Shown here piece after piece: positions 1 through 64,000 of a DNA stretch of 64,000 nucleotides. The notes beneath the pieces are model-generated. The model searched no databases. It had not been told where the DNA came from and worked only from the letters and a program-made list of their open reading frames with translations. How positions within the stretch are numbered: position 1 is the first letter of the stretch; every line of letters begins with the position of its first letter. The DNA is from an uncultured Actinomycetes bacterium (GTDB lineage: Bacteria > Actinomycetota > Aquicultoria > Subteraquimicrobiales > CAMTWV01). A program made the position numbers and the translations under genes. The stretch spans positions 94,199 to 158,198 of the forward strand of contig CAMTWV010000002.1 of NCBI GenBank assembly GCA_947085535.1. The letters are read 5' to 3'.

Positions 1-86
1 GTTGCAACTGTTTCACGCACTTCAAGCTCAAAAGGATTAAATTCGGATTTGTATTCGACTTGTCTTTTCTGCACACGCCATGTCAT
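1..86 (-). CDS. 5' end of an unidentified protein-coding gene (partial, continues beyond window start)
   Basis: ATG at 84-86 on minus strand with AAGGAG about 9 nt upstream. Translation MTWRVQKRQVEYKSEFNPFELEVRETVAT. Absent from ORF track because truncated by the window edge. Confidence 0.35.
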   Translation of the reverse strand, partial: MTWRVQKRQVEYKSEFNPFELEVRETVA

Positions 87-316
87 TCTGAATACTGCTC
101 CTTAGCTTTTTGGATTTATTATAAACTACAACTGTAAGCTAGTTTATCAAACGTTTGTTCGGAAAACAAGGATTATTTTTTGAGGTTAGTATGGCAAGCC
201 ACAATCTTAAAGATTCAACAAAATGTGGTTTTGTCCTCTGTGGTCGATAGTTGGAAGTCGGGAGCATAATTAACTTCCAGCCATCAGCTAATTCAGGGAT
301 AAGGGATGAGTCTCTA

Positions 317-405
317 GTCTAAAGGGATATTAAAGGGTTTTTCCCTCCAGATTCCTCCCTCTTCGCTAATCCCTCTCCCATAAGCCATAAGCCATAAGCT
401 ATCAG
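317..405 (+). repeat. Copy A of a pyrimidine-rich interspersed intergenic repeat (about 70 nt core), followed by 3 x CCATAAG tandem 7-mers (379-399) and a TATCAGC motif
   Basis: gtctaaagggatattaaagggtttttccctccagattcctccctcttcgctaatccctctcccataagc is about 90% identical by eye to the reverse complement of 39781-39867 and partly to 8767-8815. Confidence 0.7.
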
Positions 406-414
406 CTCTCTGCT

Positions 415-726
415 TTACTTCATTTTTTCAATTTTAATTACTTCAATGGGTGTTCCCCACATATGGTACGTAGCAACATCTTTGCGTGTTTTTGCTTCAA
501 AACGCACACGCATGCCCTCAACTTGGAATTTTTTATCTAAGTTAATTGGGTCATAGTGATTGCCGTCATCGGCTACTATGCCATAGAATCCACTCTCGAG
601 GTCAACAAACCGAACGGTACCTGTCATAGAAATAACGCCTTCTTTATCTGGTTCTTTATTGGCTTTCTGGCAGCCACAGATAAGTATCAAGGTTAAAATG
701 ATGATTAGCGGCGCAATTTTTCTCAT
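415..726 (-). CDS. small lipoprotein of unknown function
   Basis: N-terminal signal peptide MRKIAPLIIILTLILICGC with lipobox LICGC. 103 aa. No recognisable domain by eye. Confidence 0.55.
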   Translation of the reverse strand: MRKIAPLIIILTLILICGCQKANKEPDKEGVISMTGTVRFVDLESGFYGIVADDGNHYDPINLDKKFQVEGMRVRFEAKTRKDVATYHMWGTPIEVIKIEKMK

Positions 727-751
727 TTAAACCCTTTATTGGTTAGCATTC

Positions 752-1120
752 TTATTCGCATTCACCGTAGCCATCTTTTTCGTGGGTTTTTACCCATTTT
801 TTCTCGTGTTTAACCATACAGCGGCCGAATCGTGTCATTACTGATTTTACTTTGTCTTCTAATCCAACTTTTTTATCTCGACGGTCATCAATTTCAATGG
901 TGGTAATTACACGGAGGATGCCTTTTTTAAAAGGTGTTTCGTGAAGTTTTTGAGCAAGTGCAAATAAATCAGTCGGTTCCCCTTCGATAATTGTTCCCAT
1001 GTCTGTTAGTTTAAACTTTGCTTTTTCTTGCTCGAGGGTTTTTACCACTTCAGCGATGTAATCGCCAATGCTGGGGGTAAGAGTTCCAACTGGAACGACG
1101 CTTATTTCCATTAATGCCAT
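752..1120 (-). CDS. MTH1187/YkoF-family (DUF77) small protein. Probable start at MALMEISVV
   Basis: MEISVVPVG...IGDYIAEVV...TDMGTIIEGE core typical of the MTH1187/YkoF thiamine-binding-like fold. ORF track start 1162 is probably an N-terminal over-extension. Confidence 0.55.
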   Translation of the reverse strand: MALMEISVVPVGTLTPSIGDYIAEVVKTLEQEKAKFKLTDMGTIIEGEPTDLFALAQKLHETPFKKGILRVITTIEIDDRRDKKVGLEDKVKSVMTRFGRCMVKHEKKWVKTHEKDGYGECE

Positions 1121-1182
1121 CTTTCCCTCCTTTCTGTTGGTTAGGAGTCGAGAGTGTTCCAAATGAAAAAGTAAAAACGCTA

Positions 1183-1200
1183 TGTCTGCCGACAGGCAGG
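1183..1200. repeat. GC-rich palindrome TGTCTGCCGACAGGCAGG (short copy of the hairpin at 39873-39899)
   Basis: 18 of 19 nt identical to 39881-39899. Stem CTGCC/GGCAG. Lies in the AT-rich intergenic region between rodZ and the YkoF-like gene, followed by three spaced TATCAGC motifs (1280-1327). Confidence 0.5.
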
Positions 1201-1340
1201 AAAAATGTAAAATTATAATTAAAAACTAAGAGTGATTTTAAGGCTTTTAAAACATTTTAATCCTTTACCCTTTACCAATACCATCAGCTATCTGCCACCC
1301 GCTATCAGCCATCAACTATCAGCTGGCGACTGATTTTTCT

Positions 1341-2087
1341 TTACTCGGCTGTTATTGTGGCCTCAAAGGTCCCTCGGGCGAAAGGTATAATTAATGTATC
1401 GTTTAATTTAATCTCTAAACCAGGAGGATTGCCTGCAAATAAGTAAACAGATTCATCTGCTTCCCACTCTTTTTCATCTCCGGGATTAAGAGTTCCCTCA
1501 AAACTAAGATTACCATCAACTTTAACTCTCAACCAACATCGTTCAACCACTTTTATATTTAAGGTAAATTTAGCTGTTTGAGTCTCTTCTGCGGTTACTG
1601 TTGTTTCAGGAAATATTTCAGGCGGAACTGTGATTTCAGGAGTTTCTTTTGCCACTTCGGTTGGTTCTTCTGAGAGAAGCAATTCTTGGTCGATGGTCGG
1701 ACTGGATTTTCTTAATGCGTTAACGGCAATTGCTCCAATTATAATTAAAATAATTATGGCTACTACGATGTATATTTTTCGAGGTGGAGCAAATCTTCGG
1801 GTAAATTTTTCTTCTTTAGTTTCAGGCGGCTTAGCGGGAATTTCAATTTTATATGAAGTGCTTCGGGCTTTAAATTCACGAATTAGCGGTGCGGGGTCGA
1901 CTTCAAGAAATCGGCAATATGAACGGATAAAACCAATAACAAAAACATCTTCTGGCAAAACTTCGAAATTTTCTTTTTCCAACGCTTCAAGATATTTAAC
2001 CCTTATTTTTGTAGCTTTTTCCGCGTCTTTGAGGGTTTTGTTAAGTTTGCGTCGAGTTTCAAAGAGTGTGTCACCAATTAAACCCAT
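1341..2087 (-). CDS. rodZ: RodZ-like cytoskeleton protein (N-terminal XRE-type HTH, single TM segment, C-terminal DUF4115-like domain)
   Basis: N-terminal LNKTLKDAEKATKIRVKYLEALEKENFEVLP HTH. Hydrophobic IYIVVAIIILIIIGAIAV segment. Position next to ftsK. Confidence 0.7.
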   Translation of the reverse strand: MGLIGDTLFETRRKLNKTLKDAEKATKIRVKYLEALEKENFEVLPEDVFVIGFIRSYCRFLEVDPAPLIREFKARSTSYKIEIPAKPPETKEEKFTRRFAPPRKIYIVVAIIILIIIGAIAVNALRKSSPTIDQELLLSEEPTEVAKETPEITVPPEIFPETTVTAEETQTAKFTLNIKVVERCWLRVKVDGNLSFEGTLNPGDEKEWEADESVYLFAGNPPGLEIKLNDTLIIPFARGTFEATITAE

Positions 2088-2111
2088 AAACGCTCCCGAT
2101 TTTGTCTTTTT

Positions 2112-2185
2112 AAGATAATGCTATCTTATAATATAATTTTATTATTGGCTAATATTTTTTAATCGGGACTAATATTTTTTTAATC
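2112..2185. promoter_or_regulatory. rodZ upstream region: palindrome AAGATAATGCTATCTT (2112-2127) and two tandem copies of CTAATATTTTTT(T)AATC (2149-2164, 2169-2185)
   Basis: Read directly. 6-nt inverted arms AAGATA/TATCTT. The second tandem copy overlaps the ftsK stop codon. Confidence 0.3.
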
Positions 2186-4315
2186 AGGATTTTTTCTAAT
2201 CTGGTCAAGTTCGTCGGGTGTGATTAAAACTGCCCGAGGTTTGCTTCCCTCATATCCTCCAACAATGCCTCTTTCTTCCATCATATCAATTAAACGAGCA
2301 GCTCGAGAATATCCTATTCGCAATCTTCTTTGCAGCATAGACACAGACGCCATCCCGCTCCTAGCGACAATATCGACAGCATCGTCGAATAGTTTATCTT
2401 CGAAAAGGTCTGCTCCATATTTAGCTTTGCCTGCTCTTAATATTTCTTCATTGTAATGGGGTTTTGCCTGTTTTTTGATAAAGCTTGTAATTAGTTCTGT
2501 TTCTTGCTCGGTAACAAAGGCACCCTGAACCCGCCGCGGTTTAGTTAAACTAGCAGTGGCAAACAGCATATCCCCCTTCCCTACTAATTTCTCTGCTCCA
2601 GCCATATCGAGGATAACTCTTGAATCTGTTTGAGAAGACACAGCGAAAGCAATGCGGGTTGTTATGTTTGCTTTAATAAGTCCAGTGATAATATCTACAG
2701 AGGGTCTCTGAGTAGCAACGACAAGATGAATACCGACGGCCCTTGCCATTTGAGCAATGCGACAAATTGAATCTTCTACTTCATTTGGCGCTGCCATCAT
2801 TAAATCGGCTAATTCGTCAATTACAACCACAACGTAAGGCATAAAAGAATCTTCGCCTCTTGCTTTAAGAGTCGCATTATAAGAATCAATGTTTCTGACA
2901 CCTGCTTCTGAGAGAGTCTCGAAACGGCCTTCCATTTCTCCCACTAACCAGGTTAAGATGGTTGCGGATTGTTTTGGATGAGTTGCCACAGGCGTTAAAA
3001 GATGAGGTATGTGGTTATAAAGATTAAGCTCGATACGTTTTGGGTCGATGAGAATAAGTTTTACTTCGTCGGGTCGAGCACGAGTAAGAATTGAAACAAG
3101 CAAACTGTTTAAACAAATGCTTTTACCTGAACCAGTGGCTCCAGCAATTAAAAGATGGGGCATATCTCCTAAATCAGCTAACACTGGTTGACCAGCAATA
3201 TCTTTTCCTATGCCGATGGTTAAAAGGGAGCGATTTTGTGTCTCGGGGGCATTTAATATATCTCCTATGGTAACTAATTCTCGATACTGGTTGGGAACCT
3301 CAATGCCCACGGCTGATTTTCCAGGGATAGGAGCAAGTATGCGCACATCAGCGGTGGCTAAAGCTAAAGCAATATCGTCTGACAAGCTTAAGATTCGATT
3401 AACTTTAACGCCAGAAGCAAGCTGAATTTCATATCTGGTTACGGTGGGTCCTTTGATTACCCGACTAACTGCAGCATCAACATCGAAATTTCTTAAGGTT
3501 CTTTCGAGAATAGCCACATTTTCTTTAACATCTTTTTTGGCAGCGGACACCGTTGATTTTGGCATAGTTTTTAAGAGCGAAAGAGGTGGAAGTTGATAGG
3601 TCTCTTTTAAAGAAGGTTCGACTTCCATTATCTGAAGCTGGGTTGTTTTTCTTAGAGATTCTTCACCCGGGTAAGGGATTTGCTCAAGTCTTTCAATTGG
3701 TTCGAGAGGAGCTTCCTCGATTATCAGGGGGCGTCCTCCTTTTTCTTCGTAAAGCTCGTCTCTTGTGAAGACAGGCATTTTCTTTGCTTTAAGACCTTTT
3801 AATTTCCCATAAAGTTTAGCAAGTGTTTTTGATGGAGAAATTGTGGTAGAGATAATGACGCCAATTGTGAAAGTCGCCAATAGAACAATGTAGACTCCTT
3901 TTTTAATCAATATGCCGAGTATGTAAGCAAAAAGAGCCCCAACAAGCCCACCATAAGCGTTTATTAAGTCGGGTTCAAAGGCGCGAGAAATAGAAATGTT
4001 CTGGTAATCAAGGGCAATGAAGTGAATTAAAGAAATTAAGCTCACAAAAGAAATTAATAACCCGAGGCCAACTGATTTTCCATCAAGAGTGGTTTTGCGT
4101 CTCATGAAAGCAATTCCCCAGCCTGCTATAAGAAGAGGAACTAAAAATCTACCTACCCCGATTAAAACTCGTAATATTTTTGTGGTGTAAGCTCCAATAA
4201 ACCCTGTAGCGTTACTGAAAATAAAAAGAGCCAGCAAAAGACCTATGGAAATTAAGGCAATGCCGTAAACTTCATCTAAGTATTCTTTTCTTTTGTTTAC
4301 TTTATTCCTGCTCAT
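2180..4315 (-). CDS. ftsK: DNA translocase FtsK/SpoIIIE
   Basis: N-terminal multi-TM region, Walker A GATGSGKS, FtsK alpha/beta and C-terminal gamma (winged-helix) region. 711 aa. Confidence 0.9.
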   Translation of the reverse strand: MSRNKVNKRKEYLDEVYGIALISIGLLLALFIFSNATGFIGAYTTKILRVLIGVGRFLVPLLIAGWGIAFMRRKTTLDGKSVGLGLLISFVSLISLIHFIALDYQNISISRAFEPDLINAYGGLVGALFAYILGILIKKGVYIVLLATFTIGVIISTTISPSKTLAKLYGKLKGLKAKKMPVFTRDELYEEKGGRPLIIEEAPLEPIERLEQIPYPGEESLRKTTQLQIMEVEPSLKETYQLPPLSLLKTMPKSTVSAAKKDVKENVAILERTLRNFDVDAAVSRVIKGPTVTRYEIQLASGVKVNRILSLSDDIALALATADVRILAPIPGKSAVGIEVPNQYRELVTIGDILNAPETQNRSLLTIGIGKDIAGQPVLADLGDMPHLLIAGATGSGKSICLNSLLVSILTRARPDEVKLILIDPKRIELNLYNHIPHLLTPVATHPKQSATILTWLVGEMEGRFETLSEAGVRNIDSYNATLKARGEDSFMPYVVVVIDELADLMMAAPNEVEDSICRIAQMARAVGIHLVVATQRPSVDIITGLIKANITTRIAFAVSSQTDSRVILDMAGAEKLVGKGDMLFATASLTKPRRVQGAFVTEQETELITSFIKKQAKPHYNEEILRAGKAKYGADLFEDKLFDDAVDIVARSGMASVSMLQRRLRIGYSRAARLIDMMEERGIVGGYEGSKPRAVLITPDELDQIRKNPD

Positions 4316-4318
4316 AGC

Positions 4319-5134
4319 TTACCTCGGATAAGTTAAAATCATTGAGATTATGCCAATAGCAAAACAATAATAAGCAAAAATATTTAACTTGCCTTTTTGA
4401 AGAAATTTTAGCAAGTATTTAATGCATAGGTAACCACTGATAAATGCGGCAACAAAACCGAAAAAATAATTTATTAAAAGGGCTGTGTTGGTTTGGCTTA
4501 ACAAAATAAGGTCTTTTGTTTTATTTGCAGTCGCAGCAAAAATTATGGGGATGCTTAGCAAAAATGAATAACGAGCTGCCACTTCTCGTTTAAAACCCCT
4601 CAGAAGTCCACAAGAAATGGTGACTCCTGACCTTGAAATTCCAGGAGCGATGGCTAAACCTTGAGCAAAACCAATAATTAAACTATCAGTGAGATTAATT
4701 TTATTTAAAGCTCTATTTTTTGATGACATTCTTTCGCTACTCCATAATATAGCACCAGTGACAATTAAAAAACAGCTTACATAGAAAGGCAGCTCAAATA
4801 AGTTTTCAAAGAAATCTTTAAAAAGTAGAGCCATAACAACAGCAGGAAGTGTGCCAATAATAATTAGCCAGGCTAATTTCCGCTCAAAGTCTTTTTGAAT
4901 ATCTCTTTCTTTAATGCTTGCCAGAAAAGCGTTTAAAAGCTGTATGACTTCGGAACGGAAGTAAACAAGAAGGGCTAAAAGTGTTCCAGCGTGCAATAGG
5001 ACATCAAAGACAACGGATGGTTGTTTCCAGCCGAGCAGGTACGGCAATAGAACTAAATGACCGCTACTGCTAACTGGAACAAATTCTGTTGTTCCTTGAA
5101 CGATTCCTAAGATAACTGCTTGAATCAAACTCAT
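4319..5134 (-). CDS. uppP: undecaprenyl-diphosphatase UppP (BacA)
   Basis: MSLIQAVILGIVQGTTEFVPVSSSGH N-terminus and polytopic membrane profile typical of UppP. Confidence 0.9.
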   Translation of the reverse strand: MSLIQAVILGIVQGTTEFVPVSSSGHLVLLPYLLGWKQPSVVFDVLLHAGTLLALLVYFRSEVIQLLNAFLASIKERDIQKDFERKLAWLIIIGTLPAVVMALLFKDFFENLFELPFYVSCFLIVTGAILWSSERMSSKNRALNKINLTDSLIIGFAQGLAIAPGISRSGVTISCGLLRGFKREVAARYSFLLSIPIIFAATANKTKDLILLSQTNTALLINYFFGFVAAFISGYLCIKYLLKFLQKGKLNIFAYYCFAIGIISMILTYPR

Positions 5135-5148
5135 TTAAACTCCTTAAG

Positions 5149-6816
5149 TTAAACCTCGATAACGATAGGCATAATCATGGGTCTTCTGCCTGTTTGCTCA
5201 TAAAGAAAACGACTTAAACTGCTTCTGATGTCATTTTTAAGAGCGCTAATGTCTGTTATTTCTTTAGCTCTTGTATCGGACAGGACTTTTTCAATTAAAT
5301 CTTTCGCTTCGTTCATAAGTTTGGTTGATTCTTTGACATATACGAAGCCCCGAGAGGTTAAATCAGGTCCAGCGACTATTTCTCCTGTATTTTCGTTTAT
5401 GCCCACGATAACAATAAAAGCACCGTCAGTTGAAAGTTGTTGTCTGTCGCGCAAAACTACATTGCCAATATCTCCCACTCCAAGTCCGTCAACATAAATG
5501 ACGCCCGCTGGTATACGGCAAGCAATACGAACTTTGGAATCAGTAAATTCAATAACATCACCGTTGCTTACTAATATTATGTTGCGCTTTGGCAACCCTG
5601 CCTCAAGAGCTAAATCGGTATGATGTTTAAGGTGACGATATTCTCCATGGATAGGAATAAAATATTTTGGATTGACGGAATTTATCATAATTTTAAGTTC
5701 TTCCTGAGTTGCGTGGCCTGAAACGTGAACAGGCGAAATTGCCTCATAATAAACCTCAGCTTTAAGTTTATATAATCTGTCGATAGTTCTTGCCACTGAT
5801 TTTTCATTACCGGGGACAGGGCGAGCCGAAATTATTATCATGTCTCCAGGTTGAACATCAATATGTTTATGTTCACGAGAAGCTATGCGGACAAGAGCAG
5901 AGAGCGGTTCACCCTGGCTTCCCGTACAAAGAATAGCCACTTCTTCTCGTTTAAATTTATTTAACTCACTTATGTCTATAAGCGTATCAGCGGGGATTTT
6001 TAAATAACCCAATCTCTGACTAATTTCAATATTTGTGCTCATTGTTCTGCCTGCTATAGCAATTTTACGTCGAGTTTGATGGGCAACATCAATTATTTCC
6101 TGAATACGGTGAATATGAGAAGCAAAACAGGCGACAATAACACGCTTCCGAGCTTTTTTAAACAGTTTTTTTAAAGTTTCTCCGACTACCCGTTCCGAAT
6201 GACTATAACCCTGAGTTTCTGCATTCGTGCTGTCTGAAAAAAGAGCTAAAACATTTTTCTCTTTAAAGGAAGAAAATTTATTAAGTTCAGTTGGTTTTCC
6301 ATCGACAGGGGTCTGATCGAGCTTAAAATCTCCTGTGTGGATTAAGATGCCGAGAGGAGTGCGGATAGCCAATCCTACTCCATCGGGGATACTGTGGCAC
6401 ACTCTCATAAATTCTATTGTAAAAACACCTATTTTAATAGGTTTAAGTGGGTTAATAACATTTAGCTTAACATTATCGAGGTTGTGCTCTTCAAGTTTTG
6501 ATTCAACCAGTCCCATGGTAAGTTTTGTTCCATAAACAGGGACATTAAGTTGTTTTAATAAATAAGGAAGAGCGCCTACATGGTCTTCATGTCCGTGAGT
6601 TAGAATGATTGCTTTAAAGCGGCGCTTGTTTTTAATCAGGTAGGAAAAATTAGGTAAGACTAAATCAATGCCAAGCATTTCTTCCTCAGGAAACATCAAA
6701 CCAGCGTCAATCGCAATAATATCTGCTCCGTATTCGATTACCATCATATTTTTGCCAATTTCGCCCAATCCCCCGAGGGGAATTACTCTCAGTTTAGTTT
6801 TTCTTTTTTTATCCAT
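5149..6816 (-). CDS. rnj: ribonuclease J (metallo-beta-lactamase/beta-CASP RNase)
   Basis: HGHEDHVGALP motif, beta-CASP and C-terminal domain. 555 aa. Follows dapA as in Bacillus. Confidence 0.9.
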   Translation of the reverse strand: MDKKRKTKLRVIPLGGLGEIGKNMMVIEYGADIIAIDAGLMFPEEEMLGIDLVLPNFSYLIKNKRRFKAIILTHGHEDHVGALPYLLKQLNVPVYGTKLTMGLVESKLEEHNLDNVKLNVINPLKPIKIGVFTIEFMRVCHSIPDGVGLAIRTPLGILIHTGDFKLDQTPVDGKPTELNKFSSFKEKNVLALFSDSTNAETQGYSHSERVVGETLKKLFKKARKRVIVACFASHIHRIQEIIDVAHQTRRKIAIAGRTMSTNIEISQRLGYLKIPADTLIDISELNKFKREEVAILCTGSQGEPLSALVRIASREHKHIDVQPGDMIIISARPVPGNEKSVARTIDRLYKLKAEVYYEAISPVHVSGHATQEELKIMINSVNPKYFIPIHGEYRHLKHHTDLALEAGLPKRNIILVSNGDVIEFTDSKVRIACRIPAGVIYVDGLGVGDIGNVVLRDRQQLSTDGAFIVIVGINENTGEIVAGPDLTSRGFVYVKESTKLMNEAKDLIEKVLSDTRAKEITDISALKNDIRSSLSRFLYEQTGRRPMIMPIVIEV

Positions 6817-6849
6817 CTTTATTTCCTGCTGTGTCGATTGGTGCGATTT

Positions 6850-7731
6850 TTAGAGTACTCCTACTTCTTCCATTACTTTCTTGAGCTTATTAATTTGTTC
6901 TTCTGTTGCGCTGATAAGAGGTAATCTTAAACCACCAACGTTTAAGCCCTTTAAATTTACTGCTGCTTTAACCATAATTGGATTTGTGGTCATAAATAAA
7001 GCTTTAAATAAAGACATCAATTTTAGATGTAAATCTTTTGCTTTTGAAACATTGCCGTCCTTATATCCTTTTATCATTTCCGCAATCTCTTTTCCTGCAA
7101 CATGGCTGGCAACACTAATTACGCCTGTTCCACCCAGAGCAAGTATGGACAAAGTCATACTGTCGTCTCCACTGTAAATTAAGAAATCATCGTCTGTTTC
7201 CTTAGAAATTTTAGCAATTTGTTCGAAATTTCCACTTGCCTCTTTAACTGCCACAATGTTTTTGATGGCAGATAGCCTAATAATTGTTTCTGCTTCGATA
7301 TTACAGGCGGTTCTTGATGGAACATTGTAAACAATCACAGGAAGAGAGGTATTTTCTGCAATAGCTTTAAAGTGCCTAAATAAACCTTCCTGTGGTGGCT
7401 TGTTATAGTATGGACCTACCAGCATACAGCCATCAATTCCCGTTTTTTCGGCTTTTTTAGTAAGTTCTATGCTTTCGTTTGTGCAATAGTTTCCTGTTCC
7501 GCCAATAACAATGGCTTTGTTGCCCACAGTATCTTTGACGGTTTTAAAGAGATTAAGTTTTTCTTCCGAGGTTAAGGTGGGAGATTCACCTGTTGTACCT
7601 GAGATTACTAATCCGTCAGAACCATTCTCGATAAGGTAAAGGGCAAGTTCCTGAGCTTTTTCGTAATCAACACTTAGATTATCTTTAAAAGGAGTAACCA
7701 TTGCAGTTAAAACATTGCCAAAATTAATCAT
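6850..7731 (-). CDS. dapA: 4-hydroxy-tetrahydrodipicolinate synthase
   Basis: MINFGNVLTAMVTPF...GTTGES N-terminus typical of DapA. 293 aa. Confidence 0.9.
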   Translation of the reverse strand: MINFGNVLTAMVTPFKDNLSVDYEKAQELALYLIENGSDGLVISGTTGESPTLTSEEKLNLFKTVKDTVGNKAIVIGGTGNYCTNESIELTKKAEKTGIDGCMLVGPYYNKPPQEGLFRHFKAIAENTSLPVIVYNVPSRTACNIEAETIIRLSAIKNIVAVKEASGNFEQIAKISKETDDDFLIYSGDDSMTLSILALGGTGVISVASHVAGKEIAEMIKGYKDGNVSKAKDLHLKLMSLFKALFMTTNPIMVKAAVNLKGLNVGGLRLPLISATEEQINKLKKVMEEVGVL

Positions 7732-7764
7732 TCAAATTCCTCCTGACTAAATTATCAAATTTGA

Positions 7765-8499
7765 CTATATGCCGAGGAGTTGCTCTAAACCATAGGTTAG
7801 TCCTGGTCTCTGTCCTACATTTTTGATTGCCATTATAACACCGGGCATAAAGGAAGTTCGATCGATTGAGTCGTGTCTGATGGTTAGGGTTTGCCCTGTT
7901 CCGCCAAAAATTACTTCTTGGTGGGCAACTAATCCAGGCAGTCTAACACTGTGAATCGGGATATTTGGGTTATTTGTGATTCTCGAGATGCCCTGCGCAG
8001 TTTTTAAAGCGGTTCCTGACGGGGCATCTACTTTTTGCTTATGATGAAGTTCGATTATTTCCACATCGGGCAAGAAACGAGCAGCTATTTCTGATAGTTT
8101 CATCATAAGTACAGCACCAACAGCAAAATTAGGAGCAATAAAAGCATTTACCCCTTTTTTTTCGCACAGAGATTTAACTTCGAATAAATTATCCTCTGTG
8201 ATGCCTGTGGTTCCAATGACTGTGTGTACCCTGGCATTTAATGTTTTTCTGATATTATTCATTACCGCTCCAGGATGAGTAAAATCGACCACAACATCAG
8301 GTTGAGAAGACTTAATGGTTTCCTCTAAGTTATTCTGGATTAAAACACCTATTTTCCCTAACCCGATAAGTTCACCTATGTCGGTGTTAACCATTGATAT
8401 ATCTACTGCTCCAACCAGCGAAAGTTCTTGGTCAACCAGAACAGCCCGACAGACTTCTCGTCCCATTTTCCCGGCAGCGCCTGAAACTAACACGCGCAT
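7765..8499 (-). CDS. dapB: 4-hydroxy-tetrahydrodipicolinate reductase
   Basis: MRVLVSGAAGKMG Rossmann start and DapB C-terminal domain. SD AAGGAGG upstream. Confidence 0.9.
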   Translation of the reverse strand: MRVLVSGAAGKMGREVCRAVLVDQELSLVGAVDISMVNTDIGELIGLGKIGVLIQNNLEETIKSSQPDVVVDFTHPGAVMNNIRKTLNARVHTVIGTTGITEDNLFEVKSLCEKKGVNAFIAPNFAVGAVLMMKLSEIAARFLPDVEIIELHHKQKVDAPSGTALKTAQGISRITNNPNIPIHSVRLPGLVAHQEVIFGGTGQTLTIRHDSIDRTSFMPGVIMAIKNVGQRPGLTYGLEQLLGI

Positions 8500-8534
8500 C
8501 GTTCTTCACCTCCTTAAAATTCAGACTATAGACA

Positions 8535-8597
8535 TCTGACACCTGCCCGCCATTGGCTATCGCCTTCAGGCGTAGGCAGGCGGGTCAGGTGGTCTGA
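8535..8597 (-). ncRNA. GC-rich nested hairpin in the dapB 5' leader (candidate regulatory RNA structure / REP-like element)
   Basis: Minus-strand RNA: GACCACCUGACCCGCCUGCC...CGCCUGAAGGCG...GGCGGGCAGGUGUC. Long imperfect outer stem enclosing a CGCC-UGAA-GGCG hairpin. About 25 nt upstream of the dapB SD. Confidence 0.4.
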
Positions 8598-8766
8598 GAT
8601 TAATTAAGATTTAGAATAAGGTTGAGTTTAAGATTAAAGTTAAGTCATTGCTAAGTTTTAAGACCTTTATTAGCTTATTCAAATCTTTACATAAGAAACA
8701 AAGTATTACATCAATATTTTCTTTGTCTTGACTGCTTAACCTTAATCTCTATTAATCTCTACTTAA

Positions 8767-8815
8767 TTTCCCTCTAGACTCCTCCCTCTTCACTAATCCC
8801 TTTACTATCAGCCAC
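8767..8815 (+). repeat. Partial copy C of the pyrimidine-rich interspersed repeat
   Basis: tttccctctagactcctccctcttcactaatccctttactatcagccac matches the core of 330-378 with about 3 mismatches. Confidence 0.6.
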
Positions 8816-8824
8816 TTTTGACTT

Positions 8825-10090
8825 CTAACCGACTGTCTTTGCAAGTGTTTTTTCATTTACTGGCCCAATAGCTACCAGCAACATTTTTTCAGGTTTAAAT
8901 AAAAGTTTAGCTATCCTTTGCACATCTTCAAGAGTAACTTTGTCAATACGTTTAACTATTTCATCGAGACTTAAAATTTCTCCCTGTGTTAATTCAGACT
9001 TACCTAATCTTATCATTCTGTTGTGCGTGCTTTCCAAACTCAGCACCAACTGTCCTTTTAAATGTTCACGAGCTATATTTAGTTCTTTTTCAGTTACCCC
9101 GTTCTCAGCAATATTCATTAGTTCGTTTTGAGTAATCTTTAAAACTTCTTCGACTTTTGATTTTCTTGTTCCTGCGTAGACAGCAAATAATCCTGAATCT
9201 GAGTATAGCGAATGGTAAGAGTAGACGGTATAGACAAGCCCTCTTTTTTCTCTTATTTCTTGAAATAGTCTGGAGCTCATTCCCCCGCCCAAAATGACAT
9301 CAAGGATAGCCAGAGTAAATCTATCAGCATGTTTAGCTGGAACAGCAGTAGTTCCGTAGCATATGTGGACTTGCTCTGTCTCCCGTGAATTGACAAGCAA
9401 TCCTTTTTTAGGTTTGGATTCAAGTTCCTGTCTTTTGGTTGATGCTAAAGGTGAAGGAGTTTTAGTTTTCGGAAAATGTTTGTTGATTAAATTAACAATG
9501 CTTCTTGTTTCAAGATTACCAGCGGCGGCAACAAGGATGTTTTCAGGAACATAATTCTCACTAAAAAACTCAGAGATATTTTCGCGGTTAAAAGATTTAA
9601 CCGTTTCAATTCTTCCAAGAATGTTTTTGCCCAAGGGGTGATTTTGAAAAAGCGTTGACGCAAAAAGGTCATGAATTAGCTCATCTGGTGTGTCTTCATG
9701 AAGATTTATTTCTTCCAGAACAACATTTTTTTCGGACTCGATGTCTTTTTTGTTTAGAAGTGGATTCTGGAGCATGTCTGCTAATACATCAACCGCAATG
9801 GGAAGATGCTTATCGTGAAAACGAGCATAATAACAGACATACTCTTTTGAAGAAAAGGCATTAATATCTGCCCCTAAAGACTCGAAGATTTCGGAAATGT
9901 CGCGAGATGAGTATTTTTTGGTTCCCTTAAATAGCATATGCTCAATGAAGTGTGAAATTCCTTCATGTTTGTCATTTTCATCTCGCGTGCCCACTTTTAT
10001 CCAGAAACCAAGAGCTATTGATCTCATGTGAGGCATGGGTTCGCTTAATATCTTAATGCCTGAATCAGAATATGAAAAAGTGAAAGACAT
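8825..10090 (-). CDS. M16-family zinc peptidase (insulinase-like, YmxG/MlpA type)
   Basis: Inverted zinc motif HFIEHMLFKGT. 421 aa. Located after pnp as ymxG/mlpA is in Bacillus. Confidence 0.85.
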   Translation of the reverse strand: MSFTFSYSDSGIKILSEPMPHMRSIALGFWIKVGTRDENDKHEGISHFIEHMLFKGTKKYSSRDISEIFESLGADINAFSSKEYVCYYARFHDKHLPIAVDVLADMLQNPLLNKKDIESEKNVVLEEINLHEDTPDELIHDLFASTLFQNHPLGKNILGRIETVKSFNRENISEFFSENYVPENILVAAAGNLETRSIVNLINKHFPKTKTPSPLASTKRQELESKPKKGLLVNSRETEQVHICYGTTAVPAKHADRFTLAILDVILGGGMSSRLFQEIREKRGLVYTVYSYHSLYSDSGLFAVYAGTRKSKVEEVLKITQNELMNIAENGVTEKELNIAREHLKGQLVLSLESTHNRMIRLGKSELTQGEILSLDEIVKRIDKVTLEDVQRIAKLLFKPEKMLLVAIGPVNEKTLAKTVG

Positions 10091-10099
10091 AGAGGTATC

Positions 10100-12196
10100 C
10101 TAAGCTTTATTTGTATCTTCTACTAGTGCAAGGCTAGTTCGGTTTGTCTTTTTATCAAATTCAATGACTTCAACGAGAATTTTATCCCCTGCTTTAACAA
10201 CATCTTCAACAGCCCTTATCCTTTGGCGTGATAGTTTAGAGATATGAACCAACCCCTCTTTCCCGGGAAATATTTCAACGAATGCGCCAAAAGCAGTTGT
10301 TTTGGTGACCGTTCCAAGATATTTTTCACCAACCGCTGGTTCTTTTATTATGCTTTCAACAATTTGTCGAGCGCGCGCTCCATTTATTACGTTTTTAGAA
10401 GCAATATAGACGGTTCCATCGTCTTCGATATCTATGGAGACCCCGGTCTCTTCAATTATGCCTCTTATTATTTTTCCTCCTGGTCCAATTAATTCACCGA
10501 TTTTATCTTTCGCCACTTTTAAAATGTAGATTTGCGGAGCGAATTCAGAAATTTTCTCTCGAGGTGTGGCAATTGCTTCATTCATTTTTTCAAGGATAAA
10601 CAGTCGGGCTCGTTTAGCCTGCTCAAGTGCTTCTTTTAGTATCTCTTTTTTGATACCGGCTATCTTTAAATCCATTTGAAGTGCGGTCACGCCTTTAGTT
10701 GTTCCAGCAACCTTAAAATCCATATCGCCAAGAGCGTCCTCCATGCCTAAAATATCAGTTAAGATAGCATGTTTGTCGCCTTCAACTACAAGACCCATGG
10801 CAATACCACCAACATTTTCCCGAATAGGAACCCCGGCATCCATTAAAGCCATACTGCCTGCGCAGACAGAAGCCATTGAGGTTGAGCCGTTAGATTCCAG
10901 AGCTTCAGCAACCAATCTAATTGTATAGGGAAATTCAACTTCATCTGGAATGAGTGGAAGCAGAGCCCTTTCCGCCAAAGCACCGTGTCCAATTTCCCGT
11001 CTCCTTGGACCACGCAACACACCAGTATCTCCTGTTGAAAAAGGTGGGAAATTATAGTGGTGTATAAATCGCTTTGACTCTTCAGTACCAATGCTGTCGA
11101 TTCTTTGTTCATCGCTTAAAGTTCCAAGCGTTACAGTGCTTAAAACTTGAGTTTGTCCCCGAGTGAAAATTGCAGAGCCATGAGGACGTGGCAAAGGATG
11201 AATCAGACACGAAATTTGCCTGATTTCATCAGTTTTCCTGCCATCAGCTCTCTTATTTTCTTCTAAAATCATTCGCCTAATTTCTTCTTTCTGAATTTTT
11301 TCCAGCGTTTGAACAATATAGCGCTCTTTTCCTTCCAGCATGGTTGTAATTCGTTCAACCGTTTCATCTTCAACTAAAGCAAGTGTTTCTTCTCGCTCCA
11401 GTTTGTCTGGATTTTTTAAGGCTTCTCTGAGTTTATCCGTTGCATGTTCGCGCACTTTATATTCAACTTCGCCCGGGATGGTAATTATTTTGGGCTCCTT
11501 TTTTTGGGTGCCAACCTGAGTTTGGAACTTTTCCTGAAAGTTAATTAACTCTACGATGTACTTATGAGCTTCTTCAAGAGCCTGCATGGTTTCTTCTTCA
11601 GATATTTCATTTAATCCGGCTTCAACCATCAGGATTCCTTCACGGTTGCCGGCAACAGTGACATCTATGTCGCTTTGTTCTAACTCTTGAAAAGTGGGGT
11701 TGACCACCCAGCGATTATCGCACCGACCTATTCGCACAGCGCCTATTGGACCTAAAAAGGGAATATCGGAAATAGAAAGCGCAGCTGAAGCACCTATTAT
11801 AGCAAGCACATCGGGTGGGTTTACCTGGTCAACTGATAAAATACTCGCTATTACTTGAACTTCATTTCGATAACCTTTAGGAAAAGATGGGCGTATCGAC
11901 CTGTCAGTTAATCGGGCGGTTAAGATTGATTTTTCACTAGGTCGCCCTTCACGCTTAATGTAGCCGCCGGGAATTTTTCCTGCAGCATACATTTTTTCTT
12001 CTACATCAACGGTTAATGGAAAAAAATCCGTACCTTCAAGTGGTTTATCTGAAGCTGTAGCTGCTGCTAAAACTACTGTGTCTTCGCATCTGACTAAGAC
12101 ACTTCCGTTTGCCTGTCGGGCAAGTATTCCTGATTCAATAGAAATAGTCTTCCCGCCCAGCAAAATTTCTTCTTTAACAGTGTTTTTTAAATACAT
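10100..12196 (-). CDS. pnp: polynucleotide phosphorylase
   Basis: Two RNase PH domains, KH and S1 C-terminal domains. 698 aa. Follows rpsO. Confidence 0.95.
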   Translation of the reverse strand: MYLKNTVKEEILLGGKTISIESGILARQANGSVLVRCEDTVVLAAATASDKPLEGTDFFPLTVDVEEKMYAAGKIPGGYIKREGRPSEKSILTARLTDRSIRPSFPKGYRNEVQVIASILSVDQVNPPDVLAIIGASAALSISDIPFLGPIGAVRIGRCDNRWVVNPTFQELEQSDIDVTVAGNREGILMVEAGLNEISEEETMQALEEAHKYIVELINFQEKFQTQVGTQKKEPKIITIPGEVEYKVREHATDKLREALKNPDKLEREETLALVEDETVERITTMLEGKERYIVQTLEKIQKEEIRRMILEENKRADGRKTDEIRQISCLIHPLPRPHGSAIFTRGQTQVLSTVTLGTLSDEQRIDSIGTEESKRFIHHYNFPPFSTGDTGVLRGPRRREIGHGALAERALLPLIPDEVEFPYTIRLVAEALESNGSTSMASVCAGSMALMDAGVPIRENVGGIAMGLVVEGDKHAILTDILGMEDALGDMDFKVAGTTKGVTALQMDLKIAGIKKEILKEALEQAKRARLFILEKMNEAIATPREKISEFAPQIYILKVAKDKIGELIGPGGKIIRGIIEETGVSIDIEDDGTVYIASKNVINGARARQIVESIIKEPAVGEKYLGTVTKTTAFGAFVEIFPGKEGLVHISKLSRQRIRAVEDVVKAGDKILVEVIEFDKKTNRTSLALVEDTNKA

Positions 12197-12229
12197 AAAA
12201 CCTCCATTTGTTTTGCGGAAACATGTTTA

Positions 12230-12499
12230 TTATCCGCGCAAACCTAATTTTTTAATTACATCATTGTATCTTTTAGGGTCGATTTTTTTGATGTAAGCCA
12301 AAAGACTTCTTCTCTGCCCCACCATTTTAAGTAATCCGTGTCTTGAGCTATTATCTTTTTTGTGGATTTTGAAGTGGCTGGCTAATTTGTCGATTTTTTT
12401 TGTGAGAATTGCAATTTGGACTTCTGGGGAACCAGTATCAGTTGTATGCAGCTTAAAATCGTTAATAATCTTTTCTTTTTCGTCCTTAGCTAAAGACAT
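12230..12499 (-). CDS. rpsO: 30S ribosomal protein S15
   Basis: 89 aa, [17 protein letters not shown]...HLKIHKKD..SRRGLL signature. Confidence 0.95.
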
Positions 12500-12614
12500 T
12501 TTTTCACCTCCCCTTTTTAATCCCGCTTACCAAGAATGCGTTGGTGATTCGCGATCCCAGTGAAACGGTGAAACAGCTTGTTGCCGCTCCATTGTAAAAA
12601 ATAATGATACCATA

Positions 12615-12640
12615 GGTTGAAATTGATGTAAAATTCAACC
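12615..12640. promoter_or_regulatory. Inverted-repeat operator GGTTGAA-N12-TTCAACC upstream of the XRE gene promoter
   Basis: ggttgaaattgatgtaaaattcaacc. 7-nt perfect inverted arms. Sits in the divergent rpsO / XRE promoter region. Confidence 0.5.
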
Positions 12641-12668
12641 AAAATAGACAAGAAAAAATAGACAAGAA
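12641..12668. promoter_or_regulatory. Exact tandem direct repeat 2 x AAAATAGACAAGAA immediately upstream of a TTTACA(-35)/TATATT(-10)-like promoter of the XRE gene
   Basis: aaaatagacaagaa aaaatagacaagaa read directly. Putative -35 TTTACA at 12683-12688. Confidence 0.5.
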
Positions 12669-12752
12669 ATTTTTGCTATCTTTATTTACAAAATTGAGTT
12701 TATAAAATATATTTAAAGTCAGTAACGAAATTAAATTAAAAGGAGGATTAAA

Positions 12753-13142
12753 ATGGCAAGTATTGACGAAAAGTTGAGATTTTTATTTACCACACATTTA
12801 AGCCCTGACGGAGATGAATACACCTACGAGGAAGTTGCTCAAGGAACCGGAGGTGTAATTTCACCAAGTTATGTCTGGAATCTCCGAAATGGGAAGAAGC
12901 TGAATCCAAGCCGGTCTAAGATGGAAATACTGGCAAAATTCTTCGATGTGTCACCTTCCTACTTCTTTGATGAGGAAGACGCTCTAAAGAAAAGCTTAAG
13001 CATTGATACAAGAATCGTGAGAGCAATTGAAGACCCAGTGGTAAGAGACATTGCTTTGCGGGCAATGGACTTAAGCGACAGAAACAAAGAGTTTATTTTA
13101 GCTATGGTTGATAAAGCGAAAGAGTTAGTTGAGGAAAAATAG
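12753..13142 (+). CDS. XRE-family helix-turn-helix transcriptional regulator (ImmR/CapH/DdrO-like repressor candidate)
   Basis: HTH_3-like core YTYEEVAQGTGGVISPSYVWNLRNGKKLNPSRSKMEILAKFFDVSPSYFF plus about 50-aa C-terminal extension. SD AAAGGAGG 7 nt before ATG. Stop TAG overlaps the GTG of the next gene. Confidence 0.8.
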   Translation: MASIDEKLRFLFTTHLSPDGDEYTYEEVAQGTGGVISPSYVWNLRNGKKLNPSRSKMEILAKFFDVSPSYFFDEEDALKKSLSIDTRIVRAIEDPVVRDIALRAMDLSDRNKEFILAMVDKAKELVEEK

Positions 13143-13660
13143 TGCTCAACCAGAGCAAGCTTAGAAAAAAGGTTAATAAATTGCTAAAAGAATTGAATTT
13201 TGAAGGAAGTTTTGATTCTTTTAGGTTTGTTGAGAAACTCGGGGAGCAATTAAACTTAAAGATAAAACTCCAATCTGTTCCCATGCCGCCCGGTTTTTTT
13301 GGCTTCTGGAGTTTAATCAATGACTGTCATGTCATTCTTTATCGGGCAAATACTTCTTGGTTTCATCAGCAACAAATTATCTTCCATGAATGCGGGCATA
13401 TTTGTTTAGGCCATCATTCAGGAAGCATTGAAAAGTTTTTAAAAAGAGAAATTCTCTACTCCGAGCCCGAGGAGCAAGAAGCAGAAACTTTTGCCACACT
13501 TCTTCTATGTAATGCTATAACTCAGGGATTGACTGAGCAAGGTATTTCTCTAAGCCAATATTATAACCAAAACAGTTCTTTTTACAACGAGTGTCCCCAG
13601 GATGTAATTTCAATGCAGGATTTTATGCTTCAATTAAAAGAAGTAATGGAAATGAGGTGA
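13142..13660 (+). CDS. ImmA/IrrE-family (COG2856) HEXXH zinc metallopeptidase-domain protein
   Basis: IFHECGHICLGHH HEXXH motif followed by EAETFATLLL, matching the ImmA/IrrE E-x3-A-N-x-FA region. GTG start overlapping the upstream stop (translational coupling). Confidence 0.75.
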   Translation: MLNQSKLRKKVNKLLKELNFEGSFDSFRFVEKLGEQLNLKIKLQSVPMPPGFFGFWSLINDCHVILYRANTSWFHQQQIIFHECGHICLGHHSGSIEKFLKREILYSEPEEQEAETFATLLLCNAITQGLTEQGISLSQYYNQNSSFYNECPQDVISMQDFMLQLKEVMEMR

Positions 13661-13670
13661 GGTAACTCCC

Positions 13671-14960
13671 TTGCTTTATTACTTAGATTACCTTTTTCTT
13701 ATGCTCTTTTGGACTTGTACTTTGTATGCGCTTAAAGCTTATTATGTAAATCCACGTGATTCGAAGAATAAGCATGTTTTTTTGGTTTTTTTATTTGCTT
13801 CTATTGCTTTTACCTTTGCCGCACCCATTATTGCTCAAAAATTCAATAAGTTTTTGGGAATTAGCAGCATCAGTCGACCAATCGAGAATATCTCGAGCCT
13901 TATAGCTCTTTACTTTGGCTACCTTTTTTTTACGGATTTTGCTCCTAAAAAAAAGAAAAGAATTCCATGGCTTACTTTCTATCTTTTTTTGGTTACTGTA
14001 GCTCTAATTTCAATTTTTTCCCTGTTTTTGTCCAAACCTCAGCTTGAACCAATTTTTTTGGGTGAGGACACAAGAAATTTATCTGTTTTCATTTACAGTT
14101 TAGTTCTTCAGTCCCTTTTTCTCCCCCTTTTTGCTATTTATGCTTTAAATTTTTATAGATATGCTCGCCTGGTCAAAGAGCAAGCAACAAGAGTCAGACT
14201 TTATTCTTTATCGATAGGTTGTTTAATGGGCGCTTCGGGTCGCATTCTTGAACTCGTTTACTGGTTTGATATGCGGTATTTTGCTTATCTAAAGTTTTTC
14301 GGATTCTCTGCGGTTATTAGAATAATCAATTTATTTATGGTTTTATTTCTTTACGCTGGTTTTATAATGCCTGCTTTTTTAAGGAAAATTGTAGAGTCGT
14401 TTGGCGAACTGTTAGGATTGCGTCGAACTCGATATAATTTGATTTCCTTGCTTGCTTTAATTAACGACGCCCGTTCTTTTCTTCATTCTGATAATGAAAT
14501 GATTAATTATGTGCGGCGACTGTGCGAAAAATTTTTCTTAAGCTTAGAGGAGACAGCGCAGGCGGTAGAAAGTGCTCGGATAATTTCTGCTCTGGCTGGA
14601 AAAACAGATCAAAATTCAACTATGGAGTCTGCTCAGGTTTTTCATAGCGCTGCCAAGTATGCAGCGGCTGCCTTTGCTGAAGAAATTAAGTTTTATGACC
14701 AGGTTTATAAGAATATTTTGTATGCCAAGGAAAGGTATGACGGAAAGGATGCTATTTCTGACTTAAGTGGGGATAAATTACCAATGGGCTCACGCATTAT
14801 AAAAGTGGTTGATTGCTATTTCAATTCAAATCTTTTTCCCTTCGAAGCAGTCAAAGTTTTAAAGAAAGGTGCGAATAAAGAATTTGATCCCGAAGTAATA
14901 AAAGCTTTTATTGAAATACTCGAGGAAGAAAAAAACCTCAATCTCTTAAGATCTTCTTAG
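13671..14960 (+). CDS. 7-TM membrane protein with C-terminal degenerate (catalytically inactive) HD-GYP-like domain
   Basis: Seven hydrophobic segments in residues 1-235. The C-terminal 190 aa align by eye to the HD-GYP fold (ERYDGKDAIS ~ HHERWDGSGYP; GDKLPMGSRIIKVVDCYFN ~ GEEIPLEARILAVADVFDA; KEFDPEVIKAF ~ GTQFDPEVVEAF), but HD, HHE and GYP are replaced by LA, AKE and GKD. TTG start with SD AGGTGAGG. 3' end overlaps ribF by 23 nt on the opposite strand. Confidence 0.7.
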   Translation: MLYYLDYLFLMLFWTCTLYALKAYYVNPRDSKNKHVFLVFLFASIAFTFAAPIIAQKFNKFLGISSISRPIENISSLIALYFGYLFFTDFAPKKKKRIPWLTFYLFLVTVALISIFSLFLSKPQLEPIFLGEDTRNLSVFIYSLVLQSLFLPLFAIYALNFYRYARLVKEQATRVRLYSLSIGCLMGASGRILELVYWFDMRYFAYLKFFGFSAVIRIINLFMVLFLYAGFIMPAFLRKIVESFGELLGLRRTRYNLISLLALINDARSFLHSDNEMINYVRRLCEKFFLSLEETAQAVESARIISALAGKTDQNSTMESAQVFHSAAKYAAAAFAEEIKFYDQVYKNILYAKERYDGKDAISDLSGDKLPMGSRIIKVVDCYFNSNLFPFEAVKVLKKGANKEFDPEVIKAFIEILEEEKNLNLLRSS

Positions 14961-15864
14961 CTTTTTTAATATCTTCATGTATCTCTTCTATTAGTTGTTT
15001 CTCATCTTCAAACATTTTAATATCTCGAACTCTTTCTCTTATTTCGAGTTCAACTGGCTTTCCATATAAATTCTGGTTAAATCTAAAAATATGAGCCTCA
15101 ATGTGTCTTTTTAAGATACCAAAAGTTGGACTCTCTCCTATGTGAATAACACACGGGTTTTTTTCAGCGTTATACCAAAAAAAGCCAGCATAGACTCCTT
15201 TTTTGGGAACAGAAGCTTTATCGGGTGTTTTTATGTTAGCGGTAGGAAGTCCTAATTTTGAGTGAGCAATTCCTGTTCCTTTGATAACTTTCCCCGTAAT
15301 TCTTGGCCAGTGCCCGAGCAAACTTTTTGCTTTCTTAATATCCCCTGCTCTAATATGGTGTCTTATATTGCTGCTGCTGACCAATTCTTCCTCCAGATAC
15401 AGGAATGGTACGATTTTAGTTCCAAAACCCGTCTTTTTTTCGTAACCAATTAAGAAATCATGATCTCCTTTTGCGCCTTTTCCAAAATGAAAGTCCTCGC
15501 CTACCACTAAACTTGAGGCTTTAAGTTTTTTAAGGACTATTTCGTTAAGGAATTTTTCAGGGCTTAAGTTAGCTAACCGTTTGTTAAATTTAAGGATGAG
15601 TAAATAATCGACACCTAATTCTTCTATTAACTCTGCTTTTAAATGGGTGGCTGTCAAAATGGGGGGATGACTGCCTGGTTTAAGAACTTCGAGCGGATGA
15701 GGCTCAAAAGTAATAACAATGCTTTTGGCTCCACTTATTTTTGCAGTTTCTACCGCGGTTTTAATGATTTTTTGGTGCCCTTTATGAACACCATCAAAAA
15801 CGCCGATGGTGACAACGCTTTTTTCTATGAATGGCATGTCTTTAAGTTCTCTTATAATTTCCAT
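14938..15864 (-). CDS. ribF: bifunctional riboflavin kinase / FMN adenylyltransferase
   Basis: GVFDGVHKGHQ nucleotidyltransferase motif and C-terminal riboflavin kinase domain. 308 aa. Confidence 0.9.
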   Translation of the reverse strand: MEIIRELKDMPFIEKSVVTIGVFDGVHKGHQKIIKTAVETAKISGAKSIVITFEPHPLEVLKPGSHPPILTATHLKAELIEELGVDYLLILKFNKRLANLSPEKFLNEIVLKKLKASSLVVGEDFHFGKGAKGDHDFLIGYEKKTGFGTKIVPFLYLEEELVSSSNIRHHIRAGDIKKAKSLLGHWPRITGKVIKGTGIAHSKLGLPTANIKTPDKASVPKKGVYAGFFWYNAEKNPCVIHIGESPTFGILKRHIEAHIFRFNQNLYGKPVELEIRERVRDIKMFEDEKQLIEEIHEDIKKAKKILRD

Positions 15865-15866
15865 TT

Positions 15867-16778
15867 TTATTCGTTAAATACTCTTATGGGTTGAGCGAAA
15901 AAATGTTTTGTTTTTTTGGCAATGGCAACTAAATTCTCTTTTTCGTCGACTATTTTTAACAACTTGTTTTCAACTAACGTGGTGTGCGGTGCAATTTCAA
16001 TTATCATGTTTTCGATTAAAGCCTGCCCCTGACGGATGACTTTTGCTGCCTCATTTCCGATTTTAATGGAAGGATAAGGCAAAATCCGATTTAAGGAAAA
16101 AATGTGCTTTTTGAGTTCATTTAAATTCATTTCTTTAATTTTGTCTAAATCCATAGCTTGTTTTAAGTCAAATTCCCCTACCTTTGTTCGAGTTAACTTG
16201 CTTAAATGGCCACCACAGTCAAGTCTCTTTCCTATGTCGGCACACAGGCTTCTTATGTATGTTCCACTGGATGAGAGAACTCGAAAATCTACCCTCGGGT
16301 ACTCGCCATTCTCTATGTTTATTAATTCTAATTCATGAATCGTTACTTCTCTCTCAGGTATTGTAATCGTTGTTGCAATGCCTTTTCGTGCCAGTTTATA
16401 AAGGGGTGTTCCGTTTATTTTTATAGCGGAAACAAGAGGTGGTGTTTGTTTAATTTTCCCTCTAAATTCATCAAAAACGGTTGAAATTTTCTCGGTGGTT
16501 ATGCTTACAGGTTTTTGGGTAAGAATTTTTCCCCATTTATCCAGGGTATCAGTGGTTATTCCTAATGTTAATTGAGCAAGATATTCTTTATTCTGATTTT
16601 GCAGAAAAGGGGTAAGTTTTGTGGCTTCTCCAAGACATAAAACTAAAATTCCTGTTGCCATCGGATCTAAAGTGCCGGTATGACCTACTTTCTTAAGTTT
16701 AAATAGCTTTTTCACAATTAAAACTGCATCATGCGAAGTTATTCCGGCTGGTTTATTGATAATTAATACACCATTCAT
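15867..16778 (-). CDS. truB: tRNA pseudouridine(55) synthase
   Basis: GVLIINKPAGITSHD...KVGHTGTLDPMATG catalytic Asp motif, PUA C-terminus. Confidence 0.9.
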   Translation of the reverse strand: MNGVLIINKPAGITSHDAVLIVKKLFKLKKVGHTGTLDPMATGILVLCLGEATKLTPFLQNQNKEYLAQLTLGITTDTLDKWGKILTQKPVSITTEKISTVFDEFRGKIKQTPPLVSAIKINGTPLYKLARKGIATTITIPEREVTIHELELINIENGEYPRVDFRVLSSSGTYIRSLCADIGKRLDCGGHLSKLTRTKVGEFDLKQAMDLDKIKEMNLNELKKHIFSLNRILPYPSIKIGNEAAKVIRQGQALIENMIIEIAPHTTLVENKLLKIVDEKENLVAIAKKTKHFFAQPIRVFNE

Positions 16779-16780
16779 AT

Positions 16781-17758
16781 TTACTCTGTTTGGGTAAGCT
16801 TTTTGGTCAAATCAATTAAAATCTCAATAGTCTTTTCTTCTTTGAAGGGCGAAGAGAATCCAGCGGCGTTAGGATGTCCCCCTCCACCAAATTTTTCAGC
16901 AATTTTAATTACGTTAAATGGACCATGCGACCTCAAGCTCACCTTTATAGTTTTGTCGGGTAGCTCTTTTAAAATAGCTGCCACTTTTGTACCATTAATA
17001 CCTCTAATAATGTCGATAAAGTTTTCTGTTTCTTCCATTTTTGCGCCTGTTTGCGCGAGGTCTTTTTGGGTGATAACTGAGTAAGCAAGTCCAATTTCAG
17101 GAAGAAAGTTTAGCTTTTGAAGAGTATGCATAAGCAACTTAACACTTTCATGGGAATAATTTTCATAGACATTTTGAAAAACAAAATTAGGGGAAACACC
17201 GTATCCTAAAAGCTCTTCTGCCATTTTAAGAGTCTTTTTTGAAGTGTTTGAATACTGGAATTTGCCTGTGTCAGTAACAAGTCCTGTATAAAGACAAAGA
17301 GCAATTGAGTGGTCAATTTCCTCATTTAAATATTTAATTAAATCAAATATCACTTCTGTTGTGGCGCTAGCTTTTCCGTCAACTATGTTTATGACGCCGA
17401 ACATTTCGTTGTCTGCGTGATGATCGATGTTGACCAAGGTAATTGCACTTTTTGCTTCTTCGATGAGATTACCCAGACGCTCAATGTTAGCACAGTCTAA
17501 AGCAATGAATACTTCAGGTTTTTTAGGGCATTCGAAGTGTGGTTTTATAAGGTTTGCTCCCGGAAGAAAGGTATATTGAGGTGGGATGCGTAAAATTGGT
17601 TCACCCCAGCTTAAACAAACTTCTTTGCCCAGATTGGAGAGAAAAAGCCCCAAACCCAACAGCGAACTGATGCCATCGCCATCAGGCTGAACATGGGTGG
17701 CAACAACAAAACTGTTTGTCTTTTGAATTAAATTTGCAAATGGTTGAAAATCATTCAT
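16781..17758 (-). CDS. nrnA: DHH/DHHA1 phosphoesterase, NrnA-like nanoRNase / pAp phosphatase
   Basis: DGDGISS and NIDHHADN DHH motifs, GGGH DHHA1 motif. Start probably at MNDFQPF (ORF track start 17827 overlaps rbfA by 77 nt). Confidence 0.8.
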   Translation of the reverse strand: MNDFQPFANLIQKTNSFVVATHVQPDGDGISSLLGLGLFLSNLGKEVCLSWGEPILRIPPQYTFLPGANLIKPHFECPKKPEVFIALDCANIERLGNLIEEAKSAITLVNIDHHADNEMFGVINIVDGKASATTEVIFDLIKYLNEEIDHSIALCLYTGLVTDTGKFQYSNTSKKTLKMAEELLGYGVSPNFVFQNVYENYSHESVKLLMHTLQKLNFLPEIGLAYSVITQKDLAQTGAKMEETENFIDIIRGINGTKVAAILKELPDKTIKVSLRSHGPFNVIKIAEKFGGGGHPNAAGFSSPFKEEKTIEILIDLTKKLTQTE

Positions 17759-18107
17759 CAGGTGTTCCCTCGTGAATTTTTTTAAGTATTTCGGTAATTC
17801 TAATGCCGTACTCAATTGATTCATCAATTTTAAAAGTTAGTTCAGGGAGAAATTTAATTTGCACTCTTTTTCCCAATTCATTTCGAATATGACCTTTAGC
17901 GTGCTCTATTGCTTTAAATGTTCGCGCAATTTCCTTTTCTTTTCCCATAATACTTAAATAAACGTGGGCGTTTTTCAAGTCAGGAGAAACCTCAACGCTT
18001 GTAATGGTGACAAATCCAATACGAGGGTCTTTTAGCTCTTTCTGGAAAATAGACGATATAGTTTCTCTTAGAACTTTATTAACACGAAGAGTTCTTGGAC
18101 GTCGCAT
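17751..18107 (-). CDS. rbfA: ribosome-binding factor A
   Basis: 118 aa KH-like RbfA, RVNKVLRETISSIFQKELKDPRIGFVTIT. Confidence 0.9.
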   Translation of the reverse strand: MRRPRTLRVNKVLRETISSIFQKELKDPRIGFVTITSVEVSPDLKNAHVYLSIMGKEKEIARTFKAIEHAKGHIRNELGKRVQIKFLPELTFKIDESIEYGIRITEILKKIHEGTPDE

Positions 18108-18123
18108 ATCAGTTCCTTTCTTC

Positions 18124-18441
18124 TTAGTCAGGAGTCATGATTGAGACATTTGTTTTTAAGATGCTTACTGAATGCATTTGTTCAATAAAACGTTCAATGG
18201 TGTGAAGTGTTCTTTTTGCTTGAAAACTCGACTGGCTGATGCAAGCAATTCCTATTGTTGCTCTTTGCCAGAGGTCGTGATGGTCAACCTCATTTACTGC
18301 CGCATTAAATTGGTTTTTAACTTTATTTATGAGACTTTTAATTACCCGTCTTTTTTCTTTAAGGGAGTTGCAGCCGGGTATAAGCAAATCTAATTTCATT
18401 AAACCCACTACCATACAAACTCCTGATTCGATCGTAAGCAA
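18124..18441 (-). CDS. DUF503 (YlxP-like) protein
   Basis: 105 aa. Conserved position between infB and rbfA. Confidence 0.7.
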   Translation of the reverse strand: MLTIESGVCMVVGLMKLDLLIPGCNSLKEKRRVIKSLINKVKNQFNAAVNEVDHHDLWQRATIGIACISQSSFQAKRTLHTIERFIEQMHSVSILKTNVSIMTPD

Positions 18442-18444
18442 AAC

Positions 18445-20253
18445 TTAAACGCGCGGTTTTTCAATAATTTTATATGTTTCTATGATGTCTCCCTCTTTTA
18501 CATCATTGAAATTTTCAAGTCCAATGCCACATTCGAAACCAGATTTAACCACAGAGACATCTTCTTTAAATCGTCTTAGTGAGTGAATTAAGCCGTCGTA
18601 AACAACCACGCCATCTCGAATAAGTCTTGCTTTAGCGTCTAAATTAATTTCTCCATCCTGCACAAAAGTACCTGCAATAGTTCCTACTTTAGTGATTTTA
18701 AAAATAGCTCTAACTTCTGCTCGACCAAGGAGAATCTCCTCGTATTCAGGTTTTAACAAACCAATGCGAGCGGCGTTTATATCCTCAATAACTTGATAAA
18801 TTACCCGATAAGTTCGTATGTCAACTTTTTCTTTTCGAGCAAGCTCTCGGGCTTTTGGAGCAGGGCGAACATTGAAACCGATAATTATTGCGTTTGAAGC
18901 TGCCGCGAGCATAACATCAGTTTCACTGATTGCTCCAGCACCCTGATGGATAATGTTAATTTTTACTTCGGACTGGTCTAACTTGTTAAAAGAATCTCTT
19001 AAAGCCTCTACGGAACCTTGCACATCGGCTTTAATAATAAGATTTAACTCTTGAAGTTCGCCTTCTTGAATTTTCTGGAATAAGTCTTCCAGGCTTAATT
19101 TTTTCTCCCTTCCTCCTTCAATGATTCTAAGTTTTAAGGCACGTTCTTCGGCTTTCTGTCGGGCAACTTTTTCATCGGCGACTACCTTGATTTCATCGCC
19201 TGCATGTGGAACAGATGAAAAACCAATCACTTCTACAGGCATTGATGGGGTAGCTTCCTCCACAGGGTTTCCCTGGTCATTAGTGAGAGCGCGGACTTTA
19301 CCGTTAACTACACCACTAATTATGGAGTCACCAACTTTGAGTGTTCCTTGCTGTATAAGTACTGTAGCGACAGGTCCCCTTCCTTTGTCCAACTTCGCTT
19401 CAATGACAAATCCTTTAGTTGTGGCTTTGCAGCTTGCTTTTAGTTCCTGTAATTCGGCAGTGATTAAAATCATTTCAAGGAGATCATCGATATTAGTACC
19501 AAGTTTGGCTGAGATTTCCACAAAGATGGTGTCTCCTCCCCATTCCTCAGAAACGAGACCATATTCAGTTAGTTGTTGTTTTATTTTTTCCGGGTTAGCT
19601 TCGGGCTTGTCTATTTTATTGATAGCGACAATTATTGGTACTTTTGCGGCGTGAGCATGGTCAATGGCTTCTATTGTTTGAGGCATGACTCCATCGTCAG
19701 CGGCAACAACTAAAACAGCTATATCAGTAACTTTAGCACCGCGAGCTCGCATGGCTGTGAAAGCTTCATGGCCAGGTGTATCAATGAAGGTTATTTTTTT
19801 ATTATTTTTGATAACCTGATAAGCACCAATGTGCTGAGTAATTCCACCTGCTTCGGAAGCAATGACATTTGTTTTCCGAATTCCATCTAAAAGCGAAGTT
19901 TTTCCATGGTCAACGTGACCCATAACGGTAACAACAGGAGGCCGAGGCTCTAAATCTTCCAAAGTTTCTTTAACCTCGGGTGCTGTTTCTTCTACCGGGG
20001 AAACTATTTTTAATTCATAACCTAATTCTTCAGCCAGAACATTGATTGCCTCGTTGCTTAACGGCTGATTTATGGTAACCATTTCGCCTAAAGAAATTAG
20101 CCTTTTTATTATGTCACTCGGGTTCTTTTTAACAAGTTCAGCAAAATCTTTAACTGTGGCGCCTTCTGTAACAACTAATTCACCCAAGGACTTAGGATCA
20201 TCGAGTTTATGTTTATCTTCATTTTCGCTGTCGCTAACAATCTTTTTAACCAT
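18445..20253 (-). CDS. infB: translation initiation factor IF-2 (short form)
   Basis: G domain [22 protein letters not shown]-terminal beta-barrels. 602 aa. Confidence 0.95.
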
Positions 20254-20536
20254 TTTCCATCTTCCCGGAAGATAAGATTTTTACTGCTTCTAATTCTAAC
20301 TCTTTTATTTTTTCTAGAGTTAACTTAGATTTTAGCGAATACCCCAATCTTCCTTCCTTAATAGCTTTAGCTAAACATTCTTTGTTGTAGCAAATATACA
20401 CCCCACGGCCATTTAGTTTGCCTGTGGTGTCAACCTTAATTTCGTCTGATGGTGTTCGAACAACCCTTAAAAGCTCTTTTTTAGATTTAACTGCTTTACA
20501 ACCAACGCAAGTTCTTAAAGAAATCTTCTTAGGCAT
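20246..20536 (-). CDS. YlxR-family (DUF448) RNA-binding protein
   Basis: LRTCVGCK...GRGVYIC motif. 8-nt overlaps with nusA and infB. Confidence 0.8.
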   Translation of the reverse strand: MPKKISLRTCVGCKAVKSKKELLRVVRTPSDEIKVDTTGKLNGRGVYICYNKECLAKAIKEGRLGYSLKSKLTLEKIKELELEAVKILSSGKMENG

Positions 20537-21650
20537 TTGATTCCTTATCTTCTAAATTTTTGTGTCTTCCGCAATATTTGCTCCCTGGTTTGGCTTTTGC
20601 TTTGCATTGCCCGCCGCTTGAAGTAATTGCCTGGCATTGCTCAGAAGAAGTTTCGGTTTTAACCTCAATCTCAACCTCTTTTACTTGAGATTCACTTTTA
20701 ATATCGATTCGCAAACCAGTTAGTTTAGCTGCTAATCTTGCATTTTGGCCTTCTTTTCCTATGGCTAAAGAGAGCTGGTTATCAGGAACAATCACAAAGG
20801 CACCATGCTCTTTCTCGTTTATTTTTACTTCTTTAACTTTAGCTGGACTTAATGAGTTAGCCACAAAGATGGGAGCGTTTTCGTTCCATTCAATAATATC
20901 AATTTTTTCGCCTCTCAGCTCACTTGTGATCATGCGAACGCGAGAACCTTTAGGTCCGACGCATGCACCTATGGGGTCGATGCTTGGGTCGCGAGAAAAT
21001 ACAGCAACTTTTGAACGATGACCAGCTTCGCGAGCAATGGCTTTAATTTCGACAAAGCCATTGTAGATTTCAGGAACTTCAAGCTCAAAAAGCCTCATTA
21101 GAAGACCCGGATGAGTTCTTGATAGAACAATCTGGGGCTCTTTAGTTGTTTTTCTTACCTCAACAATATAAGCCTTTATTCGTGTTCCGTGTTCATATTT
21201 TTCTGTTGGAATTTGTTCAGTTGGGGGCAATAAGGCTTCGACGCGACCTAAATCCACAAGGGTATAACGTTGGTCGCTTTGTTCAATGATGCCTGTTACA
21301 ACCTCGCCTTCCCTATCAATGTATTCTTCATACATTTGTTTGCGCTCGGCTTCTTTAATTTTTTGCAAAATTACTTGTTTAGCAGTCTGCGTGGCGATTC
21401 GTCCAAAACTTTCAGAAGTTACTTCAATTTCAGTAATTTTTTCTTTGCCGTTTTCTTCAATTATTTGCTGAGAAAACACCCTAATCTCTCCTGTTTCTGG
21501 ATTGATGTCAACGCGAACATCTGCCTCTGTTCTATGGTCTCTTTTGTAGGCAGCAGCCAAGGCGGCTTTAAGGGTTTCTAAAACAATTTCCCGACTAATT
21601 CGTTTTTCAGTTTCTAATTGTTTTAAGGCATCAATGAGTCTTGGGATCAT
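20529..21650 (-). CDS. nusA: transcription termination/antitermination factor NusA with a C-terminal Cys/His tail
   Basis: N-terminal domain, S1, KH1/KH2. C-terminus CQAITSSGGQCKAKAKPGSKYCGRH instead of acidic repeats. Confidence 0.9.
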   Translation of the reverse strand: MIPRLIDALKQLETEKRISREIVLETLKAALAAAYKRDHRTEADVRVDINPETGEIRVFSQQIIEENGKEKITEIEVTSESFGRIATQTAKQVILQKIKEAERKQMYEEYIDREGEVVTGIIEQSDQRYTLVDLGRVEALLPPTEQIPTEKYEHGTRIKAYIVEVRKTTKEPQIVLSRTHPGLLMRLFELEVPEIYNGFVEIKAIAREAGHRSKVAVFSRDPSIDPIGACVGPKGSRVRMITSELRGEKIDIIEWNENAPIFVANSLSPAKVKEVKINEKEHGAFVIVPDNQLSLAIGKEGQNARLAAKLTGLRIDIKSESQVKEVEIEVKTETSSEQCQAITSSGGQCKAKAKPGSKYCGRHKNLEDKESNA

Positions 21651-21668
21651 TTTGGCTTTAGTCTCCTT

Positions 21669-22139
21669 TCAAAACTCAATATCCACTTTAAGGTGAGCTT
21701 TTAAAACAAGCTCATAAGGGATTTCATACAAGTTTTTATCACAATCAATAATAAATGCCTGGTTTCCACTGGCTTTTACAGTTCCTGTAAATTGCCGTCT
21801 TTTGTTTATAGGCTCAGCTGTTTTGACAAATATTTTAGAACCAACAAACCGTCTAAAGTCCTCTGGTTTGGTCAACGGCCTTTCGATTCCAGGCGAAGAA
21901 ACCTCTAAGTTATATGGCTCGTTAATTAAGTTATGAATATCGAGCAAAGGACTAATTATTTTACTTGCCCGACAACATACATCAAGGTTAACACCGCCTT
22001 CTCTGTCAATAAATAAACGCAAAACAAGTCCTCCCTGTGGCTCTCTTTTTAATTCGATATGTACAAGCTCGAGTGCTTCTTCGTTTAGCACAGGCGTGAT
22101 TATCTCTGTAATTTTTTCTAATATTTCCTCGTTTTTCAT
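21669..22139 (-). CDS. rimP: ribosome maturation factor RimP
   Basis: 156 aa, typical position upstream of nusA. Confidence 0.85.
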   Translation of the reverse strand: MKNEEILEKITEIITPVLNEEALELVHIELKREPQGGLVLRLFIDREGGVNLDVCCRASKIISPLLDIHNLINEPYNLEVSSPGIERPLTKPEDFRRFVGSKIFVKTAEPINKRRQFTGTVKASGNQAFIIDCDKNLYEIPYELVLKAHLKVDIEF

Positions 22140-22149
22140 CTTACCTAAC

Positions 22150-22180
22150 TAATGAAAAGAGTGGGTTTAAGCCCACTCTA
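22150..22180 (-). terminator. Rho-independent terminator after the GT2 gene, 20 nt upstream of the rimP start (possible nusA-operon leader attenuator)
   Basis: Minus strand AGAGUGGGCUUAAACCCACUCU (8-bp GC-rich stem, 6-nt loop) followed by UUUUCAUU. Confidence 0.6.
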
Positions 22181-22251
22181 AGTCGAGTTTAAATTTCATA
22201 TTTAATTTAACATAATTAAGGCAATTGTGCAAACAGGAACGAGTTCTAAAG

Positions 22252-22947
22252 TTATTTTGTTTTAAACAGATGGGAAAATATTTCTTTGTACATTTTGAGA
22301 CGATAAACAAATCCGTGCGGATAGCCCAACTTTTCCTCTTTCATAACGTGGGTTAAATTTTTCAAGAGTACTTCTTTTAATCTGGTTTTCTTAGTTTTTG
22401 CATGTTGGGTAAAGATTATTTCTACTGCAAAACCAGAAGAGGCAAAATCCGGGATATCCCGGACAAAATTTCGTCTGAAAGCTCTTTGTCCTGATATAAA
22501 AGGAACCATTTTTTGGGAAAGGTCGGTGCAGATTCTACCCCCTGAGAATTTACCCACTGTCATCATAAGTTTTGGGTCTTGAATTAAAGGGTCGACTAAA
22601 CTTTTAAGGTGATTGACGGTTAATCCAACAAGGTCTGCGTCAATAAAGGCAATAATATCTCCTTTAGCAGAATCGAGCCCGTCTTTTAAAGCCGCGCCTT
22701 TTCCACCGTTTTTTTCGCGGTTTATTAGTTTTACTGCAGGGTAGGTTTTTACTATTTCGGCTGTCTTATCTGTGGAACCATCGTTGACAACAATTATTTC
22801 ATCGATGAATGATGCCTTGCTGACAGTATCAAGAACTGGCTTTACATGATTTTCTTCATTGTAAGCAGGTATAATAACAGAGATTTCTGGCAAATCTTTC
22901 TTGTTAGTAAGACCTGGCAAAGTAAACCCTCTCCCCTTCTTTTTCAC
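22252..22947 (-). CDS. family-2 glycosyltransferase (polyprenyl-phosphate sugar transferase-like)
   Basis: VIIPAYNEE...DGSTDKT...DADL GT-A motifs. The annotated ATG overlaps proS by 44 nt, so the true start is probably later and non-ATG. Confidence 0.75.
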   Translation of the reverse strand: MKKKGRGFTLPGLTNKKDLPEISVIIPAYNEENHVKPVLDTVSKASFIDEIIVVNDGSTDKTAEIVKTYPAVKLINREKNGGKGAALKDGLDSAKGDIIAFIDADLVGLTVNHLKSLVDPLIQDPKLMMTVGKFSGGRICTDLSQKMVPFISGQRAFRRNFVRDIPDFASSGFAVEIIFTQHAKTKKTRLKEVLLKNLTHVMKEEKLGYPHGFVYRLKMYKEIFSHLFKTK

Positions 22948-24346
22948 ACACTACGCATTTGCCTGTGCCCTCTTTTGTGAGGGGTATGAAGCGTATAGTT
23001 GCCATAGTTTTCTCTTTAACATGAGCTTCGCAATCAGGGTTTCCACACCAGAAAGCACGGACAAATCCTTTTTTATTTGAAATGATGTTTTCTAACCCTT
23101 TAAGATTTTTCGCATCAGAAGTAAGTTCTTCCCTGAACCTCAAAGCTTTATTAAATAAATCTTTTTGGATTTCACCAAGGAGTTCTCTTACTCGTCCCGG
23201 GGCGTCCTCAAATGAAACAAACTCTTTGACTCGATTGTCTCTTCTAAATAAAACTACCTGATTTTTTTTAATGTCTTTAGGTCCAATTTCTAATCGTAAA
23301 GGTACCCCTTTAAGCTCCCATTCGTTAAATTTCCAGCCAGGGGTATACTCCTTTCGGTCATCGATTTCTACTCTTATGTCAGGAAACATTTCCTTAAGTT
23401 CGCTTAATTTAGCCGAAACGATTTCTTCATTTTCTTTCTTGCCAAAAATTGGAATAATGACTAATTGAGTCGGGGCAATTTTTGGGGGAAAAACAAGCCC
23501 AAAATCATCGCCGTGAACCATAATAACAGCGCCAATCAAACGGGTAGATACTCCCCAACTGGTTTGCCAGACATATTTTCTTTCGCCGTCCATGTCCTGA
23601 AAAGTGATATTAAACACTCGGGCGAAATGTTGACCGAGATTGTGAGAAGTACCAGCTTGAAGTGCTTTTCCGTCGCCCATTAAAGCTTCCAGGGTATAAG
23701 TTCTAAGTGCGCCAGCAAATTTTTCTTTTTCTGTTTTTTGTCCAATATAAACCGGTATAGCCAATTCGGTTTCAGCAAAGTCTTTATAGACATTGAGCAT
23801 TTTTAAAGTTTCTTCCTCTGCCTCTTCTTCAGTTCGGTGAGCTGTGTGTCCTTCTTGCCATAAAAATTCGGTTGTTCTTAAAAAAAGTCGAGTTACTTTC
23901 TCCCAGCGAACCACATTTGCCCATTGATTAATTAAGACAGGCAAGTCTCGCCAGGAATCAATCCACTTAGCATACATACTGCAAATAATTGCCTCCGATG
24001 TCGGCCTTATAGCTAATTTTTCTTCTAATTTTTCTCGGCCCGCATGAGTTACCCAGGCAACTTCTGGGGCAAATCCTTCCACATGCTCGGCTTCTTTCTC
24101 TAAAAGGCTTTCAGGAACGAAAATGGGGAAATAAGCATTCTTATGGCCTGTTTCTTTTATGCGTTTACCCAACAAAACTTGCATGTTTTCCCAGAGTGCA
24201 TAGCCAAAAGGACGAATAACCATACAACCTTTAATGGGAGCGTAATCTGCAAGCTGTGCTTTGGTAATTACATCTGTATACCAGCGAGAGTAATCCTCGC
24301 TTTTGTCAACAATGGCTTCAACAAACTTACTCTCCTCTTTTGTCAT
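22904..24346 (-). CDS. proS: prolyl-tRNA synthetase, archaeal/eukaryote-like type (no INS editing domain, C-terminal zinc-binding domain ending in Tyr)
   Basis: Class II motifs, WYTDVI N-terminus, C-terminal CGNPDCE...CVVCEKEGERVYFARSY. Confidence 0.9.
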   Translation of the reverse strand: MTKEESKFVEAIVDKSEDYSRWYTDVITKAQLADYAPIKGCMVIRPFGYALWENMQVLLGKRIKETGHKNAYFPIFVPESLLEKEAEHVEGFAPEVAWVTHAGREKLEEKLAIRPTSEAIICSMYAKWIDSWRDLPVLINQWANVVRWEKVTRLFLRTTEFLWQEGHTAHRTEEEAEEETLKMLNVYKDFAETELAIPVYIGQKTEKEKFAGALRTYTLEALMGDGKALQAGTSHNLGQHFARVFNITFQDMDGERKYVWQTSWGVSTRLIGAVIMVHGDDFGLVFPPKIAPTQLVIIPIFGKKENEEIVSAKLSELKEMFPDIRVEIDDRKEYTPGWKFNEWELKGVPLRLEIGPKDIKKNQVVLFRRDNRVKEFVSFEDAPGRVRELLGEIQKDLFNKALRFREELTSDAKNLKGLENIISNKKGFVRAFWCGNPDCEAHVKEKTMATIRFIPLTKEGTGKCVVCEKEGERVYFARSY

Positions 24347-24350
24347 ATCT

Positions 24351-25403
24351 TCACCTCTTTGCCACTTTTTCTATTTCAGCTAAAAGTGCTTTTATTAGCT
24401 CTTTTTCAGGCACTTTTTTAATGGCTTTTCCTCGGGCAAAAAGTACCCCGCTCCCTTTTCCGCAAGCTATTCCTATATCAGCTTCTCGTGCTTCGCCAGG
24501 TCCATTAACAATACAGCCCATAACAGCAACAGTTATAGGTGAATTATACCTTAAAAGTGCCCGTTCGACTTCTTCGGCAATCGGAATTAAATTTACTTCA
24601 CACCGACCACAGGTAGGACAAGAAATAAGAATAGGTCCCTTTATTAAATTAAGAGTTTTTAAAATTTCTTTGGCAACCAGTACTTCATTAATTGGATTAG
24701 CGGTTAGAGAAACACGAATTGTATCGCCAATTCCTTCGTAAAGCAGCATACCCAGACCAATTGCTGATTTTACTGTGCCTGAGGTAATTGTTCCAGCTTC
24801 AGTTATTCCTAAATGTAATGGGTAGTCTATTTTCTTAGCTATTGAACGGTAAGCTTTAATGGTAGTTAAAACCGATGAGGATTTAACGGAAATAACTAAA
24901 TCATAAAAGTTCAATTTTTCGCAAAAATCAATATATTCAAGTGCGCTTTCAACTAAAGCTTGAGCGAGATTTTCTTCTCTTTTTGCCCCGTATTTTTTAT
25001 GAAGAGAACCAGCGTTTACCCCGATTCTTACGGGTATCTTTTTTTCTCTGGCTTTTTCAATAATAGCTGCTACTTTAGCTTCATTCCCGATATTACCCGG
25101 ATTAATTCGTATTTTGTCAGCCCCGGCTTCAATCGCAGCAATAGCTAAACGCCAGTCAAAATGTATATCGGCAACAATTGGGATTTTTATTCTCTTTTTA
25201 ATTTCAGAAATAGCTAAGGCGGACTCTCTATCCGGAACAGCCACTCTAATTATTTCGCAACCTGCCTGCTCAAGTTCTTTTATTTGAGCTGCTGTTGCTT
25301 GAACATCAGAGGTTTTTGTGGTTGTCATGGACTGTATGGATATTGGGGCGTTATCGCCAATTGTAAGAGTGCCAACTTTTATTTCTTTTGAAAAGCGACG
25401 CAT
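24351..25403 (-). CDS. ispG: 4-hydroxy-3-methylbut-2-en-1-yl diphosphate synthase (GcpE)
   Basis: 350 aa, TIM-barrel plus C-terminal CPTCGRC ... C 4Fe-4S motif. Confidence 0.9.
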   Translation of the reverse strand: MRRFSKEIKVGTLTIGDNAPISIQSMTTTKTSDVQATAAQIKELEQAGCEIIRVAVPDRESALAISEIKKRIKIPIVADIHFDWRLAIAAIEAGADKIRINPGNIGNEAKVAAIIEKAREKKIPVRIGVNAGSLHKKYGAKREENLAQALVESALEYIDFCEKLNFYDLVISVKSSSVLTTIKAYRSIAKKIDYPLHLGITEAGTITSGTVKSAIGLGMLLYEGIGDTIRVSLTANPINEVLVAKEILKTLNLIKGPILISCPTCGRCEVNLIPIAEEVERALLRYNSPITVAVMGCIVNGPGEAREADIGIACGKGSGVLFARGKAIKKVPEKELIKALLAEIEKVAKR

Positions 25404-25416
25404 TTTTCTTTCCTCG

Positions 25417-26448
25417 TTACCAGCCAGGTGAAACTTGGGGAAGTAATCTCATAATATCTGAAAATATGACATAAAGCATTAAAATTAGTAGAAGAGTCAT
25501 ACCAACAGCCTGAATGATTGCCAATTTTGATGCGTCTACAGGTTTTTTTCTTATTTTTTCGGCTAAAAATATCAAGACTATTCCTCCGTCGAGAGGCGGT
25601 ATGGGGATTAAGTTGACAATAGTTAAGTTTAAGCTGATTATCGATAAAAACATGAGAAAATCAAGAAAACTTTCTCTCGCAACCTGTGTTGCTTCTGAAA
25701 CGATTCCTATGGGTGAACGGGCTTCTTTGAAAAATGTGTCAAGTTGTTGTGTGATGAGTTTGTAAAATAATTTAAGCATTTCCTTAAAAACGGCAAATGT
25801 CCACGTTACTCCCTCTTTAATTGAACCAACTAGCCCCAAACTTCTTGTTTCGAGTTTTGTTTCAACACCTAAAAATCCAATTGAATCCTTTTCAGCAAGT
25901 GTTGTTTTAAGCGCGACTCTTTTATCATTTCTTAAAACAACAAATTCAACTTCTTTATTTGGATTGGCTCGGATAATTTTAATAATTTCACTCCATTCTG
26001 AAACCTTAGCTCCGTTAATTTCAACTATTTTGTCTCCACTTTGAAAACCAACCTTTTCGGCAGGAAAACCTTGAAGAGTATGTTTAATAGTGTTTGTGGG
26101 GTAAGGAACACCGATTAAAAAAACAGTGGTGGCTAAAAATATTGGAAGAATAAAATTCATCAATGGTCCAGCTAAAATTACGGTAATTTTTTTCCAGATG
26201 GGCTGGAGTTCAAAAAGATGTTTAGAATTTTTGCTACCTTTGGAATCAGCGAATTTCACATAACCGCCAAGAAGAAGTGCTGTGACCCCATAAGTAGTCT
26301 CTTTTCTTTTGAATTTGAAAAGCTTAGGTCCTGGTAGCCCTAACATGAATTCGTTTACTTCAATTTTCATTAGTTTCGCGGCAATAAAATGGCCAAATTC
26401 GTGAACAAAAATTAAAAGCCCAATACCTATTATTGCTATGATGACCAT
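25417..26448 (-). CDS. rseP: RIP site-2 zinc metalloprotease RseP (M50) with PDZ domain
   Basis: HEFGHFIAA and LDGG motifs in TM helices. PDZ in the middle. Confidence 0.9.
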   Translation of the reverse strand: MVIIAIIGIGLLIFVHEFGHFIAAKLMKIEVNEFMLGLPGPKLFKFKRKETTYGVTALLLGGYVKFADSKGSKNSKHLFELQPIWKKITVILAGPLMNFILPIFLATTVFLIGVPYPTNTIKHTLQGFPAEKVGFQSGDKIVEINGAKVSEWSEIIKIIRANPNKEVEFVVLRNDKRVALKTTLAEKDSIGFLGVETKLETRSLGLVGSIKEGVTWTFAVFKEMLKLFYKLITQQLDTFFKEARSPIGIVSEATQVARESFLDFLMFLSIISLNLTIVNLIPIPPLDGGIVLIFLAEKIRKKPVDASKLAIIQAVGMTLLLILMLYVIFSDIMRLLPQVSPGW

Positions 26449-26482
26449 TGATAACTCCTTTATTCAAACTTTGAATTTTGAC

Positions 26483-27643
26483 TTAATTTTTTGAAATGGT
26501 TTTGATTATTTCTTTTGCTTTATTCCTTGCCCAGTTTCCAGCTTCTTTCAATGTTACAATGTTTTTGACTTCGAGAGGAGTATGTGCATTAAGAGTTTTC
26601 TCAATAATTTTACTGATATCGGTAAAATTAATCTGGTTGTTTAAAAGAGCAGCAACTGCCTCTTCATTGCTCGCGTTAAGGACAGCAGGATAAGTTTTTC
26701 CTTCTTTTCCAGCTTGAAGAGCATATTTAAGACATGGAAAGGTTTCCAAATCAGGTTTTTCAAAGGTGAGATTAGCTATTTCAATAAAATCTAAGGGCGG
26801 CAAAGGCGAAGACAATCTTTCTGGATAAGAAAGCGCATACTGAATGGGAATACGCATATCTGTTTGTCCAAGGTGTGCCTTAATGGAACCGTCTTTGAAT
26901 TCAATCATTGAATGAATAATGCTTTGTGGATGAATAAGCACCTCTATTTTGTCGTAGTCGATACCAAAGAGAAAATGAGCCTCAATTACCTCCAAACCTT
27001 TATTCATCAGTGTGGCTGAGTCAATTGATATTTTCTTGCCCATTCTCCAGCGAGGATGCACAAGTGCTTCTTCGACTGTAACCTTTTTAAGTTCGTTATT
27101 TTTTTTGCCTCGAAAGGGTCCGCCTGAACCCGTGATAATTAAACGAGAAATATCTTCCTTTCTTTCTCCAATCAGGCACTGAAAAATAGCATTATGCTCA
27201 CTGTCAATGGGAATTATTTGTGCGTTTTTTGCTCGTGCAACCTTTATAACAATTTCTCCTCCGACCACCAAAGATTCTTTATTGGCTAAAGCAAGAACTT
27301 TGCCAGATTCAAGAGCAGCAATGGTTGCATCAAGTCCAATTGAACCGACTAAAGCATTAACAACCACATCATTTTCTTTAAGAGAGGAAAGTTCAACTAA
27401 TCCTTGCAAGCCAACAACGAGAGAAATTTTTTCAGGAATGATATCTCGAATTTTTTGAGCTGCTTCTAAATCTACAACACCAATAAATTTTGGTTTGAAT
27501 TGTTTTATCTGGCTTATCAAAAGTTCAATATTTTTATGAGTCGATAGGGCAATGACCTTAAATTTATCAGGATTTTGTGAAACTACTTCAAGAGTTTGTT
27601 TTCCTATCGAACCTGTTGAGCCAAGAATTGAAAAATTTTTCAC
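26483..27643 (-). CDS. dxr: 1-deoxy-D-xylulose 5-phosphate reductoisomerase
   Basis: MKNFSILGSTGSIGKQTLEVV NADPH-binding start. 386 aa. Confidence 0.9.
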   Translation of the reverse strand: MKNFSILGSTGSIGKQTLEVVSQNPDKFKVIALSTHKNIELLISQIKQFKPKFIGVVDLEAAQKIRDIIPEKISLVVGLQGLVELSSLKENDVVVNALVGSIGLDATIAALESGKVLALANKESLVVGGEIVIKVARAKNAQIIPIDSEHNAIFQCLIGERKEDISRLIITGSGGPFRGKKNNELKKVTVEEALVHPRWRMGKKISIDSATLMNKGLEVIEAHFLFGIDYDKIEVLIHPQSIIHSMIEFKDGSIKAHLGQTDMRIPIQYALSYPERLSSPLPPLDFIEIANLTFEKPDLETFPCLKYALQAGKEGKTYPAVLNASNEEAVAALLNNQINFTDISKIIEKTLNAHTPLEVKNIVTLKEAGNWARNKAKEIIKTISKN

Positions 27644-27649
27644 TCAAGC

Positions 27650-28456
27650 TCACCCGATTATGAGTTTAAGAATGTAATATGCGGCTGGCGCAGCGAACAA
27701 TAGACTATCAAATCTATCTAAAATACCACCGTGACCAGGCAGAATGAAACCTGTATCCTTAACTTTCATTTCGCGCTTAAGGCGCGATTCAGCCAGGTCG
27801 CCAACAGGCGCAGCGATGCCAAGAATAAACCCAACTAAAAATCCCCAGAGGATGCCTTTTAAAGAATGGAAGGGTTTTACCAGTAAAAAATAGAGAAGCC
27901 CTGAAATGAGCGCACTTGAAATGAGACCTGCCAATGTGCCTTCCCATGTTTTATTTGGGCTGATTGACGGCAAAAATTTCTTTTTTCCTTTCCAAATGCC
28001 ATAACCATAAGCAGCAGAATCAGAAATCCAAACGGTTATAAGAGTAATTAAGGCAAGTACAGCGCCATATTTTTCAATGCCTCTGATTAAAATGAGATGG
28101 CTAAGGAGAAAAGCCACATATAAATCGGCGTAGATGGTGATACCAAAATCAGACACGGTAAAAGTTTTTGGGGTAAATACTTCCCAGAAAAGCGAGAGAA
28201 AAATAGTTGTCAATAAAGCAGTAGCTAAACCTACGCCTCCTCCAACATAGGCGCCTGTGCAGAGAAGGATGCCGCTAAACATGCCGAAAAGTATGTTGGG
28301 ATTCATACCGCGGAAGCGGACCAGCGAATAAAATTCATCAAGACCAATTAAAACAATGGCGGTGATTAAAAGGTAAAAAGTAAAATGACTTAAAAATAAA
28401 AAGAACAGCATTAAAGGAACACCAATTACTGCTACCAGAATTCGCTGTTTTAACAT
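27650..28456 (-). CDS. cdsA: phosphatidate cytidylyltransferase
   Basis: C-terminal CTP-transferase signature SxxKRxxxVKDxGxxxPGHGGxxDRxDS. Start chosen at MLKQRIL to avoid a 44-nt overlap with uppS (ORF track gives 28522). Confidence 0.8.
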   Translation of the reverse strand: MLKQRILVAVIGVPLMLFFLFLSHFTFYLLITAIVLIGLDEFYSLVRFRGMNPNILFGMFSGILLCTGAYVGGGVGLATALLTTIFLSLFWEVFTPKTFTVSDFGITIYADLYVAFLLSHLILIRGIEKYGAVLALITLITVWISDSAAYGYGIWKGKKKFLPSISPNKTWEGTLAGLISSALISGLLYFLLVKPFHSLKGILWGFLVGFILGIAAPVGDLAESRLKREMKVKDTGFILPGHGGILDRFDSLLFAAPAAYYILKLIIG

Positions 28457-28478
28457 TGTTTCGTTTTGCTTAAGTTCT

Positions 28479-29261
28479 TCAGTCAATAGCTCCAAACCGC
28501 CTTTTTCTTTGCTGAAATTCATAAATAGCTTTAAAAAATTCTAGTCGAGAAAAATCAGGCCAGAGAGTCTCAGTTACCCAGAGTTCAGAATAAGTTGATT
28601 GCCAGGGCAAGAAATTACTTAAACGCATCTCCCCACTTGTCCTGATTAAAAGCTCAGGATCGGGCATGCCTGCTGTATAAAGGTAATTTGCCACGGTTTC
28701 GGGTGTAATTAAGTCAGGGCTTAAGTTCTTTAATAATACCTCTCTGACTATTTTTTTAACCGCCTCAGTTATTTCTTGTCTGCCCCCATAGTTTAAAGCT
28801 AAGTTTAAAACCAACCCTGTATTATTTGAAGTTGCCTTAATGCTATTTTCGAAGCATTTCTTGGTCGAATCAGGAAGTTCTTCAAGATGCCCTAATACAT
28901 TCAACCTTACATTATTTTCACTAAGTTCACCCAACTCTTCTTTAAGCGTATTTTTAAAAAGACTCATTAAGCTTGAAACTTCCTTTTTTGGTCTTTTCCA
29001 ATTTTCAGTTGAGAATGTGTAAAGCGTTAGGTATTTAATTTTAATTTCGGCTGCGGCCTTCACAATTTCACGAGTAGCTTTAACACCTGCGTGATGACCA
29101 ACAATTCGAGGCAACCCCTTTTTCTTTGCCCACCGTCCGTTTCCATCCATTATTATGGCAATGTGCCGAGGGAGCTTATCGAAATTGATTTTTTTTAAAA
29201 AAAAATCCTCACTTTCCTCTTTATGAGTTTTACGAAGACGTTCTCTATTTTTACTGGGCAC
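28479..29261 (-). CDS. uppS: undecaprenyl diphosphate synthase
   Basis: HIAIIMDGNGRWA and cis-prenyltransferase C-terminus. Confidence 0.9.
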   Translation of the reverse strand: MPSKNRERLRKTHKEESEDFFLKKINFDKLPRHIAIIMDGNGRWAKKKGLPRIVGHHAGVKATREIVKAAAEIKIKYLTLYTFSTENWKRPKKEVSSLMSLFKNTLKEELGELSENNVRLNVLGHLEELPDSTKKCFENSIKATSNNTGLVLNLALNYGGRQEITEAVKKIVREVLLKNLSPDLITPETVANYLYTAGMPDPELLIRTSGEMRLSNFLPWQSTYSELWVTETLWPDFSRLEFFKAIYEFQQRKRRFGAID

Positions 29262-29274
29262 TTTATTGGCTCAC

Positions 29275-29832
29275 CTATATTTCCATTATTTCTTTTTCTT
29301 TAGCTGCCAAAAGTTCATCAATTTCATGAATATTTTTGTCAGTCAATTTTTGAATTCTTTCTTGAGTGCGAAGTAGTTCATCCTCAGAAATTTTCTTTTC
29401 TTTTTCTTCATTTTTGAGTATGTCATTTGTGTGTCTTCTGATATTTCTAATAGCAACCCTTCCCTCTTCTGCGTATTTTTTAGCGATTTTAGCGAGTTCT
29501 TTTCTTCGTTCTTCAGTTAGTGGTGGTATTGGTAATCTAATGACATTACCGTCGTTTGTGGGAGTTATTCCTAAATCAGACTGCTGAATTGCCTTTTCAA
29601 TATTTCTTAAAATTGATTTGTCCCAGGGCTGGATGACTAATAACTGTGGTTCAGGAGATAGGATGGTTGCCACCTGGTTTACCGGCATTTTTGCTCCGTA
29701 ACAATCAACAAAAATTCTGTCGAGAAGACTGGCTGAAGCCCTACTTGTTCTTAGTCCTTTAAACTCCTCAACCATAGTTAAAACAGCTTTTTTCATATGT
29801 TCTTCAGCATCTTTAACAATAGTTTCAGTCAT
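29275..29832 (-). CDS. frr: ribosome recycling factor
   Basis: 185 aa. Position after pyrH. Confidence 0.9.
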   Translation of the reverse strand: MTETIVKDAEEHMKKAVLTMVEEFKGLRTSRASASLLDRIFVDCYGAKMPVNQVATILSPEPQLLVIQPWDKSILRNIEKAIQQSDLGITPTNDGNVIRLPIPPLTEERRKELAKIAKKYAEEGRVAIRNIRRHTNDILKNEEKEKKISEDELLRTQERIQKLTDKNIHEIDELLAAKEKEIMEI

Positions 29833-29837
29833 TTTCC

Positions 29838-30566
<729 letters not shown>

Positions 30567-30570
30567 CTAA

Positions 30571-31170
30571 TTAAATAGTCACGCCTAATTCGTAACGAAC
30601 GAATCGTCTGATAACAATATTTTCGCCGATTTTTGTAGCAATTTCACCCAGGTAATCTTCAATTTTAATATCAGGATTTTTAATGTAAGGTTGGTCAAAC
30701 AAACAAACTGACTGATAAAATTTTTCTATTCTTCCTTCAGCTATTTTTTCGATAACATGAAGGGGTTTTCTTTCCTCAAACCCTTGAGCTTTGTAAATTT
30801 CAATTTCTTTTTCAATTACTTCCGGCGGCACATCGTCTCTTTTAATATAAAGGGAATTACTTGCTGCGATATGTAAAGCAATATTATGGACGAATTCTTT
30901 AAAGTCTTCGTTTCTTGCGACAAAATCTGTCTCACAGTTTACCTCAACCAGAACTCCGATTTTTCCGCCTGCGTGAACATATGAATCAATGAGTCCTTCT
31001 TTGGTGATTTTAGCGGCTCTTTTTTTAAGTTCAGCTAATCCCTTTTTTCTTAAAAGTTCAACCGCAGTTTCTATATCTCCCTTTGCTTCTTCAAGAGCTT
31101 TTTTGCAGTCCATAAATCCAGCTCCGGTGCGAACGCGTAAGTCTTTTACTAATGATGCGGATAACTCCAT
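30571..31170 (-). CDS. tsf: elongation factor Ts
   Basis: LVKDLRVRTGAGFMDCKKAL UBA-like N-terminus. 199 aa. Confidence 0.9.
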   Translation of the reverse strand: MELSASLVKDLRVRTGAGFMDCKKALEEAKGDIETAVELLRKKGLAELKKRAAKITKEGLIDSYVHAGGKIGVLVEVNCETDFVARNEDFKEFVHNIALHIAASNSLYIKRDDVPPEVIEKEIEIYKAQGFEERKPLHVIEKIAEGRIEKFYQSVCLFDQPYIKNPDIKIEDYLGEIATKIGENIVIRRFVRYELGVTI

Positions 31171-31202
31171 CTTTGCCTCCGTAATTAATTTAACTCTGGA
31201 AT

Positions 31203-31931
31203 TTAAGCTTTTTTAACTTCGACCATATCATCTGCTTCAGGTTTGATGCGGCTTTCTTTGCCTTCAAAGCAGGCGTTGGAAATGATTTTTGTAATTAAAG
31301 CTATGGCTCTTATGGCGTCATCATTACCAGGAATCACAACATCAACTTCGTCAGGGTCACAATTTGTGTCAATAATGGCAATAACCGGAATGTTTAACCT
31401 TCGGGCTTCTTTTATAGCGATTTCTTCCTTTTTTGAATCGACCACAAAAATAGCCGCAGGAAGTTTAGTCAAATTTTTCATGCCGCCAAAGTTCTTTTCC
31501 AATTTTTCTTTTTCTTTAAGGAGTGCTTGCGCTTCTTTCTTGAGTAGTTTCTGAAGTGTTCCATTGGCTTCCATAGCCTCAAGCTCTTTTAATCGCTTAA
31601 TTCTTGATTGAATTGTCTGAAAGTTGGTTAGTGTTCCACCCAACCATCGATTGTTTACGTACGGCATTTCACAGCGAGTAGCTTCTTCTTTTATGGCATC
31701 CTGAGCTTGTTTTTTAGTTCCGATAAATAAAATGTCACCGTTGGTGCTTACTGTGCTGCGAGTAAACTCATAAGATTTTTCGATTCCGACGAGAGTTTTT
31801 TGAAGGTCAAAGATGTGAATATCATTTCGCTTGGTGAAGATGTAATTCTTCATCTTGGGATTCCATCGGCGAGTTTGATGTCCGAAATGCACCCCCGCTT
31901 CCAAAAGCTGTTTCATTGAAACTACTGACAT
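31203..31931 (-). CDS. rpsB: 30S ribosomal protein S2
   Basis: [27 protein letters not shown]. The ORF track N-terminus is extended by 21 codons; true start at internal Met. Confidence 0.9.
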
Positions 31932-32084
31932 ATAGATTTTTTCTCCTTTTCTGGTTTTTTCCCGCCACCCGCTTCGATCTTTTCTTTGCCCCACTTTTGG
32001 CGAGGACCAGAAGAAAAGTCAGCGGATGTGAGTATTTAAAACGGTCAATAGTTTAGCATAGTCAGAAATTAACATCAATTATTT

Positions 32085-32870
32085 TTATTCCAGGACAGCC
32101 TGCGATTTTATTTTGCGAAGATATGTTTTTAACCTGAAAATAGCTTTAGTGTGAAGTTGGGAAACTCTCGATTCAGTTATGCCCATGATTTCCCCGATTT
32201 CTTTTAAAGTTAAACCTTCGTAGTAATAAAGTGCAACCACAATATTTTCTTTATCAGGGAGCCGTTCTATCGCTTTCATAAGAGATTCCTTAAGCTCTAA
32301 AAATTCAAAAACTTTAGAGGGGTCACGAGCAGTCACATCTTCAATTGTGTCAATTACGGCAATTTTGTCTTCCTTGTTTGTGTCAATTGTGTAAAGGTCT
32401 TCAAGTCCGGCTACACAGGAATGGCTTAGTTGAAACATTAAATTGTAAAGCTCATCCTGACTAACATTGAGCGCTTTGGCTAATTCTTCGTCTGTGGGAA
32501 TGCGTTTTAATTTTGCCTCTAAATCATTATAAGTTTTTTCCATTTCTCTTGATTTATGTCTGAGAGAGCGAGGCACCCAGTCCATAGCCCGAAGTTCGTC
32601 GATTATTGCTCCCTTAATTCGAGTTATTGCATAGTTCTCAAATTTGATATTTCGGGATGGGTCGAATTTTTCTATAGCATCGATTAAACCCAGGATGCCA
32701 TAACTAATTAAATCGGCAATCTCAATATTTGATGGGAGTTTGGAGTAAATTTTGCCTGCTACATATTTTACTAAAGGAGCATAATAAAGAATAAGTTTAT
32801 CGCGGGTCTCATTGGATTTGGCTTTTTTATATCCATCCCAGATTTTTTGGATTTCTGGTGCGGTTTCTAT
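32085..32870 (-). CDS. FliA/WhiG (sigma-28) family RNA polymerase sigma factor. Orphan (no flagellar genes nearby). No canonical start codon upstream of region 2
   Basis: Regions 2.x (LILYYAPLVKYVAGKI...GLIDAIEKFDPSRNIKFENYAITRIKGAIIDELR), 3 and 4.2 (LTLKEIGEIMGITESRVSQLHTKAIFRLK) are all in one frame that stays open to a stop at 32952-32954 with no ATG/GTG/TTG. AGGAGG sits 9 nt before ATA at 32868-32870, the position expected for Met1 by comparison with the SigD N-terminus. The ORF track starts at an internal Met (32585). Confidence 0.75.
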   Translation of the reverse strand: METAPEIQKIWDGYKKAKSNETRDKLILYYAPLVKYVAGKIYSKLPSNIEIADLISYGILGLIDAIEKFDPSRNIKFENYAITRIKGAIIDELRAMDWVPRSLRHKSREMEKTYNDLEAKLKRIPTDEELAKALNVSQDELYNLMFQLSHSCVAGLEDLYTIDTNKEDKIAVIDTIEDVTARDPSKVFEFLELKESLMKAIERLPDKENIVVALYYYEGLTLKEIGEIMGITESRVSQLHTKAIFRLKTYLRKIKSQAVLE

Positions 32871-32905
32871 TTTTACTCTCCTCCTACTTGTTCTTTTAAT
32901 TAAAC

Positions 32906-33814
32906 CTAAGCACGTGGGTGAGTTTGTTGATAAATTTCTTTTAACTTTGTTTTACTTAAATGAGTATAAACTTGGGTTGAGGATAAATCAATGTGCCCTA
33001 AAAGCTCTTGAACAGACCTTAAGTCAGCTCCACGCTCAAGCAAATGGGTGGCAAAAGTGTGTCTTAAAAGGTGAGGAAAAATTTTAAGGTCACTGCCTAT
33101 TTTTTTAATGTACTTATCCAAGCAAGCTCGAATTGCTCTTTGAGTGAGTCGTTCGCCGTCTTTATTTAAAAATAAGGCTTTTTCAGTTTTTGCTCGTTCG
33201 GGGTGTTTTGAAAGAAGTTTTTTTCGTCCGTTTGCAATGTAGACTTGAATTGACTCGAGGGCTTTTCTGTTTAAAGGAAGGATTCTTTCTTTTCTTCCCT
33301 TTCCGACAACCTTAATTTCGCCTTGAGCAAAATTAACCTCGTTTATATCCATGTTTGTAAGCTCACCAACACGTATGCCTGCGCCATAAAGTGTTTCAAT
33401 CATTGCTTTGTCTCTTTGTCCTAATGGGGTGGTTTCATCAGGTGCAGATATCAATCGTTCTATGAAATCGACTTTTAAAATGCGAGGCAGTCTTTTTTCG
33501 ATTTTAGGAGAAGAAAGCATTGTAGTGGGATTTGTTTTAAGCTGGCTGGTTTTTTTAAGATAAGCGAAGAATGTTCTTAAAGCAGCTATTTTCCTAGCGA
33601 TGCTTGTTTTGCTGTACTTTAAAGTTTGAAGATAAGCAAGATATTGACGAAGAAGATTATAATTGACGTTTGAAAGCTTAATCCTGCTACGCTCGAGAAA
33701 AGTCAAAAATTGAGTTATGTCAAATTTGTATGCCTCAATGGTGTTTAAAGAGAAATTTCTCTCGGAAGATAGATACATTAAAAACTTTTTTAAAGCGTCC
33801 TTTGCTTGTGCCAT
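32906..33814 (-). CDS. xerC: tyrosine recombinase XerC/XerD family
   Basis: N-terminal SAM-like core-binding domain. C-terminal R...HxxR...Y (LLRHTFATHLL...QVYTH). 302 aa. Confidence 0.85.
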   Translation of the reverse strand: MAQAKDALKKFLMYLSSERNFSLNTIEAYKFDITQFLTFLERSRIKLSNVNYNLLRQYLAYLQTLKYSKTSIARKIAALRTFFAYLKKTSQLKTNPTTMLSSPKIEKRLPRILKVDFIERLISAPDETTPLGQRDKAMIETLYGAGIRVGELTNMDINEVNFAQGEIKVVGKGRKERILPLNRKALESIQVYIANGRKKLLSKHPERAKTEKALFLNKDGERLTQRAIRACLDKYIKKIGSDLKIFPHLLRHTFATHLLERGADLRSVQELLGHIDLSSTQVYTHLSKTKLKEIYQQTHPRA

Positions 33815-33820
33815 TAATTT

Positions 33821-34912
33821 TTATCGTAACCTGATATAGTTTTTACCGATGTCTTGCTTAACATAACCTTTTAGTTCTAAAATCGTTAAGCAGCCAATAA
33901 CTGTTGCAATATCTAAGTTAATAAGCTGACTTATTTTATCTATGTGTACAGTTTCCCACCCAATAGTTTCAATTATCTGTTTTTCGAGATGAGAAAGCCC
34001 TTCTTCGCTTTCTTTCTTTTCCAGCTTCTTTGTCCGAAAAAGATTAAGAATACTAAGAATATCGTTAGCATTTTCAACAAGATAAGCACCTTGTTTAAGC
34101 AAATTATGAACTCCTTTACTTAAACTGCTTTTGATGTGACCTGGAACTGCCATTACATCTCGTCCTTGTTCGAGAGCAAAATCGGCTGTAATTAAGGCGC
34201 CGCTTTTTTCTGACGCCTCGATAACAATAACGCCCAGAGAAAGCCCACTAATAATTCGGTTTCGGGCAGGAAAGTTTGATTTAAACGGTGGTGTCCCTAA
34301 AGGATATTCTGAGATGAGAGCACCATGTTCTTCAATTTTTTCAAAAAGTCTTCGATTTTCGGGTGGGTAAATAATGTTTAAGCCGCAGCCAACAACTCCA
34401 ATAGTGCTGCCAACTTCCGATACTGCTCCTGTATGAGCAGCTGAATCGATTCCTCGAGCAAGACCACTTACAATTGTTATTCCGCATTTTGATAAATCAC
34501 GGGCTAATTCTTGAGCAAAAGTTTGTCCAGATAGACTGGCTCGACGGGCACCAACAATTGCCACACAGGTTGGAAAATTGGAGAGCGAATGTCCTTTAAT
34601 AAACAAAACCGAAGGAGGACTTGCTATCTCGCGAAGCAAAGGTGGATAGTCAATATCATCCATGGTTAATATTTTAATATTATAGGAAGAAAGTTTTTTA
34701 AACTCTTTATCGAGGTCAATTTTTGCCTGTTTTTCTTTAATTTTTTGAGCTGTTTTTTCAATGACAATCCCTGAATCGATAAGTTCTTTAAGTGAGACAT
34801 TCCAGATGTTTTCAGGAGTTTTAAAATGAGTGAGCAAATACCTTTCTCTGGTTGAAAATTCGCTTATTAATTTTAGTCCGAGCCAGAATTTCTTGTCTGA
34901 CAAATAGTTCAC
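33821..34912 (-). CDS. dprA: DNA processing protein DprA (Smf)
   Basis: Rossmann-like DprA core GxARGIDxxAH. 363 aa. Next to xerC/topA-like context. Confidence 0.85.
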   Translation of the reverse strand: MNYLSDKKFWLGLKLISEFSTRERYLLTHFKTPENIWNVSLKELIDSGIVIEKTAQKIKEKQAKIDLDKEFKKLSSYNIKILTMDDIDYPPLLREIASPPSVLFIKGHSLSNFPTCVAIVGARRASLSGQTFAQELARDLSKCGITIVSGLARGIDSAAHTGAVSEVGSTIGVVGCGLNIIYPPENRRLFEKIEEHGALISEYPLGTPPFKSNFPARNRIISGLSLGVIVIEASEKSGALITADFALEQGRDVMAVPGHIKSSLSKGVHNLLKQGAYLVENANDILSILNLFRTKKLEKKESEEGLSHLEKQIIETIGWETVHIDKISQLINLDIATVIGCLTILELKGYVKQDIGKNYIRLR

Positions 34913-34928
34913 CCTACGGGTCGTAGAC

Positions 34929-36449
34929 CTATTTTAAACTCGTTCTATACTGAATAGCTTCAGCAATATGTCCTAACTCGATATTTTCTGAATTGACTAA
35001 ATCCGCAATGGTTCTTGCCACTTTTAAAATGCGGTCGTAAGCCCTCGCGCTTAAGGCAAACTTATCAACAGCATTTTCAAGAAGCGATTTAGCCGATGGC
35101 GAAAGAGAACAAAATTCCTTAATCTCTTTTGCTCTCATTTGCGCATTCAAAACAATATTTCTTTCATAGAATCTCTCTTGCTGTTTTATTCTTGCCTTCT
35201 GGATTCTTTCTTTTATTGAACTTGATGGCTCACCGCTAAGATTTCCAGAGAGCTCTTCTTTGGTGAGTCGAGGCACCTCAACACAGATATCCATTCTGTC
35301 CATAAGTGGTCCAGAAATCTTATTTCTGTATTGCTGAACTTTTATTGGCGTGCAAACACATTCTTTTAATCGGTCGCCTGAGTGGCCACAAGGACAAGGG
35401 TTCATTGCTGCGATGAGGACAAATTTACTTGGATAAGTAAGTGCTGTAGAAGCTCTTGAAATGGTTACATAACCATCTTCTAAAGGTTGTCTGAGAACTT
35501 GAAGAACACTTTTGCTAAATTCAGGAAATTCGTCTAAAAATAAAACACCGTTATGACTGAGCGAAATTTCACCCGGTTTAGGAAAGTGACCACCGCCCAC
35601 AAGACCAGCATAAGAAATTGTGTGATGAGGGGATCTGAATGGTCGGGTTAAAATTAGAGATGTATTGGAAGCCAGAATTCCAGCAACGCTGTAAACTTTA
35701 GTTGTTTCTATTGCTTCGTTTAAAGTCAAATCAGGAAGTATTGTTGGAATTCGGCGAGCAAGCATTGTTTTACCCGAGCCAGGAGGTCCAATCATTAAGA
35801 CATTGTGGCCACCTGCGGTGGCAACTTCGAGTGCCCTTTTAGCATGTTCCTGCCCTTTAATATCAGAGAAATCGATACCAAAATCAGTATTCGAGGTAAA
35901 AATACTCTTTAAATCAGTTTTTTGAGGTTCAATGATTATTTTATCATTTAAAAAATCAACTACTTCTCTTAGTGTTTTTACTGGAATGACTTTAACGCCA
36001 TCTACTATTGCGGCTTCTCTTGCATTATCAAAAGGGATAATGATTCCCTCTTTTTTCTCATTTTTGGCGCAAATAGCTAAAGAAATAGCCCCGTTAACCC
36101 TTCTTATTTCACCATTTAGAGAAAGCTCGCCAACAATTAAGTATTTTTTAAGGTTATGGTGAGAAATAACTTTAAATGCAGCCAGTGAAGCTAAGGCAAT
36201 AGGTAAATCAAAAGAAGGTCCTTCTTTTTTAATGTCAGCCGGAGCTAAATTTATTGTGATACGCTTTAAGGGAAACTCAAACTCGGAATTACGAATGCTG
36301 GACCTGACTCTTTCTCTTGATTCCTGAACGACTGTATCAGGAAGTCCAACAATGTTAAAAGCAGGTAAGCCCGTTGAAATATCAGCCTCAACCTCTACTT
36401 TTATAGCTTCCAGTCCGTAAAGTGTAGCGCTTTCTAATTTAGCAATCAA
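34929..36449 (-). CDS. comM: Mg-chelatase-like AAA+ protein YifB/ComM
   Basis: Lon-protease-like N-terminal domain, Walker A GPPGSGKT, C-terminal Mg-chelatase subunit ChlI domain. 506 aa. Confidence 0.85.
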   Translation of the reverse strand: MIAKLESATLYGLEAIKVEVEADISTGLPAFNIVGLPDTVVQESRERVRSSIRNSEFEFPLKRITINLAPADIKKEGPSFDLPIALASLAAFKVISHHNLKKYLIVGELSLNGEIRRVNGAISLAICAKNEKKEGIIIPFDNAREAAIVDGVKVIPVKTLREVVDFLNDKIIIEPQKTDLKSIFTSNTDFGIDFSDIKGQEHAKRALEVATAGGHNVLMIGPPGSGKTMLARRIPTILPDLTLNEAIETTKVYSVAGILASNTSLILTRPFRSPHHTISYAGLVGGGHFPKPGEISLSHNGVLFLDEFPEFSKSVLQVLRQPLEDGYVTISRASTALTYPSKFVLIAAMNPCPCGHSGDRLKECVCTPIKVQQYRNKISGPLMDRMDICVEVPRLTKEELSGNLSGEPSSSIKERIQKARIKQQERFYERNIVLNAQMRAKEIKEFCSLSPSAKSLLENAVDKFALSARAYDRILKVARTIADLVNSENIELGHIAEAIQYRTSLK

Positions 36450-36459
36450 ATTGCTCCTC

Positions 36460-36801
36460 CTAAAAAGCGTTTTCTATGTGAATAATCTCTGTTCTATCTT
36501 CATTGACAAGAATTCCTATAACGTCAAATCTGAATGATTCCGCTTGAGGCTTGTGGAAAGCAATAAAAGAATCAGCAAGTTTTTTTAATCTTTTCTGTTT
36601 TGAAATATTGACAGCCTCAAATGGTTCGCCATATTTTTTATTGGACCTTGTTTTTACTTCAACAAAGACAAGAGTCTTTTTATTAAAAGCAATTATATCA
36701 ATTTCACCAAATTTTAAGCGATAATTTCTTTCAAAAATTTTAAAACCTTTTTTGAGAAGAAGCTGGCAGGCGAGGTCTTCGCCTTGAGATTTGAGTGGCA
36801 T
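36460..36801 (-). CDS. YraN/UPF0102 family endonuclease-like protein
   Basis: 113 aa, GEIDIIA...VFVEVKTR motif. Confidence 0.8.
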   Translation of the reverse strand: MPLKSQGEDLACQLLLKKGFKIFERNYRLKFGEIDIIAFNKKTLVFVEVKTRSNKKYGEPFEAVNISKQKRLKKLADSFIAFHKPQAESFRFDVIGILVNEDRTEIIHIENAF

Positions 36802-36804
36802 AGC

Positions 36805-37449
36805 TTAACCTTCGCATATTAATTTTTTAATGGGAGAAAAGTTTTTCCGATGGATTTTTGACGGACCCCATCGGGCAAGTGCTTCCTGGTGATATTTTGT
36901 TCCGTATCCTTTGTTGAAAGAGAACCCAAAGCTGGGAAACTCTTTATCGAGTTTATCCATAATTCTATCTCGTGTAACCTTGCACACTATTGAGGCAGCA
37001 GCAATGCACGCACTTATGGAGTCACCTTTAATTAAAGCTTTATTGGGAATTTCCAAATTGGGCAGAAGATAGCCGTCAGAAAGAACAAAATCGGGCTTAA
37101 CTGAAAGTTTTTTAACCGCTTCTTTGAGACATTCAAGATTTGTTTTTTGCAGTCCGAGAGCTTCGATTTTTTTTACGTCAAAAATAGCGACGCTCCAAAA
37201 GCAAGAATCAGTAATTGTTTTAAATAGTTTTTCTCGAGTCTTAGGAGTTATTTGCTTGCAATCTTTTAATCCAGAAATAAAAACATTTTGAGGAATGATA
37301 ACTGCGGCAGCAACCAGCGGTCCAGCCCAGGCACCCCTTCCTGATTCATCAACACCAGCAATTAGCTGGTATTTCTTACTGCGTAAATCATTTTCAATTT
37401 GACACAAATTTTTAAAATCTTCAATTTCGAGGTTATCCTTGGCTTTCAT
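36805..37449 (-). CDS. rnhB: ribonuclease HII
   Basis: IAGVDESGRGAWAGPLV catalytic motif. 214 aa. Confidence 0.9.
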   Translation of the reverse strand: MKAKDNLEIEDFKNLCQIENDLRSKKYQLIAGVDESGRGAWAGPLVAAAVIIPQNVFISGLKDCKQITPKTREKLFKTITDSCFWSVAIFDVKKIEALGLQKTNLECLKEAVKKLSVKPDFVLSDGYLLPNLEIPNKALIKGDSISACIAAASIVCKVTRDRIMDKLDKEFPSFGFSFNKGYGTKYHQEALARWGPSKIHRKNFSPIKKLICEG

Positions 37450-38045
37450 TCTCGACCTATTAAAGCAATTCTGTGAGGGGGCCAGTAAGTTAAAATTGCT
37501 TTTCCAATTATTGTGTCTTTATCTATGGGTCCGAAAATTCGACTGTCCTGACTGCTTGGACGGTTATCTCCCATCACAAATAATTTGTCTTCAGGGATAG
37601 TTATAGGTCCAAAGTTGCTCAAATCAGGCATATTAATCAAATAAGGTTCATCAATTTTTTTGCCGTTGATGTAAACAATGCCACTTTTAACCTCAATAGC
37701 TTCGCCCTCAGTAGCGATAACTCGTTTAATGTAGTCTTTGTGAGAGTCAAAGGGTGCTTCAAAAACAATGATATCGCTTCTTTTGGGTTCTCCTAGCCAG
37801 TAGGAAAATCTGGCGACTAATACACGGTCGCCGGGGTAAAAAGTGGGTTCCATTGAACTACTTGGAATCATGAACGGTTGAACAATAATGGTTTTAAGCA
37901 AAAAAGCTAAAATGTAGGCAATTACGAGGATAAAGAAGACTTCTTTTATAAATACCCAGACTAAGTTAACAGGTCTTTCAGATTTGGTTTGTTCAAAAGA
38001 ATCAGAACCAGACTCCTCAAAATCTTCTTCGTTATTCAAATCCAC
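37446..38045 (-). CDS. lepB: signal peptidase I
   Basis: SSSMEPTF (Ser box), KR box, GDNR box. Confidence 0.9.
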   Translation of the reverse strand: MDLNNEEDFEESGSDSFEQTKSERPVNLVWVFIKEVFFILVIAYILAFLLKTIIVQPFMIPSSSMEPTFYPGDRVLVARFSYWLGEPKRSDIIVFEAPFDSHKDYIKRVIATEGEAIEVKSGIVYINGKKIDEPYLINMPDLSNFGPITIPEDKLFVMGDNRPSSQDSRIFGPIDKDTIIGKAILTYWPPHRIALIGRE

Positions 38046-38057
38046 GCTTTCCTTTCC

Positions 38058-38408
38058 TTAAGAGTCCTGTCTTTTTTCTTTAATTCGAGATGCTTTGCCA
38101 ATTTTTTCACGCAGGTAATAAAGTCGGGCTCGTCGTACTTTTCCTTTCGTTGAAACTTCAATTTTGGAAATTCGGGGGGAATGCAGTGGGAATGTTTTCT
38201 CTACCCCTACACCAAAAGAAATTTTTCTTACCGTGAAGGTTGATTTAATTCCACTTCCCTGTTTTCTGATGACTGTGCCTTGAAAGACTTGAATTCTTTC
38301 ACGGCCACTTTCACTGATTTTGTAGTGGACTTTAACTGTATCGCCTGTATCAAAAACAGGCAAATCTTGTCTCATATTCTCTTTTTCGTAAACATCGATT
38401 TCCTGCAT
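38058..38408 (-). CDS. rplS: 50S ribosomal protein L19
   Basis: 116 aa, [13 protein letters not shown]...GKVRRAKLYYLR. Confidence 0.9.
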
Positions 38409-38470
38409 CGTAGTCGCCTCCTTAAATCAAACAAAGTCGAATTATAACACAGTTCATTTTGGATTAAAAG

Positions 38471-39214
38471 TTATTTTGAGATTAGCCCTTTTATTTCTTT
38501 AAGGATTTCTTTCTCTTCTTCAGTTAAGGAGTCTTCGTAAATTAAATCAGGACGTCTTGCAAGTGTCTTTTCTAAAGATTTGCGTATTCGCCACTTCCTT
38601 ATAGCTTCATGATGACCACTTATGAGAATCTCAGGCACTGCCCAGCCTTGCCATTCGCGAGGACGAGTATATTGGGGGTATTCCAGAAGACCGCGGGTAA
38701 ATGTTTCTTCGGCAAGAGACTCACGTTTGCCGAGCACTCCAGGAACTAAACGAATAACACTGTCAACTAACGCCATAGCTGCATATTCTCCTCCTGAAAG
38801 AATATAATCCCCAATTGAAATTTCATCAGTTGCCAGATTTTCGTGGACTCTTTCGTCAATTCCCTCATATCTTCCGCAAAGAACAATAAGGTGCTTTTCT
38901 CTTGATAGCTCTTCGGCTAAACGTTGATTAAAAGGTTTGCCCTGGGGGGTAAGTAAAATAACTCTTGGTTTTCCTGAAATTGAATTTTTAGAGATGGATT
39001 CAACAGCTTCAAAAAATGGCCCAGGTTTCATAACCATACCAAAACCTCCGCCATAAGGTGCATCATCAATTTGAGAATGCTTATTATGCACATAATCTCG
39101 CAGATTATGTAACTTAACATCAACAAGCTTTTTTTCAAGAGCTATTTTAATAACGCCCTCTTTCAGGGTTGACTCAAACATTTGAGGGAAAATAGTGATG
39201 ATATCGATTTTCAT
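38471..39214 (-). CDS. trmD: tRNA (guanine37-N1)-methyltransferase
   Basis: MKIDIITIFPQMF start (internal to the track ORF). SPOUT knot motifs. Confidence 0.9.
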   Translation of the reverse strand: MKIDIITIFPQMFESTLKEGVIKIALEKKLVDVKLHNLRDYVHNKHSQIDDAPYGGGFGMVMKPGPFFEAVESISKNSISGKPRVILLTPQGKPFNQRLAEELSREKHLIVLCGRYEGIDERVHENLATDEISIGDYILSGGEYAAMALVDSVIRLVPGVLGKRESLAEETFTRGLLEYPQYTRPREWQGWAVPEILISGHHEAIRKWRIRKSLEKTLARRPDLIYEDSLTEEEKEILKEIKGLISK

Positions 39215-39224
39215 AGAAGTACTC

Positions 39225-39734
39225 CTAAAATAAGCCTGGTATCCTTGACACAACCATTCGTTTTCGTTTTAAGTCAATTTTTTTAATTACTTCTTTAATG
39301 GCAGGTATTAAAATTTCGGTTTGTTCATTCGAAATCACGTAAACATCATTTGCCGGCGTTTTTATTATCTCCTTGATTATACCAAGAAGTTCGCCTTCTT
39401 CCGTAAAAACATCAAGACCAATGATTTGGTAAATCCAGAAGTGTCCTTTGGGCAATTTTTTTGTTTCGTTAGACGGGACTTCGAGCCAATATTCGACAAT
39501 TTCATTTGCTTCGCCTCGATTATTAATTTCTTCAAATTTAACCAGTCCGAAATCGCCCCTAAAAGAAGCATGTTCAACTTTGAGGGTTTGATATTTGCCG
39601 TGTGGCGGATAAACATAGAATATTTGTCCTTTGGCAAATCTTTCAGGAAAATCTGTGTGGCTTGCCACTTTAGTCAAGCCTTTTGTGCCATGAACAGAAA
39701 CAATTTTACCGACAGCTATGAACTCATCAGCCAT
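39225..39734 (-). CDS. rimM: 16S rRNA processing protein RimM
   Basis: FIAVGKIVSVHGTKG...PRZ barrel. 169 aa. Confidence 0.85.
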   Translation of the reverse strand: MADEFIAVGKIVSVHGTKGLTKVASHTDFPERFAKGQIFYVYPPHGKYQTLKVEHASFRGDFGLVKFEEINNRGEANEIVEYWLEVPSNETKKLPKGHFWIYQIIGLDVFTEEGELLGIIKEIIKTPANDVYVISNEQTEILIPAIKEVIKKIDLKRKRMVVSRIPGLF

Positions 39735-39780
39735 ACTATCATTATTAATTGTAAATTGAAAATTGTAAATTGTAAAAAAC

Positions 39781-39867
39781 AGTTAGCAGATGGCAGATAG
39801 CTTATGGGAGAGGGATTAGTGAAGAGAGAGGAGTCTGGAGGAAAAAATCTTTTAGTATCCCTTTAGA
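39781..39867 (-). repeat. Copy D (inverted orientation) of the pyrimidine-rich interspersed repeat
   Basis: The reverse complement reads gtctaaagggatactaaaagattttttcctccagactcctctctcttcactaatccctctcccataagctatctgcc, about 90% identical to 317-385. Confidence 0.7.
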
Positions 39868-39872
39868 CTTCC

Positions 39873-39899
39873 TGCCTGCCCTGTCTGCCGACAGGCAGG
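39873..39899. repeat. GC-rich hairpin GCCTGCC(C)TGTC-TGCC-GACAGGCAGGC adjacent to repeat copy D
   Basis: About 11-bp stem with one bulge. Shares the 19-mer TGTCTGCCGACAGGCAGG with 1183-1200. Resembles the CCTGCCCGCC...GGCGGGCAGG stem at 8535-8597. Confidence 0.55.
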
Positions 39900-40035
39900 C
39901 ATCAGACACGGTAGACCCATCCCTTTTCCCTAAATTAACTGGAAGCTGGTAACTGTGCTATTAGCTATCGAGGCTGTAAAGCTGAGCTATGTCGCTATGT
40001 CGAGAGACGATTGAAATAAAGAAGGCGGATAAAAA

Positions 40036-40266
40036 TCAATCGATAATTTCAACAATTGCTCTTTTGTTTTCTTTAGCTGCGGCAGCTCCCACAATTACTC
40101 TAAGGGCTTTAGCTATCCTTCCCTCTTTACCGATTACTTTACCAATGTCGTCGGGAGCAACTTTTAATTGCAAAATGACAGATTTCGCACCTTCTACTAT
40201 GCTAACATCAACTTCCTCGGGAGTGTCCACAAGCGCTCGGGCTAACGTCTCTAACAGTTCTTTCAA
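40036..40266 (-). CDS. KH-domain RNA-binding protein (YlqC/UPF0109)
   Basis: 76 aa, VIGKEGRIAKALRVI GXXG loop. Confidence 0.85.
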   Translation of the reverse strand: MKELLETLARALVDTPEEVDVSIVEGAKSVILQLKVAPDDIGKVIGKEGRIAKALRVIVGAAAAKENKRAIVEIID

Positions 40267-40320
40267 CTCAGCACCTCCTATTCTTTCTCAACGGGTTTCG
40301 CTTTGGTTGACGCCTTGGAT

Positions 40321-40677
40321 TTAGACGGTTTTTTTTGCCTCAACAGTCTTTTTTGCTGGAGCTTTTTTAGCGGTAACTTTTTCTTCTGGCAACTTTTCTT
40401 TTGACTCTACTTTCTTTTCTACTTTTTTTGTAGGAAGAGCTATATTTGCAATTTTAAGCAGCTTTTCCACTGTATTAGTAGGTTTCGCTCCTTGCGAAAG
40501 CCATAATAACGCTCTTTCTTCATCCATTTTCACAAAGGAGGGTTCTTGCCTCGGATCATATTGACCAATGATTTCGATAAATCTACCATCTCTCGGCATC
40601 CGAGAATCTGCTATAACAACACGGTAAAATGGCTTATTCTTGCTGCCCCCTCTGCTTAATCTGATTTTGACTGCCAA
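40321..40677 (-). CDS. rpsP: 30S ribosomal protein S16 with Lys/Ala-rich C-terminal tail
   Basis: [21 protein letters not shown]... plus about 40-aa [12 protein letters not shown]...[16 protein letters not shown] extension. Confidence 0.9.
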
Positions 40678-40695
40678 TCACTCACCTCCTTATTC

Positions 40696-42030
40696 TTATT
40701 TCATAAACGGAAAAAACTTTTTACCAAAAGGTACACGATTAATTTTACCAAACTGTTTCACTATTTTACGCATTTGTTCAAATTGTTTCAATAACTGATT
40801 TACATCCTGAATGGTTACACCACTTCCCTGCGCAATCCGAGCTCGTCTGTTTCCGTTTAAGATGTTTGAATTTTTTCTTTCCTCTGGCGTCATCGATTGG
40901 ATGATTGCCTGAGTACGCACAAAATATTTTTCATCTACTCGGGTATCATTGCTTTTTAATTTATCTAAACCGGGAAGCATTTCAAAAATCTGGTTAACAG
41001 GACCCATTTTCCTCAAGTCTTCAATTTGACTTAAAAAATCTTCCAAAGTTAGCTCTTGCTTTTTTAATTTATCTTCAATTTGTTTAGCTTTTTCGAGGTC
41101 GATTACCTCTTCAGCTTTTTCTACGAGTGTAAGAACATCGCCAAATCCTAAAATACGAGAGGCAATTCTATCAGGATAAAATATTTGCAAGCTATTAGAT
41201 TTTTCTCCAAAGCTAGCAAAATAAATTGGTTTTCCTGTGATGGATTTAACTGAAAGAGCAGCTCCACCGCGGGCATCACCATCAAGTTTGGTCATAATTA
41301 ATCCGTCTATTCCCACTTGCTCATTAAACGAAGAAGCAATATTTACAGCATCTTGACCTGTCATGGCATCGACAACCAAAAGTATGTAATGCGGGTGAAC
41401 CTCCTGTTTTATTCTAAGAAGCTCGTCTAACATTTCTTTATCAATATGAAGACGTCCAGCAGTATCTAAAATTACCGCGTCATAAAAGCCTGAAGAGGCT
41501 TCGCTTACTCCCTTTCGGGCAATTTCAACAGGAGATGTTTTTGGTCCCAATGAAAAAAATGGAACAGAAATTTCTTCACACAAAGTTTTTAGCTGGTCAA
41601 TAGCTGCGGGACGATAAATATCTGCTGCTATTAATAGAGTCTTTTTGTTTTGTTTTTTTAAAAAGTAAGCCAACTTTGCTGCTGTTGAAGTTTTTCCTGA
41701 ACCTTGAAGTCCGACAAGCATAAAAATGGTGGGCGGTTTAGAGGAGTAAGAAACTTTTTGAGGTGTGTTTCCCAGTAGCTCCACAAGTTCATCATGAACA
41801 ATTTTTATTATTTGTTGAGAAGGAGTCAGGCTTTTTGTAATTTCAGTTTTTTCTATTTTTCCTCTGATGTTTGAAATAAAATCTTTGACAACTTTAAAAT
41901 TGACATCGGCTTCGAGCAAAGCCAGTCGAATTTCTCTCAAGGTCTCATCAATGTCTTTTTCATTAATAAAACCGCGACTGCGAAGCTTTCGAAAAGTTTC
42001 ATTTAATCGTGAGGATAAGAGGTCAAACAA
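40696..42030 (-). CDS. ffh: signal recognition particle protein Ffh
   Basis: N, G (GLQGSGKTST, DTAGR) and Met-rich M domains. Confidence 0.95.
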   Translation of the reverse strand: MFDLLSSRLNETFRKLRSRGFINEKDIDETLREIRLALLEADVNFKVVKDFISNIRGKIEKTEITKSLTPSQQIIKIVHDELVELLGNTPQKVSYSSKPPTIFMLVGLQGSGKTSTAAKLAYFLKKQNKKTLLIAADIYRPAAIDQLKTLCEEISVPFFSLGPKTSPVEIARKGVSEASSGFYDAVILDTAGRLHIDKEMLDELLRIKQEVHPHYILLVVDAMTGQDAVNIASSFNEQVGIDGLIMTKLDGDARGGAALSVKSITGKPIYFASFGEKSNSLQIFYPDRIASRILGFGDVLTLVEKAEEVIDLEKAKQIEDKLKKQELTLEDFLSQIEDLRKMGPVNQIFEMLPGLDKLKSNDTRVDEKYFVRTQAIIQSMTPEERKNSNILNGNRRARIAQGSGVTIQDVNQLLKQFEQMRKIVKQFGKINRVPFGKKFFPFMK

Positions 42031-42044
42031 AGTCGTCTCCTTAT

Positions 42045-42971
42045 TTACTCTGACAAGAGGGCTTCCGTGAATTCATCAGGATTAAATTCACGCAAATCTT
42101 CCAAGCCCTCACCTATGCCAATTAGTTTAATGGGTATTTTTAGTTCGTCCTGAATAGCTATAACTATGCCGCCTCTGGCTGTACCGTCAAGCTTAGTCAG
42201 AATTATTCCATCAATACCCAGAGTTTCTTGAAAAACTTTTGCCTGGGTAATTCCGTTGTGTCCTGTCGTAGCATCAACCACAAGAAGTGTTTTTAAGTTC
42301 GCCTTGGGTGCCTCGCATTCAATTATGCGTTTAACCTTTTTTAGTTCTTCCATTAAATTTAAATAAGTATGCAGTCTTCCGGCCGTATCGATTAATAAAA
42401 CATTTGCTTTTCGGGCAAGTGCAGCGTGTACAGCATCAAAAGCTACAGCCGAAGGATTAGCGCCGCGTTTATGGCAAACACACTCAATGTCTAATTTTTT
42501 TGCCCAGACTTGAAGCTGTTCAATAGCAGCAGCCCTAAAAGTATCCGATGCGCAAAGTATTGGTTTTAAGTTTTTTTGCTTCACCTGATGGGCCATTTTT
42601 GCAATGGTAGTGGTTTTACCTGTGCCATTAACTCCCACAATTAAGAAGACATTTAGCTGATTGTCCTTTAAAAGTACATCCTCTTCCTTTCTTAAAATGG
42701 TTATTAATTCCCCCTTTAGATACTCCAAAATTTCCGGAGGATTTTTTAATTCGCCTCTTTTAACTTTCTCTTTTAAGTTGGAGACAAGCTTTATAGTAGT
42801 AGTCACACCTACATCAGCCCCAAGGAGTATTTCTTCGACTTTTTCCCAAACATGTTCTTCGAAACGAGTAAGTCGAGGAAAAATAGAAGAAAGCTCATGC
42901 GTAAGATTCTCGCGACTTTTTCTCAATCTTCTCTTAAGTTTTTCAAACAATTTTTCATCGGTAATTTTCAT
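42045..42971 (-). CDS. ftsY: SRP receptor FtsY (short, NG domains only)
   Basis: GVNGTGKTTT, DTAGR, TKLDG motifs. 308 aa. Confidence 0.9.
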   Translation of the reverse strand: MKITDEKLFEKLKRRLRKSRENLTHELSSIFPRLTRFEEHVWEKVEEILLGADVGVTTTIKLVSNLKEKVKRGELKNPPEILEYLKGELITILRKEEDVLLKDNQLNVFLIVGVNGTGKTTTIAKMAHQVKQKNLKPILCASDTFRAAAIEQLQVWAKKLDIECVCHKRGANPSAVAFDAVHAALARKANVLLIDTAGRLHTYLNLMEELKKVKRIIECEAPKANLKTLLVVDATTGHNGITQAKVFQETLGIDGIILTKLDGTARGGIVIAIQDELKIPIKLIGIGEGLEDLREFNPDEFTEALLSE

Positions 42972-45900
42972 ACTGCTTCACGCTCAGCGTTAAGTTTTTG
43001 TGAAATCAGTTTGGAAACACCATCAGCCTGCATGGTTGTGCCATAAATTGTGTCAGCCATTTCCATGGTTCGTTGCTGATGGGTGATGATTAGAAACTGA
43101 GTTTTGTCCTTTAACCTTAATAAAAGATTAATGAAGCGCTGAAGATTAGCTTCATCCAGAGACGCTTCAACTTCATCAAGGATGTAAAATGGGCTAGGCC
43201 TTGTAAAGTATAGGGCAAACAAGAAAGCTAAAGCAGCGAGTGCGGTTTCGCCCCCTGACAAAAGAGAAAGTTTCTGAAGTTTTTTCCCTTGCGGCTGAAT
43301 CTGTATCTCAATTCCTGACTCAAGAAGATTATCTTCTTTTTCTAAAACAATCTCAGCTTTTCCACCGGGAAATAAATAAGAAAAAACGGATTGGAAATTC
43401 TTATTAACTTCAACAAGAGTTTGGGCAAATTTTTCTTTTATTTTTTCATCTATTGCTCTGGTGACTTTTTCTAAAGCTTTTTTGCTATGCGATAAGTCAT
43501 TTATTTGTTCGTTCAAGAATTCATAACGCTCATCAAGCTCTTTAAATTCCTCAAGCGCCATGGGATTAACAGGACCCAGACTGCTTATTTTGCGCTTAAT
43601 TTCGCCAATTTTAGTCTGGCACTCAGAGTAAGAAATTTTTAGAGGATAATTTTCAAGTGCTTTCTCGAGCGGCGTATCGTATTCATCGACAATTTTTTCA
43701 ACAGCTGAGGTGATTTGTCCTTCCAACTGCACCCGACTTAATTCTTTTAAGCGTAAATCTTCTTGAAGTGTCTCTTTTTTTGCCTCGCATCCCTCTTTTT
43801 CTTCTTTAAGTTTTTTGAAAGCCCGCCTGATTTCTTCAAAGAATGTTTCATCCCCTGAAGCAATATCAGTCAGTTTCGCCGCCCACCAGTTTCCTTTTTC
43901 GTATAGGGCGGTAAAGAGCTCATAAGTGGGTTGTATGCGACCGACTAAAACTTCAAGCGCTTGAGAAATTTTGTGTTCGGATTCAGTTAAACTTTCAATT
44001 TCTCTTAAATCCTGATTTAATTTTTCTTTTTGCTGGTTTAGATGATTTTTTTGATTGACCAGCGATTTTAAATTAACTTCATTTTCCATTATTTTATGGC
44101 TGAGAGTAAGTTCTTCTTTATGGTTTGCATTTAATTCAACTTTGAAAACCTGGAGAGCTTCCTTTGCTTCATCTATTTTTGCTACAATATTTTTACTTTC
44201 TTTTGAGAAATTTTCTTTTGTGGTTTTGTCAATCTTTATTTCTTCACCAAGTTTATTTGACTCATTTTCAGCTTTTACTAAGTTATCTTTAAGCTTAATT
44301 AAGTCAGCCTCAAAATTGTGTATAGTCACTTTAAGAATTTCAATTTGAGAAGACTCATTGTTTAGCTTTTGTTGATATGAAGCTAAATTTTCTTTTGTTT
44401 GAGCGAGCCTTTCTTTATCTTTTTTAATTTCTGCCTCTAAAGTTGAAATCCCATGAGTTAATTTATTTTTTTCATCTTCAAGTGCTGTAAGCTCTCTTTT
44501 TCTATTTAAGATTTCCGAGGAATTGTTGCCAGCGATATTCCCGTAGCTTATTTTAAATGGGCAAAACACTTTGCCATTAGTTGTAACAAAAGTTAAATCA
44601 GAGCTTGTTTTATCGCTTAAACAACTGTCTTCGTTGATCAAATAAATATCTCTGGTTAGATACTCAATCGCCGATTTAAATTTTTCGTTTATTTCAATAA
44701 CGTCGCTTAATTTTTGTCCATTTGATTTGTGAGTATCAGGCATAGGAAGATTATTTATTGGAAGAAAAGAGATACCGCCCTGAATCGAGTTTCTTCGAAT
44801 AAGCCCAAGAGCATTTAAAGCCGTTTCTTTTGTGTCGCAAAGCACTGTGAATAAGTCAGGACCTAAAGCTGCCTCCAAAGCTTGTTCAAATTTAGGGGAA
44901 ATTTTAATTAAATCAATAAGGCAACCTGCTATGCCTTGAGGTTTGTTTTCTTTTTTTAATAACCAAGCTACTGCCTCAGGATAACCGGTTAAGTTGTTGT
45001 TCATGCCTTGAAGAGCATTGCTTTTTGATTTGCATTCAGCTGATTTTATTTTTAAGTCAGATAACTTCACCAGATGATTGTCTAATTTAAGTTGAACCTT
45101 ATTTAGTTCCTCTTCTAATTGTTTTATTTCTTTCCGGGAGTTTTTAATGTTACCCTCAAACCCTTCTCTTTCTTTGCTTTTAGCTTCAATTAACTTATTT
45201 AGCTCACTTATTTTTGTGAGATTAGAATTTCTTTCCGAGTCGATGAGTTTTAATTTTTCTTCGTTAAGGGTAATTTTTCTGTCAATATCAGATAACTTGT
45301 GCTGAATTTCAGAAAGATAAGCAGTGTTTTTATTAAGCGTCTCTTCCAAATTTTCAATCGTTTCTTCCAGATTAGAGCTTTTCTTAGTTTGATTTTCTTG
45401 AGAATTTTTAAGTTCATTTAAAGTATTTTCAATATGGCTTATTTCTTCCTCTGTTTTTTTCTTTCTATCATTTGTTTCTGTTATCTCTTTGTTCTTTTGG
45501 GTCTTTTGTTTTTCAAGCCGGTAAATTTCCTGCCGAATCTCGCTCATTTTTTCAATTAAGTGTTTACCTTTTTCCTCTAAAAGCAACATACTGCTATGAA
45601 GTCTTTCCTGAATAGCAGCAAGATGTCTTCTTTGTTCACTTAAATTTCCGGTAAAAAGTCTTTTCTCCTCTAAAGAGATCTGAAACTCTTCAATTTGGGT
45701 TTCTTTTTGTTTAAATTCATTTTTAAAAGTTTCAAAGCTTTCTTTTAACTGCTTTTCCTCTAAATTAAGCTTTTCCCATCTCTTTTGCATCTCTTTTAAT
45801 TCGAAAATTGTCTGACTTAGCTCTAACGTTTTTAACTCGTCGGTCAGCTTCTGGTATTCTTGAGCTTTTTCCGCCTGAGATTTTATGGGTCTAAGTTGAC

Positions 45901-46501
45901 GATGTACTTCTTGAGAAATATCTCGAATTCTTGATAGAGTTTGCTCCATTGACTCCAATTTTTTAATTGCCTTTTCTTTCCTTTTCTTATACTTCAATAC
46001 ATGAGCAACTTCCTCAATTAGAAGCCTTTTTTCTTCTGGCTTACTGGTTAAAATTTCTTCTAATTTCCCCTGACTGATAACAGAGTGGCACTCCCTTCCC
46101 ATTGCGGAGTCAGATAATAATTCCTGGATATCAAACAGTCGGCAAGGGGAATTATTTATGAAGTACTCTGAATCACCTGAGCGAAACAGACGGCGGCTAA
46201 TTGTTACCTCAGAAAATTCCAGGGGTATACTTTTATCTGAATTATCCATACAAAGAGTAATCTCGGCTAAGCCTAATGCTGGACGAGCGCTACTACCAGC
46301 AAAAATTACATCTTCCATAGCAGTGCCTCTAAGCGAGCGTGGACTTTGCTCTCCCAGCACCCAGAGGACTGCATCAGAAATATTACTTTTGCCGCTGCCG
46401 TTTGGACCTGCAATTACAGTTATTCCTGGTTTAAACTTTAAAATTGTTTTATCAGCAAAGGATTTAAATCCTTTGAGCGTTAAAGATTTAAGATACATCA
46501 A
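42968..46501 (-). CDS. smc: chromosome segregation protein SMC
   Basis: Walker A GPNGSGKSN, long coiled coils, hinge, C-terminal LSGGE signature and Walker B. 1177 aa. Confidence 0.95.
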   Translation of the reverse strand: MMYLKSLTLKGFKSFADKTILKFKPGITVIAGPNGSGKSNISDAVLWVLGEQSPRSLRGTAMEDVIFAGSSARPALGLAEITLCMDNSDKSIPLEFSEVTISRRLFRSGDSEYFINNSPCRLFDIQELLSDSAMGRECHSVISQGKLEEILTSKPEEKRLLIEEVAHVLKYKKRKEKAIKKLESMEQTLSRIRDISQEVHRQLRPIKSQAEKAQEYQKLTDELKTLELSQTIFELKEMQKRWEKLNLEEKQLKESFETFKNEFKQKETQIEEFQISLEEKRLFTGNLSEQRRHLAAIQERLHSSMLLLEEKGKHLIEKMSEIRQEIYRLEKQKTQKNKEITETNDRKKKTEEEISHIENTLNELKNSQENQTKKSSNLEETIENLEETLNKNTAYLSEIQHKLSDIDRKITLNEEKLKLIDSERNSNLTKISELNKLIEAKSKEREGFEGNIKNSRKEIKQLEEELNKVQLKLDNHLVKLSDLKIKSAECKSKSNALQGMNNNLTGYPEAVAWLLKKENKPQGIAGCLIDLIKISPKFEQALEAALGPDLFTVLCDTKETALNALGLIRRNSIQGGISFLPINNLPMPDTHKSNGQKLSDVIEINEKFKSAIEYLTRDIYLINEDSCLSDKTSSDLTFVTTNGKVFCPFKISYGNIAGNNSSEILNRKRELTALEDEKNKLTHGISTLEAEIKKDKERLAQTKENLASYQQKLNNESSQIEILKVTIHNFEADLIKLKDNLVKAENESNKLGEEIKIDKTTKENFSKESKNIVAKIDEAKEALQVFKVELNANHKEELTLSHKIMENEVNLKSLVNQKNHLNQQKEKLNQDLREIESLTESEHKISQALEVLVGRIQPTYELFTALYEKGNWWAAKLTDIASGDETFFEEIRRAFKKLKEEKEGCEAKKETLQEDLRLKELSRVQLEGQITSAVEKIVDEYDTPLEKALENYPLKISYSECQTKIGEIKRKISSLGPVNPMALEEFKELDERYEFLNEQINDLSHSKKALEKVTRAIDEKIKEKFAQTLVEVNKNFQSVFSYLFPGGKAEIVLEKEDNLLESGIEIQIQPQGKKLQKLSLLSGGETALAALAFLFALYFTRPSPFYILDEVEASLDEANLQRFINLLLRLKDKTQFLIITHQQRTMEMADTIYGTTMQADGVSKLISQKLNAEREAV

Positions 46502-46523
46502 TGCCTCTTTGTCAAAGTTGATA

Positions 46524-47237
46524 TTATTTAATTATTTTTAAAGCTTTTAAGACTTCTTTAGCAGCTAACTGTTCAGCCTTCTTTTTACTGCCTGCTTTTC
46601 CCTGTTTTTTTATTTTCGAACCTATGTTTACCTCGACATGGTAAAGTCTATTATGTGGCGGACCTAATTCTGAAATAACTTTATATTCAGGCATAAGCTT
46701 AAATCTTTGAACAGCTTCTTCTTGCAGGGTTGTTTTAAAATCAAAAAACTTATTTTCGCTTGAAAGTTTTTCAATAACTTCGCCAAAGAGTTTTGTTAGA
46801 AACTTCTCCGCTTTCCTTAAACCCTGGTCGAGAAAGATAGCGCCAATAATAGCTTCAAAACAACCACTTAATATTGAAATATTTTCTTTAACCCCAGCGA
46901 GCTCAACACCCTTTCCGGTTTGCACAAAATTTTCCAGATTTAACTTTAGAGCTAATTCGTACAATGTCTCCGAGTTGACTGCTGCTGCTCGCAGTTTGGA
47001 CAGTTCACCCTCATTATAACTGGGGAATCTCGTGTAGATAAACTTGGTTATAGCAAAGTTAAGTACAGAATCCCCTAAAAACTCAAGTCTTTCATAGTTG
47101 TTAATTTTATCTTTAGACTCGAAAACAAACGAACGGTGTGTCAAAGCATTAGATAGAAGAGTTTTATCTTTAAATGAAACATTCAGAGCTTTTTCGGCTT
47201 GCTTAAGCAATTCAATTGAGATCATTTTTTTAATCAA
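46524..47237 (-). CDS. rnc: ribonuclease III
   Basis: ERLEFLGDSVL signature and C-terminal dsRBD. Confidence 0.9.
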   Translation of the reverse strand: MIKKMISIELLKQAEKALNVSFKDKTLLSNALTHRSFVFESKDKINNYERLEFLGDSVLNFAITKFIYTRFPSYNEGELSKLRAAAVNSETLYELALKLNLENFVQTGKGVELAGVKENISILSGCFEAIIGAIFLDQGLRKAEKFLTKLFGEVIEKLSSENKFFDFKTTLQEEAVQRFKLMPEYKVISELGPPHNRLYHVEVNIGSKIKKQGKAGSKKKAEQLAAKEVLKALKIIK

Positions 47238-48468
47238 GTTGGCGAATGATTATTGCTGCGTTATGACCACCAAAACCAAAAGAGTTAGACATCGCGCACT
47301 TAATCTCTTTCTTAACTGCTTTGTTTGGCACATAATTGAGATCACACAAGGGGTCGGGATATTCAAGATTTATTGTGGGTGGAACAATCCCATTTTTAAT
47401 TACCAGCGCGCAGGCTATCAATTCAAAAGCACCTGCCGCACCCAGAGCATGGCCAGTCATTGATTTAGTCGAGCTTACTAAAAGCTTATAAGCGTGGTCT
47501 CCAAATATATTTTTGATAGCCATTGTTTCAAACTCGTCATTGTATTGCGTGGAAGTTCCATGAGCATTTATATAATCGATATCTTCAGCTATAAGTCCTA
47601 CTTCATCAAGAGCCTGTTGTATAGCACGAGCAGCACCTTCGCCATCCGGAGAAGGTGAGGTTATGTGATAAGCATCGCCCGTTGCCCCGTAACCAACAAT
47701 TTCACCATAGATATGAGCGTCACGAGAAAGTGCGCTTTCTAAAGTTTCCAAAATTAAAATCCCTGCGCCCTCAGCAATAACAAAACCATCACGCTTGGTA
47801 TCAAAAGGACGACTGGCTTTTTGAGGCTCATCATTTCGAGTTGAGAGTGCTCTTGCCGCACAAAAACCAGCTACTCCTAACGGGGTAACCCCGGCCTCTG
47901 TACCACCTGTAATGCAGATATCAATGGCACCTCGTTTAATGGCTTCAAAAGCTTCCCCGATTGCATGGGTGCCGGAAGCACAAGCAGTGACTGTACAAAG
48001 ATTGATACCCTTTGCGCCCGTAGATATTGAGACATAACCGGCAGCCAAATCGCAAATCATCATGGGTACAAGGAAGGGGCTGACACGCTTAACTCCCTTT
48101 TCGAGTAAGATTTTGTGCTGGGCTTCGAGGGTACCCAGTCCACCGATACCCGAGCCAATAATAACACCTGTCTCATTGGCAATTTCGGGTGTTATTTTTA
48201 ATTTTGCGTCTTCTAAAGCTAATTGGGCGGCTGCCACGGCAAAATGACAGAAGCGGTCCATTCTTCTAATCTCGCGTTCGTCAATGAAGTTTTTAGGCTC
48301 AAAGTCTCTAACCTCACCGGCAATTTGGGATGGATATTCAGAAGCATCAAACAAGGAAATCTTATCAATTCCAGATTTTCCTTCTACCAAAGATTGCCAG
48401 TAAGTATCTTTTCCGATGCCAATTGGGGTAATTGGACCAATGCCTGTAACGACTACTCTTCGATTCAA
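47230..48468 (-). CDS. fabF: 3-oxoacyl-ACP synthase II
   Basis: Active-site Cys in TACASG, His-His in HGTST / GHxxGAAG. 412 aa. Confidence 0.9.
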   Translation of the reverse strand: MNRRVVVTGIGPITPIGIGKDTYWQSLVEGKSGIDKISLFDASEYPSQIAGEVRDFEPKNFIDEREIRRMDRFCHFAVAAAQLALEDAKLKITPEIANETGVIIGSGIGGLGTLEAQHKILLEKGVKRVSPFLVPMMICDLAAGYVSISTGAKGINLCTVTACASGTHAIGEAFEAIKRGAIDICITGGTEAGVTPLGVAGFCAARALSTRNDEPQKASRPFDTKRDGFVIAEGAGILILETLESALSRDAHIYGEIVGYGATGDAYHITSPSPDGEGAARAIQQALDEVGLIAEDIDYINAHGTSTQYNDEFETMAIKNIFGDHAYKLLVSSTKSMTGHALGAAGAFELIACALVIKNGIVPPTINLEYPDPLCDLNYVPNKAVKKEIKCAMSNSFGFGGHNAAIIIRQLD

Positions 48469-49445
48469 TTTCTACCCATCCTTGAAGCCGCTTCATTAAA
48501 CTCGTTAATTAAATTCGCCATTATTTCCTTAACAGAAAGAACTTCTTTAATCTCAGACACTCTTTCGCCAATGGTAAAGAGACCTTTTATTACGTCTCCT
48601 TGCTGGGCTTTTTCGAGAGCCTCGATTATGCAGTAGTTTTTCTTGCAATCCTGCAAACATTGGCGGCATCTGACAAGGGTATCTTTGCCAGGAATAGGAA
48701 CTTTCCCTTCCCTTAAGTTTTTAACAAATGTGCTTACGACTGCCCTAAAAGGCATTCCGACAGGACTTTCAATTATCGTAACATTTTCTTTTTCTGCTTC
48801 TAAACAAATCTTTTTCCATTCATCGGCGCCGCTTGCTTCTTTACTTAAAGAAAATCTTGTCCCCATCTGTACACCCTTAGCACCCAAACTTAGTGCTTTG
48901 GCTATGTCGAATCCGCCAATTATTCCGCCTGCAGCAATTAACGGTAACTTCACGCTATTTATAATCTCAGGCAATATGGAAAAGAGTGTTTTGTCTGTGC
49001 CAAGATGTCCGCCTGCCTCAAAACCTTCAATTATAATAGCGGGTGGATCAAATTTTTCTGCCAATTTAGCTGCTTTCAATGACGAAACAACAGGTAAAAA
49101 TGGTATGTTTGCTTCGCGACAACGTTTAAAGGCTTCGCGCGAAAACCCGGCGCCTGAAACCACCAAATCGACTTTTTCCCTGATTGAAGTCTCGAGAAGG
49201 TCGCTAAAGTTTTTTAGAGCCACCATGATATTCACGCCAATTATTCTGTCAGTTAACAAACGAGCCTCTCTGATATGTTTAGCAAGCTCATTGCTTTTTA
49301 ACCCTGAACCGGCTATTAACCCAATGCCTCCTTCATTAGCTACAGCAGCAGCAAGTGGTGCTAACGAAATTCTAACCGCCATACCTCCTTGTATAACTGG
49401 AAGTGGCGCTTCTAAATTTCCAATTTTTAAAGTAGGAAGTTTCAC
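48465..49445 (-). CDS. fabK: NMO-family flavoprotein, enoyl-ACP reductase II (FabK-like) with an extra Cys cluster (possible Fe-S; FabX-like alternative)
   Basis: IQGGMA and FMN/TIM-barrel NMO motifs. C-terminal insertion VRCRQCLQDCKKNYC (C-x2-C-x3-C-x4-C). Confidence 0.65.
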   Translation of the reverse strand: MKLPTLKIGNLEAPLPVIQGGMAVRISLAPLAAAVANEGGIGLIAGSGLKSNELAKHIREARLLTDRIIGVNIMVALKNFSDLLETSIREKVDLVVSGAGFSREAFKRCREANIPFLPVVSSLKAAKLAEKFDPPAIIIEGFEAGGHLGTDKTLFSILPEIINSVKLPLIAAGGIIGGFDIAKALSLGAKGVQMGTRFSLSKEASGADEWKKICLEAEKENVTIIESPVGMPFRAVVSTFVKNLREGKVPIPGKDTLVRCRQCLQDCKKNYCIIEALEKAQQGDVIKGLFTIGERVSEIKEVLSVKEIMANLINEFNEAASRMGRN

Positions 49446-49462
49446 TTTTTTCTCCTGTTTAA

Positions 49463-49699
49463 CTATTGTTTTTTGCTTTCGATGTAATTAACAGCATCGC
49501 CAACGGTGACAATCTTTTCAGCATCTTCGTCAGAAATTTCGATGCCAAATGATTCCTCGAGAGCCATTACAAGCTCAACAATATCGAGCGAATCAGCACC
49601 AAGGTCGTCAACAAAGGCTGTTTTTTCAGTGACTTCACTTACCTCCACACTTAGTTGGTCAGCAATTATATCCTTTACTTTTTCAAAAATAGCCGACAT
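49463..49699 (-). CDS. acpP: acyl carrier protein
   Basis: [17 protein letters not shown] phosphopantetheine Ser site. 78 aa. Confidence 0.95.
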
Positions 49700-49757
49700 A
49701 AATTCACCTCCTTATCTAACAGAAATTGCAAATTGACTTTTGACTTCCAACTACCTA

Positions 49758-50504
49758 TTAGGTAACCATTCCACCATCAATCTGAATGACCTGGCCTGTG
49801 ATATAGCCCGATTCATCAGAGGCAAGAAAAGCAACTAAATTTGCCACATCTTCGGGTTGACCAAATCTGCCAAGCGGAATTTGTTTATTTATAGCACTTC
49901 TTGTGTCCTCGGAAAGCTTTTGAGTCATTTCTGTTTCAATAAAACCAGGAGCTACAGCGTTAGCCCTGACTCCTCTTGAAGCCATTTCTCGAGCGATTGT
50001 CTTGGTTAAACCAATAACCCCGGCTTTTGAAGCCGAGTAATTTGCTTGGCCAGGGTTTCCAGTGATTCCAACAACAGAAGCTATGTTAATAATATTCCCG
50101 CTTCGCTGTTTCATCATATATTTACTCACTGCCTGACTGCAATTAAAGGTGCCTTTAAGATTAACAGTTAAAACAGCATCCCAATCTTCTTCTTTCATCC
50201 GAACAAGAAGATTGTCGCGAGTAATCCCGGCATTGTTAACGAGAATATCAATTTTACCAAACTTTTCAATTATGCTCTCGATAAGTGAATTTGCTTCATC
50301 GAGTTTCGCGACATTTGCTTTTATAAAAACAGCTTCGCTTCCCATCTTTTTTATTTGTTCGACCAGTTCTTGAGCTAACTCTTCATTTCTTATAGCATTT
50401 ACAACTATGTTTGCGCCTAACTCGGCTAATTTTAAGCAAATTGCTTTGCCAATTCCGCGAGCGCCTCCTGTAACGAGAACCACTCTACCAGTAAGTTCAG
50501 GCAT
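49758..50504 (-). CDS. fabG: 3-oxoacyl-ACP reductase
   Basis: TGGARGIG, NNAG, catalytic S...YSASK. 248 aa. Confidence 0.9.
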   Translation of the reverse strand: MPELTGRVVLVTGGARGIGKAICLKLAELGANIVVNAIRNEELAQELVEQIKKMGSEAVFIKANVAKLDEANSLIESIIEKFGKIDILVNNAGITRDNLLVRMKEEDWDAVLTVNLKGTFNCSQAVSKYMMKQRSGNIINIASVVGITGNPGQANYSASKAGVIGLTKTIAREMASRGVRANAVAPGFIETEMTQKLSEDTRSAINKQIPLGRFGQPEDVANLVAFLASDESGYITGQVIQIDGGMVT

Positions 50505-50506
50505 TT

Positions 50507-51460
50507 TTAATACTCCTTTCTTAAAAAATCAATCGTTTTTTGAAGCGATTCGCTATCTTCAACATTTAAAATTGTACAATCAGTAGAAATTCTTTTCACT
50601 AAACCTGAAAGAATTTTACCGGGTCCTACTTCAATAAAGATATTAGCCATTTTAAGCATCTTGTTTACTGATTGCTGCCACTTAACAGAACCTGTAATTT
50701 GTTTTCTAAGAGTCTCTTTGATTGTCTCTGGCTCTACAGAAACCTCTGCCGTGTAGTTTGAGATAACAGGAATCCTTGCTTTCTTAAATAATGCCTTATC
50801 TAAAAATTCACCAAATTCGTTCTCAGCTTTTTTCATTAGTGGAGAATGAAAACCTCCACTAACTGCTAATTTTACTACACGTTTTGCTCCTGCTTCATTA
50901 AAAAATTTAATCGATTCGTTTATAACTTTTGATTCGCCTGACACAATTATCTGACCAGGAGAATTGTAATTAGCTATGGTGATAACACCCTCGTCTTTTA
51001 AAGACGCGGTAACTTTTTCAACTTTTTCTTCTTCGAGCCCTAAAACAGCAATCATTTCACCGTATTTTCCAGAAGTCGAGCTTGTTGCAGCTTTTTGCAT
51101 TAATTCTGCTCGCTTCATAACTAATTTTAAGCCATCATTGAAATTAAAGGCATCAGCCACAGCTAAAGCTGTGTATTCGCCAAGACTATGTCCTGCCATA
51201 ACCTCAGGAATTATACCTTCTTTAGCAAGAAGCATCCAGGCAGCAAAGCTAACTAAAAAAATGGCAGGCTGGGCATTTATAGTTTCAGTTAGTTTTTCAA
51301 TCGGTCCATTAAAGCATAACTCTTTTAAATCAAAGTTTAAAATTTCATTTGCCTGCAAAAACAAATCTTTAATCTCAGGATAATTTTTATATAAATCTAA
51401 TCCCATTCCCACATATTGTGAGCCCTGACCTGGAAATACTAAAGCAATTCCTTTTTTCAA
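50507..51460 (-). CDS. fabD: malonyl-CoA:ACP transacylase
   Basis: FPGQGSQ and GHSLGE motifs. Confidence 0.9.
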   Translation of the reverse strand: MKKGIALVFPGQGSQYVGMGLDLYKNYPEIKDLFLQANEILNFDLKELCFNGPIEKLTETINAQPAIFLVSFAAWMLLAKEGIIPEVMAGHSLGEYTALAVADAFNFNDGLKLVMKRAELMQKAATSSTSGKYGEMIAVLGLEEEKVEKVTASLKDEGVITIANYNSPGQIIVSGESKVINESIKFFNEAGAKRVVKLAVSGGFHSPLMKKAENEFGEFLDKALFKKARIPVISNYTAEVSVEPETIKETLRKQITGSVKWQQSVNKMLKMANIFIEVGPGKILSGLVKRISTDCTILNVEDSESLQKTIDFLRKEY

Positions 51461-52645
51461 CTAAGAACACCTTGTCTCTTTAAGTTTAGAAATTAAAACA
51501 GGGACGACCTCAAATAAATCGCCCACTATCCCATAATTGGCTACACTAAAGATAGGAGCATCTGGGTCTTTATTAATAGCCACAATTGTCTCTGATGTTT
51601 GCATGCCAGCTAAATGCTGAATTGCACCCGATATACCACAGGCGATGTATAATTTAGGACAAACTGTCTTTCCTGTTTGTCCAACTTGATGAGAGTAAGG
51701 TATCCACTCGGCGTCAACAGCTGCTCTTGAAGCACCAACTGCAGCGTTCAAAAGAGAGGCAAATTCCTTGATTAGTTTAAAATTATCAGCTTTCCCTAAA
51801 CCTCGACCGCCAGAAACGATAACATCTGCTTCCTCAAGTTTTACTTTCTCGGTTAAATCTTCGACAAAATTAAGGACATTTATTTTTGAAGAAAGATTTT
51901 TTGGTTCGAATTTAATAATTTCACCTTGCCGCGAACTTGAAAAGTCAAGCTTTTTCATTACACGAGGCCGAACAGTTGCCATTTGCGGTCTTTTATTAGG
52001 ACAAACAATTGTAGCCATGATGTTTCCACCGAAAGCCGGTCGGGTTTGAAGAAGTAATCTGTTTTTTAAATCAATTTCAAGTCCAGTGCAATCAGCAGTT
52101 AAACCTGTTTTTAAGATAGCAGCAATCTTGGGAGCAATTGATCTTCCAACAACTGTTGCTCCAAAAAGCACAGTCTCTGGCTTATATTGATTAATTAAAT
52201 CAACCATGACTTGTGCGTAGGCATCGTCAAGGTGATCTTTTAATAAGTCATCCTCAACAAGAAAAACCTTATCAGCTCCATGACCAATTAATTTGTCCGT
52301 TCCATCTTTTATGTTTTTCCCTAAAAGAACCGCTGCGAGATAAGTTCCTAACGAATCGGCTAACTTCCTTCCTTCCCCTAAAAGCTCATAAACAACAGAA
52401 GCAATATTTTTGTTTCTTTGCTCGGTAAAAACCCAAATTCCATTATACCCAGAGGTATCCTCAATTTTTCTTTTGTCTTCAATAACAATGGCATTAGACT
52501 TGCAAACCTCCACACAAGCTCCGCACAAGTTGCAATTTGCTTCAATAATTGCTTTTTTTTCAAATACTTTAATGGCTTGATAGGGACAGCTTTTTACACA
52601 GAGTTTGCAGCCATTACATTTTTCAAGAATTACCTTGATTGACAT
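51461..52645 (-). CDS. etfA: electron-transfer flavoprotein alpha subunit with N-terminal 2x[4Fe-4S] ferredoxin domain (CarE-type EtfA)
   Basis: CNGCKLCVKSCP and CNLCGACVEVC ferredoxin motifs, then EtfA FAD-binding domain. 1-nt gap to etfB, 0-nt gap to fabD. Confidence 0.85.
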   Translation of the reverse strand: MSIKVILEKCNGCKLCVKSCPYQAIKVFEKKAIIEANCNLCGACVEVCKSNAIVIEDKRKIEDTSGYNGIWVFTEQRNKNIASVVYELLGEGRKLADSLGTYLAAVLLGKNIKDGTDKLIGHGADKVFLVEDDLLKDHLDDAYAQVMVDLINQYKPETVLFGATVVGRSIAPKIAAILKTGLTADCTGLEIDLKNRLLLQTRPAFGGNIMATIVCPNKRPQMATVRPRVMKKLDFSSSRQGEIIKFEPKNLSSKINVLNFVEDLTEKVKLEEADVIVSGGRGLGKADNFKLIKEFASLLNAAVGASRAAVDAEWIPYSHQVGQTGKTVCPKLYIACGISGAIQHLAGMQTSETIVAINKDPDAPIFSVANYGIVGDLFEVVPVLISKLKETRCS

Positions 52646-52646
52646 T

Positions 52647-53432
52647 TTAAATTAACCTACCTTGTTTTAATTTATCAATTAAAGTGTCGACCTGAGTTTC
52701 TAAGTTACCTTGAAGCATTCCACCTTTTTGGTGTCTTTCAGGAGTAAAAATTTTAATCACCTGAGTGGGTGAACCGGCTAAACCAACTTTATCTTTTTTA
52801 GCGTCTATATCTTGATGGTTCCAAATGGTAACTTGGGCACTTTTTGCCTTCATCATTCCCTTGAGCGAAGGAAGACGGGGCTCATTTATTTCCTTAACTA
52901 CAGTAATTAGACCTGGAAGAGGCATTCCAATAACTTCATAACCTTCTTCAACCATTCTTTCAACCACAATCTTATTTTCATTAATTTCTTCAACTTTTTT
53001 AACAAAAGTGACATAGGGAATGGAAAGAAAATGAGCAAGCTCGGGACCAACTTGGCCAGTGTCACCATCCATAGTTTGTTTACCACAAATTATAAGGTCA
53101 AATGAACCGATTTTTTCGATGGTTTTAGAGAGAGTATATGAAGTTGCCAGAGTATCGGCACCCGCAAACGCTCTATCGCTCAAAAGTATGGCTTCATCTG
53201 CTCCTACTGTAAGAGCATCACGTAAAACTTGCTCGGCTTGAGGAGGTCCCATAGTAATTACGGTAACTTTCCCACCCACACGCTCTTTTAATCTAACTCC
53301 CTCTTCAAGAGCGTATGTGTCAAAAGGATTGATGATACTATCGACTCCCTGTCTTATGAGAGTATTTGTGTTAGGGTCAATTTTTACTTCGGTTGTTCCA
53401 GGAACTTGCTTAATGCAAACAATAATTTCCAT
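52647..53432 (-). CDS. etfB: electron-transfer flavoprotein beta subunit
   Basis: MEIIVCIKQVPGTTEVKIDPNTNTLIRQGV typical EtfB start. 261 aa. Confidence 0.85.
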   Translation of the reverse strand: MEIIVCIKQVPGTTEVKIDPNTNTLIRQGVDSIINPFDTYALEEGVRLKERVGGKVTVITMGPPQAEQVLRDALTVGADEAILLSDRAFAGADTLATSYTLSKTIEKIGSFDLIICGKQTMDGDTGQVGPELAHFLSIPYVTFVKKVEEINENKIVVERMVEEGYEVIGMPLPGLITVVKEINEPRLPSLKGMMKAKSAQVTIWNHQDIDAKKDKVGLAGSPTQVIKIFTPERHQKGGMLQGNLETQVDTLIDKLKQGRLI

Positions 53433-53450
53433 TTTGACTTCCTTTGGTCA

Positions 53451-54611
53451 CTAATTTGCTGTCAGAGTGCTTTCTTTAATTAGCTGAAGCGCAATAACAT
53501 TTCTTTGAATTTGATTAGTGCCTTCATATATCTGAATAATTTTTGCATCCCGCATCATTTTTTCGACAGGATATTCTCGCATGTAACCATATCCACCAAA
53601 AATCTGAACAGCATCAACTGTTATTTTCATAGCCACATCGGAAGCAAAAACTTTTGCCATAGCCGAAATTTTAGAGACATCTTTTGCCCCTGCATCTATG
53701 GATTTTGCCACTTGGTAAACCAAAGCCCTCGCAGCTTCAATTTCTGTAGCCATATCAGCTAACATATGCTGAATAGCCTGAAAAGAAGAAATTGATTGGC
53801 CAAACTGCACTCGCTGACGGGAGTAATTCAAAGTAGCTTCGAGAGCACCCGCAGCTAATCCCACAGCTTGAGCACCTATGCCAGGACGCGTCACATCCAG
53901 TGTTTTCATAGCAACAATAAAGCCAAGTCCTTCTTTCCCGATTAAGTTTTCGGCCGGTATTTTACAATTTTCAAAAATAAGTTCTCTTGTGGCTGAAGCT
54001 CTGATACCAAGTTTTTTTTCTTTCTTGCCAAAAGAAAACCCAGGGATTCCTTTTTCAACAATAAAAGCACTCGCTCCACGAGCACCTTTGCTTTTGTCTG
54101 TTAAAGCAATAATTGTGTATATTTCGGCTTCTCCGCCATTAGTTATCCATTGCTTTGTTCCATTCAATATATAGTAATCGCCTTCGCGAACTGCGTTTGT
54201 TTGGATGCCACCAGCGTCGCTTCCTGCGTTTGCTTCCGTTAAACCAAATGCTGCTAATTTTGTTCCCTTAGCAACGTCAGGTAAGTACTTCTTTTTTTGC
54301 TCGTCAGAACCAAAAAGAAGAATGGGATAAGCTCCTAACGCGCTTGCCGCATAACTCACCGAAACACCGCAACAACCTCGGCTCAATTCTTCCATGACTA
54401 AACAATTCTCAAAACAGCCCATCCCGAAACCTCCATATTCTTCCGGGACGTATAAGCCAAATAAATCTGACTCGGCTAAAATTTTAAGTATTTCCCAGGG
54501 AAACTCTTCTTTCTCGTCGAGTTCGGCTCGCGCTGGGATTATTTTTTCTTCAGTAATTCTTCTTGCTAAATCCTTAATCATTCTTTGCTCATCAGTTAAG
54601 AAATAATCCAT
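53451..54611 (-). CDS. acyl-CoA dehydrogenase family flavoprotein (butyryl-CoA dehydrogenase-like; CarC-type), embedded in the fab operon
   Basis: ACAD N-, middle- and C-terminal domains. Catalytic Glu in YEGTNQIQR. 15-nt gap after fabH and 18-nt gap before etfB. Confidence 0.85.
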   Translation of the reverse strand: MDYFLTDEQRMIKDLARRITEEKIIPARAELDEKEEFPWEILKILAESDLFGLYVPEEYGGFGMGCFENCLVMEELSRGCCGVSVSYAASALGAYPILLFGSDEQKKKYLPDVAKGTKLAAFGLTEANAGSDAGGIQTNAVREGDYYILNGTKQWITNGGEAEIYTIIALTDKSKGARGASAFIVEKGIPGFSFGKKEKKLGIRASATRELIFENCKIPAENLIGKEGLGFIVAMKTLDVTRPGIGAQAVGLAAGALEATLNYSRQRVQFGQSISSFQAIQHMLADMATEIEAARALVYQVAKSIDAGAKDVSKISAMAKVFASDVAMKITVDAVQIFGGYGYMREYPVEKMMRDAKIIQIYEGTNQIQRNVIALQLIKESTLTAN

Positions 54612-54626
54612 ACCTTTGACCCCTCT

Positions 54627-55646
54627 CTATTTAAAATTTTTATGCCATCTAATAACATTGGCTCCCCAAGTTAAACCTCCTCCAAATCCAACGGAAAGAA
54701 CAATATTGCCTTTTATTAGTTTTCCGGCTGCCCAGAGCTCGTAAAGAGCTATTGGGATGGAGGCCGAGGAAGTATTTCCATACTTATTAATATTACTGAC
54801 AACTTTTGAAGAGTCTATTTTTAATCTTTCGACTGCGACATCAATAATTCTCTGATTTGCCTGATGCGGGATTAAAAAATCAATATCTCCAACTTTCAAA
54901 TTTGCTTTTTTAAGTGCTATTTTAGCTGCACGAGGAAGCACTTTGACGGCAAATTTAAAAATTTCATTTCCGCTCATATGGATGTAATGTAAATTATTTT
55001 TAACTGTTTCACTGCTGGTTGGGAGCATTGCGCCACCAGCAGGGATTTTTAAAAGGTCGCCTCGAGTGCCATCTGCTGATAAGTAATTTGATAAAATACC
55101 GTAACCTGGCTCCACTTCTTGCAAAACAACTGCTCCAGCCCCATCGCCAAAAAGCACACAGGTATTTTTATCTTTCCAATTGACAAAACGAGTAATGGCT
55201 TCAGCGCCGATTAGAAGAACTGTTTTATAAGTGCCGGTGGCAACAAAGCTTGAAGCCACGGCTAAACCATAACTAAAACCTGTGCATGCAGCCTGTAAAT
55301 CAAAAGCAGGACAACCTTTGATACCCATTTTTTGCTGGGCAACACAAGCAGTTGAAGGAAAAATCATGTCAGGCGAACCAGTGGCAACAATAATCAACTC
55401 AACATCTTTAGGACTTACATTTGCATCTTCTAATGCTTTTAAACCAGCTTCAGCAGCTAAATCCGAAGTAGACAAATCATCGGCTATGATGTGTCTTTCT
55501 GATATCCCTGTTCGACTGCGTATCCACTCATCACTGGTTTCAACCATTTTTTCTAAATCATGGTTATTAAGTATTCTTTCCGGAATTGATACACCAATTC
55601 CTGTAATACCAACCGGAATTAAAATTAGATTTTTCATTTGCAACAT
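54627..55646 (-). CDS. fabH: 3-oxoacyl-ACP synthase III
   Basis: Active-site AACTGF, HQAN, NxGNTSSAS motifs. Confidence 0.9.
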   Translation of the reverse strand: MLQMKNLILIPVGITGIGVSIPERILNNHDLEKMVETSDEWIRSRTGISERHIIADDLSTSDLAAEAGLKALEDANVSPKDVELIIVATGSPDMIFPSTACVAQQKMGIKGCPAFDLQAACTGFSYGLAVASSFVATGTYKTVLLIGAEAITRFVNWKDKNTCVLFGDGAGAVVLQEVEPGYGILSNYLSADGTRGDLLKIPAGGAMLPTSSETVKNNLHYIHMSGNEIFKFAVKVLPRAAKIALKKANLKVGDIDFLIPHQANQRIIDVAVERLKIDSSKVVSNINKYGNTSSASIPIALYELWAAGKLIKGNIVLSVGFGGGLTWGANVIRWHKNFK

Positions 55647-55648
55647 CC

Positions 55649-56656
55649 TTAAGAACTTTTTAGAGATTCCTTAATTTCACCGATTAGGTTTTCCTGGATA
55701 GTTTTAGCGGCTACTTTTATGGCATTCTTTATTGCTTTGCTGCTTGAGCTTCCGTGACTGATGATGCAAACTCCGTCTACACCGAGAAGTTGTGCTCCGC
55801 CATACTCTTCATAATCGAGTTGTTTGATTAATTTTTTAAGTCCAGGTTTTAAAAGTAAAGCGCCGATTTTAGAAATCAATGACCCTTCAGCGGTTAATCT
55901 TATTTGCTTAAAAATGGTGCTGGCTAATCCTTCCATTAGCTTTAAAACAACATTTCCTGTAAAACCGTCACAAACACATATGTCAACTTTACCTTTAGGA
56001 ATATCGTTGCCTTCCACATTGCCAAAAAAGTTTAATTGTGATGCGGTGAGAAGTTTATGAGCAGCAACAGTAATTTCATTTCCTTTGCTTTTTTCTTCTC
56101 CAATACTTAAGAGTCCAACAGTCGGATTTTCAATGTTAAGAATTTTTTTAGCAAAAAGACTACCCATCTGGGCAAATCGTACTAAGTGTTCGGGTTTACA
56201 GTCAGCTGTAGCTCCAACATCTAAAATCACCACTGGTTTATAGGGTGTAGGAACAACAATGGCAATAGCCGGCCGCGAAATTCCTTTTATACGCCCATAA
56301 GTAAGCAAAGCTGCGCTGACCACAGCTCCTGTGTTTCCTGCAGAGAGAAAAGCGTGTACCTTACCTTCTTTTACCAATCTGGTACCGACAACAATAGATG
56401 AGTTGCTTTTTGAACGGACAGACCACGCTGCTTCTTCGCCCATTTCGATAACATCAGATGCTGTCTGAACTTCAAGATTTGGTAGTTTACTAAAGCGGTT
56501 TAGCTCTGCCTGAATAGCCGATAGTTCTCCAACTAAAATTACTTTTAAATTTTTTAACTCTAAAGCTGCCCTATGTGCACCTTTTACAATTTCGTGAGGC
56601 GCATGGTCGCCTCCCATAGCGTCTACAGCAATTATTAAATTATTTTCCTCTGGCAT
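55649..56656 (-). CDS. plsX: phosphate acyltransferase PlsX
   Basis: IAVDAMGGDHAP start. 335 aa. Confidence 0.9.
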   Translation of the reverse strand: MPEENNLIIAVDAMGGDHAPHEIVKGAHRAALELKNLKVILVGELSAIQAELNRFSKLPNLEVQTASDVIEMGEEAAWSVRSKSNSSIVVGTRLVKEGKVHAFLSAGNTGAVVSAALLTYGRIKGISRPAIAIVVPTPYKPVVILDVGATADCKPEHLVRFAQMGSLFAKKILNIENPTVGLLSIGEEKSKGNEITVAAHKLLTASQLNFFGNVEGNDIPKGKVDICVCDGFTGNVVLKLMEGLASTIFKQIRLTAEGSLISKIGALLLKPGLKKLIKQLDYEEYGGAQLLGVDGVCIISHGSSSSKAIKNAIKVAAKTIQENLIGEIKESLKSS

Positions 56657-56674
56657 ATCAAACCTCTTTAAGGT

Positions 56675-56851
56675 TTATTCAACCTCGATTACCTTTTTAC
56701 CATCATAATAACCGCAATTTGGACAAATATGATGTGGTAATTTTGACTGGTGACATTGAGGACAATTTGAAAGAGTAGGCTCGGTAGCACGCCAGTTTGC
56801 TCTTCGCTTATCTCTTCTTGCTTTAGATGTTTTTCTTTTTGGTACAGCCAT
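56675..56851 (-). CDS. rpmF: 50S ribosomal protein L32
   Basis: MAVPKRKTSKARRDKRR and CPNCG zinc ribbon. The track ORF starts at a TTG six codons upstream. Confidence 0.9.
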   Translation of the reverse strand: MAVPKRKTSKARRDKRRANWRATEPTLSNCPQCHQSKLPHHICPNCGYYDGKKVIEVE

Positions 56852-57014
56852 TACAAGCACTCCTTCCAACGGAATCTTTTCTAATAATAGAAATCTCTTT
56901 TTCTTCTTTTTGGGGGGATTTTAAGTCTAATTTAGTTTTAATTTTTAATTCTGCTCCAACGCTTTCTAAAGTTTGTGCAACGTTTATTTTGTATTGACTC
57001 ACCGCTTTACCTTC

Positions 57015-57045
57015 GGAATATTGAGAAAAAATTATACCACAGTTT
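57015..57045 (-). promoter_or_regulatory. Candidate extended -10 promoter (TGGTATAAT on minus strand, plus 57021-57029) for the rpmF-plsX-fab operon with an untranslated leader of about 170 nt
   Basis: Minus strand ...GTGGATTATGTTTGAAACTGTGGTATAAT... The -35 is poor, the extended -10 is perfect. Confidence 0.4.
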
Positions 57046-57161
57046 CAAACATAATCCACTTTTTATAAAGACAAAAATTCCTGCGACACAATTTAGCACA
57101 GGAAAATTATTCAAAAAGTCACTATCTTTTTAGAAATTAAAGAATGATAAATTAGAAGAAA

Positions 57162-57620
57162 CTACCCTCGTTGTTCCATTTTTCCTTGTAGTCTATCTCT
57201 ACCACGCTGAACAGCTGCTAAAAGTTTTCCTAAATTGACTTCAAGGTTGGCTAACATCTCGTCAGCATAATCTTCAGCACCTAAACGAATTTCTCTTTCA
57301 TGTGCTCTTGCTTTATCTAATATTTCAGCTGCCTGCTGTTCTGCAAGTTTAACAACTTCAGTTTCAGAAGCTAAAGCTTTTGCTTGTTCTCTTGTATCTT
57401 CAAGAATCCGATTAGCTTCTTTTTCCGCCTCTTCAAGCATTTCCTGTCTTTCTTTGACTATCCATCGAGCTTGTTTGAGTTCATCCGGCAAGGTTGCCCG
57501 CAATTCGTCAATAATTTCGTAAATTTTCTGCTCGTTTATAATAACCGATGAAGTAAGGGGCATTTTTTTGCTTCTTGCTACCACGTCTTCTAATTTATCA
57601 ATTACTGTCATTATATCCAT
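57162..57620 (-). CDS. coiled-coil protein resembling ATP-synthase b / H-subunit-like proteins. Function unknown
   Basis: 152 aa, almost entirely alpha-helical heptads (EEAEKEANRILEDTREQAKALASE...). Lies between coaD and rpmF. Confidence 0.5.
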   Translation of the reverse strand: MDIMTVIDKLEDVVARSKKMPLTSSVIINEQKIYEIIDELRATLPDELKQARWIVKERQEMLEEAEKEANRILEDTREQAKALASETEVVKLAEQQAAEILDKARAHEREIRLGAEDYADEMLANLEVNLGKLLAAVQRGRDRLQGKMEQRG

Positions 57621-57631
57621 AAATTACCTCC

Positions 57632-58120
57632 TCAATATTTAACTTGTGAGAATGCCTTTTTTAATGCGATTTCAACATTCTCTGGCACCATACTCGTGAG
57701 ACATCCTCCATACTTAGCAATTTCTCTTACCGCGCTTGAGCTGAGATAAGCATATTTTGGAGAAGCCATTATGAACATTGTTTCAATGGAAGGGTCCAAT
57801 TTGTGATTTAATTGAGCCATTTGAAATTCATGCTCAAAATCAGAAACTGCACGCAATCCTCTAACTATTATATTGGCTTGATTTCTTTTGGCAAATTCAA
57901 CCAATAAGCAATCGAAAGATTCGACAGCAACATTTTCAAGATGTGCGCATGCGTTTTTAACCAATTCAATGCGGTCACTTAAGCCCAAAGAAGGTTTTTT
58001 AGTAACATTTTCCGCTATTCCAATAATAACCTTATCGAAAATACTTGCCGCTCTTTCTATGACGTCAATATGCCCATTAGTTATTGGATCAAAACTACCA
58101 GGGCAAATGGCTATTTGCAT
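57632..58120 (-). CDS. coaD: phosphopantetheine adenylyltransferase
   Basis: AICPGSFDPITNGHIDVIERA motif. 162 aa. Confidence 0.9.
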   Translation of the reverse strand: MQIAICPGSFDPITNGHIDVIERAASIFDKVIIGIAENVTKKPSLGLSDRIELVKNACAHLENVAVESFDCLLVEFAKRNQANIIVRGLRAVSDFEHEFQMAQLNHKLDPSIETMFIMASPKYAYLSSSAVREIAKYGGCLTSMVPENVEIALKKAFSQVKY

Positions 58121-58689
58121 TAAGAGCTCTCTCCTTCACTTTTAATTTTATAAATAGAAACGCATGTATTGCCAAATTTTCGATTCTTAACACAAATTAA
58201 GCCTTCAACTGAATGTGCATAAAACTCTTTCGAGTGCTCAAGAACGACTAATCCTTCCGGATTAAGTATTAACGAGCAGTCTTTCAAAATTTCTATTAGT
58301 TTATCAAAGTCAATTTTATAGGGAGGGTCAATAAAAATCAAATCAAAAGCCCGTTTATCTCTTATAAACTGTTTAAGGATTTTTTCGACATTTATTGGTA
58401 AAGTTTTTGCTTTGTCTGAAAAACCTGTTAATTCAAGATTCCTTTTTAAGTAATTGAACACAACTTTGTTGTTCTCAATAAAGATTATAAAATGTGCTCC
58501 TCGGCTTAATGCTTCTATGCCTAAACTTCCAATTCCAGCGTAGAGGTCTAAAACACTGGCATCTTTAACTACGTCGCCTAAAATATTAAAAAGAGTTTCT
58601 TTTACTCTATCTGTTGTAGGACGCAAATCTTTAACTTTAGGCGCAAACAATTTTCTTCCTTTTGTGATTCCTGCAATTACTCTCATCAA
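58120..58689 (-). CDS. rsmD: 16S rRNA (guanine966-N2)-methyltransferase RsmD
   Basis: RPTTDRVKETLFNIL, DLYAGIGSLGIEALSRGA, DPPY motifs. Confidence 0.85.
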   Translation of the reverse strand: MMRVIAGITKGRKLFAPKVKDLRPTTDRVKETLFNILGDVVKDASVLDLYAGIGSLGIEALSRGAHFIIFIENNKVVFNYLKRNLELTGFSDKAKTLPINVEKILKQFIRDKRAFDLIFIDPPYKIDFDKLIEILKDCSLILNPEGLVVLEHSKEFYAHSVEGLICVKNRKFGNTCVSIYKIKSEGESS

Positions 58690-58724
58690 AACTCCATTGT
58701 AAGTTTGTATCTTTTAAGCATATT

Positions 58725-60872
58725 TTAAGCATAAAACAACCAATCGAGATTGCTGGCAAATTTTCTTCTCACAGCTTGAAATAGTGGTCGATTTTCAGAT
58801 AATTTCAGAGCAGGGTCTTTTTCTATTAATTCGAATGCATCATCTCGAGCTTGAAGCAAAATATTTATGTCACGAGTAATCTTGGCTAACTTTAAATCGG
58901 GTAAACCCGATTGTCTGACTCCAAAAATTTGCCCCTCGCCTCTTATTTCAAGATCAAGCTCCGCGAGTTTAAAACCATCATGAGTGTTAACAATAGCTTC
59001 CATCCGTTGTCTGCCTTCATCTGTGGTTGGGTCAGCAAAAAGGAAACAATAGCCCTTGTGCTGTCCTCGTCCAATCCTGCCTCTTAACTGGTGAAGCTGG
59101 GATAAGCCAAATCTTTCAGCATCCTCAATTAACATAACAGTTGCATTGGGAACATCAACACCAACTTCAACGACTGTCGTTGAGATAAGAACATCTAATT
59201 CTCTTCCGACAAAGGATTCCATGATTGTTTCTTTTTCTTCTGTCTTTAATTTGCTGTGAATAAAACCCACTCTTAAATCAGGAAAAACTTCGTTTTCTAA
59301 TCTTTCAATTTCAGCCATAACTGCTTTAACTTCTAACTTATCGGATTCTTCGATTAAAGGACAAATTATGTAAGCCTGTCTTCCCTGCCTTACTTCGCTT
59401 CTTATTTTCTCATTGGCGAAATTTCGGTGAGTTTTATCTAAAACAGTAGTTTCTACATGTTCAGATAGGTTTCTCCCTCCGGGAAGTTCATTAATAATTG
59501 AAATATCGAGGTCTCCATATAAAGTAAGTGAAAGAGTTCGGGGAATTGGTGTCGCAGTCATGACAAGAACGTCAGAAAAAGTTCCTTTTTCTTTAAGTGC
59601 CACTCTTTGTTGAACACCAAATCTGTGTTGTTCATCCACGATAACTAAACCAAGTTTAGAAAAGACAACGTCTTTTTGGATTATAGCGTGTGTTCCGATA
59701 ACTATATCAACTTTACCTTTACTGATTTCTTCTTGTAAAACTTTCTTTTCTTTTTCAGTTAAACTTCCTTTAAGTAAGGCTATTCTTACGGAAGGCATTC
59801 TTTCATGGGATACAAATAAACTTTCCAGTAAGTGAGTTATTTTTTTAAAGTGCTGTTCGGCTAAGATTTCTGTTGGAGCCATCATGGCTGCTTGATAACC
59901 ACCTTGCACAGCAACAAGAAGTGAAGCAAGAGCCACTACTGTTTTACCTGAACCGACCTCACCTTGCAGCAAGCGATTCATTGGTAAAGGAGAAGCCATG
60001 TCTTTTAAAATTTCTGAAATGGTTTTTTTCTGGCTGTTTGTCAATGCAAAAGGTAAAGAGCAATAAAATTCATCAATGAGTGGTCCTTCAATCTGGTGAG
60101 CTATGCCTGTTGTTTGATTCTTAAATTGTTTCTTACGAAAAGCTAATCCGACTTGCATTAAGAATAATTCCTCGTAAAGCAATCTTCTTCGAGCTTCCTC
60201 ACAATATCTCTCCGATGTGGGAAAGTGTATTTCTTTAAGGGCTGAATAACGGTCTAAAAAATTGTATTTGGCTAATATAAAGGAAGGCAGCGAGTCAGAA
60301 AGAACCGGAGAAGTGTCAAGCATATTTTTAATTATTCGTCGAAGTCGGGCTGTGGTTAGATATTGGGAAGCAGGATGAAACGGAATAATTCGACTGGTAT
60401 GGACAGTGTCTTCGCCTAATCGGGTATCTTCATCAATTACTTCGTAAAGAGGATTTTCTATTTGGAGCTGACCATATCTAAAGGAAGTTTTTCCGCTAAA
60501 AGCAACGACCATACCATCTTTTAACCTATCCGCAATGAAATCCTGATTAAACCACACTCCATAGAGATATTCTGTTCCATCAAAAATACCCACATTTATA
60601 ACTCGAATACCGCTTTTGCCCACAGTTTTCCGAACAATTTTAACCTCGCCGACTACAGTTACCTCTTCACCAACCTTTACATTTGATATGGATAAAACTT
60701 TTGCCGTGTTTAAATAGCGATGCGGAAAGTGATAAAGCAGATCTTCAACAACAAAAATACCCATTCGATTAAGCTGCTTCGAGATACCAGGACCAACAAA
60801 CTTAAGATAAGTTACTTCTTTGTCTAAAAAGTTCGATTCTAAAGCATAACCATTTTTCGGGGATTCTTTTAT
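58725..60872 (-). CDS. recG: ATP-dependent DNA helicase RecG. Conserved N-terminal helix-hairpin-helix lies upstream of the first ATG
   Basis: Helicase motifs GEVGSGKT, DEQHRFG, wedge domain. Upstream of the track start (60764) the same frame encodes LKFVGPGISKQLNRMGIFVVEDLLYHFPHRY, matching the RecG N-terminal LTGVGAALSNKLAKIGIHTVQDLLLHLPLRY. The frame stays open to the degV stop at 61083 with no ATG/GTG/TTG. Proposed start ATA at 60870-60872 after AAAGGAA. Confidence 0.8.
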   Translation of the reverse strand: MKESPKNGYALESNFLDKEVTYLKFVGPGISKQLNRMGIFVVEDLLYHFPHRYLNTAKVLSISNVKVGEEVTVVGEVKIVRKTVGKSGIRVINVGIFDGTEYLYGVWFNQDFIADRLKDGMVVAFSGKTSFRYGQLQIENPLYEVIDEDTRLGEDTVHTSRIIPFHPASQYLTTARLRRIIKNMLDTSPVLSDSLPSFILAKYNFLDRYSALKEIHFPTSERYCEEARRRLLYEELFLMQVGLAFRKKQFKNQTTGIAHQIEGPLIDEFYCSLPFALTNSQKKTISEILKDMASPLPMNRLLQGEVGSGKTVVALASLLVAVQGGYQAAMMAPTEILAEQHFKKITHLLESLFVSHERMPSVRIALLKGSLTEKEKKVLQEEISKGKVDIVIGTHAIIQKDVVFSKLGLVIVDEQHRFGVQQRVALKEKGTFSDVLVMTATPIPRTLSLTLYGDLDISIINELPGGRNLSEHVETTVLDKTHRNFANEKIRSEVRQGRQAYIICPLIEESDKLEVKAVMAEIERLENEVFPDLRVGFIHSKLKTEEKETIMESFVGRELDVLISTTVVEVGVDVPNATVMLIEDAERFGLSQLHQLRGRIGRGQHKGYCFLFADPTTDEGRQRMEAIVNTHDGFKLAELDLEIRGEGQIFGVRQSGLPDLKLAKITRDINILLQARDDAFELIEKDPALKLSENRPLFQAVRRKFASNLDWLFYA

Positions 60873-61082
60873 AGAAATTCCTTTATTTATGTAAGAGTTA
60901 AGGAATTTTTCGCGCTCTTTAACAAGGGAAAAAGGATAAATGCGGGCAATTTCTTTGAAAGATTCATTTATTGAGGAAAGGTAAACATCAAATCCCCCGA
61001 TGACAGCTCTATTTTCCGCATTTAAGTTTTTTTCAACTAAAAAAGAAATTTTTTCAGAGGATTTTGTTTCGGAAATTTTCGA

Positions 61083-61940
61083 TTACCCCTCCTCGTAGAA
61101 AAAGAGAGCTACGGCACCTGGACCGATATAAGTTCCAATTACGCTTCCTATTTGAGCTTCAAGAAGAGAAACATGCTCAATATTTTCTTTTTTAATTTCC
61201 TTTATAAGTAAGTCAGCTACTTTTTTATCATCAGAATAAGCCACGCCTAAACGGAGGGGCTTTTCCCCACTGATACTTTCTTTAAGAGAACTAATTAGCT
61301 CAGGCATGATTCGTGCGGTTCCCCTGATCTTTTTATAAGGTGCGACAACACCGTCATCAAGGGTTAAAACAGGTTTTATGCTAAGCAAAGAACCTACAAG
61401 AGCTTGTGCTTTACCAATTCTCCCACCCAGATGAAGGTACTTTAATGTGTCAAGAACGAAGAAAATTTTAACTTTCTCACTTAAAGAATTGGCTAAATTA
61501 GCCAGGTCATTAAAAGATTTTCCTTCGTTTCTTGCCCTTACAAGAGCATCAACAATCATTCCGAGGGCAGCAGATGCTTGTTTTGAATCGATAATTTCGA
61601 TGGCTGCTCCTTTTATCATTTCTTTAGCCGCAGTGGCTGAACCAATGGTACCGCTTAATTTTTCAGAGATATGCACTGATATAATCTGAGAGCACCCTTC
61701 TTCAACAAGTTTTTTGTAAGCGCTCATAAATTCCATAGTGGTTGGTTGAGAAGTTTTGGGTAAAACCTCAGATGTTTTTAATCTCTGGTAGAAATCTTCA
61801 GGATTCATTTCTGTCCAGTCACGATAGATTTCTTCCTCTCCAAACCGAACGGTTAAGGGAACTATTATCACCTCGTTTTCTTTGTAATATGAAAGCGGTA
61901 AGTCGGCAGTACTATCTGTTACAATAGCAATTTTTTCCAT
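61083..61940 (-). CDS. DegV-family fatty-acid-binding protein (FakB)
   Basis: MEKIAIVTDSTADLP start. 285 aa. Directly downstream of the DAK2-domain gene. Confidence 0.85.
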   Translation of the reverse strand: MEKIAIVTDSTADLPLSYYKENEVIIVPLTVRFGEEEIYRDWTEMNPEDFYQRLKTSEVLPKTSQPTTMEFMSAYKKLVEEGCSQIISVHISEKLSGTIGSATAAKEMIKGAAIEIIDSKQASAALGMIVDALVRARNEGKSFNDLANLANSLSEKVKIFFVLDTLKYLHLGGRIGKAQALVGSLLSIKPVLTLDDGVVAPYKKIRGTARIMPELISSLKESISGEKPLRLGVAYSDDKKVADLLIKEIKKENIEHVSLLEAQIGSVIGTYIGPGAVALFFYEEG

Positions 61941-61951
61941 TCTTATCCTCC

Positions 61952-63556
61952 TTATTCAGCTGAAATTATGAGAGGGTAAAACAGTTGCTTGCCTTCGCAA
62001 ATTTCTATTTCAACATCAGAAAAGTTCTCTTTTAAAAACCTGGTTAATTTTTCAATATCTTCTTCGGTAACGCCTTCGCCTTTAATTAATGTTACTAAAT
62101 TTACAGTGTTTTTTGACACCATAAGCGAGAGCAGGTTTTGCGAAGCTTCAATTAAGTTTGAAGCTTTAATTTTTAAATCGTGATTTAAAAGTCCAATGTA
62201 ATCTCCTTCTCCAATTAAACCTATCTTTGATTTTGTTTCTCTAACAGCTCGAGTAATTTCTCCTGTTTTTACATTCTTTAGTGCTTCAGTCATCTCTTCC
62301 ACATTTTCTTCTAACTTTTTTTCTGGATTAAAAGCAAGAAGTGCAGCAAAAGCTTCTGGTATAGATTTTGTCGGGACAACTTCAATGTTTTTTTGACTGG
62401 CTTCTTTAGCTTTTTCAGCAGTTAAAATAACATTTTTATTATTTGGAAGTATAATCACATTTAAAGAGGAAGCTTTCTCGACTGCATGCAAAATTTCGGA
62501 AGTACTTGGATTCATCGTTTGTCCACCATTAACAATCTGGCTAACACCAAGACTTTTTAAAATATCATTAATTCCTTCTCCGACGGAAACAGCAACCAGA
62601 CTTATTTTTTCCTCCTTTGCTGCTTGAGCTAATGTGCGAGCTCTTTCTATACTTTGTTCTACCATATTATTTATCTGTACTTGTGAAATTGTGCCGAGCG
62701 AAGTCACGTAATTAAGAACATTTCCCGGTTCATTGGTATGTACATGCACGCGAGTTAATTGAGGTGTTCCAACTACCATTATCGAATCCCCAAGCGGTTC
62801 AAGATATTCTTCTATGTTTGTTAAATTAACACCTTCGCTTTTAAGTAAAAATTCAGTGCAATAAGTGTATTTGAGAGAAACTTCTTCTTCTACATAAGAA
62901 GGCGCTTTCCCCAAAGTAACCATTTCTTCAAGAGTTATTCCTTTAAGGGCAGCTAAAATACCTTCTCCCAAAACAACCAGACCAAGCGCTCCTGCATCAA
63001 CTACCCCGGCTTCTTTTAAGACAGGCAACAAATCGGGGGTCCGCTCTAATGAAGCTCTGCCTTCCATAAAAACAATCTCAAGAAAATTCTCTATTTCAAT
63101 ATCCTGTCCTTTTAAAGCTTTGGCTTGAGTTGCCATATCTTTAATGACAGTTAGCATTGTTCCTTCAACAGGTTTTCTTACTGCGTGATAGGCAACTTTA
63201 ACTGAATTTTCCAGAGCCTCAATTAAATCCGACACAGTAATAGTCTCGCATTTACTGAGGACTTCGCTCATTCCTCTAATAATCTGTGACAAGATAACAC
63301 CCGAATTACCTCTTGCCCCCATTAAGGAACCGTAGGATAAAGCATGCATTAAGGCAGAAATAGAAGTTTTATCGGTTTTGGAAATCTCTTCGCAAACAAC
63401 TTGCATTGTTAAAACCATATTGGTGCCCGTATCACCATCGGGGACAGGAAAGACATTTAATCTGTTTATTTCATCGCGATGAGCTTTAAGATTTGCAAAA
63501 GCCGCCTCAATCAATCTGGGTATTTCCATTGAGGTTAAGCGGGAAGTCATAAGCAA
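61952..63556 (-). CDS. DAK2-domain fatty acid kinase subunit (FakA/YloV-like)
   Basis: N-terminal Dak2 domain (PDGDTGTNM), C-terminal domains. 534 aa. Confidence 0.8.
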   Translation of the reverse strand: MLMTSRLTSMEIPRLIEAAFANLKAHRDEINRLNVFPVPDGDTGTNMVLTMQVVCEEISKTDKTSISALMHALSYGSLMGARGNSGVILSQIIRGMSEVLSKCETITVSDLIEALENSVKVAYHAVRKPVEGTMLTVIKDMATQAKALKGQDIEIENFLEIVFMEGRASLERTPDLLPVLKEAGVVDAGALGLVVLGEGILAALKGITLEEMVTLGKAPSYVEEEVSLKYTYCTEFLLKSEGVNLTNIEEYLEPLGDSIMVVGTPQLTRVHVHTNEPGNVLNYVTSLGTISQVQINNMVEQSIERARTLAQAAKEEKISLVAVSVGEGINDILKSLGVSQIVNGGQTMNPSTSEILHAVEKASSLNVIILPNNKNVILTAEKAKEASQKNIEVVPTKSIPEAFAALLAFNPEKKLEENVEEMTEALKNVKTGEITRAVRETKSKIGLIGEGDYIGLLNHDLKIKASNLIEASQNLLSLMVSKNTVNLVTLIKGEGVTEEDIEKLTRFLKENFSDVEIEICEGKQLFYPLIISAE

Positions 63557-63570
63557 GATTCTCCCTTAAA

Positions 63571-63924
63571 TTACTCCTTAGTTCTTATGCCTTGAACATG
63601 GACATCGACGCTAACTACATTAACCTGCGCCAGTCTTTCAAGCTCATACTTAATTTTAGTTATTAAATTATGCGCAACTTCAGCAACATTTATTCCGTGC
63701 TCAACAACAACATACAAATCAACTTCAATTCCTTCATCAACCGGGGTTACCTTTATACCCTTTTTTAATTTATCACGGCTGAGTAGCGAAGCTACCCCAG
63801 ATTTTAAATTTGGATTAGCCATACCAACCACGCCATAACATTCGAGAACAGTATAACCTGCTATCTCAGCTAAAGCATTATTGGAAATTTGAATTTGTCC
63901 AAGATTTGGCAGATAGTTACTCAT
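63571..63924 (-). CDS. Asp23/Gls24 family (alkaline shock protein-like)
   Basis: 117 aa. Conserved position upstream of fakA. Confidence 0.8.
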   Translation of the reverse strand: MSNYLPNLGQIQISNNALAEIAGYTVLECYGVVGMANPNLKSGVASLLSRDKLKKGIKVTPVDEGIEVDLYVVVEHGINVAEVAHNLITKIKYELERLAQVNVVSVDVHVQGIRTKE

Positions 63925-64000
63925 CTTCCTGGGTTAACTTGTTTAATTCATTAATAAGTTTATCAGGGTCGATACCGTGAGCAAGTGCTCCTTCTTCAAT
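63917..64000 (-). CDS. 3' end of an unidentified gene (partial, enters from beyond window end)
   Basis: Open minus-strand frame ...IEEGALAHGIDPDKLINELNKLTQEDE-stop. Stop TAA overlaps the Asp23 start (ATGAGTAA). Confidence 0.3.
   Translation of the reverse strand: MEEGALAHGIDPDKLINELNKLTQEDE

What the first reader, a model, noticed from the sequence alone, without database searches (positions are those of the whole stretch)
317..405. Novel pyrimidine-rich interspersed repeat family (at least 3 copies in 64 kb, both orientations)
A core of about 70 nt, GTCTAAAGGGATAYTAAARGNTTTTTYCCTCCAGAYTCCTCYCTCTTCRCTAATCCCTCTCCCATAAGC, occurs at 317-385 (+), 39798-39867 (-) and, as a 3' half, at 8767-8800 (+). 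It is each time followed by TATCAGC / TATCTGCC-type motifs. Copy A additionally has 3 x CCATAAG. All copies lie in the few long intergenic spacers of an otherwise tightly packed region. They are unrelated to the flanking genes and are not in a constant orientation relative to transcription, which is MITE/REP-like behaviour. The purine-rich complement (GGGAGAGGGATTAGTGAAGAGAGAGGAGTCTGGAGG) is packed with GGA/GGAGG motifs. If transcribed, it could sequester CsrA-like proteins or anti-SD sequences; the alternative is a mobile or recombinogenic repeat.
Basis: seen in the sequence. Interest (0 to 1): 0.5.

Follow-up and report, generated by a model that had tools for sequence, protein, structure and literature searches.

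The report
Heptad-phased interspersed intergenic repeat cassette
A roughly 100-base non-coding DNA cassette, built on a 7-base rhythm and ending in a variable 7-base tandem tail, sits in both orientations in the few long gene spacers of an uncultivated low-GC actinobacterium and in one sister-class genome. It behaves like small mobile or recombining "junk" DNA rather than a regulatory RNA, so it is a new example of a familiar kind of thing.

Summary
The repeat is real. There are two full copies (277-374 +, 39811-39949 -) and one half copy (8767-8801 +), none expected by chance. A/B identity is 86%, not 90%.

The reported 70-nt core is the better-conserved half of a ~98-nt cassette ("X"). X has a heptamer-like lead, a G-tract half, a C-tract half ending in CTAATCCCT, and then a tandem heptamer tail (CCATAAG/CTATCAG). 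The tail length varies between metagenome samples. The core itself is 7-nt periodic (p<=2e-4).

A fourth copy lies in a 50%-GC MAG (UBA9087), where its tail replaces the cobU stop codon.

In a sister genome with 97.7% identical flanks, the same KH-rimM spacer holds a different AT-rich cassette ("Y", also at window 1167-1267). Y ends in the same TAATCCCT plus heptamers. Small GC-rich hairpins are nested in X and Y.

I found no Rfam family and no hit in phage, plasmid, viral or metagenome collections. There is no transposase in the window, no target-site duplication, no covariation, and the hairpin is thermodynamically unremarkable.

Best reading: a lineage-restricted, non-autonomous mobile or recombinogenic repeat (MITE/REPIN-like in behaviour, but failing tested REPIN criteria). 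The CsrA/anti-SD sponge idea has no support.

The parts
277..374 (+). X copy A, full cassette. It has a heptamer-like lead (277-294, CCAG CCATCAG CTAATTC), a G-tract half (295-337, AGGGATA AGGGATG AGTCTCT AGTCTAA AGGGATA...), a T-run, and a C-tract half (341-374) ending in CTAATCCCT. It is antisense to the flanking minus-strand genes.
   Evidence: Identical in 5 other metagenome samples. Lag-7 identity is 0.43 versus 0.25 background.
375..412 (+). Heptamer tail of copy A (CTCCCAT.. CCATAAG x3, CTATCAG, CTCTCTG). It ends 2 nt from the stop codon (415-417) of the 103-aa gene.
   Evidence: TRF. Length polymorphism of +14 nt (two extra units) in L003, L004 and L006 relative to the window, L005 and L007. 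Gene end.
39811..39949 (-). X copy B, full cassette, 139 nt including a nested insertion. It is in sense orientation between the KH-domain gene (40036-40266) and rimM (39225-39734).
   Evidence: Present in all 6 samples examined, with one SNP and small indels.
39871..39911 (-). 41-nt GC-rich hairpin (CCGTGTCTGATGCCTGCCTGTCGGCAGACAGGGCAGGCAGG) nested between the two AGTCT heptads of copy B. It is absent from copies A and D.
   Evidence: Alignment. It accounts for the significant fold z-score of B.
39735..39810 (-). Heptad-phased tail of copy B (CTCCCAT AAGCTAT CTGCCAT CTGCTAA ... TACAATT x4). It runs up to the rimM ATG, and no Shine-Dalgarno sequence is visible.
   Evidence: (period 7 at 39747-39776).
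8767..8801 (+). X copy C: the C-tract half only (TTTCCCTCTAGACTCCTCCCTCTTCACTAATCCCT). There is no G-tract partner and no fold. It is 96% identical to the UBA9087 copy but only 85% to A and B.
8802..8824 (+). Tail of copy C (TTACTATCAGCCAC...). It directly abuts the stop codon (8825-8827) of the M16 peptidase gene.
1167..1267 (+). Related module Y: an AT-rich imperfect palindrome. Its other known copy occupies the place of X in the KH-rimM spacer of the sister genome (L032). It ends in TAATCC-T like X.
1180..1200 (+). 21-nt GC-rich hairpin (CTATGTCTGCCGACAGGCAGG) nested in Y. It is absent from the L032 copy of Y.
1262..1330 (+). Heptamer tail of Y (CCTTTAC x2, then CCATCAG CTATCTG CCACCCG CTATCAG CCATCAA CTATCAG). 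It ends 11 nt from the stop of the RodZ-like gene.
   Evidence: lag-7 identity 0.58.
8546..8590 (.). GC-rich hairpin (CCTGCCCGCC...GGCAGGCGGGTCAGG) in the same spacer as copy C. It is of the same kind as the nested hairpins.

Best explanation
The 70-nt core is the conserved C-rich half of a ~98-nt non-coding cassette (X). X is one of several interchangeable repeat modules that fill the few long spacers of this OPB41-lineage (Aquicultoria-like) actinobacterium. The other modules are an AT-rich module Y, small GC-rich hairpins, and heptamer arrays.

X is most likely selfish, non-autonomous DNA. It has no gene of its own. It is copied or exchanged between spacers, and occasionally between related genomes, and it lands next to gene ends. 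Its tandem heptamer tail then grows and shrinks by replication slippage.

The route I think most likely is inferred, not shown. Either X is mobilised in trans as folded single-stranded DNA by an HUH/Y1-type enzyme (IS200/IS605 or RAYT-like), which needs no terminal inverted repeats and leaves no target duplication. Or X is swapped by recombination at the shared TAATCCCT-heptamer tail.

Any effects on expression would be by-products rather than the reason the element exists. These include a stem-loop in the transcript, GGAGG-rich or CCUCC-rich tracts, and stop codons in all frames supplied by the CTGATAG-type tail.
For: Shown:
- The family has 3 copies in 64 kb, in unrelated spacers and both orientations, with none expected by chance.
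- A fourth full copy lies between cobU and cobQ in MAG UBA9087 (GC 50.6% versus 38%). That contig shares no other DNA with the window.
- Half copy C is 96% identical to the UBA9087 copy but 85% to A and B in its own genome. Subfamilies therefore predate or cross genomes, which argues against local duplication.
- In L032, whose flanking genes are 97.7% identical, the KH-rimM spacer aligns on both sides. The middle holds Y instead of X, and both end in TAATCCCT plus heptamers.
- More distant relatives have a third element there (L008) or an 89-nt spacer with no element (L009-L011).
- In UBA9087 the tail overrides the native cobU stop and adds 5 codons (MADGR*). Relatives end 4-5 residues earlier. 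This is an insertion footprint.
- GC hairpins are nested in X (in B but not in A or D) and in Y (in the window but not in L032).
- The tail is a length polymorphism within the population.
- All three full copies keep the same two-helix topology, with 97% of cells paired versus ~50% when the partners are slid.
- A Y1 transposase flanked by palindromes exists in a related MAG (L013).

Inferred: the mobilising enzyme and the direction of transfer.
Against: - No target-site duplication is visible.
- The arm complementarity is weak. Fold energies of the core are not better than shuffles (z -0.3 to -1.7; z -0.8 and -1.95).
- No transposase or Y1 homolog is in the window or next to any copy.
- Sites A and B are occupied in every sample examined, so there is no presence/absence polymorphism within the population.
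- Only four loci are known.
- Pattern scans found the core in only 1 of 185,579 species genomes. They found nothing in viral contigs, and the only metagenome hit was a chance match inside an asparagine-synthetase-like coding sequence.
- Genome-wide copy number is unknown and could be low.
- The X/Y swap could be homologous recombination rather than transposition.
Confidence: 0.55

Rival explanations
1. X is a cis-acting RNA element selected for a function in the transcript. Candidate functions are an mRNA-stabilising or processing stem-loop, a Rho-loading C-rich/G-poor tract, or an SD/anti-SD mimic that tunes translation of neighbouring genes.
For: - The C-tract half is very well conserved, even between genomes of 38% and 50% GC (96% between C and D).
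- Six of seven substituted helix positions (six G-U, one A-C) remain pairs on the strand that carries the C-tract half, which is the pattern expected for a structure read on that one strand.
- The element always abuts a gene end.
- The purine strand carries GGAGG motifs and the other strand carries CCUCC.
Against: - The strand in the mRNA sense differs. It is purine-rich in A, C and D, and pyrimidine-rich in B.
- Copy C lacks the partner arm and does not fold.
- There are no compensatory changes.
- Folding is not better than shuffles.
- There is no Rfam hit, even at E<=5.
- X is replaced by an unrelated AT-rich cassette at the rimM site in a 97.7%-identical genome.
- The G-U bias is about p=0.06 and comes from a structure chosen to maximise pairing.
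Confidence: 0.15
2. X is not mobile as a unit. It is a diverged block of an old heptamer microsatellite array. It is inherited vertically in the OPB41 clade and shuffled between spacers only by homologous recombination or gene conversion among heptamer-rich spacers.
For: - The core itself is heptad-phased. Lag-7 identity is 0.43-0.50 versus 0.25, with p<=2e-4.
- The same heptamer family occurs in three lineages, including one without X (L016-L018).
- UBA1414, UBA9087 and RBG-13-55-18 form one monophyletic group (PMC7325909).
- The swap boundaries at the rimM site lie in heptamer sequence.
- The copies are fixed in the population.
Against: - The same specific order of about 14 different heptads is kept in copies at unrelated loci and in two classes, which independent slippage would not produce.
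- C is closer to the UBA9087 copy than to A or B.
- The cobU stop codon is overridden by the tail in one lineage only.
- 96% identity across genomes with a 12-point GC difference is hard to reconcile with neutral vertical descent.
Confidence: 0.2
3. X is an independently transcribed small RNA gene whose GGA/GGAGG-rich strand titrates CsrA-like proteins or ribosomes.
For: There are five GGA motifs and two GGAGG-like motifs on the purine-rich strand.
Against: - No sigma-70-like promoter or intrinsic terminator frames any copy.
- The GGA motifs lie mostly in predicted stems rather than in loops.
- Orientation relative to the operons varies.
- There is no Rfam family.
- To my knowledge (not tested here), Actinomycetota generally lack CsrA.
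Confidence: 0.04

Closest known systems
REPINs / REP sequences mobilised by RAYT Y1 transposases (PMC3337134, PMC3116915)
   Same: About 90-100 nt, non-coding and extragenic. Two halves can pair into a hairpin. Found in both orientations. Solo halves occur as decayed remnants. No target duplication. Stable over long times in a lineage. A RAYT-like Y1 gene flanked by palindromes exists in a related MAG (L013).
   Different: The arms of X are not themselves short palindromes; the C-tract arm has almost no G. The hairpin is no more stable than shuffled sequence. No RAYT flanked by X was found. X has a clear polarity and a tandem heptamer tail, which REPINs lack.
Bacterial MITEs, and from my own knowledge IS200/IS605-derived palindrome-associated elements (PATEs)
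   Same: Miniature, non-autonomous, intergenic and multi-copy, with subfamilies shared between genomes and nested insertions.
   Different: No clear terminal inverted repeats, no target-site duplication and no recognisable parent IS. The core is built from 7-nt phased units.
Intergenic heptamer direct repeats: TAACTGA arrays of Beggiatoaceae, Cyanobacteria and Bacteroidetes (PMC4679880), and cyanobacterial STRR heptamers (my own knowledge)
   Same: Tandem 7-nt units in spacers. They are often immediately next to start codons where no canonical RBS is seen, as at rimM here. Array length is variable, and the patchy phylogenetic distribution suggests transfer. The units contain stop codons.
   Different: The unit sequence is different (CYATMWG). 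Here the arrays form the tail of larger conserved cassettes (X and Y) rather than standing alone.
Small dispersed repeats of Nostoc punctiforme (Elhai et al. 2008). I cite this from my own knowledge; the literature search shows only that PMC3116915 uses the term.
   Same: Tiny hairpin-forming insertions of about 20-40 nt found nested inside other repeats, like the GC-rich hairpins in X and Y.
   Different: Different sequence and phylum. This comparison applies to the nested hairpins, not to X itself.

Membership tests
REPIN | Two REP units, each a short imperfect palindrome, in inverted orientation | tested here: not met
   The C-tract arm (341-374) contains almost no G and cannot self-pair. 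Copy C, which is that arm alone, folds at 0 kcal/mol. The arms are only loosely complementary.
REPIN | [quoted passage not shown] | tested here: inconclusive
   The same two-helix topology is seen in A, B and D, with 97% of cells paired. However, the energy is only -10 to -13 kcal/mol as DNA, with z -0.3 to -1.7 versus shuffles.
REPIN | A cognate single-copy RAYT gene flanked by the same repeat | not testable with these tools
   There is no Y1 homolog in the window or in the fetched loci apart from L013. The L013 Y1 gene is flanked by an unrelated palindrome, TTATCACCTACGCGGTGATAA. The whole genome was not available.
MITE | Terminal inverted repeats | tested here: not met
   The outermost conserved parts are direct-oriented heptamers: the lead CCAGCCATCAGC and the tail CCATAAG/CTATCAG. 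The reverse-complement self-match of the profile is only E 0.02-0.07.
MITE | Target-site duplication flanking each copy | tested here: not met
   No duplicated flank is seen in A, B or D (alignments). The junctions at the X/Y swap show none either.
MITE | Presence/absence at orthologous sites | tested here: met
   At the KH-rimM spacer, X is in the window, Y is in L032 (97.7% identical flanks), another element is in L008, and no element is in L009-L011. Within one population the sites are fixed.
MITE | Autonomous partner element with matching ends | not testable with these tools
   No match in the plasmid, phage or viral collections. A whole-genome search was not possible.
Heptamer direct-repeat arrays (TAACTGA/STRR type) | Tandem 7-nt units in intergenic DNA with variable copy number | tested here: met
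   TRF finds period 7 at 378-399, 1262-1323 and 39747-39776. The unit sequence differs from TAACTGA, so this is an analogy and not membership of that family.
Any Rfam RNA family | Covariance-model score at or near the gathering threshold | tested here: not met
   No hit at the three loci at the gathering threshold or at E<=5. None at the L002 copy either.
CsrA/RsmA-titrating sRNA | Own promoter and terminator, with GGA motifs exposed in hairpin loops | tested here: not met
   No framing promoter or terminator. The GGA motifs are mostly in predicted stems. Whether a csrA gene is present could not be tested.

The most novel reading that the evidence does not exclude
X and Y are two members of a polar element class that share a 3' recognition module (TAATCCCT plus a heptamer microsatellite tail). 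They would be copied from that end by a tail-primed mechanism, either retroposition-like or one-ended rolling-circle/peel-and-paste. That would explain the 5'-truncated copy C, the variable tails, the absence of target duplications and inverted ends, the landing of the tail exactly on gene ends, and the interchangeability of X and Y at one site. This would be a bacterial counterpart of SINEs that borrow the 3' tail of their partner.
Probability: 0.06. Interest if true: 0.8.

Novelty: new variant of a known kind. Interest (0 to 1): 0.4.

Why it matters
Small interspersed repeats are well studied in proteobacteria and cyanobacteria but essentially undescribed in the deep-branching, uncultivated OPB41 actinobacterial classes. 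This family shows several unusual features.
- A conserved cassette whose core is itself 7-nt phased.
- A slippage-prone tail that abuts coding sequence (its stop codon for A and C, the rimM start codon for B) and can even supply the stop codon of a gene.
- Cassette swapping at one site between near-identical genomes.

If the family is followed genome-wide, it could serve several purposes.
- It could reveal how such elements move without inverted ends or target duplications.
- It would give strain-typing markers for these MAG-only organisms.
- It would explain recurrent assembly breaks in their metagenomes.

It does not, on present evidence, open a new biological principle.

Tried and rejected
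1. Small ORF on the purine-rich strand (MGEGL[A/V]KREESGGKN..., about 20 aa in A and B). Four of the seven A/B differences in this frame are synonymous. However, copies C and D have no start codon in that frame and stop at different places, and there is no SD upstream. Rejected, from reading.
2. Known RNA family. Rfam at the gathering threshold and at E<=5 gave nothing at the loci.
3. More copies by DNA pattern.
   - The genome-contig scan gave one hit (L002).
   - The first metagenome scan gave nothing.
   - The second metagenome scan gave only a chance hit inside an asparagine-synthetase-like coding sequence (L023).
   - The viral scan gave nothing.
   - Plasmids and phages gave nothing.
4. 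More copies by fetching DNA from relatives (L008-L018, L031, L032) and about 3 kb beyond the window's right end (L019-L022). None were found.
5. Link to the Y1 transposase of L013. Its flanking palindromes are unrelated to X, and there is no homolog in the window.
6. Covariation. Three full copies give no compensatory pair, and the shuffle control is uninformative.
7. Significant hairpin. Only copy B is significant, and that is due to the nested GC hairpin.
8. Presence/absence within the population. Both sites tested are occupied in all samples.

Full report
**Observation.** The three copies are real and at the stated places. The 31-nt core pattern matches at 344-374 (+), 8771-8801 (+) and 39811-39841 (-), with 0.00 matches expected in shuffles. 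A and B are 86% identical over 86 nt without gaps. C matches A and B at 85% over 46-48 nt. CCATAAG x3 at 378-399 and the TATCAGC/TATCTGCC motifs are there. Nearly all genes in the window are on the minus strand, so A and C are antisense to transcription and B is sense. An nhmmer profile built from the full copies finds nothing else in the 64 kb.

**Anatomy.**
A 277-313 aligns with B 39913-39949 (81%), and B carries a 41-nt GC-rich hairpin (39871-39911) between the two parts.
- The unit, which I call X, is about 98 nt. It has a lead (CCAG CCATCAG CTAATTC), a G-tract half (AGGGATA AGGGATG AGTCTCT AGTCTAA AGGGATA), a T-run, and a C-tract half (CCCTCCAGATTCCTCCCTCTTCGCTAATCCCT).
- X is followed by a tandem heptamer tail, (CCATAAG/CTATCAG/CCATCTG)n.
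- The G-tract and C-tract halves can pair in two helices that are the same in all full copies, with 97% of cells paired versus about 50% for slid partners.
- There is no compensatory change. As DNA or RNA, the core folds no better than dinucleotide shuffles (z -0.3 to -1.95). Only B is significant, because of its nested hairpin.
- Copy C is the C-tract half alone and does not fold.
- The core itself, tail excluded, is 7-nt periodic. Lag-7 identity is 0.43, 0.45 and 0.50 in A, B and D against 0.25 +/- 0.05 (p<=2e-4 by shuffling). At most 0.2% of genomic windows reach these values.

**Context.**
- Copy A's tail ends 2 nt from the stop of a 103-aa gene.
- Copy C's tail abuts the stop of an M16 peptidase gene.
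- Copy B lies inside the rpsP-KH-rimM-trmD-rplS operon. Its heptad-phased tail runs up to the rimM ATG.
- There is no Rfam match at gathering thresholds or at E<=5. No promoter/terminator pair frames a copy.

**Where else it occurs.**
- One exact-core hit was found in 185,579 species genomes. It is contig DNCG01000024.1 of MAG "Actinomycetota bacterium UBA9087" (L002, GC 50.6% versus 38% here). This is a full copy between cobU and cobQ, and there is no other DNA similarity to the window.
- Its C-tract half is 96% identical to copy C, while C is only 85% identical to A and B. Subfamilies are therefore shared across genomes.
- In L002 the tail overrides the native cobU stop. CobU ends ...KVKMADGR*, and homologs end at ...K(G), which is 4-5 residues earlier.
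- Nothing was found in viral contigs, phages or plasmids, and the only hit in metagenome contigs was a chance coding-sequence match.
- The nearest named RimM homolog is from Ca. Subteraquimicrobiales, class Ca. Aquicultoria (64% identity).
- UBA9087 is a sister class-level clade of UBA1414 and RBG-13-55-18 in the OPB41 lineage (PMC7325909).

**Population and orthologous sites.**
- Locus A is identical in five further samples of the same study, except that the tail carries two extra heptamers in three of them.
- Locus B is occupied in all six samples, with a SNP and small indels.
- The decisive comparison is L032 (GCA_964480305.1), whose flanking genes are 97.7% identical to the window. Its KH-rimM spacer aligns with the window on the left up to ...CTCGATAGCTAATAGC and on the right from GCCATCTGCTAACTG.... 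In between it carries an AT-rich imperfect palindrome (Y) instead of X.
- Y is also present in the window at 1167-1267, where a 21-nt GC hairpin is inserted that L032 lacks.
- X and Y both end in TAATCC(C)T followed by heptamers.
- A more distant relative (L008) has yet another element, of about 250 nt, in this spacer. L009-L011 have an 89-nt spacer with no element.
- The same heptamer family and GC-rich hairpins occur without X in a third lineage (L016-L018).

**Interpretation.** Several features together are the behaviour of non-autonomous mobile or recombinogenic DNA rather than a locus-specific regulator.
- Copies sit in unrelated spacers and in both orientations.
- Subfamilies are shared across genomes of different GC content.
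- There is a truncated copy.
- Smaller elements are nested inside X and Y.
- There is an insertion footprint on cobU.
- The cassette is replaced at an orthologous site in a near-identical genome.

I put this reading at 0.55. The mechanism is inferred. The lack of inverted ends and of target duplications, the polarity, and the G-T-tolerant folding on one strand fit single-strand HUH/Y1 transposition. A RAYT-like Y1 gene flanked by its own palindromes exists in a related MAG. However, no enzyme is linked to X, and recombination at the shared tail would explain the X/Y swap equally well.

**Rivals.**
- A selected cis-acting RNA (0.15). Inconsistent strand, a non-folding half copy, no covariation and dispensability at rimM argue against it.
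- A passive, vertically inherited block of an old heptamer array shuffled by recombination (0.2). The heptad phasing and the fixation in the population support it. The conserved order of about 14 distinct heptads at unrelated loci, and the C/D similarity, argue against it.
- A CsrA or ribosome sponge sRNA (0.04).

**Comparison with known families.** X works like a REPIN or MITE but fails the tested membership criteria for both. Its arms are not palindromic REPs. It has no terminal inverted repeats and no target duplication. The cognate transposase could not be tested. Its tail resembles the intergenic heptamer arrays described in Beggiatoaceae and Cyanobacteria (PMC4679880) in form and in position next to start codons lacking an RBS, but the unit sequence is different. 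I therefore call it a new variant of a known kind.

**Limits.**
- Only four loci are known.
- Genome-wide copy number, transcription and current activity could not be examined.

Noticed in passing
window 1167-1267 (+); L032 3962-4060: An AT-rich imperfect palindrome "Y" (AAATGAAAAARTAAAAACG..AAAAATGTAAAA..GCTTTYAAAACATTTT). It has two known copies, about 78% identical over the best 68-nt BLAST segment. A minus-strand sigma-70-like site, TTAAAA-18-TATAAT (1241->1212), lies inside the window copy, upstream of the thiamine-binding-protein gene.
   Followed up: partly
window 1180-1200, 8546-8590, 39871-39911; L016 and L018 downstream of cobU: Small GC-rich hairpins (..TGTCTG..CCTGCC..GGCAGG.. or GCCCGCC..GGCGGGC) in an AT-rich genome. 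Two of them are clean insertions relative to other copies of their host repeat. This looks like a separate family of tiny REP/SDR-like elements.
   Followed up: partly
L008 about 1200-1470; L013 about 9305-9545: A GC-rich element of about 250 nt (TTATTAACAA..ACACGCGGTCGGCC..GGGTCTCGCC..GGCTCCGACAC..GTTAA) is shared by a Subteraquimicrobiales MAG (in its KH-rimM spacer) and a UBA9087-related MAG (downstream of cobU). It is not in Rfam. It could be a structured RNA or a MITE.
   Followed up: no
L013 10559-11200: A 213-aa Y1_Tnp protein with HUH (HIH) and YIHLNP motifs. It is flanked on both sides by the palindrome TTATCACCTACGCGGTGATAA, which is a RAYT/REP-like arrangement in this lineage.
   Followed up: partly
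L031 and L032, immediately after the KH stop (L032 about 3826-3883): A 58-nt terminator-like hairpin insertion (..GGAACTAAGAAATTCTGTCTTAGTTC TTTCTTT) is present in the sister genome and absent from the window.
   Followed up: no
window 39735-39780: rimM has no visible Shine-Dalgarno sequence. The 45 nt before its ATG are (TACAATT)-type heptamers. This resembles what is reported for TAACTGA repeats upstream of start codons (PMC4679880).
   Followed up: no
window about 259 (ends of L003, L005, L006 and L007): Four of the five Logan contigs that cover locus A stop at exactly the same base, about 18 nt beyond the left edge of X. The fifth, L004, ends inside the heptamer tail. This suggests an assembly-graph branch, meaning strain-level structural variation in 100-259.
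   Followed up: no
L015 2267-2296 versus L002 3690-3722: Two CobU proteins that are 98-99% identical both have heptamer-encoded C-terminal extensions (GADS* versus MADGR*). The DNA after the heptamers differs: TTATCCTGAGCGACC in L015 versus X in L002. This may be a second cassette swap, but the contig ends after 29 nt.
   Followed up: partly
L016 7400-8140: A direct duplication of about 250 nt that contains GC-rich hairpins and heptamer arrays, downstream of cobU in GCA_030651595.1.
   Followed up: no
window 12443-12559 (-): A sub-threshold Rfam hit to the ribosomal S15 leader (23 bits, gathering score 39.5), in the spacer upstream of the 698-aa gene at 10100-12196.
   Followed up: no

Follow-up and report, generated by a model that had tools for sequence, protein, structure and literature searches.

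A seven-helix membrane protein with a degenerate HD-GYP domain, encoded with an XRE-type regulator and an M78-like peptidase in Actinomycetota

In the BlaR1/BlaI and MecR1/MecI systems a cytoplasmic zinc peptidase linked to a membrane sensor inactivates a repressor and thereby induces a small-molecule-modifying enzyme. BlaR1 combines the sensor and an M56 peptidase in one chain and carries an extracellular penicillin-binding domain. Although signalling domains without catalytic activity are common, a role has been assigned to only a few HD-GYP domains of this kind. The inactive HD-GYP proteins HnoD (SO_2541), RpfG and ECA3548 act by protein-protein contacts (bioRxiv 10.1101/2021.11.05.467447). 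DvhD, a degenerate HD-GYP membrane receptor, binds c-di-GMP without metal via residues Y523, L577, K582, Y621 (the Tyr of GYP), M646, R650, Y652 and E668 (PMC13090378). In the active enzyme PmGH the substrate is contacted by Y285, R314 and K317; single alanine substitutions at the His ligands, the HD Asp and D183/K225 abolish activity, while mutants E185A and D305A retain some (PMC4159591).

Here, a three-gene operon in a 64-kb stretch of DNA (the window) was analysed, with emphasis on its third gene (gene 3). Gene 3 most likely encodes a signalling part rather than an enzyme, because its C-terminal domain (C-domain) is catalytically dead and because the gene is the third in a repressor-peptidase-membrane protein operon (the triad) that is conserved among Actinomycetota.

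Domain structure of the gene 3 product and loss of catalytic motifs

The TTG start of gene 3 lies 8-9 nt 3' of the Shine-Dalgarno-like sequence GGTGAGG. An AlphaFold model of the protein contains seven transmembrane helices with outer loops of at most 17 aa, and K and R residues number 18 inside vs 6 outside, as expected from the description in an earlier note of a 7TM module devoid of a large outer domain. In this model, which derives from a 14-sequence alignment, the predicted N-out/C-in bundle superposes on GPCR-type receptors. The stalk helix that follows was aligned by hhalign with the helix preceding canonical HD-GYP domains.

Residues ~250-429 are truly homologous to HD-GYP domains, with similarities far above chance level. 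The match to Pfam HD_5 spans residues 311-409 with 31.1 bits (gathering cut-off 27.2), and phmmer aligned the protein with PA4781 (4r8z; E 1.2e-5), pairing AKERYDGKDAI with HHERWDGRGFP, GDKLPMGSRIIKVVD with GERIPLAARIVALAD, and KEFDPEVIKAF with SEFDPRLVEAF. The alignment that had been made by eye in the earlier note for positions 14440-14960 (residues 257-429) was thereby reproduced. The profile of the gene 3 family retrieved 5z7c (2.6e-16), 4r8z (1.8e-13 over the whole domain) and DvhD (2.8e-8) from the PDB. Comparison of the family with canonical membrane HD-GYP proteins by hhalign gave a probability of 99.9% and E 1.6e-33 over query residues 229-429, and 99.95% and E 5.7e-38 for the C-domain alone. 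The AlphaFold model of the C-domain (pLDDT 89.5) shows the helical HD core, extended at its C-terminus by two further helices, and superposes on solved HD-GYP structures; its best 13 Foldseek matches in the PDB are all HD-GYP proteins, the next match having an E of ~2. DvhD ranks among the best matches in both sequence and structure. The HD-GYP fold previously proposed for this region is thus borne out by profile, alignment and model. Word-indexed searches, run first for the protein itself and then for family alignments, yielded 4 and 11 matches, respectively, mostly canonical HD-GYP proteins, and about 12 family members came from an exhaustive profile search. When genomes and metagenomes were scanned, a single true relative was recovered, on the contig of locus L001, the other matches being canonical HD-GYP proteins.

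Equivalents of the catalytic residues were assigned in PmGH numbering, with mafft and hhalign agreeing on the HD register. The metal ligands E185/H189/H221/D222/H250/H276/H277/D305 correspond to L271/S273/I305/S306/A328/A352/K353/D381. D183 and K225 are replaced by S269 and A309, and D308 by F384. Hence, seven of the eight metal ligands, both catalytic residues (D183/K225) and the GYP motif are replaced. The only ligand kept, D381, occupies a position that varies within the family (D/G/N/S/R). H272, which adjoins S273, is not conserved in the family, and GYP is kept in a single family member (P0008). The earlier claim that every catalytic motif is substituted holds, with E354 and D381 as survivors, and so does the reading of HHE as AKE (A352-K353-E354 at PmGH H276-H277-E). 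Two registers had to be corrected: the HD dyad corresponds to I305-S306 and not to LA, and the GYP equivalent is D360-A361-I362, the proposed GKD being off by two residues. With seven metal ligands, the catalytic pair and GYP replaced, it is well supported that the C-domain cannot be a metal-dependent phosphodiesterase, as had been proposed before.

The motifs ERYDG, PxGxRIIxVV and FDPxVV are conserved throughout the gene 3 family. This conservation, together with a dN/dS of 0.29 for the C-domain relative to locus L003, indicates that the dead domain is maintained. The dN/dS was 0.56 for the transmembrane part and 0.40 for gene 3 as a whole, the latter value resting on 37 substitutions and indicating only moderate constraint.

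Table 1. Positions of the triad and of features of the gene 3 product in the window
Feature	Position	Strand	Remarks
Putative promoter/operator of the triad	12640..12715	+	motif ATAGACAAGAAA twice direct, once inverted; abuts TTTACA-17-TATATT
Gene 1, XRE-type HTH protein, 129 aa	12753..13142	+	HTH residues 23-71 and C-terminal extension of ~55 aa
Gene 2, minimal M78 (ImmA/IrrE)-like zinc peptidase, 172 aa	13142..13660	+	GTG start
HECGH, HExxH zinc-binding/catalytic motif of gene 2	13385..13399	+	
EQEAETFA, motif downstream of HECGH in gene 2	13472-13495	+	
Gene 3, 429 aa	13671..14960	+	
Gene 3 residues 1-231, 7TM domain, N-out/C-in (predicted)	13671..14363	+	homologous to membrane domain of MAB_1171c family
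Gene 3 residues 232-270, cytoplasmic juxtamembrane stalk helix leading into C-domain	14364..14480	+	P234 and D266 near-invariant
Gene 3 residues ~250-429, catalytically dead HD-GYP (pseudo-enzyme) domain	14418..14957	+	
I305-S306, equivalents of HD dyad (PmGH H221-D222)	14583..14588	+	same register in mafft and hhalign
Residues 312-330, variable low-confidence segment	14604..14660	+	replaces canonical GKIGIxxxILxKPGxLTxEE lid with its c-di-GMP contacts
A352-K353-E354-R-Y-D-G-K-D360-A361-I362, HHExxDGxGYP remnant	14724..14756	+	HH to AK, GYP to DAI; E354 and D357 kept
PMGSRIIKVVD (371-381), core motif of helix alpha10	14781..14813	+	conserved; contains D381, equivalent of last metal ligand (PmGH D305)
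EFDPEV (404-409), C-terminal FDP motif of HD-GYP domains	14880..14897	+	conserved; D406 and P407 invariant in family
Convergent 3' overlap of gene 3 and ribF, 23 nt	14938..14960	.	ribF at 14938..15864, - strand

Operon context and relatives of the triad

By their layout, genes 1, 2 and 3 are one translationally coupled, co-directional operon: the TAG stop codon of gene 1 and the GTG start codon of gene 2 have one base in common, and a 10-nt gap with a Shine-Dalgarno-like site separates genes 2 and 3. This context, an XRE repressor and an M78-like peptidase, was missed in the earlier note and is the strongest clue to the function of gene 3.

Gene 1, which matches Pfam HTH_3 (26.7 bits, cut-off 23), presumably encodes the repressor and the substrate of the peptidase. 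Its orthologues lie upstream of the peptidase gene in L001, L003, L015 and the Streptomyces and Mycobacterium loci (tblastn E 1e-8 to 1e-54), and its dN/dS relative to L003 is 0.05. The match of gene 2 to Peptidase_M78 (PF06114; 19.2 bits) is below the gathering cut-off of 22; six of 15 homologues match this profile at E <= 0.01 (best 1.2e-4), and no relative was found when the gene 2 profile was compared with the PDB. H82, E83, H86, E111, A114 and E115 are invariant in all 15 homologues, E111/E115 probably providing the third zinc ligand by analogy with IrrE. In PADLOC, whose capH and capP models belong to the broad XRE and M78 superfamilies, gene 1 matched capH (E 3.8e-8 over 12-124) and gene 2 matched capP (E 2.1e-6, profile positions 3-112 of 242 only). 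At 172 aa, and with its similarity to the CapP profile confined to the catalytic half, gene 2 lacks a regulatory domain.

Upstream of the triad, a promoter-like site is present at 12685-12713 and an inverted repeat (I1) in the surrounding region. The promoter/operator is only a suggestion because the count of such promoters was not above the shuffled expectation. Inverted-repeat searches upstream of the triad in the window, L001 and L015 found different repeats in each. Downstream of gene 3 no obvious cargo gene is present in the window, ribF being convergent; the same convergent junction also occurs in L003 (12 nt) and L004 (4 nt).

Genes for an HTH protein and an HExxH peptidase are found directly upstream of the membrane protein gene in the window, L001, L003, L015 and all 12 inspected loci of Streptomyces, Mycobacterium and Nocardia, irrespective of whether the latter had been found via the membrane protein or via the peptidase. 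The triad recurs in other Actinomycetota, with 50% identity and different neighbouring genes in L001 and L002 and with 20-24% identity in L015. Genes 1 and 2 of the window match the Streptomyces, Mycobacterium and Nocardia loci directly in tblastn, and they are absent from the canonical HD-GYP loci that served as negative controls (L006-L014, L029-L047). The triad is the constant unit, and the coupled fourth gene varies or is missing. Names given by PGAP to parts of the triad are inconsistent ("toxin", "regulator component", "ParH-like", "hypothetical"). A phage origin of the triad was considered and rejected, as no phage record or viral contig encodes a relative.

The membrane protein of the actinomycete loci belongs to the MAB_1171c (DUF6545) family (NCBIfam NF042915, Pfam PF20182). 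Gene 3 residues 8-245 match positions 2-239 of the 362 in NF042915 with 63.3 bits (cut-off 100), and no match to PF20182 was obtained at E <= 10. Alignment of the two families by hhalign gave 99.7% and E 2.9e-25 over 341 columns, and 89.6% and E 1.9e-6 for the C-terminal regions alone. Shared features are the 7TM domain, the first half of the cytoplasmic domain, and the upstream, often overlapping genes for an HTH protein and an HExxH peptidase. In contrast to gene 3, DUF6545 proteins lack the ERYDG...FDP half, carry an insertion of ~35 aa after the stalk helix, and are usually followed by a coupled gene for a P450, an amidase or a terpene synthase, none of which is present in the window. On sequence grounds, the window triad is orthologous to the triad of XRE protein, "toxin"/"ParH-like" peptidase and MAB_1171c (DUF6545) protein in Streptomyces, Mycobacterium and Nocardia. 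DUF6545 itself appears to be a truncated remnant of a dead HD-GYP domain. Because its direct comparison with canonical HD-GYP proteins by hhalign was not significant (probability 35%, then 13.6%), although in the correct register, this link relies on the gene 3 family as a bridge. It would provide a domain assignment for a large actinobacterial family now labelled "putative transporter".

Literature searches found nothing on DUF6545 or on the triad, and one paper on MAB_1171c. In that study, a transposon mutant of the Mycobacterium abscessus gene showed altered cefoxitin and clarithromycin MICs and ~50% less biofilm, which its authors interpreted as a transport defect (PMC8707978). The repressor/peptidase/7TM operon is strictly conserved, occurs on at least 158 plasmids of actinobacteria as well as in many chromosomes, and is frequently coupled to P450, amidase or terpene genes. 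It seems to lack any mechanistic description.

Possible functions of gene 3

In the reading that we favour, with a probability of roughly 40%, gene 3 may encode a membrane sensor that controls cleavage of the repressor by the peptidase. According to this model, the 7TM domain would sense a membrane-associated or lipophilic cue, and the signal would be relayed through the stalk helix to the dead HD-GYP domain and onwards by the docking or release of the peptidase, which has no sensor domain of its own. The peptidase would then cleave the XRE repressor, and the operon would be de-repressed and with it, in Streptomyces, Mycobacterium and Nocardia, the coupled genes for a P450, an amidase or a terpene synthase. 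Here we infer the cleavage of the repressor by the peptidase, its control by the gene 3 protein and the nature of the signal.

It is unlikely that gene 3 is instead the regulated cargo, i.e., an effector that damages the membrane within a toxin-antitoxin-like or abortive-infection/defence module and is silenced by the XRE repressor until a trigger, such as DNA damage in CapH/CapP, activates the peptidase. Such a function would be in line with capH and capP ranking first for genes 1 and 2 in PADLOC, with the name 'toxin' given by PGAP to many gene 2 homologues, and with the surroundings of the triad in L001, where it lies between toxin-antitoxin pairs, one PIN/MazE-type and one PIN/RHH, at a distance of 5 kb from an integrase. 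Homologues are also frequent on actinobacterial plasmids (at least 158 records) as well as being present in many chromosomes, and gene order alone fits a regulated effector equally well. However, gene 3 has no PADLOC match, and relatives are absent from phage records and viral contigs. In the lineage of the window the triad occupies a fixed site within a core housekeeping array, where it is kept in a relative at 53% identity. CapH and CapP are encoded divergently from their cargo, and CapP has a second, DNA-sensing domain (10.1101/2022.04.27.489752; 10.64898/2026.05.16.725639); neither feature is found here. Moreover, a signalling-type cytoplasmic domain combined with a GPCR-like bundle would be unusual for a pore-forming effector, and it is the downstream enzymes that vary while the triad remains constant.

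In the earlier note the dead domain was regarded as a receptor of c-di-GMP or another cyclic (di)nucleotide, which would make the protein a membrane-embedded second-messenger sensor or effector; binding of this kind could be combined with control of the neighbouring peptidase. DvhD sets a precedent in that it lacks the HD and HH ligands, binds c-di-GMP metal-free and is an inside-out switch controlling a protease (PMC13090378), and in gene 3 the pocket-lining residues D266, E354, D357 and R375 are still conserved. The nucleotide contacts themselves, however, are gone. None of the eight canonical-site contacts of DvhD is retained, their counterparts being, in order, L271, T317, Q322, A361, S386, gap, gap and A401, and the respective family columns are unconserved, except that roughly half of the family has a Leu where L577 is found in DvhD. 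The three bridging-site residues are not conserved as such across the family, except K520 (R268 in gene 3). No family member has the R314/K317 loop of PmGH, and the PmGH contact Y285 is substituted. The segment at the place of the lid (residues 312-330) varies in length and sequence within the family and is predicted to be disordered, its pLDDT being 34 when the whole protein is modelled and 52-64 for the domain alone. In DUF6545 relatives the C-terminal half of this domain is missing, and yet the triad is kept. A scan of the 64-kb window found no GGDEF or HDxGK motif and no GGDEF or intact HD-GYP gene, which is a weak argument with respect to the whole genome. Loss of catalytic motifs does not alone turn a domain into a nucleotide receptor; there is little sign that this one binds cyclic dinucleotides in a known way, and we consider the receptor proposal, not supported by these comparisons, improbable.

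Even less probable is a function as a transporter with the C-domain as a regulatory appendage, as implied by the NCBI name 'MAB_1171c family putative transporter'. The NF042915 match covers the membrane part of gene 3, the MIC and biofilm changes of the MAB_1171c mutant might reflect transport (PMC8707978), and a weak profile match to POT peptide transporters was obtained (E 0.008) with high compositional bias (10.4 vs a score of 17.4). Yet the label derives from membrane topology only, and proteins that are obligately coupled with a repressor and a peptidase typically serve in signalling rather than in transport. The transporter idea was set aside, its sole support in our searches being the biased POT match and the family name.

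Other, metal-poor or single-metal catalysis via D266, E354, D357 and D381 is very improbable: all four residues are kept in gene 3, the first three also in most of the family, and the PmGH mutants E185A and D305A keep some activity, but D381 varies and the five His ligands, the HD Asp and D183/K225, where alanine kills PmGH activity, are all replaced (PMC4159591).

Returning to the sensor model, we tentatively propose that the triad is an undescribed three-component transmembrane signalling system widespread in Actinomycetota, in which a GPCR-like 7TM sensor with a fossil HD-GYP transducer triggers repressor proteolysis. The outcome in Streptomyces and Mycobacterium might be induction of small-molecule-modifying enzymes (P450s, amidases), possibly including neoI-neoH-neoG-aphA of aminoglycoside clusters, and the gene 3 family would be the intermediate that reveals a membrane HD-GYP phosphodiesterase as the ancestor of DUF6545/MAB_1171c. 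Should the sensor model hold, the triad could offer a handle to switch on silent tailoring or resistance genes in Streptomyces.

The triad may be equivalent to NeoI/NeoH/NeoG (ParI/H/G) of aminoglycoside clusters. Homologues of gene 2 are named "ParH-like protein" and "regulator component" by PGAP. In the literature neoGH-aphA are described as a regulatory operon (PMC10991966); searches for further support of this equivalence found nothing.

Comparison with known systems

The C-domain shares with the active HD-GYP proteins PmGH (4MCW), PA4781 (4R8Z) and V-cGAP3 (5Z7C) the fold, colinearity over ~180 residues, the stalk helix and the motifs ERxDG, IPxGxRIIxVxD and FDPxVVxAF. It differs from them by the absence of seven of eight metal ligands, of D183/K225, of GYP and of the substrate-binding L10/11 loop (PMC4159591). 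With DvhD (DVU1020 of Desulfovibrio vulgaris; PDB 9RBZ, 9RC0; PMC13090378) it has in common a non-catalytic cytoplasmic HD-GYP domain attached to a membrane protein via a stalk helix, HD and HH being SQ and MN in DvhD and IS and AK in gene 3. Both proteins are tied to a protease, functionally in DvhD (PMC13090378) and as operon partner in gene 3. For c-di-GMP binding, however, DvhD keeps GYP, two of the His residues (first and third) and the AMxxxRxYR loop, all of which are lost or deleted in gene 3. DvhD also has a periplasmic dCache domain and a PAS domain and controls a periplasmic protease, whereas gene 3 encodes a bare 7TM module and the peptidase is cytoplasmic and M78-like. HnoD, ECA3548 and RpfG resemble gene 3 in that their HD and HHE are degenerate (SE/QLE and HT/ANE) and in that regulation does not involve hydrolysis; they are soluble, REC- or PilZ-linked proteins with more motifs kept, and they have neither a 7TM anchor nor a repressor/peptidase operon.

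Genes 1 and 2 appear to resemble CapH/CapP of CBASS and other defence operons, ImmR/ImmA of ICEBs1 and DdrO/IrrE of Deinococcus, in which an XRE-type HTH protein with a C-terminal extension is found beside an M78-type HExxH peptidase. CapP differs by its GAF-like, ssDNA-binding second domain with a cysteine switch (10.64898/2026.05.16.725639), which is absent from the 172-aa gene 2 product. Furthermore, the CapH/CapP pair is located upstream of and divergent from the operon it regulates (10.1101/2022.04.27.489752), whereas the triad is co-directional and coupled. A dedicated 7TM partner is always present in the triad, in which repressor cleavage is putative. The proposed logic of the triad would resemble that of these three switches, with the sensor acting in trans from the membrane as in a split BlaR1/BlaI. 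The relation to BlaR1/BlaI and MecR1/MecI is one of functional analogy only, with no sequence relationship and with sensor and peptidase being separate proteins in the triad. A further BlaR1-like parallel is the coupling of the triad to P450 or amidase genes in Streptomyces and Mycobacterium.

Fold and residues of the C-terminal domain

The C-terminal part of the 7TM protein encoded by gene 3 is a true HD-GYP homologue. Residues 311-409 scored 31.1 bits with Pfam HD_5 (gathering score 27.2), and phmmer matched the protein to the HD-GYP structure PA4781 (E 1.2e-5) in the same three blocks that an earlier note had aligned by eye. A profile built from the protein's small family and compared with the PDB matched the HD-GYP structure V-cGAP3 (E 2.6e-16), PA4781 (E 1.8e-13; profile 249-420 against chain 5-203) and the degenerate c-di-GMP receptor DvhD (E 2.8e-8). 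With hhalign, 13 aligned canonical HD-GYP proteins with a membrane anchor were matched at 99.9% (E 1.6e-33, query 229-429), and at 99.95% (E 5.7e-38) when the C-terminal domain was used alone. The AlphaFold model of residues 235-429 (pLDDT 89.5, pTM 0.82) retrieved HD-GYP structures as its best 13 Foldseek matches in the PDB (PA4781, DvhD, PmGH, V-cGAP3 and Bd1817), and the E-value jumped from 0.1 to approximately 2 after the last of them. The fold proposed by eye is thus borne out.

AlphaFold modelling of the entire protein (14-sequence alignment, mean pLDDT 80.7) predicted seven TM helices and, after them, a long stalk helix. The outer loops of the predicted 7TM part are at most 17 aa long, in agreement with the earlier description of a module without a large extracytoplasmic domain. 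Predicted inner and outer loops contain 18 and 6 K plus R residues, respectively, which fits an N-out/C-in orientation. The modelled bundle is GPCR-like, a resemblance of fold only (6-13% identity).

Residue roles were taken as given for PmGH (PMC4159591), and the register was obtained with mafft and hhalign, which agreed.

Residues of PmGH and their equivalents in the gene 3 protein
PmGH	Role	Gene 3 protein
E185	metal ligand	L271
H189	metal ligand	S273
H221, D222	metal ligands (HD)	I305, S306
H250	metal ligand	A328
H276, H277	metal ligands (HH)	A352, K353
D305	metal ligand	D381 (kept)
D183 / K225	catalytic pair	S269 / A309
D308	structural	F384
G-Y-P	motif	D360-A361-I362

The replaced metal ligands, catalytic pair and GYP motif strongly support the view that the protein is not a phosphodiesterase. 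The earlier reading of HHE as AKE was in the correct register; HD had been placed at LA and GYP at GKD, three and two residues off, respectively, which leaves the conclusion unaffected. All 13 recovered relatives (P0001-P0011, P0018, P0049) show the same degeneration, with GYP retained in P0008 only; the decay therefore goes back far and affects the whole family, and is no sequencing artefact. The motifs ERYDG, PxGxRIIxVV and FDPxVV are conserved throughout the family, and dN/dS of the domain relative to the 96%-identical copy at locus L003 is 0.29 (19 substitutions). Judged by sequence comparison, the dead domain is still maintained and under constraint.

The three-gene cassette

Gene 1 matched Pfam HTH_3 above cut-off and had capH as best PADLOC match (3.8e-8); its product is, by these profile matches, an XRE-type, repressor-like HTH protein. 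Gene 2 matched Peptidase_M78 (ImmA/IrrE) slightly below cut-off, and its best PADLOC match, capP (2.1e-6), covered the catalytic half of the profile only (3-112 of 242). Residues H82, E83, H86, E111 and E115 are invariant (15 of 15 homologues), and the product is apparently a minimal zinc peptidase without sensor domain, active in appearance. Between HExxH and E..AE, the deep-branching peptidases (window, L001, L015) lack some 24 residues that every Streptomyces, Mycobacterium and Nocardia homologue has.

Coordinates of the cassette genes and other features in the window
Feature	Position	Strand	Remarks
Gene 1 (HTH protein)	12753..13142	+	129 aa
Gene 2 (HExxH peptidase)	13142..13660	+	172 aa; GTG start, one base in common with TAG stop of gene 1
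Gene 3 (7TM protein)	13671..14960	+	429 aa; TTG start; last of the three tightly packed genes
Region upstream of gene 1	12640-12715
ATAGACAAGAAA, two tandem copies	12645-12670
ATAGACAAGAAA, one inverted copy	12671-12684
Promoter-like TTTACA-17-TATATT	12685-12713		directly after the repeats
Site of missing peptidase segment	13400-13470
ORF with composition dip	42968..46501	-	1177 aa; dip at 44001-46000

Genes 2 and 3 are spaced by 10 nt, and a ribosome-binding-like site (GGTGAGG) lies ahead of gene 3. Coding on the + strand of the 64-kb window is confined to the cassette (12753-14960); about 55 housekeeping genes are all located on the - strand, in an array with the cassette between rpsO and ribF (dapB, pnp, rpsO / ribF, truB, nrnA-like, rbfA, infB, nusA, proS, ispG and others). 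The 3' ends of the convergent gene 3 and ribF overlap by 23 nt, and the same junction is found in L003 (12 nt overlap) and in the 53%-identical L004 (4 nt). Because the ATAGACAAGAAA repeats are placed directly before a promoter-like site upstream of the HTH gene, they are a candidate operator. The upstream regions of L001 and L015, scanned for inverted repeats only, have repeats that differ from those of the window. The marked composition dip in the long ORF has a GC content of 0.319, compared with about 0.38 elsewhere, and an AT skew of -0.285.

Genes 1-3 occur with the same order and spacing beside the relatives P0002/P0003 (~50% identity), in another neighbourhood, and beside P0018 (20-24% identity). 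P0004 (53% identity; Candidatus Subteraquimicrobiales, Actinomycetota) shares the ribF junction of the window; its contig ends inside gene 3, with genes 1 and 2 beyond view. Canonical HD-GYP loci obtained as by-catch contained no homologues of gene 1 or gene 2. In L001 (Actinomycetota MAG GCA_030019215.1) the cassette lies between two PIN-domain toxin-antitoxin pairs (7804-8515 and 12487-13136) and is also flanked by a convergent Rce1-like (CPBP) gene, with a tyrosine integrase (16813-17742) 5 kb downstream. The cassette there is in an accessory region, in contrast to its housekeeping surroundings in the window. Another genome with the family is GCA_030692835.1.

Relation to MAB_1171c/DUF6545 proteins

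The N-terminal 245 residues of the gene 3 protein matched the NCBIfam 'MAB_1171c family putative transporter' below cut-off. hhalign of the gene 3 family against eight MAB_1171c/DUF6545 proteins gave 99.7% (E 2.9e-25, 341 columns) over query positions 4-352, from the 7TM domain through the stalk and into the dead HD-GYP domain, of which the first half is covered; the C-terminal regions alone gave 89.6% (E 1.9e-6). As the gene 3 family matches both DUF6545 and HD-GYP, and direct hhalign comparison of the two was not significant (35% and 13.6%, though in correct register), it serves as a bridge, and by way of it DUF6545 looks like an HD-GYP remnant that was truncated and has decayed further.

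Twelve loci from Streptomyces, Mycobacterium avium, Nocardia and others were inspected, entered via the membrane protein or the peptidase. A peptidase gene was located immediately upstream of the MAB_1171c/DUF6545 gene in all of them, often overlapping it, and was itself preceded in 11 by a gene that either carries an HTH annotation or matched gene 1 in tblastn; the remaining locus, L024, has there a gene annotated 'hypothetical', which tblastn did not match to gene 1. Genes 1 and 2 of the window matched these actinomycete loci directly in tblastn. The actinomycete triads are usually followed by a fourth gene on the same strand, with overlapping start and stop codons in several loci: a cytochrome P450 (L017, L018, L020, L021, L023, L025), an amidase (L019, L026), a polysaccharide deacetylase (L016) or terpene synthase plus P450 (L028). 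One Streptomyces triad with a P450 gene is NZ_CP108441.1 82237-85710. The window and its closest relatives have the triad without such a gene. The triad is obligate and translationally coupled across deep divergence, with downstream enzyme genes variable or absent.

Peptidase homologues were found on 158 actinobacterial plasmids. Plasmid pFRL6 of Streptomyces sp. F12 (L019, 1-4167) carries two peptidase + DUF6545/MAB_1171c pairs on opposite strands, divergent from a common intergenic region, so the module is present there in paralogous copies. PGAP names of the plasmid matches to gene 2 are inconsistent ('toxin', 'regulator component', 'ParH-like protein', 'ImmA/IrrE family metallo-endopeptidase', 'hypothetical protein'). 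The names 'ParH-like' and 'regulator component' hint that the triad may be identical with neoI-neoH-neoG, 'regulator components' in aminoglycoside clusters.

A possible regulatory switch and its alternatives

From the dead domain, the predicted receptor-like 7TM anchor, the sensor-less peptidase, the repressor-like protein and their obligate coupling we infer that the three products constitute a single regulatory unit, in which a 7TM-controlled peptidase cleaves the repressor; we assign this reading a probability of roughly 0.4. The membrane protein would supply the sensing or control that IrrE, CapP and ImmA have in extra domains or get from partners, with the stalk and dead HD-GYP domain as cytoplasmic transducer or docking surface. 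Once activated, the peptidase would cut the repressor, and the operon would be de-repressed together with coupled enzyme genes where present. Inactive HD-GYP domains acting via protein contacts are documented for HnoD, ECA3548 and RpfG (10.1101/2021.11.05.467447).

That the membrane protein is instead a regulated toxic effector seems unlikely. Somewhat less probable again is a nucleotide receptor, compatible with the sensor model and proposed for cyclic dinucleotides in the earlier note. DvhD of Desulfovibrio vulgaris is a precedent for a degenerate HD-GYP membrane receptor: its HD is SQ and its HH is MN, and it binds c-di-GMP metal-free and controls a protease (PMC13090378). Its contacts Y523, L577, K582, Y621 (the GYP Tyr), M646, R650, Y652 and E668 (PMC13090378) correspond in order to L271, T317, Q322, A361, S386, gap, gap and A401 in the gene 3 protein, and these columns are not conserved in the family. 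The loop with PmGH R314/K317 (= DvhD R650/Y652) is absent by deletion from every family member, and the lid segment 312-330 varies and is modelled with low confidence. The receptor proposal thus gained no positive support; the residue comparison speaks specifically against the known nucleotide-binding mode, not against any new mode. A transporter is less probable still. Disruption of MAB_1171c in M. abscessus lowers the cefoxitin and clarithromycin MICs and reduces biofilm (PMC8707978), a phenotype that fits transport and regulation alike. Residual catalysis is very improbable. Of the catalytic motifs only E354 (E of HHE), D357 and D381 survive, and the last position varies in the family (D/G/N/S/R).

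Degenerate HD-GYP domains as such are known. New are the architecture, a bare, predicted GPCR-like 7TM bundle joined to a completely stripped HD-GYP domain; the fact that nucleotide contacts have gone along with the metal ligands; the strict partnership with repressor and peptidase; and the bridge that links HD-GYP to the large DUF6545/MAB_1171c family. No description of the HTH / peptidase / 7TM triad was found in the searchable literature. The proposed switch of repressor, peptidase and membrane protein would be analogous to BlaR1/BlaI split into separate parts. Its logic would be that of ImmR/ImmA, DdrO/IrrE and CapH/CapP (10.1101/2022.04.27.489752; 10.64898/2026.05.16.725639), to which the triad would add a membrane input.

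What the first reader, a model, noticed from the sequence alone, without database searches (positions are those of the whole stretch)
32085..32954. Orphan FliA/sigma-28-type sigma factor directly upstream of rpsB with no flagellar genes and no canonical start codon
The Bacillus-type order ...xerC-(clpQY-codY-fla/che operon)-sigD-rpsB-tsf... is preserved except that everything between xerC and the sigma gene is missing. The sigma gene abuts xerC (stop 32906-32908) and is the only flagellar-regulon gene in the window. Its conserved region 2 is encoded upstream of the first ATG. The frame is open back to 32952 without ATG/GTG/TTG. A perfect AGGAGG sits 9 nt before an in-frame ATA (32868-32870), at the position of Met1 in SigD. 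It is either translated from AUA (rare), a recent ATG-to-ATA mutation or sequencing error, or a decaying relic of a lost flagellar system. If functional, an orphan sigma-28 in a non-flagellate would control something other than motility.
Basis: partly seen in the sequence, partly recalled or inferred. Interest (0 to 1): 0.5.

Follow-up and report, generated by a model that had tools for sequence, protein, structure and literature searches.

The report
WhiG-type sigma factor starting at AUA
This is an intact actinobacterial WhiG-type sigma-28 gene at its usual place between xerC and rpsB. It most likely starts translation at a rare AUA codon behind a perfect ribosome-binding site, which is why public gene calls truncate it.

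Summary
A FliA/WhiG-family sigma gene (minus strand, 32085-32870) sits between xerC and rpsB. Its region 2 lies upstream of the first ATG/GTG/TTG, and AGGAGG sits 9 nt before an in-frame ATA.

It is not a sequencing error. Five other assemblies, from two populations (dS about 0.05), carry the identical start region.

It is not a decaying relic. There are no stops or indels, and non-synonymous changes are depleted, including in the 95 codons upstream of the first ATG.

The "deleted Bacillus fla/che operon" reading is only partly right. xerC-sigma(-rpsB) is the standard whiG locus across Actinomycetota.

"Orphan in a non-flagellate" cannot be concluded. The organism probably belongs to Ca. Aquicultoria, a class where flagellar clusters are reported to be common. 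Sigma-28 factors with non-flagellar roles are already well known (WhiG).

Two additions:
- Several whiG orthologues also lack a canonical start at the homologous codon: CTG in five Solirubrobacterales MAGs, most labelled Solirubrobacteraceae.
- recG in this same window starts at ATT behind a strong SD.

Best explanation: attenuated, SD-driven initiation at AUA, as shown experimentally for ccpN and infC in Staphylococcus. This is a new member of known kinds, of moderate interest.

The parts
32906..33814 (-). xerC (tyrosine recombinase, 302 aa); its TAG stop at 32908-32906 lies 35 nt upstream of the sigma start
   Evidence: ORF list. Pfam Phage_int_SAM_1 plus Phage_integrase on the identical gene in L003/L001. 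Adjacency to the sigma gene is conserved across Actinomycetota.
32880..32885 (-). Shine-Dalgarno core AGGAGG (within AGGAGGAGAG), 9 nt upstream of the ATA
   Evidence: Sequence. Identical in five other assemblies. In the census of AGGAGG hexamers on the gene strand, 9 of 23 sit 7-10 nt before a listed gene start.
32868..32870 (-). ATA: proposed near-cognate initiation codon
   Evidence: It is in frame, 10 codons before the invariant Trp, where homologues have their start 7-14 codons before it. There is no ATG/GTG/TTG in any frame between the xerC stop and this codon. It is conserved in L001-L005.
32085..32870 (-). WhiG-type sigma-28 coding sequence, 261 aa plus stop
   Evidence: NF004935 WhiG 346 bits and TIGR02479 268 bits. 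Full-length alignment to homologues. omega = 0.33 against L001.
32577..32795 (-). Sigma region 2 (residues 26-98), lying entirely upstream of the first canonical start
   Evidence: Pfam PF04542, 61 bits. Within the ATA clade the first 95 codons carry 3 synonymous and 1 non-synonymous change.
32583..32585 (-). First in-frame ATG; start of the truncated 166-aa product that public gene calls give
   Evidence: P0012/P0121 are 166-aa database entries. No SD-like sequence precedes it.
32433..32546 (-). Sigma region 3 (residues 109-146)
   Evidence: Pfam PF04539.
32127..32273 (-). Sigma region 4 (residues 200-248), containing ALYYYEGL, which corresponds to the RsiG-contact stretch TLYYYEGL of Streptomyces WhiG
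   Evidence: Pfam PF04545. Comparison with Streptomyces WhiG from L056/L058/L077 and the residues listed in PMC12871210.
31203..31931 (-). rpsB, 153 nt downstream of the sigma stop; no terminator-like site lies between them

Best explanation
The gene encodes a functional, full-length WhiG-type (sigma-28 family) sigma factor at the conserved actinobacterial xerC-whiG-rpsB locus. Its translation most likely starts at the near-cognate AUA codon (32870-32868). A perfect AGGAGG Shine-Dalgarno 9 nt upstream places the 30S subunit there, 35 nt after the xerC stop.

Shown here:
- The family assignment.
- The absence of any canonical start.
- The SD geometry.
- Conservation of the ATA in independent assemblies.
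- Purifying selection on the whole ORF, including region 2.

Inferred:
- AUA serves as the initiator and lowers WhiG synthesis to a few percent up to about 30% of what AUG would give.
- The strong SD, and possibly coupling to xerC translation, partly compensates.
- This keeps a dose-sensitive regulator scarce and makes its synthesis sensitive to IF3 and growth state.

What the factor transcribes is unknown. Flagellar or chemotaxis late genes, type IV pili, or other targets are all possible.
For: Family: NF004935 WhiG 346 bits against a cut-off of 343; TIGR02479 268 bits; regions 2, 3 and 4 present. The closest named relatives are actinobacterial WhiG proteins, and Streptomyces WhiG loci match at 52-53%.

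WhiG2 signature residues: K57 and G61 are kept and R62 is K. L236, Y239, E240 and L242 are kept and T235 is A.

No alternative start: there is no ATG/GTG/TTG in frame for 122 codons, and none in any frame between the xerC stop and the ATA.

SD geometry: AGGAGG plus 9 nt.

Not an error: AGGAGGAGAGTAAAAATAGAAACC is identical in L001 (SRR27458589), L002 (GCA_964480305.1) and L003-L005 (ERR3478695/709/701).

Selection within the ATA clade:
- 19 variable sites, 10 non-synonymous and 9 synonymous, against 78.5% non-synonymous expected under neutrality (binomial P = 0.011).
- Using the neighbours' dS of 0.04-0.05, 25-31 non-synonymous changes are expected and 10 are seen (P <= 7.5e-4).
- In the 95 codons before the first ATG, 1 is seen against 9-11 expected (P <= 1.4e-3).
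- There are no indels or stops.
- omega is 0.33, similar to xerC (0.31) and tsf (0.38).

Start position: the 78%-identical relative L006 has ATG one codon from the ATA position, with an in-frame stop 6 codons upstream of it (read from the alignment). Homologues start 7-14 codons before the invariant Trp, and the ATA is 10 codons before it.

Precedent: AUA/AUU starts with strong or extended SD in S. aureus infC, ccpN, cvfC1 and citZ give about 10-30% of AUG (PMC13009471). AUA gives 1-2% of AUG in E. coli (bioRxiv 10.1101/063800).

Parallel cases:
- Five Solirubrobacterales whiG orthologues (four labelled Solirubrobacteraceae) have xerC-TGA, then 17-20 nt with an SD, then CTG, exactly where sister species have ATG or TTG. 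L068 and L078 have in-frame stops just upstream (the spacing was read for four of the five).
- recG in this window starts at ATT behind GAGGAGGGG.
Against: No protein-level or ribosome-profiling evidence exists, so initiation at AUA is inferred.

The ATA clade is shallow (dS about 0.05) and the selection tests rest on 19 substitutions. Purifying selection on the ORF could in principle reflect a very recent start loss in a common ancestor.

The dN of the sigma gene (0.0165) is the highest among the nine neighbouring genes compared. That is compatible with slightly relaxed constraint.

R62K and T235A change residues that contact c-di-GMP and RsiG in Streptomyces WhiG.

No WhiG-type promoter occurs in the window above chance, and no RsiG motif was found. 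No partner or target is therefore visible.

AUA efficiency in this organism is unknown.
Confidence: 0.75

Rival explanations
1. Recently inactivated gene. An ATG (or neighbouring start) mutated in the common ancestor of the ATA clade, and the ORF is an untranslated relic that has not yet accumulated disabling mutations.
For: Gene callers cannot find a start (P0012 is 166 aa, P0001 is 225 aa). The clade is young (dS about 0.05). The sigma gene has the highest dN of the nine genes compared. The nearest outgroup, L006, has ATG.
Against: Non-synonymous changes are depleted (P = 0.011 binomial; P <= 7.5e-4 against the neighbours' neutral rate). In the N-terminal 95 codons, 1 is seen against 9-11 expected. 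There are no indels or stops in 786 nt in six sequences. A perfect SD is kept at ideal spacing. The same start-less architecture recurs in other whiG orthologues that are separate species.
Confidence: 0.1
2. Translation starts further upstream at ATT 32900-32898, 5 nt after the xerC stop, by termination-reinitiation. This would give a product 10 residues longer in which AGGAGG is read as Arg-Arg.
For: ATT is a table-11 initiator, is in frame, and lies immediately after the xerC stop. The NF004935 profile has about 12 more N-terminal positions than the ATA-started protein.
Against: No SD precedes the ATT. The extension IKRTSRRRVK is not conserved. In L006 an in-frame TAA lies 6 codons upstream of its ATG, so no such extension is possible there (read from the alignment). 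Homologues start 7-14 codons before the invariant Trp, whereas this ATT is 20 codons before it.
Confidence: 0.05
3. Only the 166-aa C-terminal part (regions 3-4), read from ATG 32585, is made, as annotated in public records. It would act as something other than a sigma factor.
For: It is the first canonical start and the product that automatic annotation reports.
Against: No SD precedes that ATG. The 95 codons upstream encode an intact, highly conserved region 2 that is under at least as strong constraint as the rest (3 synonymous and 1 non-synonymous change). The homologous Met is replaced by Leu, Ile or Val in most relatives, so it is an internal residue.
Confidence: 0.03
4. Base-call or assembly error at 32868-32870; the real codon is ATG.
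For: A single A-for-G difference would restore ATG.
Against: The 24-nt start region is identical in five other assemblies from five different samples or MAGs, including a population that differs at 18 other positions of the gene.
Confidence: 0.01

Closest known systems
WhiG (sigma-WhiG) of Streptomyces and the WhiG2 clade of Actinomycetota (Gallagher/Schumacher/Buttner; Denis et al. 2026, PMC12871210)
   Same: It is a sigma-28 family protein with regions 2, 3 and 4. It scores above the NCBIfam WhiG equivalog cut-off. It is 52-53% identical to Streptomyces WhiG. It lies at the same chromosomal neighbourhood (rpsB-tsf-pyrH-frr downstream). Six of the eight residues that contact c-di-GMP or RsiG are identical, and R62 is conservatively replaced by Lys.
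   Different: It comes from a low-GC (38%), deep-branching, uncultured lineage, probably Ca. Aquicultoria. It carries R62K and T235A. No RsiG, no target promoters and no phenotype are known. Its start codon is ATA, whereas Streptomyces whiG has a canonical start.
SigD of Bacillus subtilis / FliA of Proteobacteria (flagellar sigma-28)
   Same: Same sigma family (PRK07670 233 bits, PRK06986 237 bits). The gene lies upstream of rpsB, as sigD does at the end of the fla/che operon. That the flanking order dprA-(trmFO)-xerC ... rpsB-tsf-pyrH-frr-uppS-cdsA-dxr is shared with Bacillus is from my own knowledge of that genome.
   Different: The score is below the curated cut-off of the SigD-type equivalog (233 against 326). 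No flagellar or chemotaxis gene lies between xerC and the sigma gene, nor anywhere in 64 kb. The FlgM partnership is untestable here.
Translation attenuation by near-cognate start codons with strong or extended SD (infC AUU in E. coli, cited in PMC5499595; infC, ccpN and citZ AUA and cvfC1 AUU in S. aureus, PMC13009471)
   Same: A regulator gene with an AUA start, a strong SD at proper spacing, no canonical alternative, and conservation among close relatives.
   Different: No experimental mapping here. Conservation is shallow (one clade). No evidence yet for IF3-dependent or growth-dependent control.

Membership tests
FliA/WhiG sigma-28 family (TIGR02479) | Scores above the curated family HMM cut-off | tested here: met
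   268.1 bits against a cut-off of 189.6, covering residues 27-251.
FliA/WhiG sigma-28 family (TIGR02479) | Group-3 sigma architecture: regions 2, 3 and 4, no region 1.1 | tested here: met
   Pfam Sigma70_r2 at 26-98, r3 at 109-146, r4 at 200-248; 261 aa in total.
FliA/WhiG sigma-28 family (TIGR02479) | Recognises TAAA-N15/16-GCCGATAA-type promoters | tested here: inconclusive
   The window has 0 exact matches (0.58 expected) and relaxed matches at chance level, all inside coding regions. 64 kb of housekeeping genes cannot settle this.
WhiG / WhiG2 clade (NF004935; Denis et al. 2026) | Scores above the WhiG equivalog cut-off | tested here: met
   346.3 bits against 343, so marginal.
WhiG / WhiG2 clade (NF004935; Denis et al. 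2026) | c-di-GMP-contacting residues K57, G61 and R62 (S. venezuelae numbering) | tested here: inconclusive
   The window has VKYVAGK: K and G are kept and R62 is K (residues).
WhiG / WhiG2 clade (NF004935; Denis et al. 2026) | RsiG-contacting region-4 residues T235, L236, Y239, E240 and L242 | tested here: met
   The window has ALYYYEGL: four of five are identical, with T235A as in most deep-branching homologues.
WhiG / WhiG2 clade (NF004935; Denis et al. 2026) | Co-occurrence with the anti-sigma RsiG (E-x3-S-x2-R-x3-Q-x3-D motif) | not testable with these tools
   The motif is absent from the six-frame translation of the window, but the rest of the genome could not be retrieved.
WhiG / WhiG2 clade (NF004935; Denis et al. 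2026) | Phylogenetic placement inside WhiG2 rather than WhiG1 | not tested
   No WhiG1 reference sequences were available. Placement is inferred from the HMM score, the signature residues and the shared xerC/rpsB locus.
Flagellar SigD/FliA | Encoded in or next to a flagellar/chemotaxis cluster | tested here: not met
   No ORF of 90 aa or more in the 64 kb has a flagellar or chemotaxis Pfam domain. The gene directly abuts xerC and rpsB.
Flagellar SigD/FliA | The genome has a flagellar regulon and FlgM | not testable with these tools
   Only the window is available. The literature reports frequent flagellar clusters in the probable class (PMC10746217).
Near-cognate-start genes (infC / ccpN type) | Conserved coding sequence upstream of any canonical start | tested here: met
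   All of region 2 lies upstream of the first ATG, and the leader without a start is 122 codons long.
Near-cognate-start genes (infC / ccpN type) | Strong SD at 5-10 nt from an AUA/AUU/AUC/CUG codon at the homologous N-terminus | tested here: met
   AGGAGG, then 9 nt, then ATA; homologous Met1 is within one codon.
Near-cognate-start genes (infC / ccpN type) | The near-cognate codon is conserved among relatives | tested here: met
   It is identical in six sequences from two populations. It is not conserved beyond the clade, as L006 has ATG.
Near-cognate-start genes (infC / ccpN type) | Initiation at that codon demonstrated experimentally | not testable with these tools
   Needs proteomics, ribosome profiling or reporters.
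Pseudogene | Frameshifts or stops, or dN/dS near 1 | tested here: not met
   No stops or indels. omega = 0.33. Depletion of non-synonymous changes has P = 0.011 to below 1e-3.

The most novel reading that the evidence does not exclude
Near-cognate initiation may not be a one-off here.

(a) whiG orthologues at the xerC locus may have repeatedly swapped their start for weak codons. These are ATA here, CTG in five Solirubrobacterales MAGs, possibly ATC in another Solirubrobacterales MAG (L020), and many GTG/TTG elsewhere. Always placed just after the xerC stop, such starts would keep this dose-sensitive sigma factor scarce and tie its synthesis to xerC translation, IF3 or growth state.

(b) This Aquicultoria-like lineage may use AUA/AUU starts at percent-level frequency: 2 of roughly 60 genes in this window. 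That would imply relaxed start-codon discrimination and systematic truncation of genes in its public annotations.
Probability: 0.3. Interest if true: 0.55.

Novelty: new member of a known kind. Interest (0 to 1): 0.35.

Why it matters
There is a practical point. Public records give this sigma factor as a 166-aa or 225-aa fragment without region 2, because gene callers ignore ATA. recG in the same window is truncated by about 104 residues in the same way. Surveys of sigma factors, WhiG evolution or flagellar regulation in deep-branching Actinomycetota would miss or misjudge such genes.

There is also a biological point. A key lifestyle regulator appears to be held at a low translation level by a weak start codon. 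The same solution (CTG) appears independently in other whiG orthologues. That gives a testable hypothesis about dose control of WhiG, which is otherwise known to be controlled post-translationally by RsiG and c-di-GMP.

It does not reveal a new kind of system.

Tried and rejected
- Sequencing error: rejected by comparison with five other assemblies.
- Pseudogene: rejected by the selection tests.
- Upstream ATT start: disfavoured, with no SD and an extension that is impossible in L006.
- Frameshift or an out-of-frame start: there is no ATG/GTG/TTG in any frame between the xerC stop and the ATA.
- WhiG/sigma-28 promoter motifs in the window: none above chance.
- RsiG motif: absent from the window.
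- Rfam and tRNA scans of the window: nothing found.
- Terminator and promoter scans around the locus: no terminator, and promoter-like sites below the chance level.
- Metagenome scan for closer relatives: nothing above 56% identity.
- Retrieving more of the 160,664-nt source contig, to look for flagellar genes: failed because the NCBI contig is not indexed for look-up.
- Presence or absence of flagella therefore could not be decided.
Full report
**1. What is in the sequence**

On the minus strand an ORF ends at TAA 32087-32085. It is open back to 32951, where the in-frame stop is TAA 32954-32952. Its first ATG/GTG/TTG is ATG 32585-32583. The xerC gene ends at TAG 32908-32906. AGGAGG lies at 32885-32880. 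After a 9-nt spacer, ATA follows at 32870-32868, in frame.

Read from the ATA, the product is 261 aa. It scores 268 bits on TIGR02479 FliA_WhiG (cut-off 189.6) and 346.3 bits on the NCBIfam WhiG equivalog NF004935 (cut-off 343). It scores only 233 bits on the Bacillus-type model PRK07670 (cut-off 326). Pfam places region 2 at residues 26-98, region 3 at 109-146 and region 4 at 200-248. All of region 2 therefore lies upstream of the first canonical start, which is residue 96.

The start-less open leader of 122 codons is extreme for this window. The median over 85 ORFs is 5, the next-longest after recG is 28, and P is about 0.009 given in-frame start-codon usage.

**2. Not an error, not a relic**

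The protein search found near-identical database entries called as 166 aa (P0012, 99%) and 225 aa (P0001, 95-96%). Gene callers elsewhere also failed to find a start. Their contigs come from SRR27458589, GCA_964480305.1 and ERR3478695/709/701. All carry exactly the same AGGAGGAGAGTAAAAATAGAAACC.

The two populations differ at 18 of 786 positions, and six sequences give 19 variable sites. Ten are non-synonymous and nine synonymous, against 78.5% non-synonymous expected under neutrality (binomial P = 0.011). With the neighbours' dS (0.04-0.05) as the neutral rate, 25-31 non-synonymous changes are expected and 10 are seen (P <= 7.5e-4). In the 95 codons before the first ATG, 1 is seen against 9-11 expected (P <= 1.4e-3). 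There are no indels or stops. Omega is 0.33, in the range of xerC (0.31), tsf (0.38) and uppS (0.30), although the sigma gene's dN is the highest of the nine genes compared.

The next relative (L006, 78% identical) has ATG one codon from the ATA position. It has a weak SD, and an in-frame stop lies six codons upstream (read from the alignment). That rules out a conserved N-terminal extension from the upstream ATT (32900). No ATG/GTG/TTG occurs in any frame between the xerC stop and the ATA. The internal ATG 32585 has no SD.

The best-supported start is therefore AUA.

**3. What the gene is**

All close named relatives are actinobacterial WhiG-type proteins. Streptomyces WhiG loci match at 52-53%.

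In most of the roughly 85 actinobacterial loci fetched, xerC ends 20-150 nt upstream of the sigma gene, and in many of them rpsB follows closely. This holds for Thermoleophilia, Gaiellales, Coriobacteriia, Frankiales and Aquicultorales, and for the 61-62% relatives L169 and L170. In L169 and L170 the order is dprA-trmFO-xerC-sigma-rpsB.

The wider order of the window is Asp23-fakA-degV-recG ... plsX-fab-rnc-smc-ftsY-ffh-rpsP-rimM-trmD-rplS-lepB-rnhB-yraN-comM-dprA-xerC-sigma-rpsB-tsf-pyrH-frr-uppS-cdsA-dxr-rseP-ispG-proS-rimP-nusA-infB-rbfA-truB-ribF-pnp. To my knowledge this is an ancient order shared by Bacillota and Actinomycetota.

In Bacillus the fla/che operon and sigD sit between xerC and rpsB. 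But the absence of flagellar genes at this spot is the phylum-wide state of the whiG locus, not a peculiarity of this genome.

Denis et al. (2026 preprint, PMC12871210) divide actinobacterial homologues into two clades. WhiG1 is associated with flagellar clusters. WhiG2 is controlled by RsiG and c-di-GMP. They list diagnostic residues. The window protein keeps K57 and G61 (R62 is K) and L236, Y239, E240 and L242 (T235 is A). That is consistent with WhiG2, though I did not build a tree.

**4. 'Orphan in a non-flagellate'?**

No ORF of 90 aa or more in the window has a flagellar or chemotaxis Pfam domain. That says little about the genome. The best named PNPase hits are Ca. Subteraquimicrobiales (80%) and Ca. 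Aquicultor (62%), both in class Ca. Aquicultoria. Zhu et al. 2023 (PMC10746217) list this class among the basal classes in which 41-91% of species carry flagellar clusters.

I could not retrieve the rest of the genome. WhiG-type promoter motifs occur in the window only at chance level, and no RsiG motif is present. The target regulon is unknown.

That sigma-28 factors can control sporulation, type IV pili and other functions is established (PMC8325347, PMC12871210).

**5. Mechanism**

Near-cognate AUA initiates at 1-2% of AUG in E. coli reporters (bioRxiv 10.1101/063800). In an optimised context in vitro it can behave like AUG, and non-AUG starts are particularly sensitive to nutrient limitation and ppGpp (PMC5499595).

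In S. aureus, ribosome profiling and reporters showed AUA/AUU starts for infC, ccpN (a transcription regulator; the AUA is conserved in B. subtilis), cvfC1 and citZ. All have strong extended SDs, and they give about 10-30% of AUG (PMC13009471).

The present gene has the same anatomy. I therefore infer attenuated, SD-dependent initiation that keeps the sigma factor scarce. No terminator separates xerC, the sigma gene and rpsB, and the start lies 35 nt after the xerC stop. Coupling to xerC translation is therefore possible but untested.

**6. Two additions that widen the finding**

(a) Across 85 orthologous loci, six have no canonical start near the homologous position.
- Five Solirubrobacterales MAGs, four of them labelled Solirubrobacteraceae (L068, L070, L076, L078, L086), have an SD followed by CTG-GAG-ACS-AAY-GTC-AAA. 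Sister species have ATG (L060, L085 and others) or TTG (L062) at that codon.
- In the four for which the xerC end could be read, the SD and CTG lie within 17-20 nt after the xerC TGA.
- In L068 and L078 in-frame stops lie just upstream, so no other start is possible.
- L020 has no canonical start in its 99-nt spacer (possibly ATC). L038 is ambiguous (CTG or TTG).
- The same test on rpsB, tsf and pyrH in these loci gave 0 of 93.
- A rough tally of the nearest starts gives GTG 39, ATG 34, TTG 5, none 6 and ambiguous 1 (heuristic).
- The CTG cases are probably one clade. The number of independent events is therefore about three, not eight.

(b) In this same window recG shows the same pattern.
- Its first ATG (60764) lies inside the conserved N-terminal motif. 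The frame is open 106 codons further up, to the degV stop.
- The stretch LDKEVTYLKFVGPG... aligns to T. maritima RecG 1GM5 from residue 113.
- The N-terminal NRAVIGGF motif is shared with homologues whose Met aligns with ATT 61076-61074.
- GAGGAGGGG precedes that ATT by 9-11 nt.
- The DNA is identical in an independent assembly.
- Two of about 60 genes with AUH starts suggest that this lineage tolerates such starts more than model bacteria do.

**7. Verdict**

The interpretation needs correcting on synteny and on 'orphan'. The most likely explanation is a functional WhiG-type sigma factor translated from AUA.

Both components are known kinds of thing: WhiG2-like sigma factors, and attenuation by near-cognate starts with a strong SD. 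Their combination and recurrence in whiG orthologues has, as far as the papers I read show, not been described. Interest is moderate: useful for annotation, and a testable hypothesis on WhiG dosage.

Noticed in passing
window 58725-61093 (minus strand); ATT 61076-61074; AGGAGG 61093-61088: recG also lacks a canonical start. Conserved N-terminal sequence (the NRAVIGGF and LDKEVTYLKFVGPG motifs) lies in a 106-codon start-less leader that runs up to the degV stop, in the same frame. The likely start is ATT behind GAGGAGGGG, giving 783 aa instead of the annotated 679.
   Followed up: yes
L068, L070, L076, L078, L086 (also L038, L020), just downstream of their xerC stops: whiG orthologues in Solirubrobacterales (mostly Solirubrobacteraceae) MAGs have CTG exactly where sister species have ATG or TTG. 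Where read, only 17-20 nt containing an SD separates the xerC stop from the CTG. L020 has no canonical start in a 99-nt spacer.
   Followed up: partly
window 12753-14960 (plus strand): A small plus-strand island lies in an otherwise minus-strand region. It holds an HTH_3 protein (129 aa), an ORF with no Pfam hit (172 aa) and a 429-aa protein with a C-terminal HD_5 domain. An HD-GYP-like function (possible c-di-GMP phosphodiesterase) is only my guess. Any link to WhiG/c-di-GMP control is speculative.
   Followed up: no
window 51461-54611 (minus strand): An acyl-CoA dehydrogenase and an EtfB/EtfA pair (EtfA carries an N-terminal ferredoxin domain) are inserted inside the fatty-acid synthesis cluster, between fabH and fabD.
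   Followed up: no
L001 7065 / L002 2210 (codon 37 of the sigma gene): A synonymous GTA-to-GTG change in the sister population creates an in-frame GTG. Gene callers take it as the start (225-aa product P0001). This is an annotation artefact with no SD.
   Followed up: yes
protein P0002 (410 aa, ENA contig of 2.3 kb): This database entry looks like a partial WhiG-like sigma (regions 2-3) fused to a second, full-length copy. It may be a tandem duplication or an assembly chimera in a high-GC relative.
   Followed up: no
L171 10966-12860 (Ca. Aquicultorales MAG): Between whiG and rpsB this relative has two ORFs with no Pfam hit (197 and 120 aa) and a HigB/HTH_3 toxin-antitoxin pair. The whiG-rpsB spacer is therefore an insertion-tolerant spot.
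   Followed up: no
window 31932-32084: The 153-nt spacer between the sigma stop and the rpsB start is G+C-richer and looks structured (for example GGTCCTCGCCAAAAGTGGGGC ... GCGGGTGGCGGG). No Rfam family matched. It may be an rpsB leader.
   Followed up: no
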